Shown: positions 1 to 60,932, numbered from the whole stretch's first letter. The stretch is DNA of 60,932 bases, filler included, from 8 parts of 8 records of this genome joined end to end with filler, not necessarily neighbours in it, one strand, 5' to 3'. Made by a program: numbers and translations. Notes: generated by a model not told the origin, from the letters alone.

Positions 1-1
1 G

Positions 2-1758
2 GGGAAAAACCCTGAAGGGCGAATCGTTCGCGTAGTCGAGCGGGCTCAGTCTCAGATCGCAGTCAAAATTCTCCGCAAGTTGGGTAAAGGTGCTTTTTTC
101 GGCCAGCCGGTCGACCCGAAAATCCGTTTCAATGTTATTGTCGATCATCCGGGGAAGGAACCTCAACCCCGTCTGGAAGATATTGTCCTGGTCAAGCCGG
201 AGGAAGAACTTGACGGCGGCACATGGTCTTCGCAGCTGGAAAAAATTCTCGGGCGAGAGGAGGATGTTTCGGTCCAGGAAATGCTGGTCAAGGCTGGTTT
301 TGCCATTCCCACCGCCTTTCCCGAAACTGTTGTGCAGGAAAGTGAACAGCTACCGGACGTGCCTCGGTTGGAAGACATGGCGGGCCGTGAAGATTTAAGG
401 GGTCTTCCCCTGGTTACCATCGATGGGGACAATGCCAGAGACTTCGATGACGCGGTTTGTGTCAAAAGGGAAAAATCCGGGTGGCGACTCTGGGTCGCCA
501 TTGCCGACGTTTCCCACTACGTTTCACTCGGTTCGGCACTGGACCACGAAGCGGCGGAACGGGGTAACTCTTATTATTTTCCCCGCTCGGTAGAGCCGAT
601 GTTTCCGGAAAAGCTCTCTAATGGACTCTGCAGCCTGGTTCCTGCTCAGCCGCGGCTTGCCATGGTGGCTGAGATGCTCTTTTCCTTTCGGGGCATTCCC
701 GTGGAAGAGCGCTTTTACCCCGCGGTTATCAGCAGCCAAGAGCGACTGACCTATTCCCAGGTCAAAAAGGCGGTCCTCGACAATGATCCGCAGGAACAGG
801 AGCGCCTCAGGGAACATATTCCGATGCTTCAGCAGGGCGAAACCCTCGCCAGAGAGCTTCTGGCAAGACGGGAAGAACGCGGTGCGCTTGACTTCGATCT
901 CCCCGAGCCGGAAATTCTTATCAATATCCAGGATCATGCCGAGGATGTCCGTCCTCGTCCCCGCCATTTCGGGCATCAGATCATCGAAGAGTTCATGCTT
1001 GCCGCCAACGAGGCGGTGGCCCGCTTTCTGGAAAAGGGCGAAGCGAATTTCCTCTTTCGCAATCATCCAAAACCGGACCCGGAGAAGCTCGATTCTCTGT
1101 TCAAGCTGCTCCGTCACACCTCTCTGGGTTCCTTCCTTCCTGAAAAGAGAGACGCCAAGGGGCTTCAAATGCTTTTTTCCAGAGCCAGGGGGACTGAGAT
1201 GGAATTTCTCGTCAATCGACTGGCTCTCCGTTCTATGATGCAGGCCGGATATTCCCCGGCCAACGAAGGACATTTCGGCCTTGCTTCGGACTGCTACTGT
1301 CACTTTACCTCCCCCATTCGGCGCTATGCCGATCTTGTTGTTCACCGCGCCCTGAAAAAGAGTCTGGGGGAGATCTCCGAGGGACAATGGGTGTCAAACG
1401 GTTGCAGAAAACCGCTGACCACATCAACGTCATGGAGAGAAAAGCAATGGCGGCTGAACGGGAAATTGTAAAACGGTTGACCATTCTCTTTCTGCGGGAC
1501 AAGGTGGGGGAGAGCTACAGCGGGGTCATCTCCTCTATAGCCGATTTCGGTTTCTGGGTGGAACTCAAGGAGGTCATGGCCGAGGGGATGGTTCGACTTT
1601 CGAGCCTGACCGACGACTACTACCTTTACCTTGACAAGAGGCATGAACTTCTCGGTGAGCGCAGCGGACGTTCGTTCAAACTCGGGCAGGAAGTCAGGGT
1701 CAGGCTGGTGGAAGTCAGTCTTTCGCGTTTGGAAGTGAATCTTGAACTGCTGGAGTAA
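2..1758 (+). CDS. rnr: Ribonuclease R (5'-partial; apparent frameshift at the G5 run 1366-1370)
   Basis: RNB motifs TIDGDNARDFDDA and HFTSPIRRYADLVVHR lie in ORF 80..1471. The S1 domain (GVISSIADFGFWVEL...EGMVRLSSL) lies in ORF 1387..1758. One extra G at 1366-1370 joins them (LGGDLRGTMGVKRL). Confidence 0.93.
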
Positions 1759-1898
1759 TATTTTCCTACGAACGAAGCTGATTTTATTCCCAGAATGGAT
1801 ACTGTCAATGTTAGCTGGTTGGGGTTTCGTGACTATCGGACTGAGTAGCGATTTTGCGGGAGGTGGTTCGGGTTGAGTTCCAATATGAATATGACTTA

Positions 1899-4800
1899 TC
1901 AGACAGCTTGTTCAACTTTCCCTTGCAAATCCAAACCCTCCTCCAGGAAGCGGTAAAAAGTACCCGCATCCACCGGTTTGCTGAAAAGATATCCCTGGAG
2001 CAATTCGCAGCCATGCTTTCTTAGAAAATCTAGCTGGGCCTCGGTTTCCACCCCCTCTGCAACTACTTTGAGTCCGAGGGAGTGCGCTAAAGAGATGGTG
2101 GCTGTGGCGATGGCGGCATCTCCGTCGTTTTCCGGAAGATCTTTGATAAATGCCCTGTCTATTTTAAGGGCGTCCAGAGGAAGTTGTTTTAGATATTGGA
2201 GCGAGGAGTAACCGGTGCCGAAATCGTCAATGGCGAAGTTGATGCCTTGTTTTCGCAAAAGGCTCAATGTATGTATGGCCTCCTGGACATTTTCCATGAC
2301 GATCCCCTCGGTGATCTCCAACTCCAGAAGGGAGGGGGGCAATCCGGTTTCCCGAAGGACGGAAACGACCATGTCCACCAGGTTTTTCTGCTGAAACTGC
2401 CGTGGCGAGAGGTTGACCGCCACTCTGAGCGGATAGCCCTTTTCCTGCCAGGCACGGGCTTCCCGGCAGGCGCACTGCAATACCCATTCGCCGATTGAGA
2501 GGATGAGCCCGGTCTCCTCGGCCAGGGGAATGAATTCCACCGGAGATATCAATTCTCCCTCTCTGGCCCATCGCACCAGGGCTTCACATCCAGCAATGGC
2601 GCCGGTTTTGATGTCCACCTTTGGCTGATAGAGGACCTCGAACTCCTCTCGCTCCAGGGCTCGCAGGTTGTTTTCCAGTTCCAGCCGTCGGTTCACCTGA
2701 TCATTCATGGCTTGGGTGTAAAGCTGGTACGTGTTTTTGCCCATCGCTTTGGCCCGGTACATGGCCAGGTCGGAATTTTTAATCAGACTATCGGCGTCAA
2801 GGCCGTCGTTGGGGAAAATACTTATGCCGATGCTGGCGCTTGCAAAGAGTTCTTTTTCCTTGAGGAAAATAGGTTGGGCAAATGCCTCCACGAGCCGTTG
2901 TGCCACCTCAATACCATTCCGCTCATGCTTGATCTCGGGGAGGAGAATAATGAATTCGTCGCCTCCAAGCCTGGCCACCGTATCTTCTTCCCGAAGGCAA
3001 TCCTCGATTATTTTCGCCACATTCTGCAAGAAAGAATCGCCCACGTTGTGCCCCAGGCTGTCATTGATGTTCTTGAAATTGTCCAAGTCAAGAAAGAGTA
3101 TCGCTATATTGGTGTCCCTGCGGCGTGCATGAGACAGGGAAGTCTCCAGCCGGTCGATGAAAAGCTGACGATTGGGCAGGCCGGTCAGGGCATCGTGGTA
3201 GGCCAGGTGTTGTAACTGTTCCTCGCCGCGTTTGAGGTCGGTGAGATCATAAAAGACGGACAGGTAATGGGATACTTCCCCCTTAAAGTCCCTGATTGCC
3301 GTGATGGAAAGGTGTTCGGGATAAGCCTCGCCGCTCTTGCGCCGGTTCCAGATTTCTCCGCTCCAAATCCCCCTCTCTGTGAGGTCCCGCCACATTTTCT
3401 CGTAGAACTCGGGGTCATGGTGTTCCGACTTCAGGATTCTAGGGTTTTGTCCTACAGCCTCTGCGGCGCTGTATCCGGTAATGGTGGTGAAACCGGGATT
3501 GACTTTCAGGATGGTACCATCGGTATCGGTGATGACGATTCCCTCAACCGCGTTTTCGAATACCGAGGCGAGCAGCAGAAGCTGCTCCTCGTGTTTCTTA
3601 CGTTCGCTGATATCGCTGGCGATGGCCCAAATGCTTTCCGGTTCGCCCCGGTCGTTGCGGCTGACAAAGGCCCGCTGTTCAATCGGCAAGATGGTTCCGT
3701 CCTTGCGGAGGTAATCCTTTTCATAAATATCGGAATAGCCTCGCGCCAAAATCTGCTCTTTGAGAATTCGGATTTCGGAAGCACGCCATTTTTTTGAGGT
3801 CAGCTTAAGCAGGGACATCCCTTTCAGTTCGTCTTCCCCGTATCCGAGCATTTGCCTGAAAGCTTCATTGGCCTCCAAGATTTCCCCTGTCGGGGTGATG
3901 CTGACATAGCCGTTGTTTAAACTCTGTTGCAGCTGGTCGATCTTCTTAACCGCACCGCGCAGGTTTTTTTCACTTTCCAGGCGCACCCCCTGAGTGCTGG
4001 ACAGAAGCCAGGAACCGAATGCAAGGACAGCGAGAAGCAAACCAGTGACGGTAACAAGACGGGCACGAAAAGGGGCGATCTGGGCTGACAGTTGTTCACG
4101 GGGCAGAAACGAGACAAGCTTCCAGTAAGATTCACCTACGACCAGTTTGCTTTCCTCGTGGAACGGACCGACTTCGCGCAGGGGGTTGACGGTGGCATAA
4201 GTGAATATACCGGCCGGAACCGTCACCTGGCCGGACTTCGAGGCTGTGATCTTCTCCCATGCTTTGGGATATTGGTTGCCCATGGTCCGAAAGGAACGCT
4301 CAGGAACCATGAAGCCCCACTCCTCCTCGGGGCGCAATCCCTTGAGCCAATATCCCTCATTATTAATCAGCATCAGCCTGCCGTGGGATTCAACGAGTGC
4401 GGTGCGCTCCATCTCCGCCAGAAGTTGCGCGCCCAGATAATTGAGAATCACCACGCCTTGACAGTGTTCTTGATTGTCCCGGACCGGGGCGGAAAACCGG
4501 ATAATCGGTTTGAACGGCTTTTCAAGTTCCCCATGTTCCACGTTCAGGTCAAAGGGCGACACATAGATGTGCCCTCGGGACAAATTCACAGCTTCCCGGA
4601 AGTAGTAACGGCCGCTTTTGTTTTGGAGCTTTTCGGAAGGCACAACGACTGAACTGTCGCCGTGTCCGTTGATTCGGACCCTCTCCATGCCCTGGAAGTC
4701 GAGAAGTCGAATCTGGTCGTATATCTTCCTGTAGGTGGAAAAGGTGGTTAGTTCTTTGGTCAGTGGTGCAAGGGCATCCTGAGTGTTCTTCGTGAGAAAG

Positions 4801-5048
4801 TCTTGGACCTCTTGGAGATTTGCCAGGAAGTTAAGGTCCGAGATGATCAGCGAAAAAATGGTGGAGATATTTTTCTGCTGTTCGCTGAGTAAAGCCGTCT
4901 CCCGCTCCTGAATAACTGTTTCCTCGGTGCGGAAACGGTTCCGTTCGATCACCAGGGAGACCAGCAGGAGCAATAGAGCCAAAGGCACAAAAACCCAAAG
5001 GAATCTTCGTGTAGATGCGTTCATGCTTCTTTTTAAAGTGTTGGGCAC
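1899..5048 (-). CDS. Membrane c-di-GMP cyclase/phosphodiesterase (TM-Cache-TM-PAS-PAS-GGDEF-EAL)
   Basis: Two hydrophobic segments flank a Cache-like region ([15 protein letters not shown]). Two PAS/PAC domains follow, then [19 protein letters not shown] with an RxxD site (REED), [17 protein letters not shown] and VAEGVET. Confidence 0.93.
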
Positions 5049-5121
5049 AATTCACCCATGCGGAACTGGTGAGTTATATGCAAAATAATTGGCCATTAGG
5101 TGACGGTTAGCTTTAGCAATT

Positions 5122-5137
5122 TGCATGAAATAGGCCA
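5122..5137 (-). promoter_or_regulatory. Putative sigma54 promoter of the GGDEF-EAL gene
   Basis: The minus strand reads TGGCCTATTTCATGCA, with GG and GC at the canonical -24/-12 spacing, about 75 nt upstream of the start. Confidence 0.4.
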
Positions 5138-5406
5138 CGTGAAGGGATGATCCGCCGGAAGCGCCATCCCTGGGGAATTATCCGTTTATTGCGGTTAATT
5201 GAGCCGGGAGACCATATACAGGCTAATCGGAAAAACAAGCTGTTGACAGTTCAGCAATCGAGCGCGACAATTGTTCCTGAGAGATGGAAACCACTGTGGG
5301 CTCCTTTTTGAGTTATTAAAATCCAAAAAGTTTCCGTTGATGCCCTTTTTTTTCAAGAGCAGGAAACGTCTTATCCAAGTTGTTATTTCAAAGAAAGGAT
5401 AGGTAA

Positions 5407-5811
5407 GTGAATTTACCCAAAATCGGCGACACCGTGACAACTGAATATGCCAAGGAACTCTGTTCACATTTTGGTTTCGACTATCTGGTTGAGCGTTTGG
5501 AAACCCATCCTGAAGATTATAAAGATTGGGTTTTTGACGGGGCTTCCATGATTCCCGACAGTCTTTTTTCAAAGCTGTTTAAAATCCCCAATCTAACGGA
5601 AATTGCCCTGAGGCACGATCTGAAATATGCCTATGGGGAGTCGGGCAATAAAAAAGAAAAACTTCGTGCCGATCTGGAGTTCGAACTTGAGATCCTCAAT
5701 GACGGTGCTTCCGCCGAAATGGCGAAGCTCATGTTTACAGCGGTCGATGTCGGGGGCAAGGAAATTCTGAATACCCCTTTTTCCTGGGGGTTTGCCAGGG
5801 TTGAAAAGTAA
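5407..5811 (+). CDS. Small protein with prokaryotic phospholipase A2-like motifs
   Basis: An AGGATAGG RBS-like sequence precedes the GTG start. The pattern DGAS..PD / HDLKYAYG / RADLEF / MFTAVDVGG / FSWGF resembles the DGCS...HD..Y..G...AD family. Confidence 0.55.
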   Translation: MNLPKIGDTVTTEYAKELCSHFGFDYLVERLETHPEDYKDWVFDGASMIPDSLFSKLFKIPNLTEIALRHDLKYAYGESGNKKEKLRADLEFELEILNDGASAEMAKLMFTAVDVGGKEILNTPFSWGFARVEK

Positions 5812-5828
5812 AGGGAGGGTTTCAAACC

Positions 5829-5928
5829 NNNNNNNNNNNNNNNNNNNNNNNNNNNNNNNNNNNNNNNNNNNNTTAATTAATTAANNNNNNNNNNNNNNNN
5901 NNNNNNNNNNNNNNNNNNNNNNNNNNNN
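5829..5928. other. Artificial contig-joining spacer
   Basis: N-run, TTAATTAATTAA (stops in all six frames), N-run; exactly 100 nt. Confidence 0.99.
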
Positions 5929-7185
5929 GGGGAAACAATTTCAGAAGCAGTAGACCAGGTCATCCAAACCAATCCGCAGGTTCGGTCGCAGATCCACAGC
6001 CGCCTTGCCCGGGACCAGGAAGTTGTCCAGGCCAAGGCCGGGTACTATCCCACCATTGACGGCTACGCCGCCGGTGGCTGGGCCGAGCACCAGGAACCTG
6101 AAGAAGAATCATTAAATCCATACGAGGCCGGATTTGAGCTGAGGCAGAACGTATTCAACGGTTTTGCGACAATGGGCGAGGTCGCCAGGCAGGAAGCCCG
6201 TGTCGACTCTGCCGCCTATTTGCTCAGAGGAACGGCCGAAGATCTCGCGCTCGAGGCGGCGCGGGTCTATATCAGCGTTCTGAGCAAGCAGGAACTGAAA
6301 ATGATCGCCGAAGAGAACCTCGAAATTCACCTGAGAATCGCCGATCAGATTAAGCTTCGCGGCGACTCCGGCGTCGGCAGCCAGGCGGACACCGAGCAGA
6401 TTCAGGGACGACTGGCGCTCGCCCAGTCCAATGTCGTCATCGCGGAGACCAACCTGCGCGACGCGCAGACCGAATACCTCGCGGTCGTCGGTCAGTTGCC
6501 TGGCGATCTGATTCCACCGGTGCCGCCCGATGACCTGATGCCGCCTTCACTCGAAGAAGCGACGCTGTCGGCAATATCGATGAACCCGATCCTGAAGTCG
6601 GCCGGTTCGGACCTGATGGCACGGGAGGAACAGCACGAGGTCTCGAAGGCCGCCTACTATCCAGTCCTCGATATCGAACTGGACCAGCGTTGGGACGACG
6701 ATATCAGCCGTACCGAGGGTAAACGTGATTACTGGATGGCGCTCGGCCGCGTACGCTACAACTTCTTCAACGGTTTCGCCGATCAGGCCCGTAAAGCGGA
6801 AACGCTCGAGTTGGTCAGCGAAGCGCGCGAAATCAAGAACAACACCGAACGACAGGTCGTCGAGTCCATGCGGCTGTCATGGATGGCCTACATGTCCGTC
6901 CTCGACCGGATCGAATACCTGGAGAACTATATAGCGGCAAGTACTGCAACCGCGCAGGCCTACGCCAAGCAGTTCGACATCGGCAAGCGTTCCCTGCTCG
7001 ATGTACTGGACGCAGAGGCCGAGGCGATCTCCGCCCGCGCCGACCTGATCGAAGCGGTCAACAACGGGCTCTATTCACAGTACCGTATTCTCAATGCCAC
7101 CGGCAGCCTGGTTCAGGCCTTTGGTCTGCAGTGGCCTGAAGAGGCAGCGGTAGAAGATGAGGAGAGCCTCGCGGACAACGGCTGA
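5929..7185 (+). CDS. lapE: TolC-family outer membrane channel, LapE/AggA-like (5'-partial)
   Basis: The frame is open from the contig edge (GETISEAVDQVIQTNP...AKAGYYPTID). It has two OEP repeats and QFDIGKRSLLDVLDAE, and lies next to lapG/lapD. Confidence 0.88.
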   Translation, partial: GETISEAVDQVIQTNPQVRSQIHSRLARDQEVVQAKAGYYPTIDGYAAGGWAEHQEPEEESLNPYEAGFELRQNVFNGFATMGEVARQEARVDSAAYLLRGTAEDLALEAARVYISVLSKQELKMIAEENLEIHLRIADQIKLRGDSGVGSQADTEQIQGRLALAQSNVVIAETNLRDAQTEYLAVVGQLPGDLIPPVPPDDLMPPSLEEATLSAISMNPILKSAGSDLMAREEQHEVSKAAYYPVLDIELDQRWDDDISRTEGKRDYWMALGRVRYNFFNGFADQARKAETLELVSEAREIKNNTERQVVESMRLSWMAYMSVLDRIEYLENYIAASTATAQAYAKQFDIGKRSLLDVLDAEAEAISARADLIEAVNNGLYSQYRILNATGSLVQAFGLQWPEEAAVEDEESLADNG

Positions 7186-7243
7186 TCATTCGTTGATCAG
7201 AAACGAAACGTATCGCTTTTCGAATCTTCCACGCTACTGACAG

Positions 7244-7280
7244 AAAAATAACCGCACCTTCCCGGTGCGGTTATTTTTTT
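7244..7280 (+). terminator. Rho-independent terminator, possibly bidirectional
   Basis: AAAAATAACCGCACC-TTCCC-GGTGCGGTTATTTTTTT forms a perfect stem with a T tract. Confidence 0.85.
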
Positions 7281-7331
7281 ATCTGATCTATTTCCCTGCT
7301 TCCCAAACCTTTTCTTGAATCAACTCGGATT

Positions 7332-8150
7332 ATGTTGTTCAATCAAATGAACAACAGGCATGATTTCAGTATGTTGCCAACCCGGCGCACAACCTCTGAA
7401 ACAGGAAGGTACGTTACCGCCATTTCATTTTCCACGTGTCGTGACAGGGTGAAACAGTTCAAACAGCACAGAGCGGCTCCGGTAACTGCAGTACGGCCGG
7501 CCTGGTTCCTGCCAGGAGCCGCGGTCTGCATAACGGTCTGCTTCATCCTGCTCGCCCAGGCACAGGACACATTCAGGCTCGACCCCACCCTCCTCGACAG
7601 GGTTGAAAAAGAACACGATCACTACGCCAGAAAGCGCCTCCTGGCGTGGCAGGAACTGATCAACAGCGCGCAGAACCTTGAAGAGTACCAGAAGCTGGTA
7701 GCGGTGAACGATTTTTTCAACCGCATTCAGTTCGTGTCCGATGAGCTGATGTGGAAGAAGGAGGATTACTGGGCAACACCGGTTGAGTTCCTCGTACGAG
7801 ATGGTGGAGACTGCGAGGATTTCTCAATCGCCAAATATTTCACCCTGAAAAAGATGGGGGTGGAAGAGAGCAGACTCAACATGACCTACGTCAAGGCTCT
7901 GGAGTTGAACCAGGCCCACATGGTCGTGACCTATTACGAACAACCGGAGAGTGAACCGCTGGTATTGGACAATCTCCAACCGGGAATACTCAGCGCGTCA
8001 AAGCGAACCGACCTGATGCCGGTATTCAGTTTCAACGGTAGCGGCCTGTGGCTTGCCAAGGAACGAAGCCGCGGTCGCAGAGTCGGCAACAGTGACCGCT
8101 ACAAACAATGGATGGATCTGCTGCAGCGGATGCCGGAAGGACTCAACTGA
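7332..8150 (+). CDS. lapG: LapG-like periplasmic transglutaminase-like cysteine protease (true start probably downstream of 7332)
   Basis: DYWATPVEFL, GDCEDFSIAKYFTL, QAHMVV and LVLDNL give a Cys-His-Asp triad and Ca-site motif; the gene lies immediately upstream of lapD. Confidence 0.92.
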   Translation: MLFNQMNNRHDFSMLPTRRTTSETGRYVTAISFSTCRDRVKQFKQHRAAPVTAVRPAWFLPGAAVCITVCFILLAQAQDTFRLDPTLLDRVEKEHDHYARKRLLAWQELINSAQNLEEYQKLVAVNDFFNRIQFVSDELMWKKEDYWATPVEFLVRDGGDCEDFSIAKYFTLKKMGVEESRLNMTYVKALELNQAHMVVTYYEQPESEPLVLDNLQPGILSASKRTDLMPVFSFNGSGLWLAKERSRGRRVGNSDRYKQWMDLLQRMPEGLN

Positions 8151-8159
8151 GGAGCAGTT

Positions 8160-10124
8160 ATGACACTTCACAGACAGTTGCTCATTTTCACCCTGGTTCT
8201 TTGTTTCTTTTTGTTCATCGGCGTCTGGGCCTACAAGCTGCAATCCACCCGGACCTTTCTCGAATACCAGCTCCAGGCGCATTCCCAGGACACTGCAACT
8301 TCGCTCGCCCTGTCCCTGTCCCCACTTGTCGCAGACGATGACCTGGCCGGCGTGGAAACAATGATGAACGCAATCTTCGATCGTGGCTATTACAAGGTCA
8401 TCACCTTCTCGAACGTCCAAGGAGAGGTTGTCTCCAACCGGGTGGCACCCCTGACCATCGAACAGGTACCCGACTGGTTCATCACGCTGCTGCCGCTCAC
8501 CGCTCCCGGCGGTGAATCCCTGATCATGGCAGGCTGGAAGCGCGCCGGGACAGTCTACGTCGAGAGTCATCCGGGGTACGCGTACCTGACCCTGTGGAAC
8601 ACCTTCACCCGGGTTCTCATTTATTTTCTCCTCACCGGGCTGATCGTCTTCATCCTCGGCGGAATTGCACTCAGGGTTATCCTCAAACCGCTGAGAAAGG
8701 TCGAACAGCAGGCGGAGGCGATCTGCCGGAAAGAATACGAGATTCAGCAGCAGATCCCAAGAACCCGCGAACTGAAAAGCGTCGTCACATCGATGAACAG
8801 GATGACCAGCTGGGTAAAGGAGAGGTTTGAGGAGCAGACGCTGATCGCCGAAAAGCTCCGAGCCAGCGCCTTCGGTGACCAGCTCACCGGCCTGAGCAAC
8901 CGCAGATTCCTGGAAAACCAGGTGGAAGCCGTCATGGGCGGCAGCCCCGAGATCGCCAAAGGACTGTTTTTGATCATTCACATCCGGCACCTGAACGAGA
9001 TAAACAAATCCAAGGGATACAGCGCCGGCGACCAGCTCCTCAAGCGCTGCTCCGAAATACTCAGCGAGAACCTGACCCCCTACCCGGGCCATACGATCTC
9101 ACGACTCGGCGGTGGTGATTTCGGTGTGTTCCTGCCCGATGCCGACAAGCAGGAAAGTGAACAGATCTCCTCTCTGCTCTCAGAGAAGCTGGCCGGCCTC
9201 TCCGTCGAGGAACTTGGCGTATCGAACGACATCAGTTCCATCGGCGGCGTCTACTATAACACCCCATGCAGTTTCACCCACCTGCTGGCCAAGACGGATA
9301 ACGCGTTGATCGGCTCCAAACACGAGGGGCCCAACAGCTGGAAGCTCGAACCGGCATACTGTGAAGCGGACGACCCGACCCAGGGCCGGGTATGGTGGAA
9401 AAAGACGCTCGAACAGTCGCTGGCCGACCGCGCCATCAATCTGTACGGCCAGCACGCCGTCACAACCGGCGACACGGAAGACGAGCTCCACCTGGAGATA
9501 TTCTCGCGGATAACCATCGATATCGACAATGAGGTAGCCGCCGGCGTGTTCATCCCGCTTGCCGAGCAGGCCGAGGTCATCGCCGAACTGGACCGCAAGG
9601 TTCTGGAGCTCGTATTCAACTCCTGCGGACTGTGGCACAATCTGCCGCTGGCCGTCAACCTCTCCGTCACATCACTGCAGGATCCGGGGTTCACGGACTG
9701 GCTCATCACAAGGCTCACTGCCGATGCCGGACAGATTCCGAAACTCAACTTCGAATTCTCGGAGTTCAACGTGATCAGGCAGATCGATCATGTACGGGAA
9801 TTCGGCGAGCGGATCAAAGCGTTAGGCCATGCCATCGGTATCGATCATTTCGGAAAGAGCTTCGGGAATTTCGGGTATCTGCAATCGTTGCAGCCCAGCT
9901 ATGTGAAGATTGATGCGACGTTTACCCGGGAGCTGGAGTCCGACAAGAGTGACGGCTATTTCTTCATCGGTGCACTGAACAGCGTCGCCCACAGTCTCGA
10001 CATCAAGGTGATTGCGGAGGGAGTCGAGACACCGCAGCAGCTGGCCCTGTTCAGGGAGTTGAAAGTCGACGGCTACCAGGGATACCTGGTCGAAGAACCC
10101 CGGCTGTTAACATCCCAGGTCTGA
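8160..10124 (+). CDS. lapD: LapD-like inside-out c-di-GMP receptor (TM-periplasmic-HAMP-degenerate GGDEF-degenerate EAL)
   Basis: MTLHRQL start, AHSQDTATSLALSL, AIFDRGYY, VPDWF and the GW loop (MAGWKRAG). The enzymatic domains are degenerate (RLGGGDF; EIFSR/DHFG). Confidence 0.92.
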   Translation: MTLHRQLLIFTLVLCFFLFIGVWAYKLQSTRTFLEYQLQAHSQDTATSLALSLSPLVADDDLAGVETMMNAIFDRGYYKVITFSNVQGEVVSNRVAPLTIEQVPDWFITLLPLTAPGGESLIMAGWKRAGTVYVESHPGYAYLTLWNTFTRVLIYFLLTGLIVFILGGIALRVILKPLRKVEQQAEAICRKEYEIQQQIPRTRELKSVVTSMNRMTSWVKERFEEQTLIAEKLRASAFGDQLTGLSNRRFLENQVEAVMGGSPEIAKGLFLIIHIRHLNEINKSKGYSAGDQLLKRCSEILSENLTPYPGHTISRLGGGDFGVFLPDADKQESEQISSLLSEKLAGLSVEELGVSNDISSIGGVYYNTPCSFTHLLAKTDNALIGSKHEGPNSWKLEPAYCEADDPTQGRVWWKKTLEQSLADRAINLYGQHAVTTGDTEDELHLEIFSRITIDIDNEVAAGVFIPLAEQAEVIAELDRKVLELVFNSCGLWHNLPLAVNLSVTSLQDPGFTDWLITRLTADAGQIPKLNFEFSEFNVIRQIDHVREFGERIKALGHAIGIDHFGKSFGNFGYLQSLQPSYVKIDATFTRELESDKSDGYFFIGALNSVAHSLDIKVIAEGVETPQQLALFRELKVDGYQGYLVEEPRLLTSQV

Positions 10125-10134
10125 TGTCGCTCAG

Positions 10135-10470
10135 TCAGAGGATATCATCCACCGTGATGTCGACACCACTCTCATGCATGCGCCTGCGCACGCTCTGCCT
10201 AGTGCCTAGTTTTTCGCGCGCCTCCGGAGGCAGGTCGGTAAGCATGATGACATTGTTGCGCACCAGCACCTCTATCAGGTCGTCGAGCACCCGGATCATC
10301 TTCTTGTCGGCCTCCCGGAGCATGATCTCGTAGGAATTCTGGCCGAGTTCACTGGTCAGAAACTCCTCCAGTTCACGCTCGCTGAGCGGCTCTGAATCGA
10401 CGTTTTCTCCGCCGGAAGACACCCTGATGGCGATGATGGCCCCGTCCTTATCCCGTTCGGCGTAAAACAT
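10135..10470 (-). CDS. Small conserved protein of the type found in lap/T1SS loci
   Basis: Pattern MFYAERD..G.I...D..MIRVLDDLIEVLV..NVI..TDLP.EAREKL..R...R, with a GAGG RBS upstream. Confidence 0.7.
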   Translation of the reverse strand: MFYAERDKDGAIIAIRVSSGGENVDSEPLSERELEEFLTSELGQNSYEIMLREADKKMIRVLDDLIEVLVRNNVIMLTDLPPEAREKLGTRQSVRRRMHESGVDITVDDIL

Positions 10471-10637
10471 ACGTTACCTCGCTCTCCTCGTAATGGGTAA
10501 TTATTTAGAATTATAACCATATAATTACGAAATCTCCTATTTTTTATTTCTCATTTGCCAAGTGAGAAGGTATGATAGGAATTGTGACCGTAGATGTACC
10601 CGTATCATAACGAGAAGATTATGAATCCCTCAGTTTC

Positions 10638-12812
10638 ATGAAAGCTTCGATCAAACCGAGTGTCAAAAAATCTTCGTGGAAGGTTAAGAATTTTAGCGAA
10701 GTCGTCGACGATCCTATTGCCGACTGTCTGGTAATTCTATCGAAGATCTACGGGCAGCCGATCTCCAGAACCGCGCTCAGGGCGGGCCTGCCACTTGAGA
10801 ACAACCGGTTGTCGATCAGCCTCGCCTCACGGGCGGCGGCACGGGCCGGTTTGTCATCACGGGTCCTGGCTCGATCAGTCAATCAGATGTCTACGCTGGA
10901 ACTGCCCTGCATCCTGCTGCTCACCCCCGACAAAGCCTGCGTCCTGACCGACATAGACTACCACGAACAGACCGCCACTATCCTGCTGCCCGAGACAGGC
11001 ATGGGCAAGGAGACGGTCCCGATTACGGAGATCGAAAAGAGTTACAGCGGGTACGCAATTTTCGTTCACCCGTCATTCGACCGGGTCAGGGACTCGGCCA
11101 CCGTCGACCGACCTAAACACAAGAGCTGGTTCTGGGGAAAGTTGCTCGACTCATGGCGCATCTACCGCGATGTCCTGGTCGCATCGCTCCTGATCAACAC
11201 ACTTGGACTCGCCACCCCGTTTTTCATCCTGAACGTGTACGACCGGGTCATCCCCAACAACGCATTCGAAACCCTCTGGGTCCTCGCCGTCGGCATCGGC
11301 ATCGTCTACCTCTTTTCTTTGCTGATGCAGAGCCTGCGTGGCTATTTCGTGGATCTCGCCGGTCAGAAGGCCAGCCTCAACATGTCTGCGGAACTCATCG
11401 AAAAGACGCTGGGTATGAAAATGACATCGAGACCCGAGTCGGTCGGATCCTACTCGAGCAAGATCCAGCAGTTCGACTCGATACGCGACTTCATCACGTC
11501 GTTCTCGATCACCGCAATGGTGGATATGCCGTTCGTGTTTTTGGCCCTGTTCGTCATCTGGTACCTGGCCGGGCCGATCGTGTTCGTCCACATCGTCGCA
11601 ATCTGCTTCCTGATCCTCTATTCGCTGCTGATTCACCGTCCGCTCAAAGACGCTATCGAGAACACCTACCAGGCGACGGCGAAGAAGAATGCAATCCTCG
11701 TGGAAGGGCTCAACGGTCTCGAAAATCTAAAAATGCTCGGCGCAGAGAGCAAAGTGCAGAAGGACTGGGAGGACTCGATATCGCTGATCGCTCGCTGGGG
11801 GTCGCGGTCACGCTTTTTGTCCACCTCCGTCAATCATATCGCCTCCTTCGTACAAAACGGCACCGTCGTCGCCGTTGTGATTGCTGGCGTCTACGCAATT
11901 TCCGAGGGATTTCTCACCCAGGGCGGGTTGATCGCAATTGTTATTCTGACTCGCCAGGCCATTGCACCGATGACTCAGTTCGTCGGTTTGATTGCTCGGT
12001 TTCACCGGGCCAAGACCGCATACAAAACCCTGAAAAAGGTGATGGAAGTACCGGTTGAAAGGCCCGCCGAATCGACCTTCCTGCACCGGGCCTCGATCAG
12101 AGGGGCCATCGAATTTAAGAACGTATCGTTCAGGTATCCGGAACAAAATAACTACGCGCTTAGAGATGTGTCATTCTCCATCAAGGCCGGAGAGCATGTC
12201 GGGCTGATCGGCTCGATTGGCTCAGGTAAGAGTACTCTCGGCAAGATCCTGATGGGGTTGTATGAACCGGAAATCGGAATGGTCACCGTGGACGGCACCG
12301 ATACCCGGCAGATCGACCCAAACGACCTGCGGTTTTTCATTGGGTGTGTTCCTCAGGACATCACGCTGTTTCGCGGATCGGTCAGGGACAACATCATCAT
12401 GGGACACCCGGACGTCGATGACGAGGCAATCCTGCGAGCAGCCCGGCTTTCCGGCGTCAACGAGATCGTCAAGAAGCACAGCGCCGGTTTCGACATGCCG
12501 GTTGGCGAACAAGGCAGGAGCCTGTCCGGTGGTCAGCGGCAGACCGTAGCTCTCGCCCGGGCGCTCCTGCACGACCCGCCGATACTGATACTTGACGAGC
12601 CAAGCAGTTCCATGGATGCCCGCACCGAAAAACGGTTGTGCAACCAGCTCAGCAGGATCCTCGACGGTAAGTCGCTGGTACTGATCACCCACCGGGCGTC
12701 GCTGCTGACCCTGGTGGACCGGGTCATTGTGTTGGACAACGGCGTGGTGAGAGCGGACGGCCCGAAAGACCACATACTCGAAGCGATACAAAAAGGACAA
12801 TTGAACCTGTAG
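10638..12812 (+). CDS. lapB: Type I secretion ABC transporter with a C39-like domain (LapB/LssB type)
   Basis: N-terminal C39-like domain (LRAGLPL, LPCILLL), ABC membrane domain (NVYDRVIPN), Walker A GSIGSGKST, LSGGQRQ and ILDEP. Confidence 0.93.
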   Translation: MKASIKPSVKKSSWKVKNFSEVVDDPIADCLVILSKIYGQPISRTALRAGLPLENNRLSISLASRAAARAGLSSRVLARSVNQMSTLELPCILLLTPDKACVLTDIDYHEQTATILLPETGMGKETVPITEIEKSYSGYAIFVHPSFDRVRDSATVDRPKHKSWFWGKLLDSWRIYRDVLVASLLINTLGLATPFFILNVYDRVIPNNAFETLWVLAVGIGIVYLFSLLMQSLRGYFVDLAGQKASLNMSAELIEKTLGMKMTSRPESVGSYSSKIQQFDSIRDFITSFSITAMVDMPFVFLALFVIWYLAGPIVFVHIVAICFLILYSLLIHRPLKDAIENTYQATAKKNAILVEGLNGLENLKMLGAESKVQKDWEDSISLIARWGSRSRFLSTSVNHIASFVQNGTVVAVVIAGVYAISEGFLTQGGLIAIVILTRQAIAPMTQFVGLIARFHRAKTAYKTLKKVMEVPVERPAESTFLHRASIRGAIEFKNVSFRYPEQNNYALRDVSFSIKAGEHVGLIGSIGSGKSTLGKILMGLYEPEIGMVTVDGTDTRQIDPNDLRFFIGCVPQDITLFRGSVRDNIIMGHPDVDDEAILRAARLSGVNEIVKKHSAGFDMPVGEQGRSLSGGQRQTVALARALLHDPPILILDEPSSSMDARTEKRLCNQLSRILDGKSLVLITHRASLLTLVDRVIVLDNGVVRADGPKDHILEAIQKGQLNL

Positions 12813-12830
12813 TTTGGAGACCTCGTTTCA

Positions 12831-12905
12831 GTGGCTAGGAAGGATAAGATAAAACAAAAGGACCTCGATCTGGTAACCGACATCAGGACAACCATCCTGG
12901 TCGAG
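12831..12905 (+). CDS. Start of HlyD-family T1SS membrane fusion protein (LapC-like, 3'-truncated)
   Basis: A GGAG RBS precedes a GTG reading VARKDKIKQKDLDLVTDIRTTILVE to the contig end, directly after lapB. The call rests mainly on position. Confidence 0.55.
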
Positions 12906-13005
12906 NNNNNNNNNNNNNNNNNNNNNNNNNNNNNNNNNNNNNNNNNNNNTTAATTAATTAANNNNNNNNNNNNNNNNNNNNNNNNNNNNNNNNNNNNNNN
13001 NNNNN
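12906..13005. other. Artificial contig-joining spacer
   Basis: Same 100-nt N/TTAATTAATTAA/N linker. Confidence 0.99.
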
Positions 13006-14277
13006 CTTGGTGGTGAAAAAGGGGTCAAATATCTGTTTTCTGTTTTCTTCTTTTATACCAGGTCCCTGGTCCGAAATCATCAGTTCCCATTTGTTCAGCC
13101 GGACCCTTACGTCCACACCCACCATCCCCTTATGGCCGTTGGCCTCACAGGCATTTTTTATGATATTGGAAATCCCCCGGGACAAAAGATCGAAATCCGC
13201 CTCTGCCATAAACGGTACATCTGGGATTTTCGAATCCAGGGAAATATCTCCTGAATCGTATTGAATGTCAAATCCCGTCATCACCTGTTCCACCAGATGG
13301 TTGAGGTCCGTCCTGGCAAATTTGGGTTTGGCCGGACGGGAAAAAATCAAAAAACTTTCTATCAAGTCGTTGAGCCGTACAATCTCCTCTTCCGCATAGG
13401 TGAGGGGAATGTTTTCCCTGGGGATATCAAGATCGGTTTTCAGCATCTCAAGGGAGCTTTTAATGATGGCCAAAGGATTCTTTACCTCATGGGCGATCAT
13501 CATGGAAAACTTGCCCACCTCAGCCAGGGCTTCCTGGCGGGTCATTTTTTCATAGGCCCGAACCAGGGTCTTACGGCCGGCCGCAATGGAATCGAGCATC
13601 TCATTAAAGGCGTCGGCCAGTTTGGCGATTTCAGGGGTGGTCCCCCTTTGGGCGCGGATATTCCGATTTCCCATGGAGACTTTTCTGGCAGTCTCGGCCA
13701 GGGAGGTCACCGGCGCCACCAGGGACCTGGAAATAAAATAAAAAATTACGCCGGCCACCAGTGCCAGGGCCACGGCACTGTAAATCAGGCGCCGGGTCAT
13801 TTTCAGAATAAGATTCTCAATTCCCCGGACCGAATATATGACCCGGACCATGCCGATAAATTCCCTGTCCGGGCCCCTGCCGCCACGGGAAAGCCAGGGG
13901 CTTTCAGCATCGGCATTGGTCAGGTAGACGCTTTTTTCCACAATCCTGTAGGGCCCCGGTATCTGCCGGGTTTCCTGGACCAGGACATCACCGGCCTTAT
14001 CCTGGATTTCCACCCCCTGGATATCTTCCTCATTAAGGGTGTTCCTGGCCAGGCCCTGGAGCAGTTTCTGTTCGCCGATCAATATGCCCAGTTCAGAATT
14101 CAAAGCCAGATACCGGGTCATAAAATCGATGCGCTGGCTGAACCGCTGGGTGATGAAGCTGTTGATGATATTCACCCCAAGATAGCCCAGGGTGAAGGTG
14201 GCCATGCAGATCAGAATTACGGCCGCTGACATGACCCGGGCATGAATCCCTAAATTCTGGGGTGAAAACCGGCTCAT
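13006..14277 (-). CDS. Membrane HAMP sensor histidine kinase (3'-truncated)
   Basis: Two TMs, HAMP (APVTSLAETARKV...EIAKLADAFNEM), H-box IAHEVKNPL, N-box NIIKNACEA, DQGPGI and IFDPFFTTK. The ATG at 14277 overlaps the upstream stop (ATGA). Confidence 0.9.
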
Positions 14278-15223
14278 TTTTCCACCTCCATACCGATTTT
14301 TCCGGCAATTTTGGGGTTGATCCGGGTGTTGAATACCGGAAAGGCCGGACGGCAAAGCCCTGTGGTACCGTATTCCATAATTTTCCTGCCCACCTGTTTT
14401 CCCAGGGCCTCGTAGTCGAATTCAAAGGAAATCAGGGCCCCGGACCGGGTAAAAAACGAATTATACCCGATCACCCCCATCCTGTTGTACAGTCCCTGCC
14501 GGATCACATAATGGATGATCTTTTCGGAAATAATACTCTGGTCCGGGATCATCCATACCGCATCGATATCCTTGGAGCTGTTCCGAAGTATCCCTGAAAT
14601 CTGGGTCCTGTCATTCACTGCCAGGGAAACGATCTCCACTCCCAGGGCAGCGCCTCCGGCGCTTGCCCGGTCAAAGAACCAGGCATTGTTGGCCGGATCA
14701 AATAAAAGCCCGATGCGCCGGATGGACGGAAACGCTTTCACAATTTTTTCTAATTGGACATCCACGGGGATGCGCAGGGATATGCCGCAGTCGTCAGGGC
14801 CGAGGCCTTTGAGGGTATGGGGATCCAGGACGGCGGCATAAATTTTCTGTGCCCGAAGGGGAAGGGCCCAGACCAGTTCGGCAGCTTCGGGTCCGATGGC
14901 CACCACCACATCATGGCCGCCTTCGGCCAGGGCAGTGGCTAAAAATTCTTTCTGGTCGGGATGGGGATCTAAAAAAACATCAAGGTCATGGGCCGCCTGT
15001 CCGGTTTCAAAGCAGATGCCGTCCACAACTTTAAGATAGGGCCGGATTTTCTGGGAGACCACCAGGGCAAAGGAGGCAGGATGCCCAGGGGTTTCCCCAT
15101 ACACAGATCAACAGAAAAAAAGGTAAGAAAGAGGGCCAGGCACCAGCAGAAGCCCGGGAAGGCAGCCCTCTTATACCGTCCGGCTTTCATTTTATTGGAA
15201 TATCCCAGGTTCAAGCGGCTCAT
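14274..15223 (-). CDS. ABC-type substrate-binding-like periplasmic protein (frameshift near 15095)
   Basis: VVVAIGPEAA, RRIGLLFDP, IDAVWMIPD, GALISFEFDYEALGKQ and RINPKIA. The signal-like N-terminus (FCWCLALFLTFF) is in the overlapping frame 14969..15223. No ABC permease or ATPase is adjacent. Confidence 0.8.
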
Positions 15224-15421
15224 TGACTGCTTTCTATATCAAACCCCATAAAAAATTACAAAACAATTTGATTTCAGAAAAGCCCGGGACATAGATGCTC
15301 AAGGGTGAAGAAAAGACGAAGATAAATGATGCAACTTGTTATCCAGCCAATATTCAGCTATACTATATCCATAAAACAGCGGTCACCCTTTCCGGATGGT
15401 GACAATAAATGGGAGGCAGGC

Positions 15422-16167
15422 ATGGGCCCATTAACCGATCATTCCATCATCAAGCCGGTTATTCTGGGGATCCTGTTTTTTTTCGCCTGCCTGGTTCATA
15501 TTCACGCCGATCAAGTCGAAAGAAGCACGTCTTCACCTTCTTCCGCCCTTCCGAATTTCAGTTTTCAGGCCCCGGGTAAAAATATTCTCCTTGAGGCCTT
15601 TATCCAGTCCCTGTCAGAAAATAACGAGGACAATAATTCCCGCCAGAAAACCGCCCCTGGGGATCTTTATCTGCATCCGGATGAAAATGATATCAGGAAA
15701 AACCGGCGCCCCCGGAGGCAGACGCCCCTGACCCGAAAACGTCTGAAACCCTGGCAGAGGCTGCAGGTGAACTGCTTAAAACCACAAAGACCGGCAGAAG
15801 GGTATTCCGGATGGGCAGGGAATTGGAGCGGTTCATGGGTTTCAAGTACACAAAAGGGATAAACGAGGCACCACCCTCCGGGATAGTCCGGGGCCGGAAG
15901 GGGGATGAAACCGGCGGCCACAGGCTTTCTTTTTCCGCTGAACTCCAGCCCAACGGCGCCACCATTGTCGAGGACCTGGTATTTTCCATGGAATCCGACC
16001 GCCCGGGCGCCCGGACCGCTGTCACATACGAACTTTTGGAGGACAGGCTCACCCTGGAGTTTTCAGACAAACAATTGAACCGCAAAATCGGTACGGAAAC
16101 CCGGGTCAACCTGATCCAGGATGAGTCAGGGGTTTCCGGGGCCCTGGAATTTGTATTCGGCTTTTAA
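15422..16167 (+). CDS. Exported hypothetical protein with a C-terminal beta-strand region ending in Phe (frameshift near 15700)
   Basis: GGAGG RBS and signal peptide (VILGILFFFACLVHIHA). A shift at the A5 run joins it to ORF 15811..16167, which ends GALEFVFGF. Confidence 0.6.
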
Positions 16168-16181
16168 GGGGGCCTTAAATC

Positions 16182-17026
16182 TTATCCCTTACCAAAAAGA
16201 AGTGTGATATTGACGTACCGCTCCATGGCCTTTTCCCCTGACACGGGCCGGGCGTCCGGGAATCTGTATTTTCCGGTGCTGGCCACCTTGAACATGGCTG
16301 GATCCGCCCCGTGGGACACAAGGGCGTGGACGATGTTTGCGGCCCGGGCTGCTCCCAGTTCAAAATTGGAAGGATACTGCCTGGTTTTAATGGGATCGGT
16401 ATCGGCAAACCCGTCAACAACGGCCCATGGCCTGTTTGCCTTCATAAAGGCGGAAATCTTTTTAAAAAATCCGTATACTTTGGGGGGATTTTAGCACTGC
16501 CCGAGGCAAACAATATGGGCAGCCGGGTTTTTACCTGGAAGCCGCCGTCCGGGTCTTTAACCAGCTCAAGCCATTGGGAAAGCCCTGCGGCTTCCATTTT
16601 TTCCCTCAGGTCCGCCCCACTAATGGAGGGCCCGTTGTCCGGTGCGCCACAAGGACCTTGAGGACCCGGGGCGGCCGCCTTGACCTTATCTATATAGTCG
16701 GCAATCCGCCCCCTTGTCTTCTTCAGAATGCAAATCCGGTTCCGCTTAAAAACGATGGATTCATCCAGAGAAACCGGTACGGCCTTACCCGCGTCCCTGA
16801 GCCCTGCGATCTTTATCTCAAGCCAGGCCAGATTTTCATCAAGGGATTGAATCTCATTGTCCAGCAATGTCAGGCGATTGGTATATTCATCCACCAGGGT
16901 TTTGTATTTTGCCGGGGTCACTGGGCCCACTTCAGCCGCACCGGCAACGGCAGGGCCGGTGCAAAGCCAGACCGCCAAACTCACCAGCCCCAGCAGGCAG
17001 ATACGAGGTAAATGATTGGATCTCAT
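16182..17026 (-). CDS. Exported coiled-coil plus OmpA/MotB C-terminal peptidoglycan-binding protein (frameshift near 16460)
   Basis: Signal peptide and coiled coil, then ILFASGSA..I, VDGFADTDPI, YPSNFELGAARAANIV and ERYVNI. One A joins ORFs 16442..17026 and 16182..16445. Confidence 0.85.
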
Positions 17027-17070
17027 AATGTTCTCCTTTGTTTACCGAATGGTCGGCCAGGGAATGAAAA

Positions 17071-17582
17071 TCAGTGCCCGGCCTGCCTTTCCAGGGAAGC
17101 CATATTGCTCTGGCCGGACGGGGTGCCCAGACCTTCAGGCCACCATATCATCTCATGGCGGGTAAAATTCACCCTCAGGGTCATCACGGCCTGGGCGATC
17201 CCGTAATCCCCATGGGTAATTTTCCTGATATTCACCCCCCTGAGCAAAGACTGGGTATGGGTTTTGAGAATCTCTTTGTCAACGGCACCGAACCCTGCCT
17301 TCATATAGGCTTCCACATAGACGCCCCGCAGTTTTTCAACGAACTGCCGGTACCCGTCGGCCACGGCAGCCCGTTCTGCCATGAGGCGGGCCTGGCCCTT
17401 GGTCAGGGCGGCTTCCGGCTCTACGCCCTTGCCCACCACTTCAAAGGTAACAATTCTATTAAAATCGGCATTTCCCTGGGCATCGCCGATCACCGGCCCC
17501 GGAGAACTCATGTAGCTCCGGCATCCTGCCAAAAAAAGAGCAGGACCGCCAGAACAGAATAAAATAGATACGCTTTTTTCAT
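17071..17582 (-). CDS. LPP20/FlgP-like lipoprotein (frameshift in the T7 run at 17531-17537)
   Basis: Lipobox signal MKKAYLFYSVLAVLLFF(L)AGC; core VVGKG...QARLMAERAAVADGYRQFVEKLRGVYV...LLRGVNI. Confidence 0.75.
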
Positions 17583-17639
17583 TTTACACCCCTTGATTTG
17601 ATGATTGTCAGATACCGTTATAGGCAATAAATAAAAGAC

Positions 17640-17666
17640 AGATCGGCATCCTTTACCAGACCCTTA
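17640..17666 (-). promoter_or_regulatory. Putative sigma28 (FliA) promoter
   Basis: The minus strand reads TAAG-N15-GCCGATCT, against consensus TAAA-N15-GCCGATAA, 57 nt upstream of the lipoprotein ATG. Confidence 0.55.
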
Positions 17667-17768
17667 AATCATAAAAGATGTAAATTTGAAAATAAAGCGA
17701 AATTTATCCACATGCTCCCCGGCGCAACCTGCCGCCTTGCCGGGGGGGTAGGCAAACCGTGTTCCCTC

Positions 17769-18275
17769 CTATAGGAGCCGGATTTGAATATTCACATGAC
17801 GCTGGAGATTTTTCCACTGTCTTGTTTTCCCGGCCGCGTCTAAACGGTGTTCCCCCGTGCTGATGACCCTGAATACAGACGGCTTGACACCATAGGCCGT
17901 TAACTTGCGGACCACGGCAGAGGCCCTGGCAGCCCCCAGCTCAAAATTGGAAGGAAATTGTTCCGTCCGGATGGGATCGGTATCTGCATAGCCTCTGACC
18001 GTGATGCGGACATCCTTATTCTTTAAAAAGGCGGCAAGTTTCCTGAGAAACGGGGCGTAGCCCTTGGCCACCCTGGCGCTTGCCGAAGAAAAGAGAATGG
18101 GCAGCCGGTTTTCAAGGGTGATTCCCGTTTTCCCGTCCACCATGGCAATCCAGTCGGCCAGGCCTGCAGAGGCAAGCTGCCGGGCCAGTTCCTTGACCGG
18201 TTTGTCACCTTTGGCAGTTTTTTTACCCTTGGCCGGTTTTTTACCTTTGGTGGAAACGGACTTGGCCGAAGGGGG
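17769..18275 (-). CDS. Second OmpA/MotB-domain protein (5'-truncated), paralog of 16182..17026
   Basis: AGLADWIAMV...RLPILFSSASA, VRGYADTDPIRTEQFPSNFELGAARA and QRHVNI; Lys/Pro-rich linker at the contig edge. Confidence 0.85.
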   Translation of the reverse strand, partial: PPSAKSVSTKGKKPAKGKKTAKGDKPVKELARQLASAGLADWIAMVDGKTGITLENRLPILFSSASARVAKGYAPFLRKLAAFLKNKDVRITVRGYADTDPIRTEQFPSNFELGAARASAVVRKLTAYGVKPSVFRVISTGEHRLDAAGKTRQWKNLQRHVNIQIRLL

Positions 18276-18375
18276 NNNNNNNNNNNNNNNNNNNNNNNNN
18301 NNNNNNNNNNNNNNNNNNNTTAATTAATTAANNNNNNNNNNNNNNNNNNNNNNNNNNNNNNNNNNNNNNNNNNNN
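18276..18375. other. Artificial contig-joining spacer
   Basis: Same 100-nt linker. Confidence 0.99.
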
Positions 18376-19716
18376 AATTCTATGGAGGGAACAGAGCGTC
18401 TGCTTACCTTTCTCAAGGTCCTGTACGAAACGCACTCTTCATTGGCTGACGCGATGGGAAACGAGCCTTTGGAAGGGGCGGGCCATCCATCCGTGTCGAT
18501 TGAGGAGAATCTCGGGAAACTCATCGACGAATGGATCGAAGGATTGGCCCAGGAAAGAGTTCGAAGGGGCAAGGAGTTCCCGAACGTTCTCAAGGATGTA
18601 TTCACCTGTTTGGATTCATTTTCATCCATCATAGAATCCCTTCAATCCGGGATAAAAGATCTGGTTGACGAGAACCGAATGCTCATCGAAGGCGTCTCCG
18701 GATCGGCATATGAACTCAAGACAGTCATTCAGGTTGTGAAAAATCTCATCGAAACATCGGAGAAATACGAAGCGGAAACACTCACCGGGATATTCCGCAA
18801 GTTCGAAGAGATATGGGATTACAGTAAAGCTTTGGTAGAAGACAGCGAAAACACTTTACGGCTTTTCTCCAAAGGAAGCGATGAAGAAAAGAAGCCTGGC
18901 ATACATTGCGGAGAAGAACGGGGAAATCGGAAGCCGTTTCCAGACCTTCAGCGAAACATTCGAAACACTCGAGAAAAACTCCCGGTCTCTCCTCGAGTCT
19001 TCCATCAACGGACTCAATGAAATCAGGGAAGCCTCCGGATCAATCGAAGATTTGGCAGAGAGAATTAAGGTGATTTCGATCAATGTTCGAATCGAAGCGG
19101 CCCGGGAATCCGGACGAGACAGCGGATTCAACGTTCTCGGACAGGAAATAACGAGTTTCGCGGATCAGACGACCGACTATGCCAATTCGACGATTGAACA
19201 GATAGAAGACACTATCCGGCGCATCCGGCCTTTGCGGAATGAGTTATTAAATGACCTGAAACAAGTTCGAGAAGATATGCAAACAATCCAGTCGATCATG
19301 GCGCCGTACCAGGAAATTGTCGATCGGAGTTTCGTTCATATGGACAAGATCATAACGAACCTTAATGATATCTCCAGCAATATTTCGGGTAAAATGCGCC
19401 AGACCATCGGCAACATGCAATACCACGACATTACGAATCAGGAAGCGAACCATATCATCTGTTTGCTGGATGCGGTGGAAAAGAAGTCTCGGGACAATTT
19501 CCAACACCTTTCGGAAATAAAAACACCCGAAGGTGAAATGAGACAGAAAATCCTTGAAGAAGTCGCGACATGGATTGAATCCTTGATTACCACGGGAAGC
19601 GAAAGGAGGTCCTGAACGCCTTCAAGGCGGACAAGGGCCTGGACGAGAATGATGTCGAAATCGGACAGGGTCTTTCAGATATTCGAACATTGGACGAGAA
19701 GACCATCCTATTCTAG
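18376..19716 (+). CDS. Cytoplasmic MCP-signalling-like chemotaxis protein (5'-partial; frameshifts near 18890 and 19603)
   Basis: Coiled coil, a hairpin-tip-like LAERIKVISINVRIEAAR...GFNVLGQEI, and MQYHDITNQ. A shifted frame continues EVLNAFKADK...DEKTILF to the TAG at 19716. Confidence 0.7.
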
Positions 19717-19727
19717 CGGTTGTAGTA

Positions 19728-20542
19728 ATGGTAAGTGTAGAAGCAGTCAGCGATCGCGAGTTCTTGGACTTCTCGAAAATGTTCTACCAGAGAAGCGGAA
19801 TAAACCTCGATACAGAGAAAAATACCTCGTTGTCCACCGTCTCCAGAAACTGCTCACTGAGGAAGACCAAATCGACACATTCTCCGATCTATCGCAAATT
19901 CTCAAAGAGGGAACCGATCAGAGGTTAATTACGCGATTCGTCGATGTACTCACCACGAATTACAGTTATTTCTTCCGTGATCCTATCCATTTCAGATTTC
20001 TTCAGTACTACTTCAAGTACAAAGCCAAAGAGAAGAAACGTGTCAGGATCTGGAGCGCCGCTTGTTCATCAGGAGAAGAACCATACAGCATCGCTTTGAC
20101 AATGAAGGAATACCTCCCGGATATCGCCAATGGCGATTTCAAGGTTTACGCGAGTGATATTTCCCAATCCATGTTGAAAAAGGCCGAAGACGGTTCCTAT
20201 CGGAGAGATGGACTCAACAGATATTTAAACGAATCCACAATGAGGGAATATTTCGTCGACGGGGACAATCCGAACGAATGCCGCGTATCGCCTGAACTCA
20301 AGAAACTAGTATCGTTCCAACAGGTAAATCTATTAGAGCAGTTTCCGTTCCGTGACGACTTCGACCTTGTATTCCTGCGCAACGTCTTGATTTATTTCGA
20401 TGCCGAGAAGAAAGAGAGGATTCTGGCAAACATAGCGCCTTACCTGCGTAGTAACGGCTATCTCATTCTCAGCCTCTCCGAATCCTTGCTGGGTACCAAG
20501 CATCCGTTCAAGCATGTCAAACACAGCATCTATTCGCACTAG
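19728..20542 (+). CDS. cheR: Chemotaxis methyltransferase CheR (frameshift in the A5 run 19818-19822)
   Basis: SDREF..F...FYQRSGINL..EK(K)YLVVHRL, LTTNYSYFFRD, RIWSAACSSGEEPYSIA and FDLVFLRNVLIYFD. Confidence 0.92.
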
Positions 20543-20545
20543 GGT

Positions 20546-21613
20546 TCAAGAAACATCTATTGACTTGGTGGCATAATCGACGATGTGCTGAGGAATCTCA
20601 CCGAGAGAAAGGACTTGCCGTGCTCCGGCGTTCTCCACGGCGGCCTGAGGCATGCCCCATACGATGGAACTGTCCTCGTCCTGAGCGACAGTCCATGCAC
20701 CCGCCTGCTTCATCCTCAGCAATCCGTCGGCTCCGTCCCGGCCCATTCCGGTCAAGACGAATCCGGCGGCGTTTTTCCCGAGACTTTCGGCGATAGAGTT
20801 GAACAAGACATCGACTGAAGGTTTCTGATATTGGACTTTCTCTCCATCGGAATGACGCAAATACAGGTTGGCCCCTCGTCGTTCCACTTCTGTATGGAGG
20901 CCGCCTTTTCCGATGTAGACTGTGCCGCGCTGAACTGATTCGCCGTCCTCCGACTCCTTGATGGTCAAGCGGGAGAGATCATTCAGGCGACGGGCGAATT
21001 GGGCAGTATAAAGGGGCGGCATGTGCTGAACCACCAAAATGGGTGGAAGATTCGCCGGAAGGGTCTGGAATATATGCTCAAGAGCGACGGTCCCTCCGGT
21101 CGAGGAGCCGATTCCGATGACGGCGTCGGATGTTTTTAAACTTCTGAGCTGGTTTTCTCCAATCGAAACCTCCACGGGATGGAGTCTTTTAAGAACGACA
21201 CCTCTCCGAGTCAAATAGGTGTCTTTAACCTGCCAGGCACTGACGATTTTGTCGTGGATTTCCTTAACTGACTCGTTGACTGAAATCGCGCCGGTCGGTT
21301 TGTTCACGACATCGAAAGCTCCTAGTTCCAGGGCTCGAATCGAAGCGCTGGCATCTTCGGCAGTGACGGAACTGACGATGATGATCGGAATAGGGTAGTA
21401 GGTCATCAGCTTCTTGAGGAACGTTAGGCCGTCCATCTTCGGCATTTCGATATCCAATGTAATCACATCGGGTTTCAAAGAGAGGATCTTGTTTCTCGCG
21501 ATGAACGGATCGGGAGCTGTTCCCAAGACGTCTATGTCAGGATAGCTGTTGAGCTCCTCCTCTAGAACGCTCCGGACAATAGCTGAATCATCGACAATCA
21601 GAACGCGAACCAC
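20546..21613 (-). CDS. cheB: Chemotaxis methylesterase CheB
   Basis: Receiver domain (VLIVDDS, DVITLDIEMP) plus GSSTGG, VQHMP and LTGMGRDGA. Confidence 0.96.
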   Translation of the reverse strand: MVRVLIVDDSAIVRSVLEEELNSYPDIDVLGTAPDPFIARNKILSLKPDVITLDIEMPKMDGLTFLKKLMTYYPIPIIIVSSVTAEDASASIRALELGAFDVVNKPTGAISVNESVKEIHDKIVSAWQVKDTYLTRRGVVLKRLHPVEVSIGENQLRSLKTSDAVIGIGSSTGGTVALEHIFQTLPANLPPILVVQHMPPLYTAQFARRLNDLSRLTIKESEDGESVQRGTVYIGKGGLHTEVERRGANLYLRHSDGEKVQYQKPSVDVLFNSIAESLGKNAAGFVLTGMGRDGADGLLRMKQAGAWTVAQDEDSSIVWGMPQAAVENAGARQVLSLGEIPQHIVDYATKSIDVS

Positions 21614-21615
21614 GG

Positions 21616-22076
21616 CTACTCCGTCAAACTGATGATTTCATCCACCGATATGATAGTATCCAGATTCAGAATCATCGCCATCTCATCCCGCATCCTCGCG
21701 ATGCCCAAAAGGTATTGAGTTTTCATTTTCAGTCCCAATCGCGGTGTATCCTCGAGATGCTCCGATTCGATATTCACGACTTCGTGAACGGCATCCACGG
21801 CTATTCCCAAGCTATAAATGCCGCTTTTGCCATTGATATCAACGATGATGAAGACCGTTTTCTCATGGTATTCCACTTCCGGCAGCCCGAACTTGGTCCT
21901 CAAGTCCAGGACGGGGATGATTTTCCCTCGGAGGTTTATAACCCCCTTATGTAATCCAAGGTTTTCCTGATGGGAGTAATCTTCTCATGGCGGATTATTT
22001 CCCGAACCTTGATGATGGGCATTCCATAGTATTCGGAGAGAATCGAGAATATCAGGTACTTATCGGATTCGGACAT
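21616..22076 (-). CDS. cheW: CheW (frameshift near 21948)
   Basis: GGAG RBS, then MSESDKYLIFSILSEYYGMPIIKVREII...(I)KGVINLRGKIIPVLDLRTKFG...GIAVDAVHEV. The span is 461 nt, one base short of a whole number of codons. Confidence 0.9.
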
Positions 22077-22087
22077 CTACCATCTCC

Positions 22088-23995
22088 TTAAAACTCACTG
22101 AATTCTTCTTCAAGGGGAATCTGCTCTTCCGCTGATACAAGTGAGACGCCGGTATCGTCCTTCTTCCGTTCAGGCGTTGGAGCCTCGGAGTCCCGTTCCT
22201 CATCGACAGTCTTTCTTTCGAATCGGTTCTCAGACAAACGACTCTGTTGTCTGTCGAATCCAGAAGTCTTGTTTTCCAAGCGCCCTTTGACCATGAGAGT
22301 CAGCTGGTCAACGACACCGTTGAGGCTCTCGGCTTGTCCCGCCAATTCTTCACTGGCCGCCGCTGTTTCTTCCGCGCTAGCAGCAGTTTGCTGGACAACT
22401 GAGTTCGTTTGTGAAATGGCTTGGGTAATCTGATTAATTCCCCTCATTTGTTCTTTGGACGCCCGGTTGACTTCATCCAGAAGAACGCCGACCTTGGACG
22501 CTTTCTCACCGGCGCCGATTTGGACTTCCATAACTTCATCACCGAGGGTTTCTCCCTTCTCAGCGCTTTCGATGGCTTTTTCTATCAAAGATGCCGTTTC
22601 CTTGGCCGCTTCGGAGCTCTTATGGGCCAATTCCTTTACCTGATCGGCGACAACGGCGAATCCACGCCCGGTTTCGCCCGCTCTGGCGGCTTCCACAGCC
22701 GCATTCAAAGCCAATATATTCGTCTGAAACGCTATGTCCTCAATCACCTTGATGATTTTGACGATCCTCTTGCTGTTCTCGCCGATTTCGTTCACTGCTC
22801 CCTTAAGTTGACCCATGCGCTGGGTTACGGTCTCAGTGCCCTCGGTCGTCTCCTTCATCATCAACTCGCTTTGGTTGATGTTCTTGGTGTTCATTTCCAC
22901 GACCGATTGGAGTTCTTCGATGGACGATGTGATTTCTTCGATGCTCGACGCGAGTTCCGAGGATCCGCTGGAGAGTTCCTGACTGGATGAAGAGATTTGA
23001 TAGGAAGCGGCTTCTAAGCTGTTCGAACCCGATGCGAGGCTCTGGGTGACTTTGGAAATCGGGCGTCCGACGAAAATCATAATCATTATCGCCAGGATGA
23101 GGATCAGCATGATAAGGGAAATCCCACTGATGATGGAAATCTCATTCCGCATTTGAATCGAAAGGCTCAATAAATCGCTTTCATCAATACTGGCGGCGAT
23201 AAACCAAGGCTGGACTTCGGATTCCTGGAAGAACAGATACTTCATCCGACCACCATATTCGTAATATTCCATACCCGAAGTGTCCGATGACTCGATGATA
23301 TTCGTGACGAAATCGTTATTCAGGATTTCACCGACGATAGACGTATCAGGATGAGCGAGAGGAATTCTACGATCGTCGAAAACGTACGCATACCCGGAGT
23401 CACCGTATGTTGTCGGGATGATTCGGCTTTCTGAGAAACTCTGCATGTCGAAGGATACCAACATCGTACCGACCATCCGGTTTCCGTTCACCACCGGGGA
23501 GGCGAAGGAGAGGACAAAGCCACCGTCAGGCGTATTCCGGGGATAAGGAGCGATATAGGCGGTTTCCATCAGTGTTGAAACAGACTCCCAATAATCCAGC
23601 CCGGAAACATCGCTTCCGCGATTTCCCCCATTCGGGTAATCGGCGATGATCTTCCCTCGATTGTCGGTAAAAGCGACTTCGTATACGTTTTCCAAGGATT
23701 CGTAGCTGGCCCGAGCGAGGGCTTGGAGACCGTCCGTGTCATTGTTCTCGTAGGCATCCCGAACCTCTGATTTCTGTACGACTAATTGTACTCGCCGGCT
23801 TATATTGAGAAAGATGTCATCCAGCATTTCTCGGAACATCCGGGAAGAATTCTCCATATTGGCAATCTGGGTTTCGCGAACGCCTTCGGTGATACTACTC
23901 GTCACAATGACGACGATCAGGCCCAAAACGATGACAAACAAGAGGACAACCAATCCGATGATTTTCACGGATAGGCCCAACGATCGTTTTTTCAT
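22088..23995 (-). CDS. Methyl-accepting chemotaxis protein (dCache sensor, C-terminal pentapeptide EFSEF)
   Basis: TM-Cache-[32 protein letters not shown], and an unstructured tail ending in an xFxxF motif. Confidence 0.95.
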
Positions 23996-24001
23996 TACCA
24001 G

Positions 24002-24364
24002 CTACTCCTTTATTAACATGCCAATGACATTCATCAGCTGTTCTTCATTGAACGGTTTTATCATCCATCCCGTGGCGCCCAGGGCTTTGGCCTGAGCCAT
24101 CTTGGCTTTGTCCGTCTCGGTGGTGAGCATCACAACCGGCGTTGCAGAATCGAACTTCCGGAGCTCTTCGAGAAGGGTCAGGCCATCCATGACCGGCATG
24201 TTGATGTCCAGGATGTACAACTTCGTCCGTCCCAGGTTTTCCTTTGCCTTTTCCAGACCGACGGCGCCGTTTTCAGCCTCGACAACCTCCGTGAGGTCGT
24301 TCATGGTGAGCGCTTTCCTGATGACATCCCTTCCGATGGCCGAGTCGTCAACAATCATAATCAT
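24002..24364 (-). CDS. cheY: CheY response regulator
   Basis: Single receiver domain (IMIVDDS, LDINMP, MLTTE, GWMIKPF) between cheA and the MCP gene. Confidence 0.9.
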   Translation of the reverse strand: MIMIVDDSAIGRDVIRKALTMNDLTEVVEAENGAVGLEKAKENLGRTKLYILDINMPVMDGLTLLEELRKFDSATPVVMLTTETDKAKMAQAKALGATGWMIKPFNEEQLMNVIGMLIKE

Positions 24365-24377
24365 TTCGCTATCTCCA

Positions 24378-26540
24378 TTAGTGATTCACTATTGCCTTAC
24401 GGATGAATTCGTCGATATCGACGACGAATCCAATGGTGCCATCCCCGAAAATAGTACCGCCCGAGAAGAGATTCATCTCTCTGAGAACTTCGTTCAGGCT
24501 CTTGATGACGATTTCCTGTTTCCCGAGAACTTCATCCACGGCGATGCCATAAATGGAGTCTTCATACGCGATGAGGAGAATGATGTATTCTCCGGGATTC
24601 TTTATAACCGATTCACCGGTAACGAGCTCTTCGGTGAAAATGACCGGAATATGGCGTTCCCTGTCGTATAGGATGACATCGCCGTCTTCCATTCGCCGGA
24701 CATTCTCCTGCGTCGGAACGATGATTCCCTTGATGATGTTGAAAGAGAAGATATATCTTTCGTTCCCCACCCGTGTAACGAATCCGTCGATGATGGCCAG
24801 AGTGAGGGGTAGTTTTATGTTGAACGATGTACCTGATCCTTCTTCTGAGGTTATCTCGACGCGTCCGTTGATTTTGTCGAGATTCATCTTCACGACATCC
24901 AGTCCTACGCCTCGGCCTGAAAGTTCCGTGACGTTCTTCGCGGTGGAGAAACCGGGCTGGAAGATCAGGTCGAAACAGAGCTTAGCATCCGCTTGATATG
25001 ACAGAACGTCCTCTTCGCCTATCAGCTTCTTTTCCAGGGCTTTCCCGATGACGCGTTCCTGATCGATGCCGCAGCCGTTGTCCGCGACGGTGATTTGGAT
25101 TCCGTTTCCCTTGTGTTCCGCCGTGATGGTGACGATTCCTACAGGAGTCTTGCCCTTCGCTTCCCGCTCAACGGTTTCTTCGAGGCCGTGATCGACGGCG
25201 TTTCGGACAATGTGGACTAAAGGATCATGAATGGCTTCGATTATGTTTCGATCAAGCTCCGTCTCTTCGCCCTTGATGACTGTTTCCACGATCTTGCCGG
25301 TATCCCGCGCAGCATTGCGGATGACCACGCGGAGCTTATTGAAAACCTCGGCGATGGGGACCATTCCCATGGACAAAACGATATTCTTGATATTCGTAGT
25401 AATGAGGTTGAGTTGTCGGAGTTCCCGCTCCTGAACCGATTGGCCGGCTGTAACCTCTTCCCTGATCATCGATTGGTTCACTACCAACTCGCCCACCATG
25501 TCGACAAGATCGGTGAGTTTCGAGGAAGAGACTTTGACATAGGAATATTTCGCCTTCAGGGATGATTGAACTTGAACCGCCGCCGCAATGTCCTCTTCTT
25601 CAACGGCGTTCTCTTCCAGGGCGATCTCTCCGAAACGGCGGTCTTCCTTTTCCTGGCGCCCGAGAATCGTCTCGATGGTCTTGCTGTCGATTTTCCCCAG
25701 GCCAGTGAGGATTTCACCGATCTTCTTGATTCGCCGGTCTTCAACGATGGTTCGTATCACCCGGATGATCGACCTGATGTCGATTTCAATGAAACTCTTG
25801 ATTATGGTGCCCCGGCGGTACTGAGATGTCTCGAAGACATCAGCGAGTCGCCGGAGGAAATTGACGCCATAGAATATGACATCTACCAATTCGGGGGAGA
25901 CGGGGATTTCCCCGTCACGAACCAAGGCCAGCATATTTTCGATATAATGGGCCGTTTCCTCGATATTCTTCACGCCGAGGAAGGCCGATGAGCTTTTTAT
26001 CGTATGGAATCCCCGGAATATCGTATTGATATTTTCCTGGTTCCCAGAATCGTATTCTAAATCCAATAGTGCGATTTGGACATTGTCCAAGTGCTCGACG
26101 ACTTCCGCTACGAATTTGCGGAGCATTTCTTCGTCGTCGATGAGGGTCTCGAACCAATGTTCTTTCACGACGAGATGTTCGTCGTCTTCGGAAGCGTCAG
26201 AATCATCCGCATCTGGGGAAGGAAAGAAACGGGTCAAGACTTCCATCGCCGAGTCGGGAGAAATCTCATCCCTCTCCGCCGTTCTAAGAAGGTGAAGGAT
26301 TTCATCGATGAATTCCTTTTGGGACTCTAGGACGGCGATGCCCTTAAAACAGGGAAGGACTATCTCAGCGATTTGTCCGAGAGACTCGCCGTTGAAGTGG
26401 TTGATGAGCGCTTCTAGGTGCGCTCCAATGGCCGAAAGCGATATCAGATCACCCTCTTCGAACTCCTCCATGAGCGCCCAAATAGAATCAGTATCGGGAA
26501 CAGGGACATTGTTTTCGTTTTCCATACAAAGCTTCACCAT
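24378..26540 (-). CDS. cheA: CheA histidine kinase with MshEN-like motifs between Hpt and the dimerization domain
   Basis: Hpt IFRGFHTIKSSS, DLVDMVGELVV, DPLVHIVRNAVDHG, SGRGVGLDVV and a CheW-like P5 domain. Confidence 0.95.
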   Translation of the reverse strand: MVKLCMENENNVPVPDTDSIWALMEEFEEGDLISLSAIGAHLEALINHFNGESLGQIAEIVLPCFKGIAVLESQKEFIDEILHLLRTAERDEISPDSAMEVLTRFFPSPDADDSDASEDDEHLVVKEHWFETLIDDEEMLRKFVAEVVEHLDNVQIALLDLEYDSGNQENINTIFRGFHTIKSSSAFLGVKNIEETAHYIENMLALVRDGEIPVSPELVDVIFYGVNFLRRLADVFETSQYRRGTIIKSFIEIDIRSIIRVIRTIVEDRRIKKIGEILTGLGKIDSKTIETILGRQEKEDRRFGEIALEENAVEEEDIAAAVQVQSSLKAKYSYVKVSSSKLTDLVDMVGELVVNQSMIREEVTAGQSVQERELRQLNLITTNIKNIVLSMGMVPIAEVFNKLRVVIRNAARDTGKIVETVIKGEETELDRNIIEAIHDPLVHIVRNAVDHGLEETVEREAKGKTPVGIVTITAEHKGNGIQITVADNGCGIDQERVIGKALEKKLIGEEDVLSYQADAKLCFDLIFQPGFSTAKNVTELSGRGVGLDVVKMNLDKINGRVEITSEEGSGTSFNIKLPLTLAIIDGFVTRVGNERYIFSFNIIKGIIVPTQENVRRMEDGDVILYDRERHIPVIFTEELVTGESVIKNPGEYIILLIAYEDSIYGIAVDEVLGKQEIVIKSLNEVLREMNLFSGGTIFGDGTIGFVVDIDEFIRKAIVNH

Positions 26541-26558
26541 TTAGCCGTCTTAACTATG

Positions 26559-26586
26559 TTATCGACATAAACCCATCTTAACTATA
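26559..26586 (-). promoter_or_regulatory. Putative sigma28 promoter of the cheA operon
   Basis: The minus strand reads TATAGTT...GTCGATAA (TATA-N16-GTCGATAA) just upstream of cheA. Confidence 0.5.
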
Positions 26587-26847
26587 TGGGTTTGGAGTCG
26601 TTTAACAGAAAAAAAATGGGAATGTAAGAAACGCGGAAACTCCATATTCGTATACCCGTGGTGAAGCTTTACTCATCTGATCCAAAAAAAATAGAAAGTT
26701 TTCTGTATTAGCTGATAGTCTGATCGGACCACCATGTTTTGTTTCAACAAGGATTTACAGCAAGCCATCTTTGAAGTCGCCACATCCAACCGTAAGAATC
26801 TGTTTTTCATACTTCTGATCCCGTACTGACAATAAATTACCGCCAAA

Positions 26848-26947
26848 NNNNNNNNNNNNNNNNNNNNNNNNNNNNNNNNNNNNNNNNNNNNTTAATTAAT
26901 TAANNNNNNNNNNNNNNNNNNNNNNNNNNNNNNNNNNNNNNNNNNNN
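26848..26947. other. Artificial contig-joining spacer
   Basis: Same 100-nt linker. Confidence 0.99.
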
Positions 26948-26975
26948 CTCTCTTCTCTCTTCTCTCTTCTCTCTT
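26948..26975. repeat. Heptamer tandem repeat (CTCTCTT)x4 at the contig edge
   Basis: ctctctt occurs four times directly after the spacer and probably caused the assembly break. Confidence 0.75.
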
Positions 26976-27083
26976 CTTACTTTTTGCTTTCACTTCACCA
27001 TCCCGATAATTCATCAATCTTCCCTTCCCCCTTCTTCAGGGTCATACCGCCTCATTCTACTTTTCCAAGTCAAACTCACATAA

Positions 27084-27099
27084 AGGCATGAGAATTGCT
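27084..27099 (+). promoter_or_regulatory. Sigma54 promoter of the flgB operon
   Basis: AGGCATGAGAATTGCT has GGCA and TTGC at the canonical -24/-12 spacing, about 120 nt upstream of flgB. Confidence 0.7.
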
Positions 27100-27221
27100 T
27101 TTTATATGTCAAACGATTTCCGATTCAATGACAATCATTGAATCTCATGATTGTTGAAACGCTTGGGAGACAAGGCGCTCCGAAAAAAATAACAAGCAGA
27201 TGAGACATAAAAAGGTGCCAA

Positions 27222-27644
27222 ATGAGTGACTCAAGAATCTATAATCGAACGTTTGATATGCTGTCCCACTCCCTTGATATTTCTGCAAAGCGGCACAATC
27301 TCATTGCCGGAAATATCGCCAACATGGATACCATCGGTTACAAACCGAGAGATCTCGATTTTGTGAAGACGTTGGAGTTGGCCATGGGAGACAGAAAACC
27401 CAAACCGCAACAGCCCATCCACATGACCCATGAAAAACATTTTCCCGGCTTTGAAGTCGAGTCGCCGGAGTCCATGAAAATTTATAACACCGAAGATGTG
27501 GACATCCATCATCTCGATTCCGTGAATATCGATACGGAAATGATGAACATCATGGAAAACAACGTGAAATACCGGACGGCATCGGAGATGCTCATGCGGA
27601 AAATGAGCATCCTCAAGACCGCCATTCAGGAAGGAGGAAAATAA
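27222..27644 (+). CDS. flgB: Flagellar basal-body rod protein FlgB
   Basis: RHNLIAGNIANMDTIGYKPRDLDF, THEKHF and VNIDTEM...NNVKY. Confidence 0.95.
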   Translation: MSDSRIYNRTFDMLSHSLDISAKRHNLIAGNIANMDTIGYKPRDLDFVKTLELAMGDRKPKPQQPIHMTHEKHFPGFEVESPESMKIYNTEDVDIHHLDSVNIDTEMMNIMENNVKYRTASEMLMRKMSILKTAIQEGGK

Positions 27645-27647
27645 ATC

Positions 27648-28166
27648 ATGAATCATTTACTGATGTCATCCAAAATCAGCGGCACCGGCCTTGCCGCCCA
27701 TCGATTCAAGATGAATCTCATTGCCCAGAACCTTGCCAATGTCGATACCACCCGAACCAAAGAGGGGGGCCCTTATCGTCGTCAAATGGTTATTTTCACA
27801 GGCAAAGACATCGATGATTTCGAAGATGCTCTGGATAAAGCCCAAAAAAAGGCGGATGATAAGAGTGAGGGCATTGCCGAGATTGAGTTCGAGCCCATCG
27901 AATTCAATAAACCGCGTCGAGAGAGCCGGGGGACGGGATGTGATGTGGCAAAGGTCGTAAAATCCCAGGAAGATTTCAGGCTGGTGTATAATCCGGCCCA
28001 TCCCGATGCAGATCCTGATACCGGGTACGTGAAAATGCCCAACGTGGATCACCTGACGGAAGTGGCGGATATGATCGTTGCCAAACGTGCCTACGAGGCC
28101 AGCGCCACAGCCCTTGCCAATACCAAAAGCATGATCGCAAAAGCCCTTGAGATCGGAAAACAGTAA
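27648..28166 (+). CDS. flgC: Flagellar basal-body rod protein FlgC
   Basis: NLANVDTTRT..GGPYRR and YNPAHPDAD..GYVKMPNV...RAYEAS. Confidence 0.96.
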   Translation: MNHLLMSSKISGTGLAAHRFKMNLIAQNLANVDTTRTKEGGPYRRQMVIFTGKDIDDFEDALDKAQKKADDKSEGIAEIEFEPIEFNKPRRESRGTGCDVAKVVKSQEDFRLVYNPAHPDADPDTGYVKMPNVDHLTEVADMIVAKRAYEASATALANTKSMIAKALEIGKQ

Positions 28167-28182
28167 TGGAAAGCGTGTTGCA
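28167..28182 (+). promoter_or_regulatory. Possible internal sigma54 promoter upstream of fliE
   Basis: TGGAAAGCGTGTTGCA has the correct GG/GC spacing at the start of a 156-nt intergenic gap. Confidence 0.45.
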
Positions 28183-28322
28183 GAACAGGCTGGAGAAATT
28201 GAGAAAACCATCTGACGTAGCAAAGTGATAAATGAGGTGGGAATGTCGGAATCTATTGACGCTTAAGCGACTGACAGCCATTATTTTCAAGTAATCCAAA
28301 GAGCAAGGTACAAGGTGACGCC

Positions 28323-28649
28323 ATGAATGAAACAATCCCATTATCCCGTATCAGGCCTGTGACGCCGCTCATTCCGGACGGCAAAATTTCATTGAAAACC
28401 GAGCCCATTGCCGATCGTGTCGAACGGCGGGATCCTTCCTTTACCGAGCGTCTGAATGCCGCTATCAAGGATGTCAACTTTAAACAGAATTTTGCAGATG
28501 AGACCACGGAAGGGGTACTTAAAGGGGAAGTGGGAATTCATGAGGGGATGATGGCCATCGGAAAAGCGGATACCTCCCTCAAGCTGCTTACGGCTGTCCG
28601 ATCCAAAGCCATGGAAGCCTATAAAGAAATCAGCAACATGTCCTTTTAA
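28323..28649 (+). CDS. fliE: Flagellar hook-basal body protein FliE
   Basis: SFTERLNAAIKDVN, IHEGMMAIGKADTSL and VRSKAMEAYKEISNM. Confidence 0.93.
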   Translation: MNETIPLSRIRPVTPLIPDGKISLKTEPIADRVERRDPSFTERLNAAIKDVNFKQNFADETTEGVLKGEVGIHEGMMAIGKADTSLKLLTAVRSKAMEAYKEISNMSF

Positions 28650-28708
28650 AAGGCCGCTATGACAACGATGATGGAAATAGTTGATGGATGCATGAGAGGA
28701 TAAGAGCA

Positions 28709-30469
28709 ATGAATCCTTTTTTTGAACAGGTTATAGAATTTTTCAAGGAAATGCCCCTTTACCGGAAAATCGCACTGGGTGTGGTGGCTGTTTTATTGAT
28801 TGTCGGTTTTATCACCATGTTCGTTTGGACAAACAAAACCACCTTCAAGGTCGCTTATACGGAGCTGACTGAAGAGGATGCATCCGTCATCGTGACAAAA
28901 CTCAAAGAGTCCCAAACTCCTTACAAGCTCAAAGACGGCGGCACCACCATTGAAGTGCCCGAGGCGCAAGTGTACGATGTGCGCCTCTCCATGGCAAGCC
29001 AGGGCATTCCCAAAGGATCCGGGGTCGGCTATGAGATTTTTGATCAGACCGATTTCGGCACCACCGAATTTGTTCAGAAGATCAACCGCCTTCGCGCCAT
29101 CCAGGGGGAGCTTGCCCGGACCATCAGCGCATTTGATGAGGTCAAGGATGCCAAGGTGATGATTGTTCTCCCCAAAGATTCCGTATTTGTGGAAGAAACC
29201 AAAAAACCATCCGCCTCCATCATGTTGAATCTCAAATCCGATATTGATGATGAAAAGATCGCAGCCGTCGCTCACCTGGTGGCCAGCAGTGTCGAAGATC
29301 TGACTCCGGAGCTGGTGACCATCGTGGATACCGCCGGGCGAATTTTGTTTGAGGCCAGTGTCATGGCGGAAAAAAAACGTCAGGAAGAGGAAGAAAATGC
29401 CCAAAGCCTGGCTCAAAAAATGGCCCAAAATCAATATGAGTACAAAGATCGTTACGAAAGGGATCTGGCAAAACGGATCGAAACCATGCTGGAGCGTATC
29501 GTTGGAAAGGATAAAGCCATCGCCCGTGTGGTTTCCGACATGGATTTCAGTACCAACAGCATGAGCGAAGAGATCTACGACCCCTTGCAGCTCAACAACA
29601 GCTTCATTCGAAGCAAAAAAATGATGAGCGAAGGCGGTACAAAGCGGATCGAAGGGGAAGGGGAGCCTTCAAGCGTCAACCCCATCGTGCCGGAGGACGA
29701 CCCCAATGGAAACGCCACCATTGAGCAGCTGAATAAAAGCAGTGAGACCGTCAACTACGAGATCAGCCGCAGAACCCGAGAGACCGTCAAACCCATGGCC
29801 GTCATCAAACGCCTCTCCGTGGCTGCCGTGATTGATGGAACCTACGAGATCAAAACCGATGACTCGGGAAATCGGGTGCGTTCCTATGTTCCTCGATCCG
29901 ATGAGGAGATGCAACGGTTTCAACAACTGGTCAGCAAAGCCATGGGCTATAACGAAGAGCGGGAGGATCAAGTCACCATGCAGTGTCTCTCATTTGCCTC
30001 CATTGAAGAGATGGCCCAGGAGGTGGTGGAAGAGAAGGGCTGGCGCATGATCCAGAAAGAGTACGGCCGTACCATTGCCAACCTCCTTCTCATTATATTG
30101 CTTTTTTTGTTTGTGATTCGACCCATCATCAAGACGGCAAAGGATATCCAGACCAGTGCCGAGCAGGCGGCGTTGCCCGAGCCTGAAGATATGGAAGCCA
30201 TTGAAGCGGAACCGGAAGAAGAAGAGCCCACTTTTATTGAGATGCAACCTCAAGATCAGAAGGATTTTCTCAATGCCATGCCCCCGGAAGAGCGGGAAGC
30301 GTTCATCCAATCCCTTCCCTCCTCGGAAAAAGAGGTTTATTATGCTAGTATCAAGGTCTCTGAGAAAGCCGCCCATTTAGCCAAGGAAGATATCGAACGA
30401 TCGGCAAATATCATCAAAGGGTGGCTGAAAGAGTACCAGGAACAGCAGAGTGAGGAGGGGAATGAGTAA
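28709..30469 (+). CDS. fliF: Flagellar MS-ring protein FliF
   Basis: N-terminal TM, GYEIFD...GTTEFVQKIN..RAIQGELARTI, NYEISR, KRLSVAAVIDG and a second TM. Confidence 0.96.
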   Translation: MNPFFEQVIEFFKEMPLYRKIALGVVAVLLIVGFITMFVWTNKTTFKVAYTELTEEDASVIVTKLKESQTPYKLKDGGTTIEVPEAQVYDVRLSMASQGIPKGSGVGYEIFDQTDFGTTEFVQKINRLRAIQGELARTISAFDEVKDAKVMIVLPKDSVFVEETKKPSASIMLNLKSDIDDEKIAAVAHLVASSVEDLTPELVTIVDTAGRILFEASVMAEKKRQEEEENAQSLAQKMAQNQYEYKDRYERDLAKRIETMLERIVGKDKAIARVVSDMDFSTNSMSEEIYDPLQLNNSFIRSKKMMSEGGTKRIEGEGEPSSVNPIVPEDDPNGNATIEQLNKSSETVNYEISRRTRETVKPMAVIKRLSVAAVIDGTYEIKTDDSGNRVRSYVPRSDEEMQRFQQLVSKAMGYNEEREDQVTMQCLSFASIEEMAQEVVEEKGWRMIQKEYGRTIANLLLIILLFLFVIRPIIKTAKDIQTSAEQAALPEPEDMEAIEAEPEEEEPTFIEMQPQDQKDFLNAMPPEEREAFIQSLPSSEKEVYYASIKVSEKAAHLAKEDIERSANIIKGWLKEYQEQQSEEGNE

Positions 30470-31488
30470 TGGCGGGAGAATACAAAATTGATCCGCAAAA
30501 TATGAACGGCCCGCAAAAAGCGGCCGTCTTCATGATTGCCATGGGAGAAGACTATGCATCAAAGGTTTTCGCCACCATGAACGATGAACAGATCGGTGAT
30601 GTGGCCCTGGAGATGTCCCGGATCGATGAGATCACACCGGAGATGCTGGAGGCGGTGTCGGCTGATTTTGTCGGACGATTTGAAGGGGATGCCAAAATGT
30701 TGGTGGAAGGCGAGTCGTTCCTCAAGCAGATCGTCAACAAAAGCCTTCCCGAGGATCGTGCTAAATCCGTCCTCAATGATCTTGCAGATAGAAGACGCGC
30801 TCAGCCTTTTATCTGGAGTCGGGATGTCAACACTACCACACTGGCCGGCTATATCATCAATGAGCATCCTCAAACCATTGCCATGATCCTGGCCCATATG
30901 CCTTCGGAAATATCATCGGAAATTCTGATGGCTGTGCCGGACGACAAAAAAGGGGACATTGCCCTTAGGGTGGCCAAACTGGGTCAGATCTCGGAGGAGA
31001 TGGTACGGGATGTGGATGAAGCGCTGAAGATGGAGTTGAGCGGTGCGGTCGGTCCCGGAGGAAAAGCCGGAGGTCTACAGGTGCTCGTCGACATCATCAA
31101 CAGTGTGGACAAAGCCACGGAAGAGATCGTGATGGAGCAGATTGAAGAGGATAGTCAGGATATGGCCGACAGTATCCGCAACATGATGTTTGTCTTCGAA
31201 GATATGGTGGGGGTGGATGACGCCGGTATGCGGGAGATCCTCAAAAAGGTGGAAGGAAAAGAACTTACATTGGCACTGAAGACCGCTACGGAAGAGATGA
31301 AAGAGAAAATCTTCTCCAACCTCTCATCCAGGGCCGGCGAGATGCTTAAAGATGATCTGGAGAGCTTAGGACCGGTTCGACTGGCCGAAGTGGAAGATGC
31401 GCAGCAAGCCGTCGTGCGGGCAGCCAAAGAGCTGGAAGCTGAAGGGGCCATAACATTGGGTGGTGGAAAGGATGATGTCCTTGTCTGA
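30469..31488 (+). CDS. fliG: Flagellar motor switch protein FliG
   Basis: GPQKAAV, EHPQTIAMILAH, MFVFED and GPVRLAEVEDAQ. Confidence 0.97.
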   Translation: MAGEYKIDPQNMNGPQKAAVFMIAMGEDYASKVFATMNDEQIGDVALEMSRIDEITPEMLEAVSADFVGRFEGDAKMLVEGESFLKQIVNKSLPEDRAKSVLNDLADRRRAQPFIWSRDVNTTTLAGYIINEHPQTIAMILAHMPSEISSEILMAVPDDKKGDIALRVAKLGQISEEMVRDVDEALKMELSGAVGPGGKAGGLQVLVDIINSVDKATEEIVMEQIEEDSQDMADSIRNMMFVFEDMVGVDDAGMREILKKVEGKELTLALKTATEEMKEKIFSNLSSRAGEMLKDDLESLGPVRLAEVEDAQQAVVRAAKELEAEGAITLGGGKDDVLV

Positions 31489-32716
31489 TGAAACGGAAGT
31501 CGGTCATGGTGAAAACAATACCGGAATGAACCGGGAGATGCACTACGGCATAGAAAGTGATCCGGATGATCACGCTTTTCGGCCCTGGAACGTGACCGGA
31601 ATGGAGCAGTGCGGCAATCACCGGTTTGTCGGCACATCGGCTGAAACGGAAGCCGACACGTTTAAAGTCCTGTATGAGCATGATGAGGAGGATATGACCT
31701 TCCGCCGACTGTATGAGTTGGGAAGAGATGATGGGCAGAGCGATGAGGGCCCAACAGATGATGCCGATGAATTTATCCCTTTTGCCGCCCATGGAAAAGG
31801 GCGCTCTTTGATTTCATCTGATTCCGGAACCGAAGAGATTATGGAGACGGCAACACAGGGCACCGCATCCCAGTCTCGGTCCCGGGCTTTCGACCCTTCA
31901 GGTGCTCCCCCTCTTTCGAATAGTGACGACGTTCAGCAGGAATCGGAATTCGGTGACCCTGAAGGTGAGTTTGAAGAGGTGAGCTTCCCGGAAGTATCCG
32001 TTGATGAGCCATCCGGAGGAGAACAAGGGGCGCTTCAAACGGATGGGAGCCACCCCGGCGGGGTCCCGGGCGAGTCGTCTCCCGTCTCTCAAGCGGAGTT
32101 GAATGCCGCCTTGGAAGAGGGCTTCAACACCGGATTTGAAGAGGGTAAAAAGCAAGGCTTTGAGGCCGGGTTTGAGGAGGGAAGAGAGCAAGGGTATCAA
32201 GAAGGCCTTGGGAAGGGAGAAGAGGCGGGCTATGACGCAGGCCTTGAAAAAGGGGAAGAGGACGGCAAAATGCTCAGCGATGCCAAAGCGCAGGAGTTAC
32301 TGCTTTCCCTGGACGACATCTGCCAAAAAGCGGATCAGGCCTGGCAGACCATGGTTCAAAAAAGTGAAGCGCAGATTCTCTCATTGATTGGAAAAATTGC
32401 CGAAAAAGTGGTGTATGCAACGGTGGATCTGTCGGAAGAGGTGGTCCGGGGATCGATCCTGGAAGCCCTGTCCGTCATGCCGGAACCGGAAGAGATTGTG
32501 CTCAATATCTCGCCGGAGGATTACGAGTATATCGAAATGGTTAAAGAGGACTTTTTTGAAGAATTCAAGACATTGAGGCATGTGTCGGTGATTTCGAATC
32601 CGGCCATTCAGCGGGGGGGATGTAAGATCGAATCCTCTAAAGGCCGGGTGGAAACCGATATCGCGACGAGACTGGAAGCGGTCACCGCCGGTATGATGGC
32701 AGCCCGGTCAAGCTGA
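31475..32716 (+). CDS. fliH: Flagellar export protein FliH with a long acidic N-terminal extension
   Basis: GxxxG repeat tract, IAEKVV, LNISPEDY and IQRGGCKIES..G.VETDI; lies between fliG and fliI. Confidence 0.88.
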   Translation: MSLSDETEVGHGENNTGMNREMHYGIESDPDDHAFRPWNVTGMEQCGNHRFVGTSAETEADTFKVLYEHDEEDMTFRRLYELGRDDGQSDEGPTDDADEFIPFAAHGKGRSLISSDSGTEEIMETATQGTASQSRSRAFDPSGAPPLSNSDDVQQESEFGDPEGEFEEVSFPEVSVDEPSGGEQGALQTDGSHPGGVPGESSPVSQAELNAALEEGFNTGFEEGKKQGFEAGFEEGREQGYQEGLGKGEEAGYDAGLEKGEEDGKMLSDAKAQELLLSLDDICQKADQAWQTMVQKSEAQILSLIGKIAEKVVYATVDLSEEVVRGSILEALSVMPEPEEIVLNISPEDYEYIEMVKEDFFEEFKTLRHVSVISNPAIQRGGCKIESSKGRVETDIATRLEAVTAGMMAARSS

Positions 32717-32816
32717 GCAATCGTCTAACGCTGGAAATCCGCAACTTAGGACATCTTTTTCAAATTTTGTTTTTCTCAAATGCTACAAAACAAAAGCTAT
32801 AAGATAAGAATCGAAT

Positions 32817-34183
32817 ATGGATTTTGATAAGCTCATCAGTGCAGTGGAGGCCGGTTCAACCGTGAAGCCGGAGGGACGGGTCACCAAAGTGATCGGACTC
32901 ATCGCTGAGGGGGACGGCCTGGGAATGGGCGTTGGCAGTCTGTGCCTGATCAAAAACGATCACGGCGGAGAAATACGAGCCGAGGTGATCGGATTCAGGG
33001 ATGAAAAAGTGCTCATGATGCCCTACGGAGACATCCGCGGGATCAGTCCGGGCAGTCGGATTATCCCCCTGGCGGATCTTCCCATGGCCGATGTGGGGGA
33101 CGGATTGCTCGGCCGTGTGGTGGACGGCATGGGAGAGCCCATTGACGGCAAAGGTTCCTTCAACCCCTCTGCCAAGTATCCCCTTTACGGAAAACCGATC
33201 AATCCCATGGAGCGAAAATCGATCCATGAACCCATTGATGTGGGCATCTCCGCCATCAACGTGATGATTACCCTGGGACGGGGCCAGCGTGTGGCCATCA
33301 TGGCGGGATCCGGTGTGGGAAAAAGCGTGCTCATGGGAATGATGACCAAGCACACCACCGCCGATGTCACCGTCATCGGGCTCATCGGAGAGCGGGGGCG
33401 GGAGGTGAAGGATTTCGTCAACGAGACCCTGGGTGAGGAAGGGATGAAAACCGCCGTGGTGGTCGCGGCAACATCGGATATGCCGCCCCTCATCCGAATG
33501 CGGGGCGCTTATTTGGCAACCGCCATTGCCGAATATTTCAGAGATCAGGGAAAGCATGTCCTATTGATTGTCGATTCCCTCACCCGATACGCCATGTCCT
33601 CCAGAGATGTGGGGCTGGCAGCGGGAGAACCCCCACTTCCAGGGGGTACACGCCCTCGTTTTTTGTTCAGATTCCCGTCTTGTTGGAGCGGGTGGGGTAT
33701 GTGGAGGGCAGTGGTTCCATCACCGGGATCTACACCGTACTGGTGGAGGGCGATGATCTCAACGATCCGGTCGGGGATACGGTGCGATCCATTGTGGACG
33801 GTCATATCGTGCTCTCCAGGGATTTGGCCAACCGGGGGCACTATCCGGCCATTGATGTGCTGGCCAGTGCATCCAGGGTCTTCAGGGATGTGGCTCAGCC
33901 CGAGCATGTATCCCTTCGTCAAAAGGCCATTGACATCATGGCTGCCTACAAGGAAGCAGAAGATATGATTGCCATCGGCGCTTATATGGATGGCTCCAAC
34001 CCGAGAATCGATCAGGCCAAGCAACTGATGCCGGGGATCAACGGATTTTTAAGGCAGGACATGAATCGTCGGGTGGATTTCAATATTGGAATATCGGAGT
34101 TGGGAAAAGTGCTTCAGCAAAAAGTACAACCGCCCAAACCGCCACCCAAACCAAAGGCGGCTCCAAGGAAAAGAAAACGATAG
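32817..34183 (+). CDS. fliI: Flagellar export ATPase FliI (frameshift in the C run near 33630)
   Basis: AGSGVGKS, GLIGERGREV and DSLTRYAM. One C restores GEPPTSRGYTPS and joins GSITGIYTVLVEGDD...DGHIVLSR. Confidence 0.95.
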
Positions 34184-34276
34184 GTTGCCATTCTTTCAGC
34201 GGATAAATCGGATGACTTCAACCGGAGTAATCATCGAAAGAAAAGATAATGGGTTGAAATTGAGAGTTGAATCACT

Positions 34277-34633
34277 GTGAAAAAGTTCAGTTTCAAATTA
34301 CAATCTGTACTGAATTATCGAGAACATCTGGAAAATTTTGCCAGACAAGAGGCAATGAAAGCACTGATGGATGTAACGAATTGTGAAAAACAGGTTGAAG
34401 CGCTGCATCAAGACCGTGAAAACCTTGCCATCCGCATCGAGAATGAAACGGCAAAAGGAATTTCAGCGCAACTCTTTCGTCACTACAACGACTATATGGA
34501 CGCCATTGAGAACGATATCCTCCAAAAAGAGAGTGAGAAAATCCATCTGAAAAAACTGCTGGCTGAGAAACAGCAGGAATTAACGCAAAAAAGTGTGGAA
34601 CGAAAGGTGATCGAGCGATTGCGAGAGAAAAAA
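34277..34633 (+). CDS. fliJ: Flagellar export chaperone FliJ (3'-truncated)
   Basis: MKKFSFKLQSVLNYR..LE...ERKVIERLREK, directly after fliI. Confidence 0.9.
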
Positions 34634-34733
34634 NNNNNNNNNNNNNNNNNNNNNNNNNNNNNNNNNNNNNNNNNNNNTTAATTAATTAANNNNNNNNNNN
34701 NNNNNNNNNNNNNNNNNNNNNNNNNNNNNNNNN
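34634..34733. other. Artificial contig-joining spacer
   Basis: Same 100-nt linker. Confidence 0.99.
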
Positions 34734-34904
34734 TTCACTGCGGCAGAACCCGAGCACCTCCTGTAAATCCCGAACATCGAGCAGCGTGACCAGGGCATCA
34801 GCGGGTCCGCCGATCCGATACGTGGTCCACGCTGACAATGACGCGTCCCACTGGATCTTCCCCCTGACCACCCCGGTCAGCACTGCTCTCTGGGAGGAGT
34901 TCAT
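34734..34904 (-). CDS. murB: MurB, N-terminal fragment
   Basis: LSAWTTYRIGGPADALV motif directly downstream of murC. Confidence 0.85.
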
Positions 34905-34908
34905 GGAT

Positions 34909-36297
34909 CTACTCATCTCGACTTTTTTCCAGCAGCGCCAGCAGATCCTCACCGGCCCTGACAATATTCCCGGCCCCCAGGGTCAACACCAGATCACCCG
35001 CTTCGAGCCGCTCCACAACGGTTTCGGCCAACCGCTCTACATCAGCGACATGGGTCGCATTGCGCTGGCCGTGCTGCCTGATTTTCTCGAGCAGCGTGAC
35101 ACTGTCGATTCCTTCGATCGGTTGTTCGCTGGCTGCATAGATATCGGTCATCACCAGGAGATCAGCCTGGTGAAAACAGGTCTGAAAATCTCTGAACAAC
35201 CCCCGGGTACGGCTGTAGCGGTGCGGCTGAAACATGACCACCAGCCGTTTTTCAGGCCACGCCTGTTTGACCGCGCTCAAGGTTGCCCGGATCTCGGTCG
35301 GATGATGCCCGTAGTCGTCAACGACGGTTATCCCCACCGCCTCACCTTTGACCTGCAACCGCCGCTGCACACCGGCGAACCCCGCCAACGCCCCGGCAAT
35401 CACCGCAAAATCGATCTCGAGCTCGATACCGACCGCAATCGATGCGAGCGCGTTGTACACGTTGTGCAGCCCCGGCTGGACGATCTCCACCCGGCCCAAC
35501 TCAACACCATCCTTAAACACGTCGAACCGGCTGCACCCCTCGCGATACTCGATATTCTCCGCGTAGATATCCGACTGGTGCGTCACCCCGTAGGTTATCA
35601 CCCTGCGGCTGATGCGCGGCAGGATCTCGGCGATATGCTCGTTGTCTAGGCAGAGGATAACCGCCCCGTAAAACGGTACTTTCTCGATGAACTTCAGAAA
35701 CGCTTCTTTAATCTGCTCGATGTCGCGGTAGTAATCGGGATGCTCGAAATCGATATTGGTTACGACCTCGATCACCGGCGACAATTTCAGGAACGAGCCG
35801 TCGCTCTCGTCCGCCTCGGCGACCAGGAACTCACCTTCGCCCAGCTTCGCGTTGCCGCCGAGACAGTCTACCTTGCCGCCGACGACGATGGTCGGGTCAA
35901 GCCCGGCGCGGGCCATTATCCAGCTCACCATGGAGGTCGTCGACGTCTTCCCGTGGCTGCCGGCGATGGCGATTCCGTATTTCTTCAGCCGCATCAGTTC
36001 GGCGAGCATTTCGGCCCGCATCACCACCGGTATGTTCAGTTCCCGGGCAGCGGCGATCTCCGGGTTCGTATCGGAAATCGCGGATGATGCGACGATCACA
36101 TCGGCCCCTTCGATCCAGTCCCGGTTGTGCCCCTGGTAAATGGTGCAGCCGAGTTCGCCCAACCGCTCCGTTATGCGCGACCTGTTCAGGTCCGATCCGG
36201 ACACATGATAACCGAGATTGGCCAGCAGCTCGGCGATTCCACTCATGCCGATGCCGCCGATACCGACAAAGTGGATATGTTTGGTTTTCCGATACAT
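34909..36297 (-). CDS. murC: UDP-N-acetylmuramate--L-alanine ligase
   Basis: [44 protein letters not shown] and FQPHRYSRT. Confidence 0.98.
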
Positions 36298-36301
36298 GTG
36301 G

Positions 36302-37414
36302 TCAATGCTCCGTCAGTTCCATGCAGATTTCAACGATACGCCGGGCTGCGTCAGTCTGCCCAAGCGCCTTCATCGACCGTGCCATGGATTGATAACGCGT
36401 CCCGTCTCCGGCAATGGCCAGGATTTCCTCCGCGAGCCGCGCAGGGTTGATCTCGTCCTGCTCGAACATCACCGCAGCCCCGCTCTCTGAATAGTATCTA
36501 CCGTTTTTCACCTGGTGGTTGTCGGCGGCGAAGGGATAGGGAATCAGGATGGCCGGCTTGCCAACCACGCCGATTTCGGCAAGCGTCGTCGCCCCCGCCC
36601 GCGACACCAGTATGTCCGCCTGCCTGTACAGAGCGGCCATATCGGAGAAGAACGGCGCCACCTCGTGCTCGACCCCCAGCGTTTCGTATGCCTGCGTAAC
36701 CATCTGTTCGTCGTCCCGGCCGGTCTGGTGGATGACCCGCATGTGAGCAAAGCGCCCGACGTTCGATTCGAGGGCGGCGACGACAAGTGTGTTGACCGCA
36801 TGAGCCCCTTGGCTGCCACCAAGCACGACCAGCGTCGTTTTCTTCTGTTCTTCGCCGACTGTGGTGTTGTCGAGGTCCACAATACTGTCTCGGACCGGGT
36901 TGCCGGTCAGAACCGTCTTTTCCGCCGGGAAGAACTGCTCGCTCTGGGGCAACGACAGGCATACCTTTTTCACCAGCCCTCCCAGCTTCCGGTTGGCCAG
37001 TCCCGGCACCGAATTCTGCTCGTGAATCACGGTCGGTATGCGCAACACCCACGCAGCCGCGACTACCGGTCCGGTGACATAGCCGCCGACGCCGAGGACG
37101 ACGTCGGGCCGGAACCTGAGAACATGAAAACATGCCTGCAGCAGCGATACCGGCAGAATCAGGAGCGCCTTGATCAATTCGGCCGGGTTCTTGCCTTTGA
37201 GTCCGGAGGAGTAGATCGTCGCTACCGAAAACCCGGACGTTTCGAGGGTGTTGCGATCCAACCTGCGTTTCGTACCGACGAACAGGATCTCGCTGTTCTT
37301 CGTCGAGCGCAGCAGCTGTTCGGCGGTCGCCACGGCCGGAAACAGGTGACCGCCGGTTCCGCCGCCGGTGATGAGCAGCCGCAGTGAGCGGTGTTGAGAC
37401 ACAGCCGCGCTCAT
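36302..37414 (-). CDS. murG: MurG glycosyltransferase
   Basis: [39 protein letters not shown] and DNHQVKN. Confidence 0.98.
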
Positions 37415-38793
37415 TGAACCGCCTCCGGTCCCGCTCCAGGGACCGTCCTGAGCGCCTGCACCGCCTCAGCAAAACAGTCGCCCCGCTGAAGGTAATTGTC
37501 AAACATATCAAAGCTGGCACAGGCTGGGGCCAGCAGCACGGTATCGCCCGGTTCACCGATAGACGCCGCCTGCGCCACCGCGTTTTCAAGGGAGTCAGGA
37601 TAATCGACCGGTACGAGATCTCCCATGAGTTCCCCGATAGCGGATGCCGCCTCCCCGATCAGAATGAGCCGTTTCACGTGGCTGGCGACGCTCGGTCTGA
37701 GCAGTCGGTAATCGTCCCCTTTGTCCCGCCCGCCAGCAATCAATATGATTCCGTCACCGAGCTGTTCTATCGCATTAATGACCGCACCGGTATTGGTCGC
37801 CTTGGAGTCGTTGATATAGACAACGCCCCCGATACGGCCGACTTCCTGCAGCCGGTGCGCACCCGGTTTGAATTCCAACAGCACCTGCTGAACGGATAGC
37901 GGGTCCAGGTCGAAGGGGCTGACCCCGAGCAGCGCCGCACCGGCGTTGAGCCGTCCGGAGAGGTTGTCGAGCGCAGAGCCAGCCAGCTCATACGTTTGCC
38001 TGTTGCGCATCACGATCCGACTGCCGTCAATAGCAGCATCACGATCGGTACCGTGACCGAACCGGGCCCAGTTCATATCGGTGAAACTATCCGGAATCCT
38101 TTGACACCACTCATCTTCATCGTTGATCACTCCCAGGGTGTCCACGCCCGGTTTGAACATTTTCATCTTGGCCGCCGCGTACTGTTCCAGCGAACCGTGA
38201 CGGTCGAGGTGATCGGGTGTGATATTGAGCACGATACCGACTTCCGGGGAGAAATCACCGCACAGCTCGAGCTGAAAGCTTGACACCTCGAGAACCACAA
38301 TCTCGTAGTCTTCTTCCGCGCTCAAGTACTCCCCGACCGGAGTGCCGATGTTGCCTCCGACAAATACCTTTTTCCCTGCCGCCTTCAGAAGCGCGCCGAT
38401 AAGCTCGGTCACCGTCGTTTTTCCGTTTGTACCGGTTACCGCAACCACCGGGACGGAGAACTCGGAGGCGGCTACTGCCAGTTCACCGACAATCCTGCCG
38501 CCCCGCTTCGCCGCCTGAACCAAAGCAGGATGGCGACAATCGACCCCGGGGCTGACAACGATCAGTTCCGCCCCAGCCAGGAATTCCTCGCTGTGTCCAC
38601 CGCCCTCGAAATCGGCACCGTATTCGGCAAGCAGCGCCTGTTCCACATCACCCAGCTCATCGTAGCTGCGCAGATCCGATACGCGTATCGCAGTGCCACC
38701 CCCGTGCAGGTAACCGGCCATCGCCTGTCCGGCCCTGCCGAACCCGACAACGGCTGCGCTGTCGGCAGCTATCGACTGTTTCCCGCTCATCAC
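37411..38793 (-). CDS. murD: MurD ligase
   Basis: [39 protein letters not shown] and LAPACASFD. Confidence 0.97.
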
Positions 38794-39869
38794 CGCAGTT
38801 TCAACGTTGCCATGGCAAGGAACCCAAGAATTATCGACACGATCCAGAACCGCACGACTACCTTGGATTCATGCCACCCCTTTTTCTCGAAATGGTGATG
38901 GAACGGTGCCATCAGAAAGATCCGCTTGCCGTGGGTCATCTTGAAATACCCGACCTGCAGGATCACCGATAACGCCTCCATCACAAAAATACCCCCGACG
39001 ATGGCCAGCAGTATTTCCTGTTTGATAATAATCGCGATCGTGCCCAGCGCACCGCCCAGCGACAAAGACCCGACATCGCCCATGAAGACCTGAGCCGGAT
39101 AGGCGTTGTACCACAGAAAGCCGAGACAGCCGCCGACCATCGCGCCACAGAACACGGCCAACTCTCCGCTGCCCGGCACGTAGTGTACCTGCAGGTACTC
39201 GGCGATAACAACGTTGCCGGCAATGTAGGAGAATATCAGATACACTGCTGCCGACACGACCGTCGGCCCGGTCGCCAGCCCGTCCAGTCCGTCGGTCAGA
39301 TTAACCGCGTTCGACGCCCCGACGATGACGATCATCGCGAAAACGACGTAGAACCAGCCCAGATCAGGCCTGATGTCCTTGAGAAACGGGATCGCGAGAT
39401 GCCCGTCGAAGCCGGGTGACAGGAAGATAAAAAGCCCGACGGCCGCCGCACCGACGAGCTGCAGCACCAGTTTTCCCCGCGCGCTCAGACCGGCGCTCGA
39501 GTGTTTGCTCACCTTCCGGTAATCGTCGAGGGCCCCGATGAAGCCAAAAAACAGGGTGATTGCCATGGTCAACCACACATACCCGTTATCGAGCCGCGCC
39601 CACAGAAATGATGAGCCAACGATGGCCGACAGGATCAGCATCCCGCCCATGGTCGGGACCCCTTCCTTTGCCAGATGAGTTTCAGGACCGTCGTCGCGGA
39701 TCACCTGGCCGATCTGCATACGTTTCATGGTCCGGATAAACCAGTTACCGAGAATAATGACAATCAGAAACGCGGTCACCGCGGCCAGAATCGACCGGAA
39801 GGTGATATAACGGAAAACGTTGAAGCCGATAAAGGTCGTGTGCAGCGGGTAAAGCAGATGATAGAACAT
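38790..39869 (-). CDS. mraY: Phospho-N-acetylmuramoyl-pentapeptide transferase
   Basis: [25 protein letters not shown] and MAPFHHHFE. Confidence 0.98.
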
Positions 39870-39888
39870 GTCCTGTGGCCCTAACGTT

Positions 39889-41555
39889 TCATATGTGATT
39901 CACGATTTGATCGACGACAGTATCGAGCGCCAGCCCCCGGGACGCCTTGACCAGCACCCAGTCTCCGGCATTCAGATCGGAAGAACGCATCAGCGCCCCG
40001 ACCCAGTCGGCAATCTCGTTCTTGTCTGTAAATATTCTGATTCGATCCGGCTCCATCCCCGAGGCGACAGCGCCCTGCCTGATCTGTTCGGCATAGTTAC
40101 CAATCAGCGCGAGAAACGACAGGTCGGACTGAGCCGCAACGCTGCCGACGGACCGATGCAGATCGATTGCAGCCTCACCGAGTTCCAGCATGTCGCCAAG
40201 TACCGCCCCCTGGCCGAAGCCTCCAACCCGGCGAGCGTCCTCAGCCCGGACGTCATCGAGGCAGGGTTCGCGTTGTAACTGTCGTTCAGGACATTGAGTC
40301 CCGCGGAGGAGACGAGTCGTTCCATACGGTTCGATGCTGACCGGAACCGCTGCAGACCGGCTACAATTGTATCGATCCCAATGCCTGCCGCATGCGCAAT
40401 TGCCGCAGCCGCGCAGCAGTTCGATGCGTTGTGCAACCCGGGCGTCTCGATGGTGACCGGCCTGCTCGCCTCTCCGACATACAACATGAAACTCAGGTGA
40501 CCGCTCTCATCGGCTTTGATCGACTCCGCCCGGACCCGGGGTTGTCTGGAGATACCTCGCTCAGTTACTGCAAACCCGACACGTTCCCTGCCGAACCACT
40601 CACCGAGATCGAAGACGAGGTCGTCGTCGCAGTTAACGATGTGAACCGCATCCGGACGGCTGTTCTCGAACATTTCACCCTTCGCGGCAGCCACCCCTTC
40701 AATACTTCCGAGGCCTTCAAGATGGGCCTTGTGAACGTTGGTAATGCAGCAGATGTCCGGATCTCCGATCCTGGTCAGCCGCGCGATCTCACCGGGGCAA
40801 TTCATTCCCATTTCGAGTACGAGTCCGCGGTGATGTGCGGATACCGGCAGCAGGGAGAGCGGCAGTCCGATCAGGTTGTTGAAATTGCCTGCCGTCTTCA
40901 GTACCCTCCCGGCCGGCTGATCATCCAGATCGGGCCAGTGCCCTTCGAAAATCTTCGCGGTCATCTCCTTCACGGTGGTCTTCCCGCAACTACCGGTGAG
41001 ACCTACCACCACCGGGCTGTTGCCCGCCCCGTTCAGCGCTCGCACCTGCCCGAGACGATAACGGGCACAATCGCCCAGCGCGCTGAGGGTATCATTTACC
41101 GCCACACAGCCGATCGCCCGATCAACCCGGTCGGGATCCGACACGACCAGGCATCCCGCTCCGTTCTCCGCTGCCTTGTCCAGAAAATCGTGCCCGTCGA
41201 AATTTTCGCCTTCCAGCGCAACAAAGATATCGCCGGCCCCGATGGTTCTGGAATCGGTTGACACATTGCCAAGCGACGTCCTCGGATCACCGCCGATAAC
41301 GGCTCCTCGAGCAGCCGCACCAAGCGTCTGCAGATCCCAGTTGAGACTGGCCTGGCGGGCATAGAGCGCATCGTTGAAAAAGCGTTTGCGCGTCCCGACA
41401 ATCTGGTAGTTCTCGTGCCCCTTTCCGGCAATGAGAACGATATCTCCCGGACCCGCGCAGCTCACCACCGCGTCGATGGCGGCCCGGCGATCGCCGATCT
41501 CGACAAACCCTTTCTCCCACGGGTGACGCCTGTCCAACCAGCCAACCTGCCTAAA
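39889..41555 (-). CDS. murF: MurE-MurF fusion (5'-truncated; frameshift in the G run at 40206-40210)
   Basis: The MurE C-terminus (DRRAAI...[15 protein letters not shown]...FFND) runs in frame into MurF ([42 protein letters not shown]). GDMLELG and VKASRG follow after a 1-nt shift. Confidence 0.9.
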
Positions 41556-41655
41556 NNNNNNNNNNNNNNNNNNNNNNNNNNNNNNNNNNNNNNNNNNNNT
41601 TAATTAATTAANNNNNNNNNNNNNNNNNNNNNNNNNNNNNNNNNNNNNNNNNNNN
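41556..41655. other. Artificial contig-joining spacer
   Basis: Same 100-nt linker. Confidence 0.99.
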
Positions 41656-44600
41656 GCCGACTCTGATTACATGATCTGATGATTTCCCTTCATCTCCATA
41701 GATAGCTGAGTTACCATACGAGTACCCTAGCATCGCCCCAAACCTGATCTCCTGCGCAACAGCATAGTCAATCCCTGTGATCACACCAGAGTATCCAAAG
41801 TCATAACCGGCGGCATCCGCTGTATTACCCTGCTCACCAAATCCACCAAAGACCTTTGCAAAAGCTGCCCAACTCATATAAGCAGTAGCATCTGTATCGT
41901 TTCCATTTTCGATAGAATCAAATGACTCTTCGAGTTCACCGGCGGATGCAATCCCGATTGCAGCAGTCGCTCCTGTACCACTGATTGATTTTCCAAATGC
42001 CGAAGAGAGATTTCCATGCCTGAACGAGGTGAACTGATTTCTCATTGCAGAGTTGGATTGCTGCACTACGACTGTGGAAATATTGGCTGAGATGTTTGTT
42101 ACAGCAGTAGGTTGCGCCTGAGTCATCGCTATATCCATCTCCTTATCACTCAAGTTTACCATTGTATCAAAGAAAGCATCCATCTCGGCTGGATGATCAG
42201 CGAGGGATTCATCCAGTATCAGTGCAATCTGTTTATTCGCAGGTACAGGCTTTGCTGCCTTTTCAAACGGTGTTCCAAAGGCAGCAGTAACAAGCAGCTG
42301 ATTATTTGCCGCATCCAGATTATATGTATAATCCAACACTCGAGAGTTGTCGACCAGATCAATATTACCCTCAAGAAGATTTGAAAGTGTGCCTGCCTGA
42401 ATCATAGTGTAAGTAGTCTCACTCTGTCCGCCATTACCATTGATTGTTACAGTAGCTCCAGCAAAGTCAGCAATTCCTGTAACGTTGATCCCAGACGCAC
42501 CACTATCTTCAATTACAAGCGCCAGCGAGTCTCCCGCAGACACAGTCAGATTACTTCCGAAATTAAGATTACCACCACTGGCCTGGAGTGTCCCACCATT
42601 ACCACCAGTCGTAACTGCCCCAGAGATAGTTCCGAACCCATTCAGAGTTCCACCCGAAGCAATAGATCCAATCGCTCCACCAAACGTACCATTATTCAGA
42701 GTCATAGTACCAGCAATTGCCGCAGGCGCACCGGTATGAATATGTGTACCAGCGAGAGAATAATTGCTGCCAGAATTAATATTAAATGCTCCAGCAGTTG
42801 TTATCTTACTTCCAGTATTTACATTCAAAGTGCCGTTTAGATTGAGATCACCATTGAGGTTTAATGCACCAGCACCAGCCGAGTCATAGGCACTACTTAC
42901 AGTCATGGTCGAACCACTGACAATATTGAGTTCGCCAGAACCAGCAGCACTCATATCGAGGAAACCATTCGAACCGGAAACAGCAAATGTACCTCCGGCA
43001 ATATTCAACGCTCCGGTTCCAGTCTTGGTCAAAGCTCCAGCTATAGATGCATTCTCCGAGATAGTCACCCCTGTTCCCTCAAGTGCTCCCGCAACCCCGT
43101 CAGCCACACTGAGAGTCTTGAGAGTGACTGTACCACCTGCAACATTATTTGTAATCTTACCACCGTCAGCAAAGGTTAATGAATCAATAGAGGTCGCCCC
43201 TGTAGCCCCGGCATCAATCTGGAGTGTGCCACCAAGATCAATGTCAGCAAAAGTTTTATTACCTGCACCTCCAAGAGTAAGGTTTTCAGTAGCATCAATA
43301 GCAGTTGTATTTACAATCTTTACAGGTCCAGTACCATCAAGGGTTACTGTCCCGCTATTGATAGCCAGAGAGTCAAGAGTTGCCAGTCCTGTACCATTAT
43401 TTGTAAAGCTTGTACCATCCTGCATAAGTATCCCGGCATCAAAGTTCTTTGCTCCTGTACCGGTCAGTCTCAGGTTATTATCAAGAAGCACCTGATTTGT
43501 AATCGTAGTCAGACCAGCTCCACCGATAACAGCAGCAGCTGTAAGGTCGAGATCTGTAATTGTTGTTGAACTGTTATTTGTGAGTGTGCCACCAAGATCA
43601 AGATCTGCAAGCGTTTTTGTTCCTGTACCATCAAGAACCAACTCTGTTCCTGCAGCAGCGGTAGTAGTGCCATTTACATTTGTTGTACTGTCACCTTCAA
43701 GGTATGCTGTTGCACCTGGGTCGAGAGTTATATTATTAATCACAGCGTTACCAGAGCCATTACTGATAATTTTAGAACCATCCCCCAGCTCTGCAGTACC
43801 ATCAATTCGTTTCTCACCAGCCCCAGCCAATGTAAGATCTTTTCCATCAGTAATATCAACATTCTCAAAAGTCTTTGAACCACTTCCATCCAGTTTAAAG
43901 TCTTTAACAATACCTGTAGTCCCAGAGAATACTGTAGCCCCATTGTTTACTAGTTCGGCATCATCCGTGGTAAGAGCAAGTACCGAGGTATCAAAGACTC
44001 CACCAGTCTGGATATGCTTCCCTCCAAGATTATACACAGCAGCAGTAAAATCATACCCAGTACTTATCGTGCCATTGTTTGTCAGCGTTCCTGCAATATC
44101 CGTTACACTTCCTAGGGTAACTACCCCTGTACCATCAACTGTAACAGCTTCTCCACCAGCAACACTTAGAGAATAGATATTGTTTGTACCGGCGTTTGCA
44201 GTAAGTTTTCCACCGTCAGCTATAGCCACCCCACCGTTGAGGTTTCTCGTTCCTGCACCGTTTAGAATAAGAGTATTACCAATGTCTACATTATTGAGTA
44301 CCGTTACCGTTCCAGCCCCACCGACAGTAGCACTTGCACCACTAACACTGAGTGTAGTAAGAGTAAGTGTATTTGCTGACTGAGTATGTGTCCCAGCAAG
44401 GTTATAATTTGTAATAGCGCCATTGTACCCAGACGAGATCACCCCATTATTCTCCAGCGTAGTCCCTGCACCTGTAGTAAACGACGTTACAGTAGTTGTA
44501 CCACTTCCACTGATAATTCCGGTTTCACCAGCAGCTATTGTAATATTTGAAATAGTTGCACTTGCATTATTGGTAAGAGTTCTAGTATCCTCGATGGTGA

Positions 44601-47600
44601 GTCCACCATTAAAGAATGTATTCCCAGTGCCGTTTAGAGTAATTGCATTTACTCCAAGCGTCTGAGCATTGCTTATTGTTGTAGTACCAGTACCACTCAG
44701 GATAAGCCCAGCATTTCTATTTAAAGTAGTAACTCCTAGAGTAGAGTTATTAATAAGACTTCCAGATATAGTCAGAGTACCAGCAGCAAACTCACCCGCA
44801 CCTCCAAGAGTCAAAGTATCACCAGAAGTTATAGTAACCGAGGTCATGGTAAACTCCTCTGTCACATCAGTATTGGTTATTGTTGCATTCTCCGTCACCT
44901 GCAGGTCAGCTATTGTAGTCGCACCAGTACCATTATCAGTCAACGCCATACCAGCGGTATTCAGATTAACAACTCCAAATCCCTTTGCCCCGGCTCCATC
45001 AAGCGTAAGGTTGTTATCCAAGTCAAGAGCACCAGTAACTGATATCCCTTTAGAGCCTTCAAGTTTTGCATCCCCGTCAAGATCAAGCGTTGCCAGCGTC
45101 ATATCAGAAGCATTGTTGTTAAGAGTACCAGCAATCGTCAAGTTAGTTATAGTTTTACCACCACCAGACAGATTGAGTTTTCCACCAGCACCAATATCAC
45201 CATCAGTTACAGCAACACTCCCAACACCATCAAGATCTGCCTCGTCTCCATCACCGATATTCAAAGTTGTTATATTGGCAACTCCAGAACTGTTAGAAAC
45301 CGAAACAGCTTTACCATCATCAATACTCACTGTTCCAAAGTTCTTAGTACCAGTACCGGCAATTTCAAAATTATTATCAACATCAAGTGCATTGGTAATT
45401 CCAATCGTCCCACTACCACTGATTACCGAGTCCCCGGTAAGGTCAAGAGCGGCAATAGTATTTGTGCCAACACCGTTTACCTCCAAAGTACCAGCTAAAT
45501 TCATATCACCAGTACTCGAAAAATTCTCAGTACCGGAATGAGTATGCTTTCCAGAGATAGTATAAGTACCAGAATTTGTAAATGATCCAGAAGTAGTCAG
45601 GTTGACATTATCATTGACCATAATTCCAGTAGCATCAATAGTCATACTATCAGTAACAGAGGCAGCAGTTGTACCGGAGAGCGTACCATACTTGCCACCG
45701 TCAACCTTAAGCACCGCTATGTTAACAGACGTTGTATTGGTGGTATTTAGAATACCGCCAGCATTACTGGCACCATTGAGCTTGAGCTCTCCAGTCGCAG
45801 ACTCAGCAGTAAATGTCCCGCCAGTAAAGGTATGTGTCGCATTCAAGGTATAGGTATCCCCGTCAGCAACAACAAAGTCACCACCAGTCACAAGCGTAGC
45901 ATTATTTATCAGACTACCTCCGGACGAGGTATCAAGCCCATTAGTAAAGACAACCCCTGCAGAATTATTGAGCACAAGGTTATGATCAAGGTCTACCTGA
46001 TTTGAAACAGTAATCTGCTGATTACCGGCCAACCCGGCATTCCCATCAAGATCAAGAGTGCCTATCGTCATCGCAGCAGCATTGTTTGTCAGCGTACCTG
46101 CAGTTGTCAGGCTGTTAATTGATTTAGCGCCTCCCGATAGAGTCAGCGAACCAACATTTCCGATATCGACATTAGTCATACTCACGCCCCCAGCCCCATC
46201 AATCTCACCGGAGATATTATCACTAATATTGAGGTTGGTAATACTAGTCAGAGCAGTATTATCACTATCTGTTATTTTTTTAGAGTTGGTAGCCATATTT
46301 ACAGTACCGAAAGTTGTCGTCCCCTCGTTACTGACAATAAGATTATTGTCCAACTCAAGCGCATTCAGGTTGGAGCTTATCGCCCCAGTACCGGCTAGTT
46401 CACTGTCCCCGTCAAGATCAATTCCTTTTATAATCATACTGGTGGTATTATTAGTGATCTTCCCATCAAGGGTAGCCACACAGTTGATCATCTTCGTGCC
46501 AGCCCCGGATAATATCAGCTCACCATCAATATCTGCACTATCAGTAATCGTAATTCCACCGTCACCTGTAAGAGTACCAACATTTCCAGATTCCACAGTG
46601 AGGTGTTTGATACCGGTTATTGCGGTATCATCATTATCGGTAATCGTTTTATCTTCGGTGATATTTACCGTGCCATTGATATTGATACCCTTAGTTCCGC
46701 TGAGGGTAAGGTTGTGATCAAGGTTGAAGTCGTTGGTAATATTAATTCCCTGCCCAGACGCTGTTAGTGTAGAATTTCCAGTAAGATCAAGGGTAGCAAT
46801 TGTCAATGCCCCAGCGTTATTGGTTACTGTACCGGCAGAGTCAAGATTGCTGATCGTCTTTGTCGCAGTACCGCTGAGTATCAGGTTACTGCCGGTATTA
46901 AGGGTAGCGTTCGTGATAGTACCCATATTACCATCAGCCAGTGTTGTGCTTATGCCGTTTGCAACACTGTAGTTTGTATAGGTCTGTGAACTTCCCATAG
47001 TTACTGTTGTCTGATCAGTATTAATATTGATCGTTCCAATATTGCCTGCGGTAGCAAGCTGGTTGACACCAGTAGAGTTTACCGTAATTGCGCCAGAGGT
47101 TGCCCCAATTCCATTTGCAGTAAAGCTACCAGCACCTTGTGAGGTCAGACTTCCGGTATTAGAAGTGACAAAATCAACGCTATCAATTTTTGTAGTATTA
47201 TCATTACCTGCAGTCAGATTAATGCCATTATATAATACCACATTAGCAGTACCGCCTGTTGCAACAAGTGAAGAGTTCAACACTGAGTTAGCTGTCTGGG
47301 CAATAAAACTATTTGTTCCAGATCCGAAGTCAATATCACCCGTTGCAGTCCCGCCAGAGTTTGAGTAAATAATATCATCGCCGCCTGCAAGACTGATATT
47401 CCCAGTAAGGGTTGATCCTGACTCAAGGACGATGGTATTTGCTGTTCCATCACCGTTATAGCCGTTTGCACTAAAGTCTACAGCTGTATTTACAGCGACA
47501 TTCATATCATTTAACGTAGCAGTCCCAGTAACAGTAGTATCCTCGTTCAAATACAGATGCCCTGTCAAGTTACCCGCAAATCCAAGTATGTTTGTACCAG

Positions 47601-50600
47601 TAGAACCTACAGTAATATCCCCGCTTGTTGCCCCAATTCCATTGGCAGTAAAGTTCCCTGCTCCCTGTGTAGTCAAACTTCCAGTATTTGAAGTGGCAAA
47701 ATTAACACTATCAATTTTTGTTGGGTTTCCATTCCCTGCGGTCAGCTTAATACCATTATATAATACAATATTAGCCGTACCGCCTGTTGCAAAAAGTGAA
47801 GAATTCAATACCGAATCGGTTGTCTGAGCAATAAAACTATTTGTTCCTGTTCCAAAATTAATATCGCCTGTCGCTGTCCCACCAGAGTTTGAGTAAATAA
47901 TATCATCCCCGCCAGCAAGATTTATATCACCAGTAAGAGTTGCTCCCGCTTCAAGAACGATAGTATTTGCAGTATCATCACCTCTATAGCTATTTGCGCT
48001 AAAGCTTACAGCTTTATTTTCAGCAACATTCATATTATTCAGCGTAGCAGTACCGGTAACGGTTGTATTCTCATTGAGATAGATATGACCCGTATTATTA
48101 CCAGTGAAATTAAGGCTATTGGATGTAGTCGAGTTGACCACAATTTGCCCGCTTGATGCTCCGATAGCACTTGCTGAAACATTCCCAGAGCCATTCAATG
48201 ACAAGACACCTGAGACATTGATGGTTCCTGCAGCAGTGAAGTTTCCAGTACCTGAATGGGTGTGTGTACCAGAGAGATTATAGGTGCTCCCTGTAGCTAT
48301 ATTGACAACCCCATCTGTGGTTATTGCCTGGGTCACATTGAGTATTGCAGTCCCGTCAACTGGTGCGAGGGTATCATTTCCACCACTACCGTCAGGCACA
48401 ACTGCGCTATTGAATCCTGCAGCACCTACGTAAAGATCACTAAAAGTATTTGTAGCTCCACTCAGCGTAGTTGTACCGCCAGCCATATAGCCGTCCCACT
48501 TCCCGGTAGAACTGGATTCGATATTATCAGCCAGCGTAATACTGAACCCCGAGTCAATCGCCCCAAGGTTAACTTTCTTACTCACAGCATCCTTAGCATA
48601 CCCAAACGTAAGGTATGACGTAGCGTTATTATCCGAATCAGAATTAATTATTCCACCACTGAGGCTTGCTCCATCTAAAACATGATAGACATTGCTCTCT
48701 CCCGAACCACTACTACCAGAGCCTGAGAGTAGCGCATACGAACCAGTTCCCCCTGCAGTCAGACTTCCTGAAATATGCCCCGCAGTTGCACTTCCAGAAG
48801 TATTCAATGCATGGGCACCTGCACCAGTAGTCGCTATTGAGCCACCATCTTCAACAACAATAAGACTAGTATCACCAACAATTATACCATGCGATCCCGC
48901 ACCTGTTGTTCCACCAACATTTCCAGTCGAAATACTTCCAGACAGAGCGATTGTATTCTTACTGCCAGAAGAGATACCATGCGCATCATCACCAAGGGTA
49001 GTAATTGACCCGTCAATATCAAAGAGTCCATTTCCAGAAGCAGTAATCCCATCAGAATATTTCCCCTGAGTAGCTATCGAGCCAGTACTTGTTATCGTAT
49101 ACTCATTGTTAACCCCAGAGTTAACCCCAAACGCCCCATAGCTCGAATTGCTTGCAGTTCCTTCTGTTGTTAAAGCCCCAGCAATAGTTATACTTGCATT
49201 ATTATTAACTCTTATTGCGGTAGACATGTCCTCTGTTTGGCTCAAGCCAGTGGTCGAGACAGTAGCATTATTACTAACGACAATCGTATTGTCCGCCACC
49301 CCTCCAACATTACCAATAGTACCAGCATCACTGGAAGTACCAAAAGCCCGAATACCGTATGAATTATTTTCTGTAGTCTTCACCAACGCAACATTCGTCC
49401 CATCACCAACGGTAACAGTATTACCATTACTAGCCAAATATATACCATGAGCAGAAGCACCAGCAGTAGTAATACTCCCTTCAGCATTAACAGTATTACT
49501 ACTTGAATTCACATAAATCCCAACTGAACCCTCCGCACCGCTAGGTGTAACCCCATCATCCATAAGCCCTGTGGTAATCACACTACCAGATTTGAGTGTC
49601 AGTGTATTGCTGTCAGCTCCAAGATATACCGCATTAGCACTGCCCCCTTGAGTCTTGATGCTTGCTCCAGAGTACGCCGTGATTTCATTATGATGCCCTC
49701 TGTTATCAGCAGAAGTCCAGACCGCATCCGCATCCGTACCTTTGGTAAGTATACTCCCTTTAATATCCAAAAGGTTGTATGCATCCTGAAATGCAACCCC
49801 ATACCCATCAGAGCCTTCAGTAGTGATTGACCCATTGGTATTAATAAGCAGCTGGTTATTAGTATTAGAAATGTACCCAATTCCAGAAGCACCAGAAACA
49901 ACAACATCGCCATCAAGAGCTACAAAATTATTATTACCTGCAGCCAGTATAGCTCTAACATTACTTCCAGCAGTAGTAATTGTTGCTCCATCCCTGATAT
50001 CGATAACATTTGACGCACCAGAAACATTTATACCCTGATACGTACCACTCACTGTGCCATCACCAACCAGTCCTGCAGCAGCGTTTGTCGAGGCATTACC
50101 ACTTACTGATATACTATATGAAGTATTACCAACAGTTTTTATCTCACCTGTAGCTGCAACAACAACTTCGTTACCGACTCCATCCAGACGAATACCGCTA
50201 ACATCACTTACTCCTGTGGAATCTCCATTCTCATCAACCCCGGTAAGCACCTTGCCAGCCAGTTCTACCTTGGTATAAGCGTTCCCGTGCAAAGCATAAG
50301 ATCCCGTCCCCTGAGTTCTAACCGTAGCTCCGTTGCTAATGGTAATATCATCATGACTTCCCAAGTGTAACGCTTTACTTCCAGCACCTTCAGTTATAAC
50401 ATTGCCGCCTATCGTAACACTTGCATTATAACTCGGCTCGATAGCATGAGAGCCATCACCTGTAGTCTTTACTGTCGATCCAGCAGAAGTAGTAATAGTG
50501 TTAGATGCTCCTCCGACAATACCAGTTGTAGTCCCTCCCGGATCACCAGCATTTAAAGTAATAGCATTCACAGAAGCACCCGAAGTCGTAACCACACCAT

Positions 50601-51846
50601 TACCTGTGATATTAATTGTATTCCCAGTTCCACCTGCAACAATTGCTTTAGCGCTTGCTGTCCCTGAAACAGTCCCATCAATATTTGCAGTACTACCACC
50701 ATCACGAAGATATAAACTAATACTACCAGCAGTAGTTATAGACCCACCATCGTATACGTTTACAGTGTTACCTGTCTCTGACATATAGACAGAGACAAAG
50801 TTATCAGAATTAACAGTCCCATATATACTAACTGTATTATCAATAGCACCAGCTTCTGAAATAATTGCCGCAGCATTCCCAGTACCAGAACTGTTAACAA
50901 GTGTTCCACTGCCGACAGTAACAGAATTACTATTTCCTGCAATGTATACTCCTCTGCTGTTAGTCCCACTTGACCAGACACTAGCGCCCTCATACGCAGA
51001 ACCTCTATTTATAGTAAGGGTATTATTGCTTGTAAGCTTTATCGCATTTGAATTATCCGAACTAACTGAAACGACACCATGCCCAGTAGTCCCTCCAGTC
51101 AGGTTGACCGCCGCCCCATCAAGCAGGTTCAGAGCATTGACACCACTTGAACCAGCAAGAACAAACACATCACCGCTAATACTACTAGTACCTCCAACAA
51201 AAAAGTCTCTTGCATTCCTATTGGCAAATCCATTATCTGCCCCAACTTTTAGAGTCCCACTCTCTCCAATATTGAGACCGTTTGTAAAGGTTTTAGCACC
51301 AGTTCCTCCAACATAGGCATAATTATTCACATACATCTGATCATTAACAGTCGTCGTAGCAGTGCCAAACAGCGCAGAGTTATTTCCGGTTATCGATATA
51401 CTTGTAATGTCAGACGCAAGCTCAGCATTATTGTAAAAATTAGTATTCCCCTTAAACTCTATATTTGTAATACTGGTATTTATACCTTCATTAACAACCG
51501 TCGCTCCAATCTCATTGACCAATGTTCCAATCTTAAATGGCGAGCTATTCCCATCGTTAATTGTAACAGAAATGCTCCCATTAGTAATCAAACTCCCACT
51601 AGAAATATCTATCGCTTCGTTCATGGTAATAGAAACAGCATTCTGACCTGGGTCAGCATTTAGATTGAACTGAATATCATCACCAGTAGCCAAAACCCCT
51701 CTTGCGGTGTTAATTTCAGAGGCACTTCCAACCCAAGAGGTAGTAATGGCGACATCATTAGCCATACAGGTTTCAGCAGCAACCAACAAAAGCAATAATA
51801 AAACCACATAAATACTATTATTGCGACAGATATTATTATACTTCAT
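41656..51846 (-). CDS. Giant type Va autotransporter/adhesin, >3390 aa, beta-barrel truncated by the contig end
   Basis: Signal peptide from the ATG at 51846 (MKYNN...VVLLLLLLVAAETCMA) and a G/T/N/S-rich beta-helix-like passenger. The barrel starts WAAFAKVFGGFGEQ...GYDFGYSGVITGIDY...GAMLGYSY. Confidence 0.88.
47060..48175 (-). repeat. 528-bp (176-aa) tandem duplication inside the autotransporter passenger
   Basis: CCAGAGTTTGAGTAAATAATATCATC occurs at 47354 and 47882, and TGCCCCAATTCC at 47101 and 47629; both pairs are 528 nt apart. The protein repeat is LAGGDDIIYSNSGGTATGDI.FG.GTNSFIAQT. Confidence 0.9.
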
Positions 51847-52564
51847 ATTCAAAATAAATTTCCTGTTAAAATGCCCCATTTGCCTACAACTTATGCTTTC
51901 CCCACCAGTAAACATCATATTTATTATTGCCACACAAGACAACTTGCTTCCAATCCGCACTGAAGCCTACCATTTCAATACCAAAAGACAAAATAATATC
52001 AAAAAAACTTAAGACGATTTTGACATTATCAAAGTACTTTCTTACATTTCTACTCTTATTGCTGTAAACTACTAACGTATACAGTAATCATGTCCTATAA
52101 TTTAATGCAATATATATTAACTTTTAAATCCGAATCTGTCAATGTATTTATACACTATCTCAAAACAACATCTGTTATACCCTATGACAAAGCAACTTAC
52201 AAAGATAAAGACATCACCTGTATTCTTTTCTACTAAAGTATAAATCCCATATAACTAAGCCCTGTCAACCTTAACGTCCGATAATAACACAAACAATCTT
52301 AACAGTGCAAACCGAAGATACCAATATCGACGTCTTACAAGCACTTAGAAAGACTCTGTTCAAAAGAATACAAACAGGCACATGAGAAAACATAAGGCAG
52401 GTAGCCATTATTTACAGATCATTACTATTTAAATACAGTGAAAATATACTTACACAAGCACGCTATCACTTCAATAGTATTGAAAATTATTATGTTATAA
52501 CTAAAATCAGATTAAGTAAATTTCTCAGTTACATACACTCTTCACAAGAAGAAAAGGAAATTCA

Positions 52565-52936
52565 ATGGCAGGTTATACTATAGTTCTTGGAGCATCTCCA
52601 AAAGAAGACAGGTATTCAAACAAAGCAGTTGCACTGCTGCTCAGCAATAATATACCAGTTATTCCGATCCACCCCACGGCAAAGGAAATCCATGGCACTG
52701 CCTGCCTCCCAAGCCTAAGCGAGCTCACAGTTCCGGTAGAAACCATCACACTCTACGTCAATGCAAAACGATCTACAGTACTCATGCAAGAGATTATTGC
52801 CTGCGCTCCACTTAGGATTATCATGAATCCAGGCACAGAAAATCAGCTCCTTGAAGAAGAAGCAAAAAAAGCAGGTATTACAGTTCAGCATGCATGCACC
52901 CTTGTCCTGCTGAAGACCGACCAGTGGAGACTCTAA
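52565..52936 (+). CDS. CoA-binding protein (YccU-like)
   Basis: VLGASPKEDRYSNKA, VIPIHP, TITLYV, IIMNPGTEN and ACTLVLL; AAGGA RBS. Confidence 0.9.
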   Translation: MAGYTIVLGASPKEDRYSNKAVALLLSNNIPVIPIHPTAKEIHGTACLPSLSELTVPVETITLYVNAKRSTVLMQEIIACAPLRIIMNPGTENQLLEEEAKKAGITVQHACTLVLLKTDQWRL

Positions 52937-53024
52937 AGGAAGTATGAGCCAACGCCCCTCTTATCCACTAAACTTATCCTGAATTATATATTGCCATACT
53001 GGCTTTCAGACTATTATATTGACA

Positions 53025-53064
53025 GAGCAAGCAGATAGTAATTACCTGCTTGCTCCTTGTTTTT
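53025..53064 (+). terminator. Putative intrinsic terminator
   Basis: GAGCAAGCAG-N11-CTGCTTGCTC followed by CTTGTTTTT. Confidence 0.6.
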
Positions 53065-53216
53065 CTATTATTTGTTAGTATAATCCAGTTCACTCAGCAA
53101 CTACCATAATTAACTCTGATAAAGTCATCAAGCTTTGTCATCCGGCTAAAAATTACTGAGTGCAACATGATTATCGTTTAGTAACAAAGACAGACTTATT
53201 TAAAGATAGGAAAAAA

Positions 53217-53586
53217 ATGCAAATTTGGGTCGATGGGGACGCATGCCCTGTAGAAGCGAAGGGGATTCTTTACTCAGCCGCAATACGTTGCAATGTGCCG
53301 TTGATAATTGTAGCAAATTCCTACTTATCAATTCCTGAGAATACACTTATTACATTCAAATTAGTTACAGCAGGAGCAGATGTTGCCGACGACTACATTG
53401 CGGAGAATGTTAAAGATGGGGATTTGGTTATTACAGCAGACATTCCTTTAGCCGCCAGAATTGTTGAGAAAGGTGCTGTCGCACTTGAGCCACGTGGAGA
53501 ATTACTGACAGAGGAAAATGTTGAAAGTAAATTATCGATGCGGGATTTCATGACTGAATTACGTATGGTAGGCGTCGATACCGGAG
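53217..53586 (+). CDS. YaiI/YqxD (UPF0178) family protein (3'-truncated)
   Basis: MQIWVDGDACP, ADVADDYI, GDLVITADIPLA and LSMRDFM..LR. Confidence 0.92.
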
Positions 53587-53686
53587 NNNNNNNNNNNNNN
53601 NNNNNNNNNNNNNNNNNNNNNNNNNNNNNNTTAATTAATTAANNNNNNNNNNNNNNNNNNNNNNNNNNNNNNNNNNNNNNNNNNNN
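53587..53686. other. Artificial contig-joining spacer
   Basis: Same 100-nt linker. Confidence 0.99.
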
Positions 53687-55647
53687 CAGTCTGCCCATGT
53701 CATCTCCGTGGGCGGCGATAGCCCGGATCGCATCGTCGCCATATTTTTTTATAAACGCTTTGGCGACGTCGTCGCCGACGGCTTTGACAAAGACGCCCAA
53801 CCCCTTGGCCAGGCTCTTTATGCTTGATATGCCGCCTGTAGCCAGCTGCTCTACGGCCCGACAATTGATAGCCCGCCTTTGTACAGGCCGCTGAGAAACT
53901 GCGAGCCGGTAGACTCTTGGATCATACCGGCAACCGTGTCGCGTGTGACGTCGGCCCCATCGGATAACTGATAGATGGGGTCATGCTCATTGATGGGTAT
54001 GTATTCACCTCTGATCGCATTTCTCAGTTTTTGGCTGGATGAAGCAAAGGGCTTCATCCCGCCGCCTATTATGCTTTCAAAAACTGAACCGACAGACGCC
54101 TCGCCCGGGTGTTCCTCGGCGTAGGCTTGTTTTTCCGCCATGAGCGCATTGTATGCTTTCTCATCGTGCATAAGCTCGGCGTAGATAATAAAGCCGTTTA
54201 TTTCTTTATTCGTATAGCCCAGTTCTTTTAATCCTTGCTTGATGTCGCCAATTGACAAATTGACCTTGTCAACCTTTAATGCCGTTTCGAGATCATTCAG
54301 GCCTTGCTCGATGATTTTCATTTTTTTATCTTCCAGATACGGTATGTTAAGCGTTTCCGCCCTCAGCTGTTCAGGAAGGTCTTCCAGCTTGGAAGCCATG
54401 TTTTCTTGATAGATATTGTTCTTGAGATCAGTTATTTGAAGATCAAGAATGCCTTGAGTATTTTCATATTCCGCTTTCTCGGCTTCCTTTGCGGCGATTT
54501 CTGCCCGCTTTTGTGCAATCTGCGCCTGTATTTCTGTACGCGTCACTCCGTCGAGTTCGCCGGTTTTTGCCGCCAGAGCATCTTTTGTTTCAAGATTTGA
54601 AAGCTCGATATTTAAGACTTCCAGTTCGGTTCGAGCGTCCTCGAATTTTTGCTCGTAATAATCCTTCGTGCTCTCGCTGGCCTTTATCTGGTTTTCGTAT
54701 ATTACAGAATCCGGTACAGTCACACCCGGTGCAAGAGTCATGTAATCATTGTTTTGCTCTGCTCGGGCATAAAAGTCGTTGAGTATTTTTTGGCGGCGTA
54801 TGATTTCGTTTTGGGCTTCCGACAAAGTCAGGTCCGGATCTTCGAATGACGATATGAATGCCGCCTGATCGTGCAGCCAGTTGTTTTCTTCGGTCATGTG
54901 GTTGAGAATGGATGGGCTCATGGTGTTTTGTACAATGTTGTTGTTATCTTCGATGGCTTGTTGAAGCTCGGTGTAATCATATTGACCGTATTCATCGGAC
55001 ATTTTATCGTCGAACATAGCCGCGCTGTAAGCCGCTTCGTTTTCAAACAAAGACCTGTATTCCGCATCTATGTTTGCGTACTGAACGGCGTCCTGAAGAC
55101 TGCGCAGGTTCGCACGGATCGACGCAATCTGGCTGTCGGCTTCCTCGTCCCCGAGAATCTCCCGATAAGCCTCGAAATTGTTAATCAAGTACGCGGCCGA
55201 TTCCTGCTGCTGCATGTAATAATCGGTTAATGTGGCGGCATAATCGGCGGCGTCCCCATGATACGTGTGCTGATAATCTCCTACGTACCGACTGTCCGAG
55301 GACTGAGCGAGTTGATTATTAAGTTTCTTGTAATCATCCAGCTTTTGCTGGAAAATTTCGGGGTCGTCAACGCTGTGCGGGTCATAGCTATAACCGCTGT
55401 AGAGCATGGCGTACGGGTCAAGAGCTCCGCCCGGCAGCGTATAGTAGGATGTCGAGTTGGGGATTTGCCGGGGCTTGTCCGGTTCCGGGTCCGGGGCGGG
55501 GGATGGAGCGGCCGGCGTTTCCGCCTTGGGCGTTTGAGTAGCGGCCGCTTTCTTTTTCTCTTCAAATTCCTTGACTTTCTGTTGCGTGTAGTATTGCGCC
55601 AGCGCGGGGTCCACCGTTATGTAATAGCTATCCGGATCTTTTCCCAT
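53687..55647 (-). CDS. Large helical/coiled-coil protein, phage-associated or polymorphic-toxin-like (frameshift near 53858; 3'-truncated)
   Basis: 602-aa ORF. A 1-nt shift continues it to the contig end as VEQLATGGISSIKSLAKGLGVFVKAVGDDVAKAFIKKYGDDAIRAIAAHGDDMGRL. Confidence 0.65.
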
Positions 55648-55690
55648 GTGAATGATCACGCCTTTCGTTTGATGTCATGCCGTTGCGGCA

Positions 55691-55912
55691 TTAAAGGTGC
55701 CCGAGGCGGTCCAGCCGCCGCATGGCCCGCATCCGGGAGGCCGACGCCGCGTCGGGCGTGGCGCAAAACGGGCAGGGCAGCCGCTCCTTCAGGCAGTAGA
55801 TATCCGATAGAGCGCGGCAGGCCGGGTTGCCGGCCTTATTGATGTAAAACGCGAAGCAGTTGACGCGGCTGTTTTCGCGTCCCGGTAAAATCGTCAGCTT
55901 TTTTTTAGGCAT
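55691..55912 (-). CDS. Small Cys-rich protein (73 aa), Firmicutes-phage-like
   Basis: An AAAGGCGG RBS-like sequence precedes MPKKK...NCFAFY...CRALSDIYCLKERLPCPFC. Confidence 0.65.
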   Translation of the reverse strand: MPKKKLTILPGRENSRVNCFAFYINKAGNPACRALSDIYCLKERLPCPFCATPDAASASRMRAMRRLDRLGHL

Positions 55913-55992
55913 AGCCTTATTTACCGCCTTTCTTTTGTGTTTGTGACAGATTGATGTTGACGAGCCGGTTGGCCTTGGGGCAGCGCTAGGCG

Positions 55993-56454
55993 CTAGCCGC
56001 CGCGGTGCGCGCCTTTTTTGGGGAAGGCGACGGCGCGGTGGTCGCACCCCAATAGCTCGGCGCGCTCTGTAAGGCTCAGCTCCAGGAACTTGTCCTCCAG
56101 GCAGTCGCTGCAGAGCGTGGTCCCGTTTTCCCACTCAAAGACTTCGTCGCCCTCATAGATTTCGTGTCCGCAGCCGGCTGTTATGTAGTTGGCGTCGTCG
56201 GCCGGCTCGACGGGCGGCTCCGGCACATACATGGCGTTCTCCTCCTTGGCGTTGAAATAAAAGTCCTCCGGGTCAAACGAGACCTTGTTCCAAGGGCGGG
56301 AGCCTGTCCGCTTTTCATAAGCCGTGCAGGCGTCCCTCGGGCAGCCGCGGGAGCGGTACATTATGAGCGTGTAGTCGCACGTGTTTGTATAGGTGCTGAA
56401 AAAGCGGCAGTCCGGCCGGCATTTTACGGCTTCGGCATCGGCAAGTGCTTTCAT
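55993..56454 (-). CDS. Cys-rich two-module protein, phage-like (internal RBS/ATG at 56232)
   Basis: AAGGAGG RBS before MKALAD. Module 1 is CRPDCRFF...CDY...GCP..C..Y; module 2 is GCGHEIYEGD...LCSDCL. Confidence 0.7.
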   Translation of the reverse strand: MKALADAEAVKCRPDCRFFSTYTNTCDYTLIMYRSRGCPRDACTAYEKRTGSRPWNKVSFDPEDFYFNAKEENAMYVPEPPVEPADDANYITAGCGHEIYEGDEVFEWENGTTLCSDCLEDKFLELSLTERAELLGCDHRAVAFPKKGAHRGG

Positions 56455-56517
56455 ATCGTTCATCCTCCTTGTGTTTGAACGCATTCAAACGAAATAAATA
56501 CAAATTACAGTGAATTG

Positions 56518-56529
56518 CTACAAAATTGT
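56518..56529. promoter_or_regulatory. Operator copy 3 (CTACAAAATTGT)
   Basis: Exact reverse complement of ACAATTTTGTAG at 56696 and 56726; ends 2 nt before the -35 of the rightward promoter. Confidence 0.7.
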
Positions 56530-56531
56530 GG

Positions 56532-56560
56532 TTGACTGCGCGCCCGACATGAAGTATATT
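56532..56560 (+). promoter_or_regulatory. Rightward sigmaA promoter, towards the XRE repressor
   Basis: TTGACT-N17-TATATT. Confidence 0.65.
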
Positions 56561-56695
56561 AAGTGGGATGCATGGACAGGGGAAAAGAGCGCAAAATGCT
56601 CTGAATTCAGGGAAAACTATGGATTCCACCGTGTGGTGTATCTGTCTTGGCTCAAAAACCGTTCTTTTTTTATGACGGAATGGACACGAATAAGA

Positions 56696-56737
56696 ACAAT
56701 TTTGTAGGTGTGTCCAATAATACATACAATTTTGTAG
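56696..56737. promoter_or_regulatory. Operator copies 1 and 2 (ACAATTTTGTAG direct repeat, 30-nt spacing)
   Basis: Identical 12-mers at 56696-56707 and 56726-56737; imperfect palindrome TACAA-TT-TTGTA. Confidence 0.75.
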
Positions 56738-56745
56738 TATGTCAA
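56717..56745 (-). promoter_or_regulatory. Leftward sigmaA promoter for the Cys-rich/large-ORF operon
   Basis: The minus strand reads TTGACA-N17-TATTAT, with an operator inside the spacer. Confidence 0.75.
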
Positions 56746-56790
56746 TGAAAGGGACAGTTTATATCACACTTTGGCAGAGGTGACAAAAAC

Positions 56791-57189
56791 ATGTACGACC
56801 GGTTGGAGAAATTGCTGAAAGAACGCGGCATTACCCCTTACAGGCTTTCCAAGGACCTTGGAATTTCGCAGAGCAGCCTGAGCGAATGGAAAAGGGGAAA
56901 CAGCATACCAAAGTATGAGAGGCTTATAAAAATTGCCGGTTATTTCAACGTCCCGGTCGGGTACCTGACGGGCAGGGAAGAAGAAGCGAAAAAGCCCGAG
57001 GCAACAAACCCCGAGCTTTTGGACGAGCTGATGGCGGCGGTAAAAGAAAAGCTCGACGCCCCGGAATGGAGCGACGAGCAAGCCAAGCAAAATCTTGTAT
57101 TATTCAGTTCTCTGACGCCGGAGAAGAGGCTGGAGGCCCTGCGTTATCTTCGCTATCTTGTAAACCGGCAAGAAGAAGAAACACAATAG
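56791..57189 (+). CDS. XRE/CI-like helix-turn-helix repressor (no S24 peptidase domain)
   Basis: GAGGTG RBS; MYDRLEKLLKERGITPYRLSKDLGISQSSLSEWKRGNSIPK..LIKIAGYFNVPVGYL. Confidence 0.92.
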   Translation: MYDRLEKLLKERGITPYRLSKDLGISQSSLSEWKRGNSIPKYERLIKIAGYFNVPVGYLTGREEEAKKPEATNPELLDELMAAVKEKLDAPEWSDEQAKQNLVLFSSLTPEKRLEALRYLRYLVNRQEEETQ

Positions 57190-57238
57190 ACGTATCGCCG
57201 AGCGAACGCTGCAGCGATATAAATTCCTGTTCTTCCAA
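57104..57238 (-). CDS. Putative 44-aa small protein antisense to the repressor 3' end
   Basis: GGAAGGAGG RBS 9 nt before a TTG start; MEEQEFISLQRSLGDTSIVFLLLAGLQDSEDNAGPPASSPASEN; own promoter at 57292-57320. Confidence 0.55.
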   Translation of the reverse strand: MEEQEFISLQRSLGDTSIVFLLLAGLQDSEDNAGPPASSPASEN

Positions 57239-57291
57239 ACGTGACCCCCTCCTTCCACGTCAGGCGGGCCTGAATGATGAGAGATGGTATA

Positions 57292-57320
57292 AATATAACA
57301 TAAAAACCTTAAAATGTAAA
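57292..57320 (-). promoter_or_regulatory. SigmaA promoter with extended -10, firing antisense into the repressor gene
   Basis: The minus strand reads TTTACA-N17-TATATT, with TGn immediately before the -10. Confidence 0.55.
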
Positions 57321-57776
57321 TAAGAAAGTAGACATAAAAAATTCGACGCCCGTCGTGCAAAAGGAGCACGCCGGGTGTCTTGTTTACTTAAAAGCACATG
57401 AACTCGCCTTGAGATGATTGGAAAAACGGATAACGTGTGATAAAGTATGGAAAAATGTCATTCGATATCGACATAAATGAGAATATATGATATTAACGGG
57501 AAAACACGAGGTAGACATAAAACGGGGCGGTGGATTATAGAACGCGCGCGGAAATTATAGAATTAGCTAAAAAAACGGTGTTTGTTTTTGGTGTATATCC
57601 TCTATTTTGAAAATAATATATGACATGCGGCATAGAACGGCGGTATTGCGCGGTTCGCGCTGGTATGATATGCTAATTAAGGAAACCGTCAACCTTAACG
57701 ACACGTCGCTCTGTCAAATCTACTGCGCGTGACAGAGCCTCACAAAAGCCGGCGCAGCGGCGGAAAGAGAAATATT

Positions 57777-58160
57777 ATGACTTGTGAAACACGCTTTTTT
57801 ATCTGTAAGCATTGCGGAAACATACTGGGTATGATCTACTCGTCCGGCGCACCCGTGTCCTGCTGCGGCGATGAAATGGAAGAACTCAAAGCCAACACAG
57901 TTGATGCCTCCCAGGAAAAGCACGTCCCCGTTGTCACCGTCTCCGGCAACAAGGTGACAGTGCAGGTCGGCTCGGTTTTGCATCCCATGCTTCCCGAGCA
58001 CTATATTATGTGGGTTTATCTGCAGACGGAAAAGGGCGGACAGCGCAAATGCTTTAAGCCCGGCGACCAGCCCATAGTGGAGTTCACACTCATTGACGAT
58101 AAGCCTGTGGCGGCCTATGAGTACTGCAACGTTCACGGCCTGTGGAAAGCCGATATCTAA
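57777..58160 (+). CDS. dfx: Desulfoferrodoxin (2Fe superoxide reductase)
   Basis: Centre I CKHCGN...SCCG; centre II EKHVP, HPM..EHYI and CNVHGLW. Confidence 0.95.
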   Translation: MTCETRFFICKHCGNILGMIYSSGAPVSCCGDEMEELKANTVDASQEKHVPVVTVSGNKVTVQVGSVLHPMLPEHYIMWVYLQTEKGGQRKCFKPGDQPIVEFTLIDDKPVAAYEYCNVHGLWKADI

Positions 58161-58170
58161 TTGATCCAAT

Positions 58171-58212
58171 AAAAAAAGCGGCGGGGCCTTTTGGCTCCGC
58201 CGCGCTTATTTT
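58171..58212. terminator. Bidirectional terminator between convergent genes
   Basis: A7-GCGGCGGGGCC-TTTT-GGCTCCGCCGC-GCTTATTTT. Confidence 0.75.
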
Positions 58213-58225
58213 GGGCCCCGTCCGG

Positions 58226-59506
58226 TCAAAACAGCACAGATACTAAAGATGCTTCCCGCTGATTGCTCCGTTTGAATTGCTGGTACTCCTCCTTGGAGTG
58301 CGCCTGCGTATAACGGCAGAGCTCCTTTATATCGGTGTAATGGTCTAACAGCGCCGCGGAAACCTTGGGGCACAGCTCACCCTTTGCTACCATGTCTTGC
58401 AGGACCTTGATGCACTGCTGGTCGCTCATGCCGGCTCTGTATGGCCGGTCTTCAGTGATGGCGGTGAAGACGTCCGCCACGGCGGCGATTCGCGAGCCCA
58501 GAGGCAGCTCATGATCGCCCAGATGGAAGGGGTAGCCGGAGCCGTTAGGCTTCTCGTGGTGATACGCGGCCCATTTGCTGATGATTTCAAAGCCGCTAAT
58601 GACACTGAGGATGCGATGCGTGTAAAAGGGATGGCTTTTAATAATGCAGAATTCCTCCGGGGTCAGCTTGCCGGGCTTTTCAAGAATGGCGTTGGGAATC
58701 GCCAGCTTGCCCAAGTCGTGAAGATATCCCGCCACCAGCATCATCTTGCATTCGTTATCGGAATACCCGAAAATCTGCGCCAGCCGTTCTGCCGTTTTAG
58801 CAACGCCAGAAGAATGATTGGCCGTAAAGCTGCTGCGATAGTCGATGATTCTGGAAAAAATCTTTGAAAAATCAATAATCTGGTCCAAGTCCATCGGTTC
58901 GACGTTGATAAAAAGCTCCGGAGACAGCTGCTCCATCGGGTAAGAAAAGGACAGATCCAGCCATATGTATTCATAAGCTGTTAACTCCTCCAGGCAATCT
59001 ACAAGCTCCGGGTTAAAATAGCTGCCCTTTTTGGCCTTGATCCGGTTAAACGCCGAATTGACTTGAGGCAATATGTTCTGATCTGTTTTCAGCAAAACGC
59101 ACATTCGGTCCGCGACGTGAATGATATGGCTGGCCATTGGTATATCCCGGCTGATCTTCCCGTAATCCCAGCGATGATGATGGTATTTAATAATTTCGGC
59201 CGCTTTTTCCAGCGGCTTAAAGCCGCGCAGTAATGAGCTTCCAAAGTAACCGTGATTGAGAGCCAAAGACGACTCGTCGTCAATTTTTTCAAGACTCTCA
59301 TTTAAAGCCAGCGCGCCAATATCGTGGAGCAGGCCGGCTAACAGAATATGCTTTTTTTCCTCAAAATCCAGCCCCATACGCTCAGCGAGCCTGAAGGCCA
59401 GATAGGCCACCTGCTGATGATGCCGGGACAGCTCCGTGTTCACCAGGTCCTGAGCCTTGGAGAGGCATCTGAGCAAATCGAGTATACTAACTTTAATATC
59501 GTTCAT
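58226..59506 (-). CDS. Double-HD / HD-GYP phosphohydrolase
   Basis: First HD domain LLHDIG...HHHRWD; second LHDLGK...HHEKPNGSGYP...ADVFTAITEDRPYR. Confidence 0.92.
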   Translation of the reverse strand: MNDIKVSILDLLRCLSKAQDLVNTELSRHHQQVAYLAFRLAERMGLDFEEKKHILLAGLLHDIGALALNESLEKIDDESSLALNHGYFGSSLLRGFKPLEKAAEIIKYHHHRWDYGKISRDIPMASHIIHVADRMCVLLKTDQNILPQVNSAFNRIKAKKGSYFNPELVDCLEELTAYEYIWLDLSFSYPMEQLSPELFINVEPMDLDQIIDFSKIFSRIIDYRSSFTANHSSGVAKTAERLAQIFGYSDNECKMMLVAGYLHDLGKLAIPNAILEKPGKLTPEEFCIIKSHPFYTHRILSVISGFEIISKWAAYHHEKPNGSGYPFHLGDHELPLGSRIAAVADVFTAITEDRPYRAGMSDQQCIKVLQDMVAKGELCPKVSAALLDHYTDIKELCRYTQAHSKEEYQQFKRSNQREASLVSVLF

Positions 59507-59540
59507 AATCCACCTTTGGGTTTGTTTTGTCTAATAAATA

Positions 59541-59568
59541 ATATCGACAGGAATCCTGCCGGAGATTA
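59541..59568 (-). promoter_or_regulatory. Putative sigmaD/sigma28 promoter of the HD-GYP gene
   Basis: The minus strand reads TAAT-N16-GTCGATAT, 34 nt upstream of the ATG. Confidence 0.5.
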
Positions 59569-59610
59569 TCAAAAGCGTTAAAAATCCGACGCTTTTTTTA
59601 GGCAGTAGAC

Positions 59611-59648
59611 GAAGAAATAGGGATCCATTTAATGATCCCTATTTCTTC
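59611..59648. repeat. Perfect 15-bp inverted repeat inside a possible MITE-like remnant
   Basis: GAAGAAATAGGGATC-N8-GATCCCTATTTCTTC, flanked by GTAGAC (59605) and GTCTAC (59687). Confidence 0.6.
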
Positions 59649-60007
59649 CAAGCTAGCATTCAGTTTTAAACGTGAGAAAACGGTCTGTCTACAGCTTCTT
59701 GCCTAAGTGTCATTAAAGACAATCTATAGGCCGTCCGACGTTATCCAACGCAATCATCTCCCAGAACTAAATCTGCTTGACATTATTCTTTTTTTATATA
59801 GACACCGAAACTTTGAAACCAAAGCACTTGTCGTGTCTGATATTATTATGTTTCAAACCGGTGTGATTATTAGATGAAAAAGAAGGATGTGCCGGAAACG
59901 GCTGGGACAAAACAATTGAAAAACATGCGCGCGTATGCTAGAGTTAATTTGGCTTTTCAATGGCTTTTTAAATGTAAATGGCGGCAGGCGACGAAAGGAA
60001 GAGGAAG

Positions 60008-60466
60008 ATGGCTTTTTTAGAAAACATTGGTAAAAAAGTGTCGCAAACAGGCCAGGATGCGATCAAACGGACGAAAGCCATGGCTGAAACCGCTAAAATA
60101 AACACCCAGATAACGGCGGAGCAAAAAGTAGTCTGGGATAATTATACAGCGCTTGGACAGCGGTACTATGAGCTGTTCGGCAGCACGCCGGACGACGATC
60201 TGGCCGAATATGTCGACGCCATCAAATATGCACTGATGAAAATTGATCAGTACGGCAGCCAGATCAGTAAGCTGAAAGGGATTGAACGCTGTCCCGGCTG
60301 CGGCGCCGAAATGAAGGACGGCGCGGTATTCTGTACGGTTTGCGGGACGAAGCTGCCGGAGCCGCCAGAGGAAGAAATGCGGGAAGAAAGAATCTGCAAA
60401 AATTGCGGCAAGCTCCTAGGGGAAGACGCGGCGTTTTGCTCCGGCTGCGGTACGAGGGCTGAATAG
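60008..60466 (+). CDS. Double zinc-ribbon domain protein
   Basis: Helical N-terminus MAFLENIGKKVSQ, then CPGCG..FCTVCG and CKNCG..FCSGCG. Confidence 0.88.
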   Translation: MAFLENIGKKVSQTGQDAIKRTKAMAETAKINTQITAEQKVVWDNYTALGQRYYELFGSTPDDDLAEYVDAIKYALMKIDQYGSQISKLKGIERCPGCGAEMKDGAVFCTVCGTKLPEPPEEEMREERICKNCGKLLGEDAAFCSGCGTRAE

Positions 60467-60563
60467 AACCGCGTTTTTGAGTGATTGAACAACGGCGCTT
60501 GCGTACGGTAAACGGTTGAAAGCGTCGGCTGATTGTCTGCATATGAGTTCATTGAGGTTACCC

Positions 60564-60932
60564 ATGACAAAAACTAAAAAACACAAAGGACATATGTTCA
60601 AAACGCTGCTGGCCGTGGTTACAGCTGTTATCCTCACCGGCGCGACAGCGCTCGTCTTTTTAAACAGAATTGTTGTTGAAAAAAGTGCCGATTATATCCT
60701 GACAGAGGAGCAGGCGGCCCGTTTGGAGGATGTCGACTGTATTTTGATCCTTGGTGCGGGCGTTTATAACAATAAATACCCCAGCCTGATGCTGCGAGAC
60801 CGTCTGGCACGGGGTGTGGACCTGTATGATCTGGGCGTGTCTGACCGGCTTTTGATGAGCGGGGATAACAGCCAGGTCGACTACAACGAAGTCAAGGTTA
60901 TGAAGGATTACGCCGTCGACGCCGGCATCCCC
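60564..60932 (+). CDS. SanA/YdcF (DUF218) family membrane protein (3'-truncated)
   Basis: GAGG RBS and N-terminal TM, then DCILILGAGV...PSLMLRDRL..G..LY...LLMSGDN...YNEV..MK.YA...GIP. The ORF is absent from the supplied track because it runs off the window. Confidence 0.85.
   Translation, partial: MTKTKKHKGHMFKTLLAVVTAVILTGATALVFLNRIVVEKSADYILTEEQAARLEDVDCILILGAGVYNNKYPSLMLRDRLARGVDLYDLGVSDRLLMSGDNSQVDYNEVKVMKDYAVDAGIP

Follow-up and report, generated by a model that had tools for sequence, protein, structure and literature searches.

The general model of a temperate-phage immunity switch is lambda CI/Cro; coliphages 186 and P2 have face-to-face promoters, and in lambda the OOP RNA lies antisense to the 3' end of cII. 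Toxin release is coupled to lysis in colicin operons, and the export of large clostridial toxins is holin/endolysin-dependent. The concept of polymorphic toxin systems with orphan toxin-immunity cassettes was reportedly set out by Zhang et al. 2012. Polymorphic toxins with such cassettes are described for the CdiA, Rhs and LXG types in the available sections of PMC5576092 and PMC9424270; the former also treats MuF polymorphic toxins, which belong to temperate phages of Firmicutes, and the accessible part of PMC5512222 places polyvalent proteins in phages and conjugative elements. The locus described here is, on balance, probably best explained as a polymorphic toxin locus of the chromosome, under the control of a repressor and assembled on a regulatory module that the host already had. 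Its effector is a new family, a swappable toxin gene that a phage-style switch of the core chromosome has gained in Sporobacter.

The window, meaning the whole stretch of 60,932 nucleotides that was analysed, consists of 8 contigs joined by N44-ttaattaattaa-N44 linkers, and since the linker before the locus ends at 53686, position 53687 is a contig start and not a biological boundary. ORF and family calls confirm the layout proposed by a first-pass annotation, in which an XRE repressor gene diverges from three same-strand genes, two small Cys-rich ORFs (Cys1 and Cys2) followed by a large one, here called the effector gene (Table 1).

Table 1. Features of the locus and of the adjoining contig junction, in window coordinates
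Feature	Coordinates	Strand	Description
Artificial contig junction	53587..53686	.	N44 + ttaattaattaa + N44; contig of the locus begins at 53687
Effector continuation, second reading frame	53687..53867	-	open frame, cut by the contig end
Effector main frame	53851..55647	-	598 aa from ATG 55647; 602 aa from GTG 55659
Cys2	55691..55912	-	73 aa; invariant C19, C32, C40, C47
Cys1	55993..56454	-	153 aa; two Cys-rich halves; 9 conserved Cys/His positions
Operator-like O3 (CTACAAAATTGT)	56518..56529	+	3 nt upstream of the P_R -35
Promoter-like P_R	56532..56560	+	TTGACT-17-TATATT, 10/12; towards the repressor gene
Operator-like O1	56696..56707	-	directly downstream of the P_L -10
Promoter-like P_L	56717..56745 (56745->56717)	-	TTGACA-17-TATTAT, 11/12; towards Cys1-Cys2-effector
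Operator-like O2	56726..56737	-	between the P_L -35 and -10
XRE/CI-type repressor	56791..57189	+	HTH_3/Phage_CI_repr-type, 132 aa
Small ORF	57104..57238	-	44 aa; TTG start, GGAGG 8-9 nt upstream
Promoter-like site of the 44-aa ORF	57292..57320 (57320->57292)	-	TTTACA-17-TATATT with TG; within a conserved block

Residues 1-66 of the repressor form its HTH and the C-terminal half is helical, with no S24 peptidase domain found in the family search. Three exact copies of CTACAAAATTGT make up O1, O2 and O3, O2 including the perfect palindrome TACAAAATTGTA, and at no more than one mismatch 4 sites are observed, a number reached in 0 of 100 shuffles of the window. P_L and P_R face each other, with predicted leaders of ~255 and ~225 nt and predicted transcripts that overlap by ~140 nt. 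Their hexamers are kept in the related loci L001 and L004, and operators and promoter-like sites alike are unchanged in every column when aligned with a locus that shows just 66-74% protein identity, the intervening sequence having diverged. The description of operators and promoters as intact thus holds as a sequence pattern. The earlier reading had overlooked the 44-aa ORF, which is convergent with the repressor gene and antisense to its 3' end, overlapping its last 86 nt. Its motif EFxxLQxxLGDTSIV is conserved, it is kept in all of the repressor-homologue loci examined (9/9), and outside the overlap 3 of the 7 codon changes between the window and L004 are synonymous.

If the repressor binds O1 and O2 over P_L, it would keep the Cys1-Cys2-effector operon off, and O3, beside the P_R -35, could serve repressor autoregulation; convergent transcription together with the antisense ORF might then sharpen the switch decision. 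Upon de-repression, a subpopulation would make the toxin plus its putative immunity protein, and the toxin itself could be altered by cassette exchange at a short handle within the effector gene.

Both genes between the switch and the effector encode small proteins of distinctive composition. In Cys1, compared across 18 homologues, the N-terminal half carries C13, C17, C27, C39 and C44, and the C-terminal half has a CxH...CxxC zinc-ribbon-like fold followed by two helices. Cys2 always lies directly after Cys1 and has a basic C-terminal tail. Family searches found no HTH in Cys1, Cys2 or the large gene and no Ant family match in Cys1 or Cys2, and no Pfam or NCBIfam family matched any of the three above cut-off, in agreement with the earlier statement that neither a cro-like HTH nor a replication gene separates the switch from the large ORF. 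Cys1 and Cys2 may be unrelated to the toxin in function.

From its N-terminus, the effector consists of a DPALA motif, a Pro/Ala linker, a helical N-domain (~residues 95-300; AF2 pLDDT 89.3 over residues 94-300), a coiled-coil insert that is specific to the window, and a conserved central region terminating in a recombination handle of ~40 residues. Searches of Pfam, NCBIfam and PHROG gave no family above cut-off for its N-terminal and central parts, the window's protein has no PHROG match at E <= 0.01, and fold searches returned generic three-helix bundles only. Pfam gave no LXG match, and neither a Phage_Mu_F match at E <= 0.01 nor a portal gene at the locus was found.

Homologues of the effector are few, a word search with 8000 scored candidates yielding only 7, all of them at Sporobacter genomic loci. 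They keep the N-terminal two thirds, and their C-termini are unrelated, being either nucleases/NADases, namely TNT (P0003), GH-E (P0006), WHH/Colicin-DNase (P0028) and CdiA_C (L003), or the muralytic CHAP domain (P0007). In the genome G001, 9 profile matches inside 15 kb resolve into 2 full genes and 7 orphans, and the orphans match only the last ~40 profile positions (~462-505), which are the handle. Ankyrin and Endonuclea_NS_2 ORFs are interspersed in this cassette array, L002 has orphan fragments with an ankyrin ORF, and ankyrin ORFs come after orphan cassettes in relatives. Small ORFs abut the toxins of relatives (L001, 12378-12653; L002, 12551-12850), and their label as putative immunity genes comes solely from their position. 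The effector has diverged to 52-60% identity between the window and L001, against 93-95% for the adjoining genes. The shared N-terminal part, swapped C-termini, downstream small ORFs and 7 orphan cassettes identify the effector, as judged from sequence, as a polymorphic toxin. The first-pass view that the switch is wired directly to a toxin-like cargo is borne out by these exchanged domains.

The window's own C-terminal toxin domain and any immunity gene lie beyond the contig end. Here the earlier annotation needs correction, since it took the large ORF to be one frame of >650 aa; the main frame is shorter (Table 1) and stops at 53851-53853, and homologous sequence resumes in another frame at ~53867 and runs up to the contig end. 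This second segment codes for the beginning of the shared handle and for the GDD-repeat region, which in homologues stands ahead of the variable toxin domain; its product is 60% identical to L001 toxin residues 515-569 and also matches the N-termini of two L001 orphan cassettes. Because the frame change near 53.86 kb is backed by a single contig of depth 3.9, possibly the source of the window, this copy of the effector may represent a pseudogene or an error of assembly. Position 53687 is also the exact end of a 566-nt contig, and the branch point of two variant contigs, in the run containing 93% of the words of the stretch. These branch contigs look like paralogous cassette handles, unlike phage DNA, and are consistent with handle-sharing orphan cassettes in the window's organism; the break in the window's effector gene was most probably caused by the repeated handle.

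Comparison with other genomes, which the first-pass annotation had suggested, gives the regulatory genes a history of their own. The order dfx, repressor diverging from Cys1, Cys2 and an N-domain gene is common to the window, L001 and L004 and is found again at L036, and the synteny beside dfx recurs altogether in four Sporobacter loci and two more distant genomes. At L031, L032 and L033 Cys2 is the last gene of the module, and a PP-loop or SPFH gene converges on it, and at L046 the trio of repressor, Cys1 and Cys2 is followed by a Trypsin_2/SLH gene. Among 22 metagenome loci, Cys1 is followed by Cys2 in 15 and none has a toxin match, the module's neighbours being FtsH, TilS, HPRT, DnaB and PGK/TIM; across more distant genomes and metagenome contigs the toxin-free module adjoins housekeeping genes (tilS, hprT, ftsH, dnaB, rplM, pgk). 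This repressor switch belongs to the core chromosome of a set of anaerobes that live in guts and digesters. Values of dN/dS lie between 0.09 and 0.30 across the three genes (repressor, 0.09-0.17; Cys1, 0.19-0.30; Cys2, 0.11-0.29), indicating purifying selection and conservation without decay, and the divergence of the module tracks that of its housekeeping neighbours. These comparisons show that the repressor, Cys1 and Cys2 belong to a chromosomal module that is inherited vertically in Sporobacter and in less closely related genomes of the same family, and that the older module comprises, so far as sequence can tell, the CI/XRE-type repressor, the antisense 44-aa ORF, three 12-nt operator-like sites, two face-to-face promoter-like sites and Cys1-Cys2. 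A third gene behind Cys2 is seen only in Sporobacter. Since the module occurs without a toxin among housekeeping genes, the toxin is a Sporobacter-specific addition to an older host module.

How much of this arrangement descends from phages is a question on which explanations diverge. The repressor matches phage repressor families best (phrog_8, phrog_4, phrog_3 and Phage_CI_repr), residues 73-129 of Cys1, in its C-terminal half, match phrog_4331, and both halves of Cys1 occur as separate small ORFs in early regions of viral contigs: in L037 the phrog_4331 family lies between an Ant/regulator gene and a RecT/DnaD/DnaC module, and in L038 an ORF resembling the N-terminal half lies among helicase, RDF, primase and integrase genes. 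A profile search matches the effector's central region (profile positions ~250-505) to the N-terminal part of giant phage proteins of 2-3.5 kaa, which carry LPD1/3/38, MuF_C or PBECR3 domains (9 of 19 scanned had a family) and of which 9 of the 11 scanned match phrog_22978. The effector backbone is probably of phage origin, and phage ancestry of some parts of the locus is plausible. At L002, a paralogue sits behind a terminase gene, a truncated capsid gene, an endolysin gene and a holin-like gene. These observations favour an alternative in which the repressor, operators, antisense ORF, Cys1 and Cys2 would be the old lysogeny/early region of a temperate phage, a domesticated immunity relic fixed as a host switch in the ancestor of these genera, with the toxin a phage cargo juxtaposed later by deletion. 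This reading overlaps the explanation that we prefer, the main difference being the origin of the module. We consider it possible but unlikely. The Cys1 halves resemble their viral counterparts weakly (38-58% identity over 24-61 residues), and host genes, too, commonly encode XRE repressors and zinc ribbons. Phage genes for structure, replication, integration or excision are absent beside the module at every locus examined; integration, replication and structural genes are lacking in the window contig, L001, L004, L031-L036, L043-L048 and L057. Between the repressor and dfx the window contig has, as the first-pass annotation had noted, no integrase, no ImmA gene and no att-like repeats; it has no tRNA gene there either, and only short repeats of 12-18 nt. 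The shared divergence with housekeeping neighbours and the purifying selection likewise argue against a phage relic. The proposal of a stripped-down prophage as a unit is not supported, given the toxin-free module among housekeeping genes in more distant genomes and metagenome contigs.

An intracellular role for the toxin would require a different reading of its surroundings. XRE regulators commonly control defence and toxin-antitoxin loci, and the effector lacks a signal peptide and TM segment (maximum KD19 0.82). In three related genomes (G001-G003) the T7SS core was not found, the best EssC score being 119 bits where the cut-off is 778, YukC not being found and WXG100 being borderline in one. 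If the effector is not exported, the locus might be an abortive-infection or addiction module, in which the effector would kill or arrest its producer on phage attack or stress and the downstream ORFs would be antitoxins. The relation of the backbone to phage-host conflict proteins, as these appear in the accessible part of PMC5512222, fits such a conflict module. We find it improbable nonetheless, because the 7 handle-sharing orphans and swapped nuclease/NADase C-termini are, in the available sections of PMC5576092, a hallmark of exported interbacterial toxins, and because the N-domain has relatives in fusions with the cell-wall hydrolases CHAP and SLT, whose site of action is outside the membrane.

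It is very improbable that a complete prophage, the case which the first-pass annotation had itself named as refuting its reading, or a GTA- or tailocin-type particle cluster such as the first-pass annotation had envisaged, lies left of the contig end and leaves only its immunity end in the window, for although the contig is cut inside the large gene, with its left side out of view, and the L002 paralogue adjoins phage genes, no capsid, tail, sheath, baseplate, portal or replication gene adjoins the switch in the loci examined, the complete Sporobacter chromosome L001 (neighbouring genes 92-97% identical) carries nothing but toxin/orphan cassettes, ORFs of the ankyrin and nuclease kinds and, at the end of the array, a Mutator transposase in the 11 kb to the left of the toxin start, the third gene of L004 is followed by FemAB-type, AzlC/AzlD and PucR-type genes, the branch contigs have the handle-like appearance described above, and the phage genes of L002 are a remnant of ~5 kb without portal or tail genes, unlinked to the dfx locus.

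A repressor-gated polymorphic toxin on a host module, the explanation we prefer, has points of contact with several described systems. As in colicin-type lysis release, a leaderless toxin with a putative immunity gene appears to be under repressor control, and the L002 paralogue has an endolysin and a holin-like gene immediately in front of it; unlike those systems, the dfx-linked locus has no lysis or holin gene and its repressor is not of the LexA type. Like the CdiA, Rhs and LXG toxins, as far as the available sections of PMC5576092 and PMC9424270 describe them, the effector has a conserved N-terminal part with unrelated C-terminal toxins among close homologues, small ORFs directly downstream in relatives, arrays of 5'-truncated orphans with a short homologous handle, and far greater divergence than its neighbours. 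It differs from them in N-terminal and central parts that match no Pfam, NCBIfam or PHROG family, in having no signal peptide, LXG, MuF, Rhs, VENN or S8-peptidase partner, and in its position as third cistron behind two Cys-rich genes and a CI-type switch.

With the MuF toxins, to the extent that they are covered in the sections of PMC5576092 at hand, the effector shares its occurrence in Firmicutes, the absence of a leader, a variable C-terminal toxin with a small downstream ORF and, at L002, a link to a prophage remnant; unlike them it has no MuF domain, its gene is not downstream of a portal gene, and the dfx-linked copies lie in the host chromosome without packaging genes. Measured against what the accessible part of PMC5512222 gives on polyvalent proteins, the effector's central region is related, by profile search, to the N-terminal part of the giant proteins described above, most of those scanned being phrog_22978 matches, but the effector is ~0.8 kaa with one effector domain instead of many, and the dfx locus has no virion or conjugation genes.

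In organisation the locus resembles temperate-phage switches, with which it has in common a CI-type HTH repressor, divergent genes, what look like three repeated palindromic operators over and beside the promoters and, as for lambda OOP and cII, a transcript unit that converges on the regulator gene and lies antisense to its 3' end. In contrast to those switches, the locus has no cro-type HTH, S24 autocleavage domain, antirepressor, integrase or excisionase, the antisense unit appears, unlike OOP, to be translated, and the present switch is a conserved host locus.

The large ORF behind Cys2, which we call the effector, has only 7 relatives in a word-seeded search of 5.8 billion proteins, and these have the first two thirds in common and then diverge completely. 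C-termini identified in homologues are TNT (P0003), GH-E (P0006) and CHAP (P0007) domains, together with CdiA_C at the locus L003 and WHH/Colicin-DNase in P0028. All 4 genomic effector loci found in one-genome-per-species contigs belong to Sporobacter. On the complete 4.6-Mb Sporobacter chromosome (L001), the module neighbours are 81-97% identical to those of the window and share their order, zinc-ribbon gene, HD_5 gene, dfx, repressor, Cys1, Cys2 and toxin, the last being followed there by a 91-aa ORF. Within 15 kb lie a second full copy that is truncated at its N-terminus, and 7 orphan cassettes whose profile match is confined to the final ~40 positions, the conserved end of the effector's central region that we call the handle; Ankyrin and Endonuclea_NS_2 ORFs occur among the cassettes and a Mutator transposase at the end. 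Judged by its layout, this array is a textbook polymorphic toxin locus with a recombination handle. The effectors of the window and L001 are 52-60% identical, against 93-95% for repressor, Cys1, Cys2 and dfx, a disparity consistent with cassette exchange.

Searches of phage records by tblastn with the effector and Cys1 gave no match, nor did a search of plasmids with the effector, and an effector alignment found none in viral or metagenome contigs. A PDB sequence search with the effector profile was likewise empty. The N-domain, modelled over residues 94-300 with a pLDDT of 89.3, is made up of long helices arranged in tandem three-helix bundles, for which Foldseek returned nothing from PDB and BFVD at E <= 0.001. 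A wide VIA search returned spectrin-type three-helix bundles with a best Z of 10.9, a match we rejected as not specific, since helical models can score higher than this simply by having a common arrangement. Two genes of the S. termitidis assembly (L003 8288-11008 and L036 1-1225) are nearly alike over their N-terminal ~100 residues; the L036 gene lies behind Cys2, and the L003 gene is a CdiA_C toxin beside CODH/ACS genes, without the switch.

The window (60.9 kb) consists of eight contigs with N44-ttaattaattaa-N44 at the joints, and the locus occupies the initial 3.6 kb of the last contig (53687-60932), so that 53687 is an assembly end rather than a biological boundary and statements about what lies to its left are all drawn from relatives. 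A large ORF, described in the first-pass annotation as longer than 650 aa, does exist on the minus strand and runs for 602 aa from a GTG at 55659 (homologues begin at the ATG at 55647), but it stops at 53851-53853 and its homologue-like continuation lies in another frame, from ~53867 to the contig end, so the earlier figure is the distance to the contig end and not a single frame. In the sequencing run containing 93% of the words of the stretch, a contig ends precisely at 53687 and variant contigs branch off at that point, which is the behaviour of a repeated handle in short-read assembly. Contigs from related strains stay in frame across the break. Since the broken version is backed by one contig of depth 3.9, possibly the window's own source, pseudogene and assembly error are not separable as explanations of the break near 53.86 kb. 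The previous contig carries a 3450-aa ORF of Gly/Thr/Asn/Ser-rich repeats (41656-51960, minus strand) with a GC content of 39-46%, against roughly 50-60% on most other contigs. By eye its C-terminus resembles an autotransporter barrel, and a PDB sequence search with its last 300 aa found nothing; because such an ORF is odd in monoderm Sporobacter, the bin may be mixed.

The genes upstream of the effector have a different distribution. Matches to Cys1 occur in 30 of the 401 genomes of the Sporobacter chromosome's family, near full-length in 10 and in 20 covering one half only, mostly the C-half; homologues of similar length number 18. At the loci L032 and L033, dfx adjoins a repressor that diverges from Cys1-Cys2, Cys2 is followed by a convergent SPFH gene, and PP-loop and rplM genes are nearby. 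At L031 the repressor-Cys1-Cys2 trio occurs without dfx and ends at a convergent PP-loop gene, and at L034 and L035 the Cys1-Cys2 pair adjoins XdhC. The S. termitidis locus L036 has the full Sporobacter pattern, with an N-domain gene after Cys2 that runs off the contig. In metagenome contigs, Cys2 lies directly behind Cys1 in 15 of 22 Cys1 loci, a repressor homologue is present in 3/22 and an effector match in 0/22; the neighbours scanned at these loci include FtsH, TilS, HPRT, DnaB, PGK/TIM, GGDEF and SLH-protease genes. Each of the 4 Sporobacter loci has the effector as its third gene, and no other locus has it. Values of dN/dS against five loci, with dS saturated in the most distant pairs, were 0.09-0.17 for the repressor, 0.19-0.30 for Cys1, 0.11-0.29 for Cys2 and 0.05-0.13 for dfx. 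Together, the locus surveys and dN/dS indicate that the switch and Cys1-Cys2 are a conserved host module. A functional link to dfx was rejected, the trio being found away from dfx too (at L031 and at loci beside tilS/ftsH). The Cys1 model is poor (pLDDT 56.5) and confident only at residues ~88-140, a zinc-ribbon-like C-half, and Foldseek found no match to it; the best ESM Atlas scores, 0.78 for Cys1 and 0.82 for Cys2, are below 0.9, so these matches are leads only. Our guess would be that the two are small metal-binding regulators or partners.

Open frames and family matches bear out the initial description of an XRE repressor diverging from three minus-strand genes. The repressor matches HTH_3 (1e-12) and Phage_CI_repr (5e-7), its best PHROGs are phage repressor/regulator families, and family searches found no S24 domain in it. 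As first reported, the stretch contains no cro-like HTH gene, integrase or ImmA, and it also has no tRNA and no Rfam match at E <= 0.1; repeats there are only short, 12-18 nt.

Coordinates of genes and promoter-like sites at the locus
Feature	Position	Strand or direction	Description
Repressor	56791-57189	+	132 aa, N-terminal HTH
Cys1	56454-55993	-	153 aa
Cys2	55912-55691	-	73 aa
P_L, promoter-like	56745->56717	leftward	TTGACA-17-TATTAT, 11/12, consensus scan
P_R, promoter-like	56532->56560	rightward	TTGACT-17-TATATT, 10/12, consensus scan
Spacer promoter-like site	57320->57292	-	TTTACA-17-TATATT, then GGAGG
Small ORF	57238-57104	-	44 aa, TTG start, antisense into the repressor's last 86 nt

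The 12-nt operator-like site CTACAAAATTGT is present exactly three times, at 56518 (+), 56696 (-) and 56726 (-), with a fourth match, carrying 1 mismatch, on a different contig; four hits were reached in 0 of 100 shuffles of the window. O2 lies between the -35 and -10 of P_L, O1 immediately downstream of the P_L -10, and O3 3 nt upstream of the P_R -35. If P_L and P_R are truly promoters, they face each other, which would give each gene a leader of ~225-255 nt and the transcripts an overlap of ~140 nt. In a comparison with the Sporobacter locus L004 (proteins 66-74% identical), the columns that hold the hexamers and operators are invariant and the intervening sequence has diverged; L004 carries a fourth operator copy. 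We read this conservation as a phylogenetic footprint, not as proof of binding, and the claim of intact operators and promoters holds as a sequence pattern, in the three exact sites, the promoter scan and the columns conserved with L004.

The 44-aa antisense ORF was overlooked in the first-pass annotation. All 9 repressor-bearing loci examined (the window, L001, L004, L036, L032, L033, L031, L046 and L051; L055 was left out) have an ORF of 41-44 aa that carries the motif EFxxLQxxLGDTSIV. Of the 16 codons that lie outside the overlap, 7 differ between the window and L004, 3 of them synonymously. The OOP RNA of phage lambda lies opposite the 3' end of cII. The placement here is similar, opposite the regulator's 3' end, but unlike OOP the small ORF looks translated. 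The 540-nt spacer toward dfx is conserved in blocks, with a mean column identity of 83%. Its remaining part (57330-57776) is block-conserved even against the diverged L004, with blocks that include TTGACAG...ATATCATACC and CGCGCAATACCGCCGTT, and an exact 12-nt direct repeat, GTAGACATAAAA, occurs at 57328 and 57511; the conservation of 57330-57776 probably reflects dfx regulation or another small transcript, and an att scar was rejected.

Phage-like sequence does appear in relatives of these proteins. The Cys1 C-half matches phrog_4331 (3e-7), a family that on the viral contig L037 sits between an Ant/regulator gene and a RecT/DnaD/DnaC module, and at L038 a short match resembling the N-half of Cys1 lies among helicase, RDF, primase and integrase genes. 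Viral contigs gave a single 12-residue match to Cys2, which was set aside; in phages, the protein P0035 had no match and P0046 two unannotated fragments only. A profile of the conserved part of the effector retrieved 66 proteins from the full library, 14 of them at <= 1e-10. In this search the N-domain (profile positions ~86-205) turned up again in fusions to CHAP or SLT hydrolases that have ADPGLLEAQ-type repeats, and effector positions ~250-505 recur in the N-terminal part of proteins of 2-3.5 kaa. Pfam families were found in 9 of the 19 proteins scanned (LPD1/3/38, MuF_C and PBECR3 in large ones; CHAP, SLT and WHH in smaller ones), and phrog_22978 was matched by 9 of 11 scanned against PHROGs. 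Published work argues that such polyvalent proteins are packaged together with the DNA of phages or plasmids and injected along with it (PMC5512222). At the paralogue locus L002, the paralogous toxin with its orphan cassettes is directly preceded by phage genes (4546-9872), namely a large terminase, a truncated major head gene, a CHAP endolysin, a holin-like ORF and a 303-aa Q/A-rich ORF, and since portal and tail genes are absent we take these to be a remnant of ~5 kb. The profile links and the L002 context point to an effector backbone that is plausibly of phage origin; the dfx-linked locus has no phage genes.

No export route can be assigned from the sequence. The effector has no LXG or MuF domain and no leader, and Cys1, Cys2 and the effector have no hydrophobic segment (maximum 19-residue Kyte-Doolittle value 0.82). 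In the three Sporobacter genomes (G001-G003) EssC did not reach its cut-off and YukC was absent. All three carry weak or borderline WXG100-like N-termini on frames of 430-710 aa (e.g. G002:C2:1275686-1275925). The fusions of the N-domain to CHAP or SLT at L004 9698-11260 (+) and in P0030, P0032 and P0033 run through ADPGLLEAQ / VDPALAEAQ repeats; the window's effector has one copy of such a motif, VDPALAQYY, at its extreme N-terminus.

The sequence data show a conserved anatomy, a polymorphic effector, an array of cassettes in relatives and a switch that is inherited like host genes, and around these a mechanism can be proposed. The repressor would occupy O1 and O2, closing P_L, with O3 autoregulating P_R, and convergent transcription and the antisense ORF may sharpen the decision. 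De-repression would lead to expression of Cys1, Cys2 and the effector, the Cys2-effector gap being 43 nt without a terminator-like site. The downstream ORFs would confer immunity, and recombination at the handle would swap toxins. A more speculative extension, which we think improbable, is that the repressor, antisense ORF, face-to-face promoters and Cys1-Cys2 are an anciently domesticated phage immunity cassette, now a bistable host switch, which in Sporobacter gates an unrecognised leaderless delivery route. The hallmarks of this route would be the helical N-domain and DPALA/ADPGLLEAQ-type motifs, and both swappable toxins and CHAP/SLT cell-wall hydrolases would use it, with release perhaps by phage-particle hitch-hiking or switch-triggered lysis of a subpopulation.

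These results add, from understudied strict anaerobes, a polymorphic toxin family with N-terminal and central modules that fall in no curated family and cannot be tied to a secretion system, and they make testable how leaderless toxins exit monoderm cells without a T7SS. The compact conserved cassette, which combines three operators with convergent promoters and an antisense ORF that looks translated, is a candidate minimal bistable switch, and the locus shows how a toxin gene can be recruited in nature behind a pre-existing host operon. For annotation it is a warning against assuming a prophage whenever a CI-type repressor adjoins a large unknown ORF at the edge of a contig. The export route and the conserved switch, antisense ORF included, deserve the most attention.

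The observation behind the initial reading, a domesticated, stripped-down prophage module, is partly confirmed and its interpretation partly supported. Prophage, GTA and tailocin identities were rejected, as was membership of the MuF, LXG and S8 types; the S8-PTS (PMC9424270) has a signal peptide and an S8 peptidase and is a different system. Among the literature titles and abstracts searched, a scope that did not extend to Sporobacter by name, there was no description of the N-domain family or the switch. The regulatory part would work like a phage immunity switch, yet it lacks the features of prophage membership, and the locus as a whole would work like a polymorphic toxin system, the architecture of which is found in its relatives.
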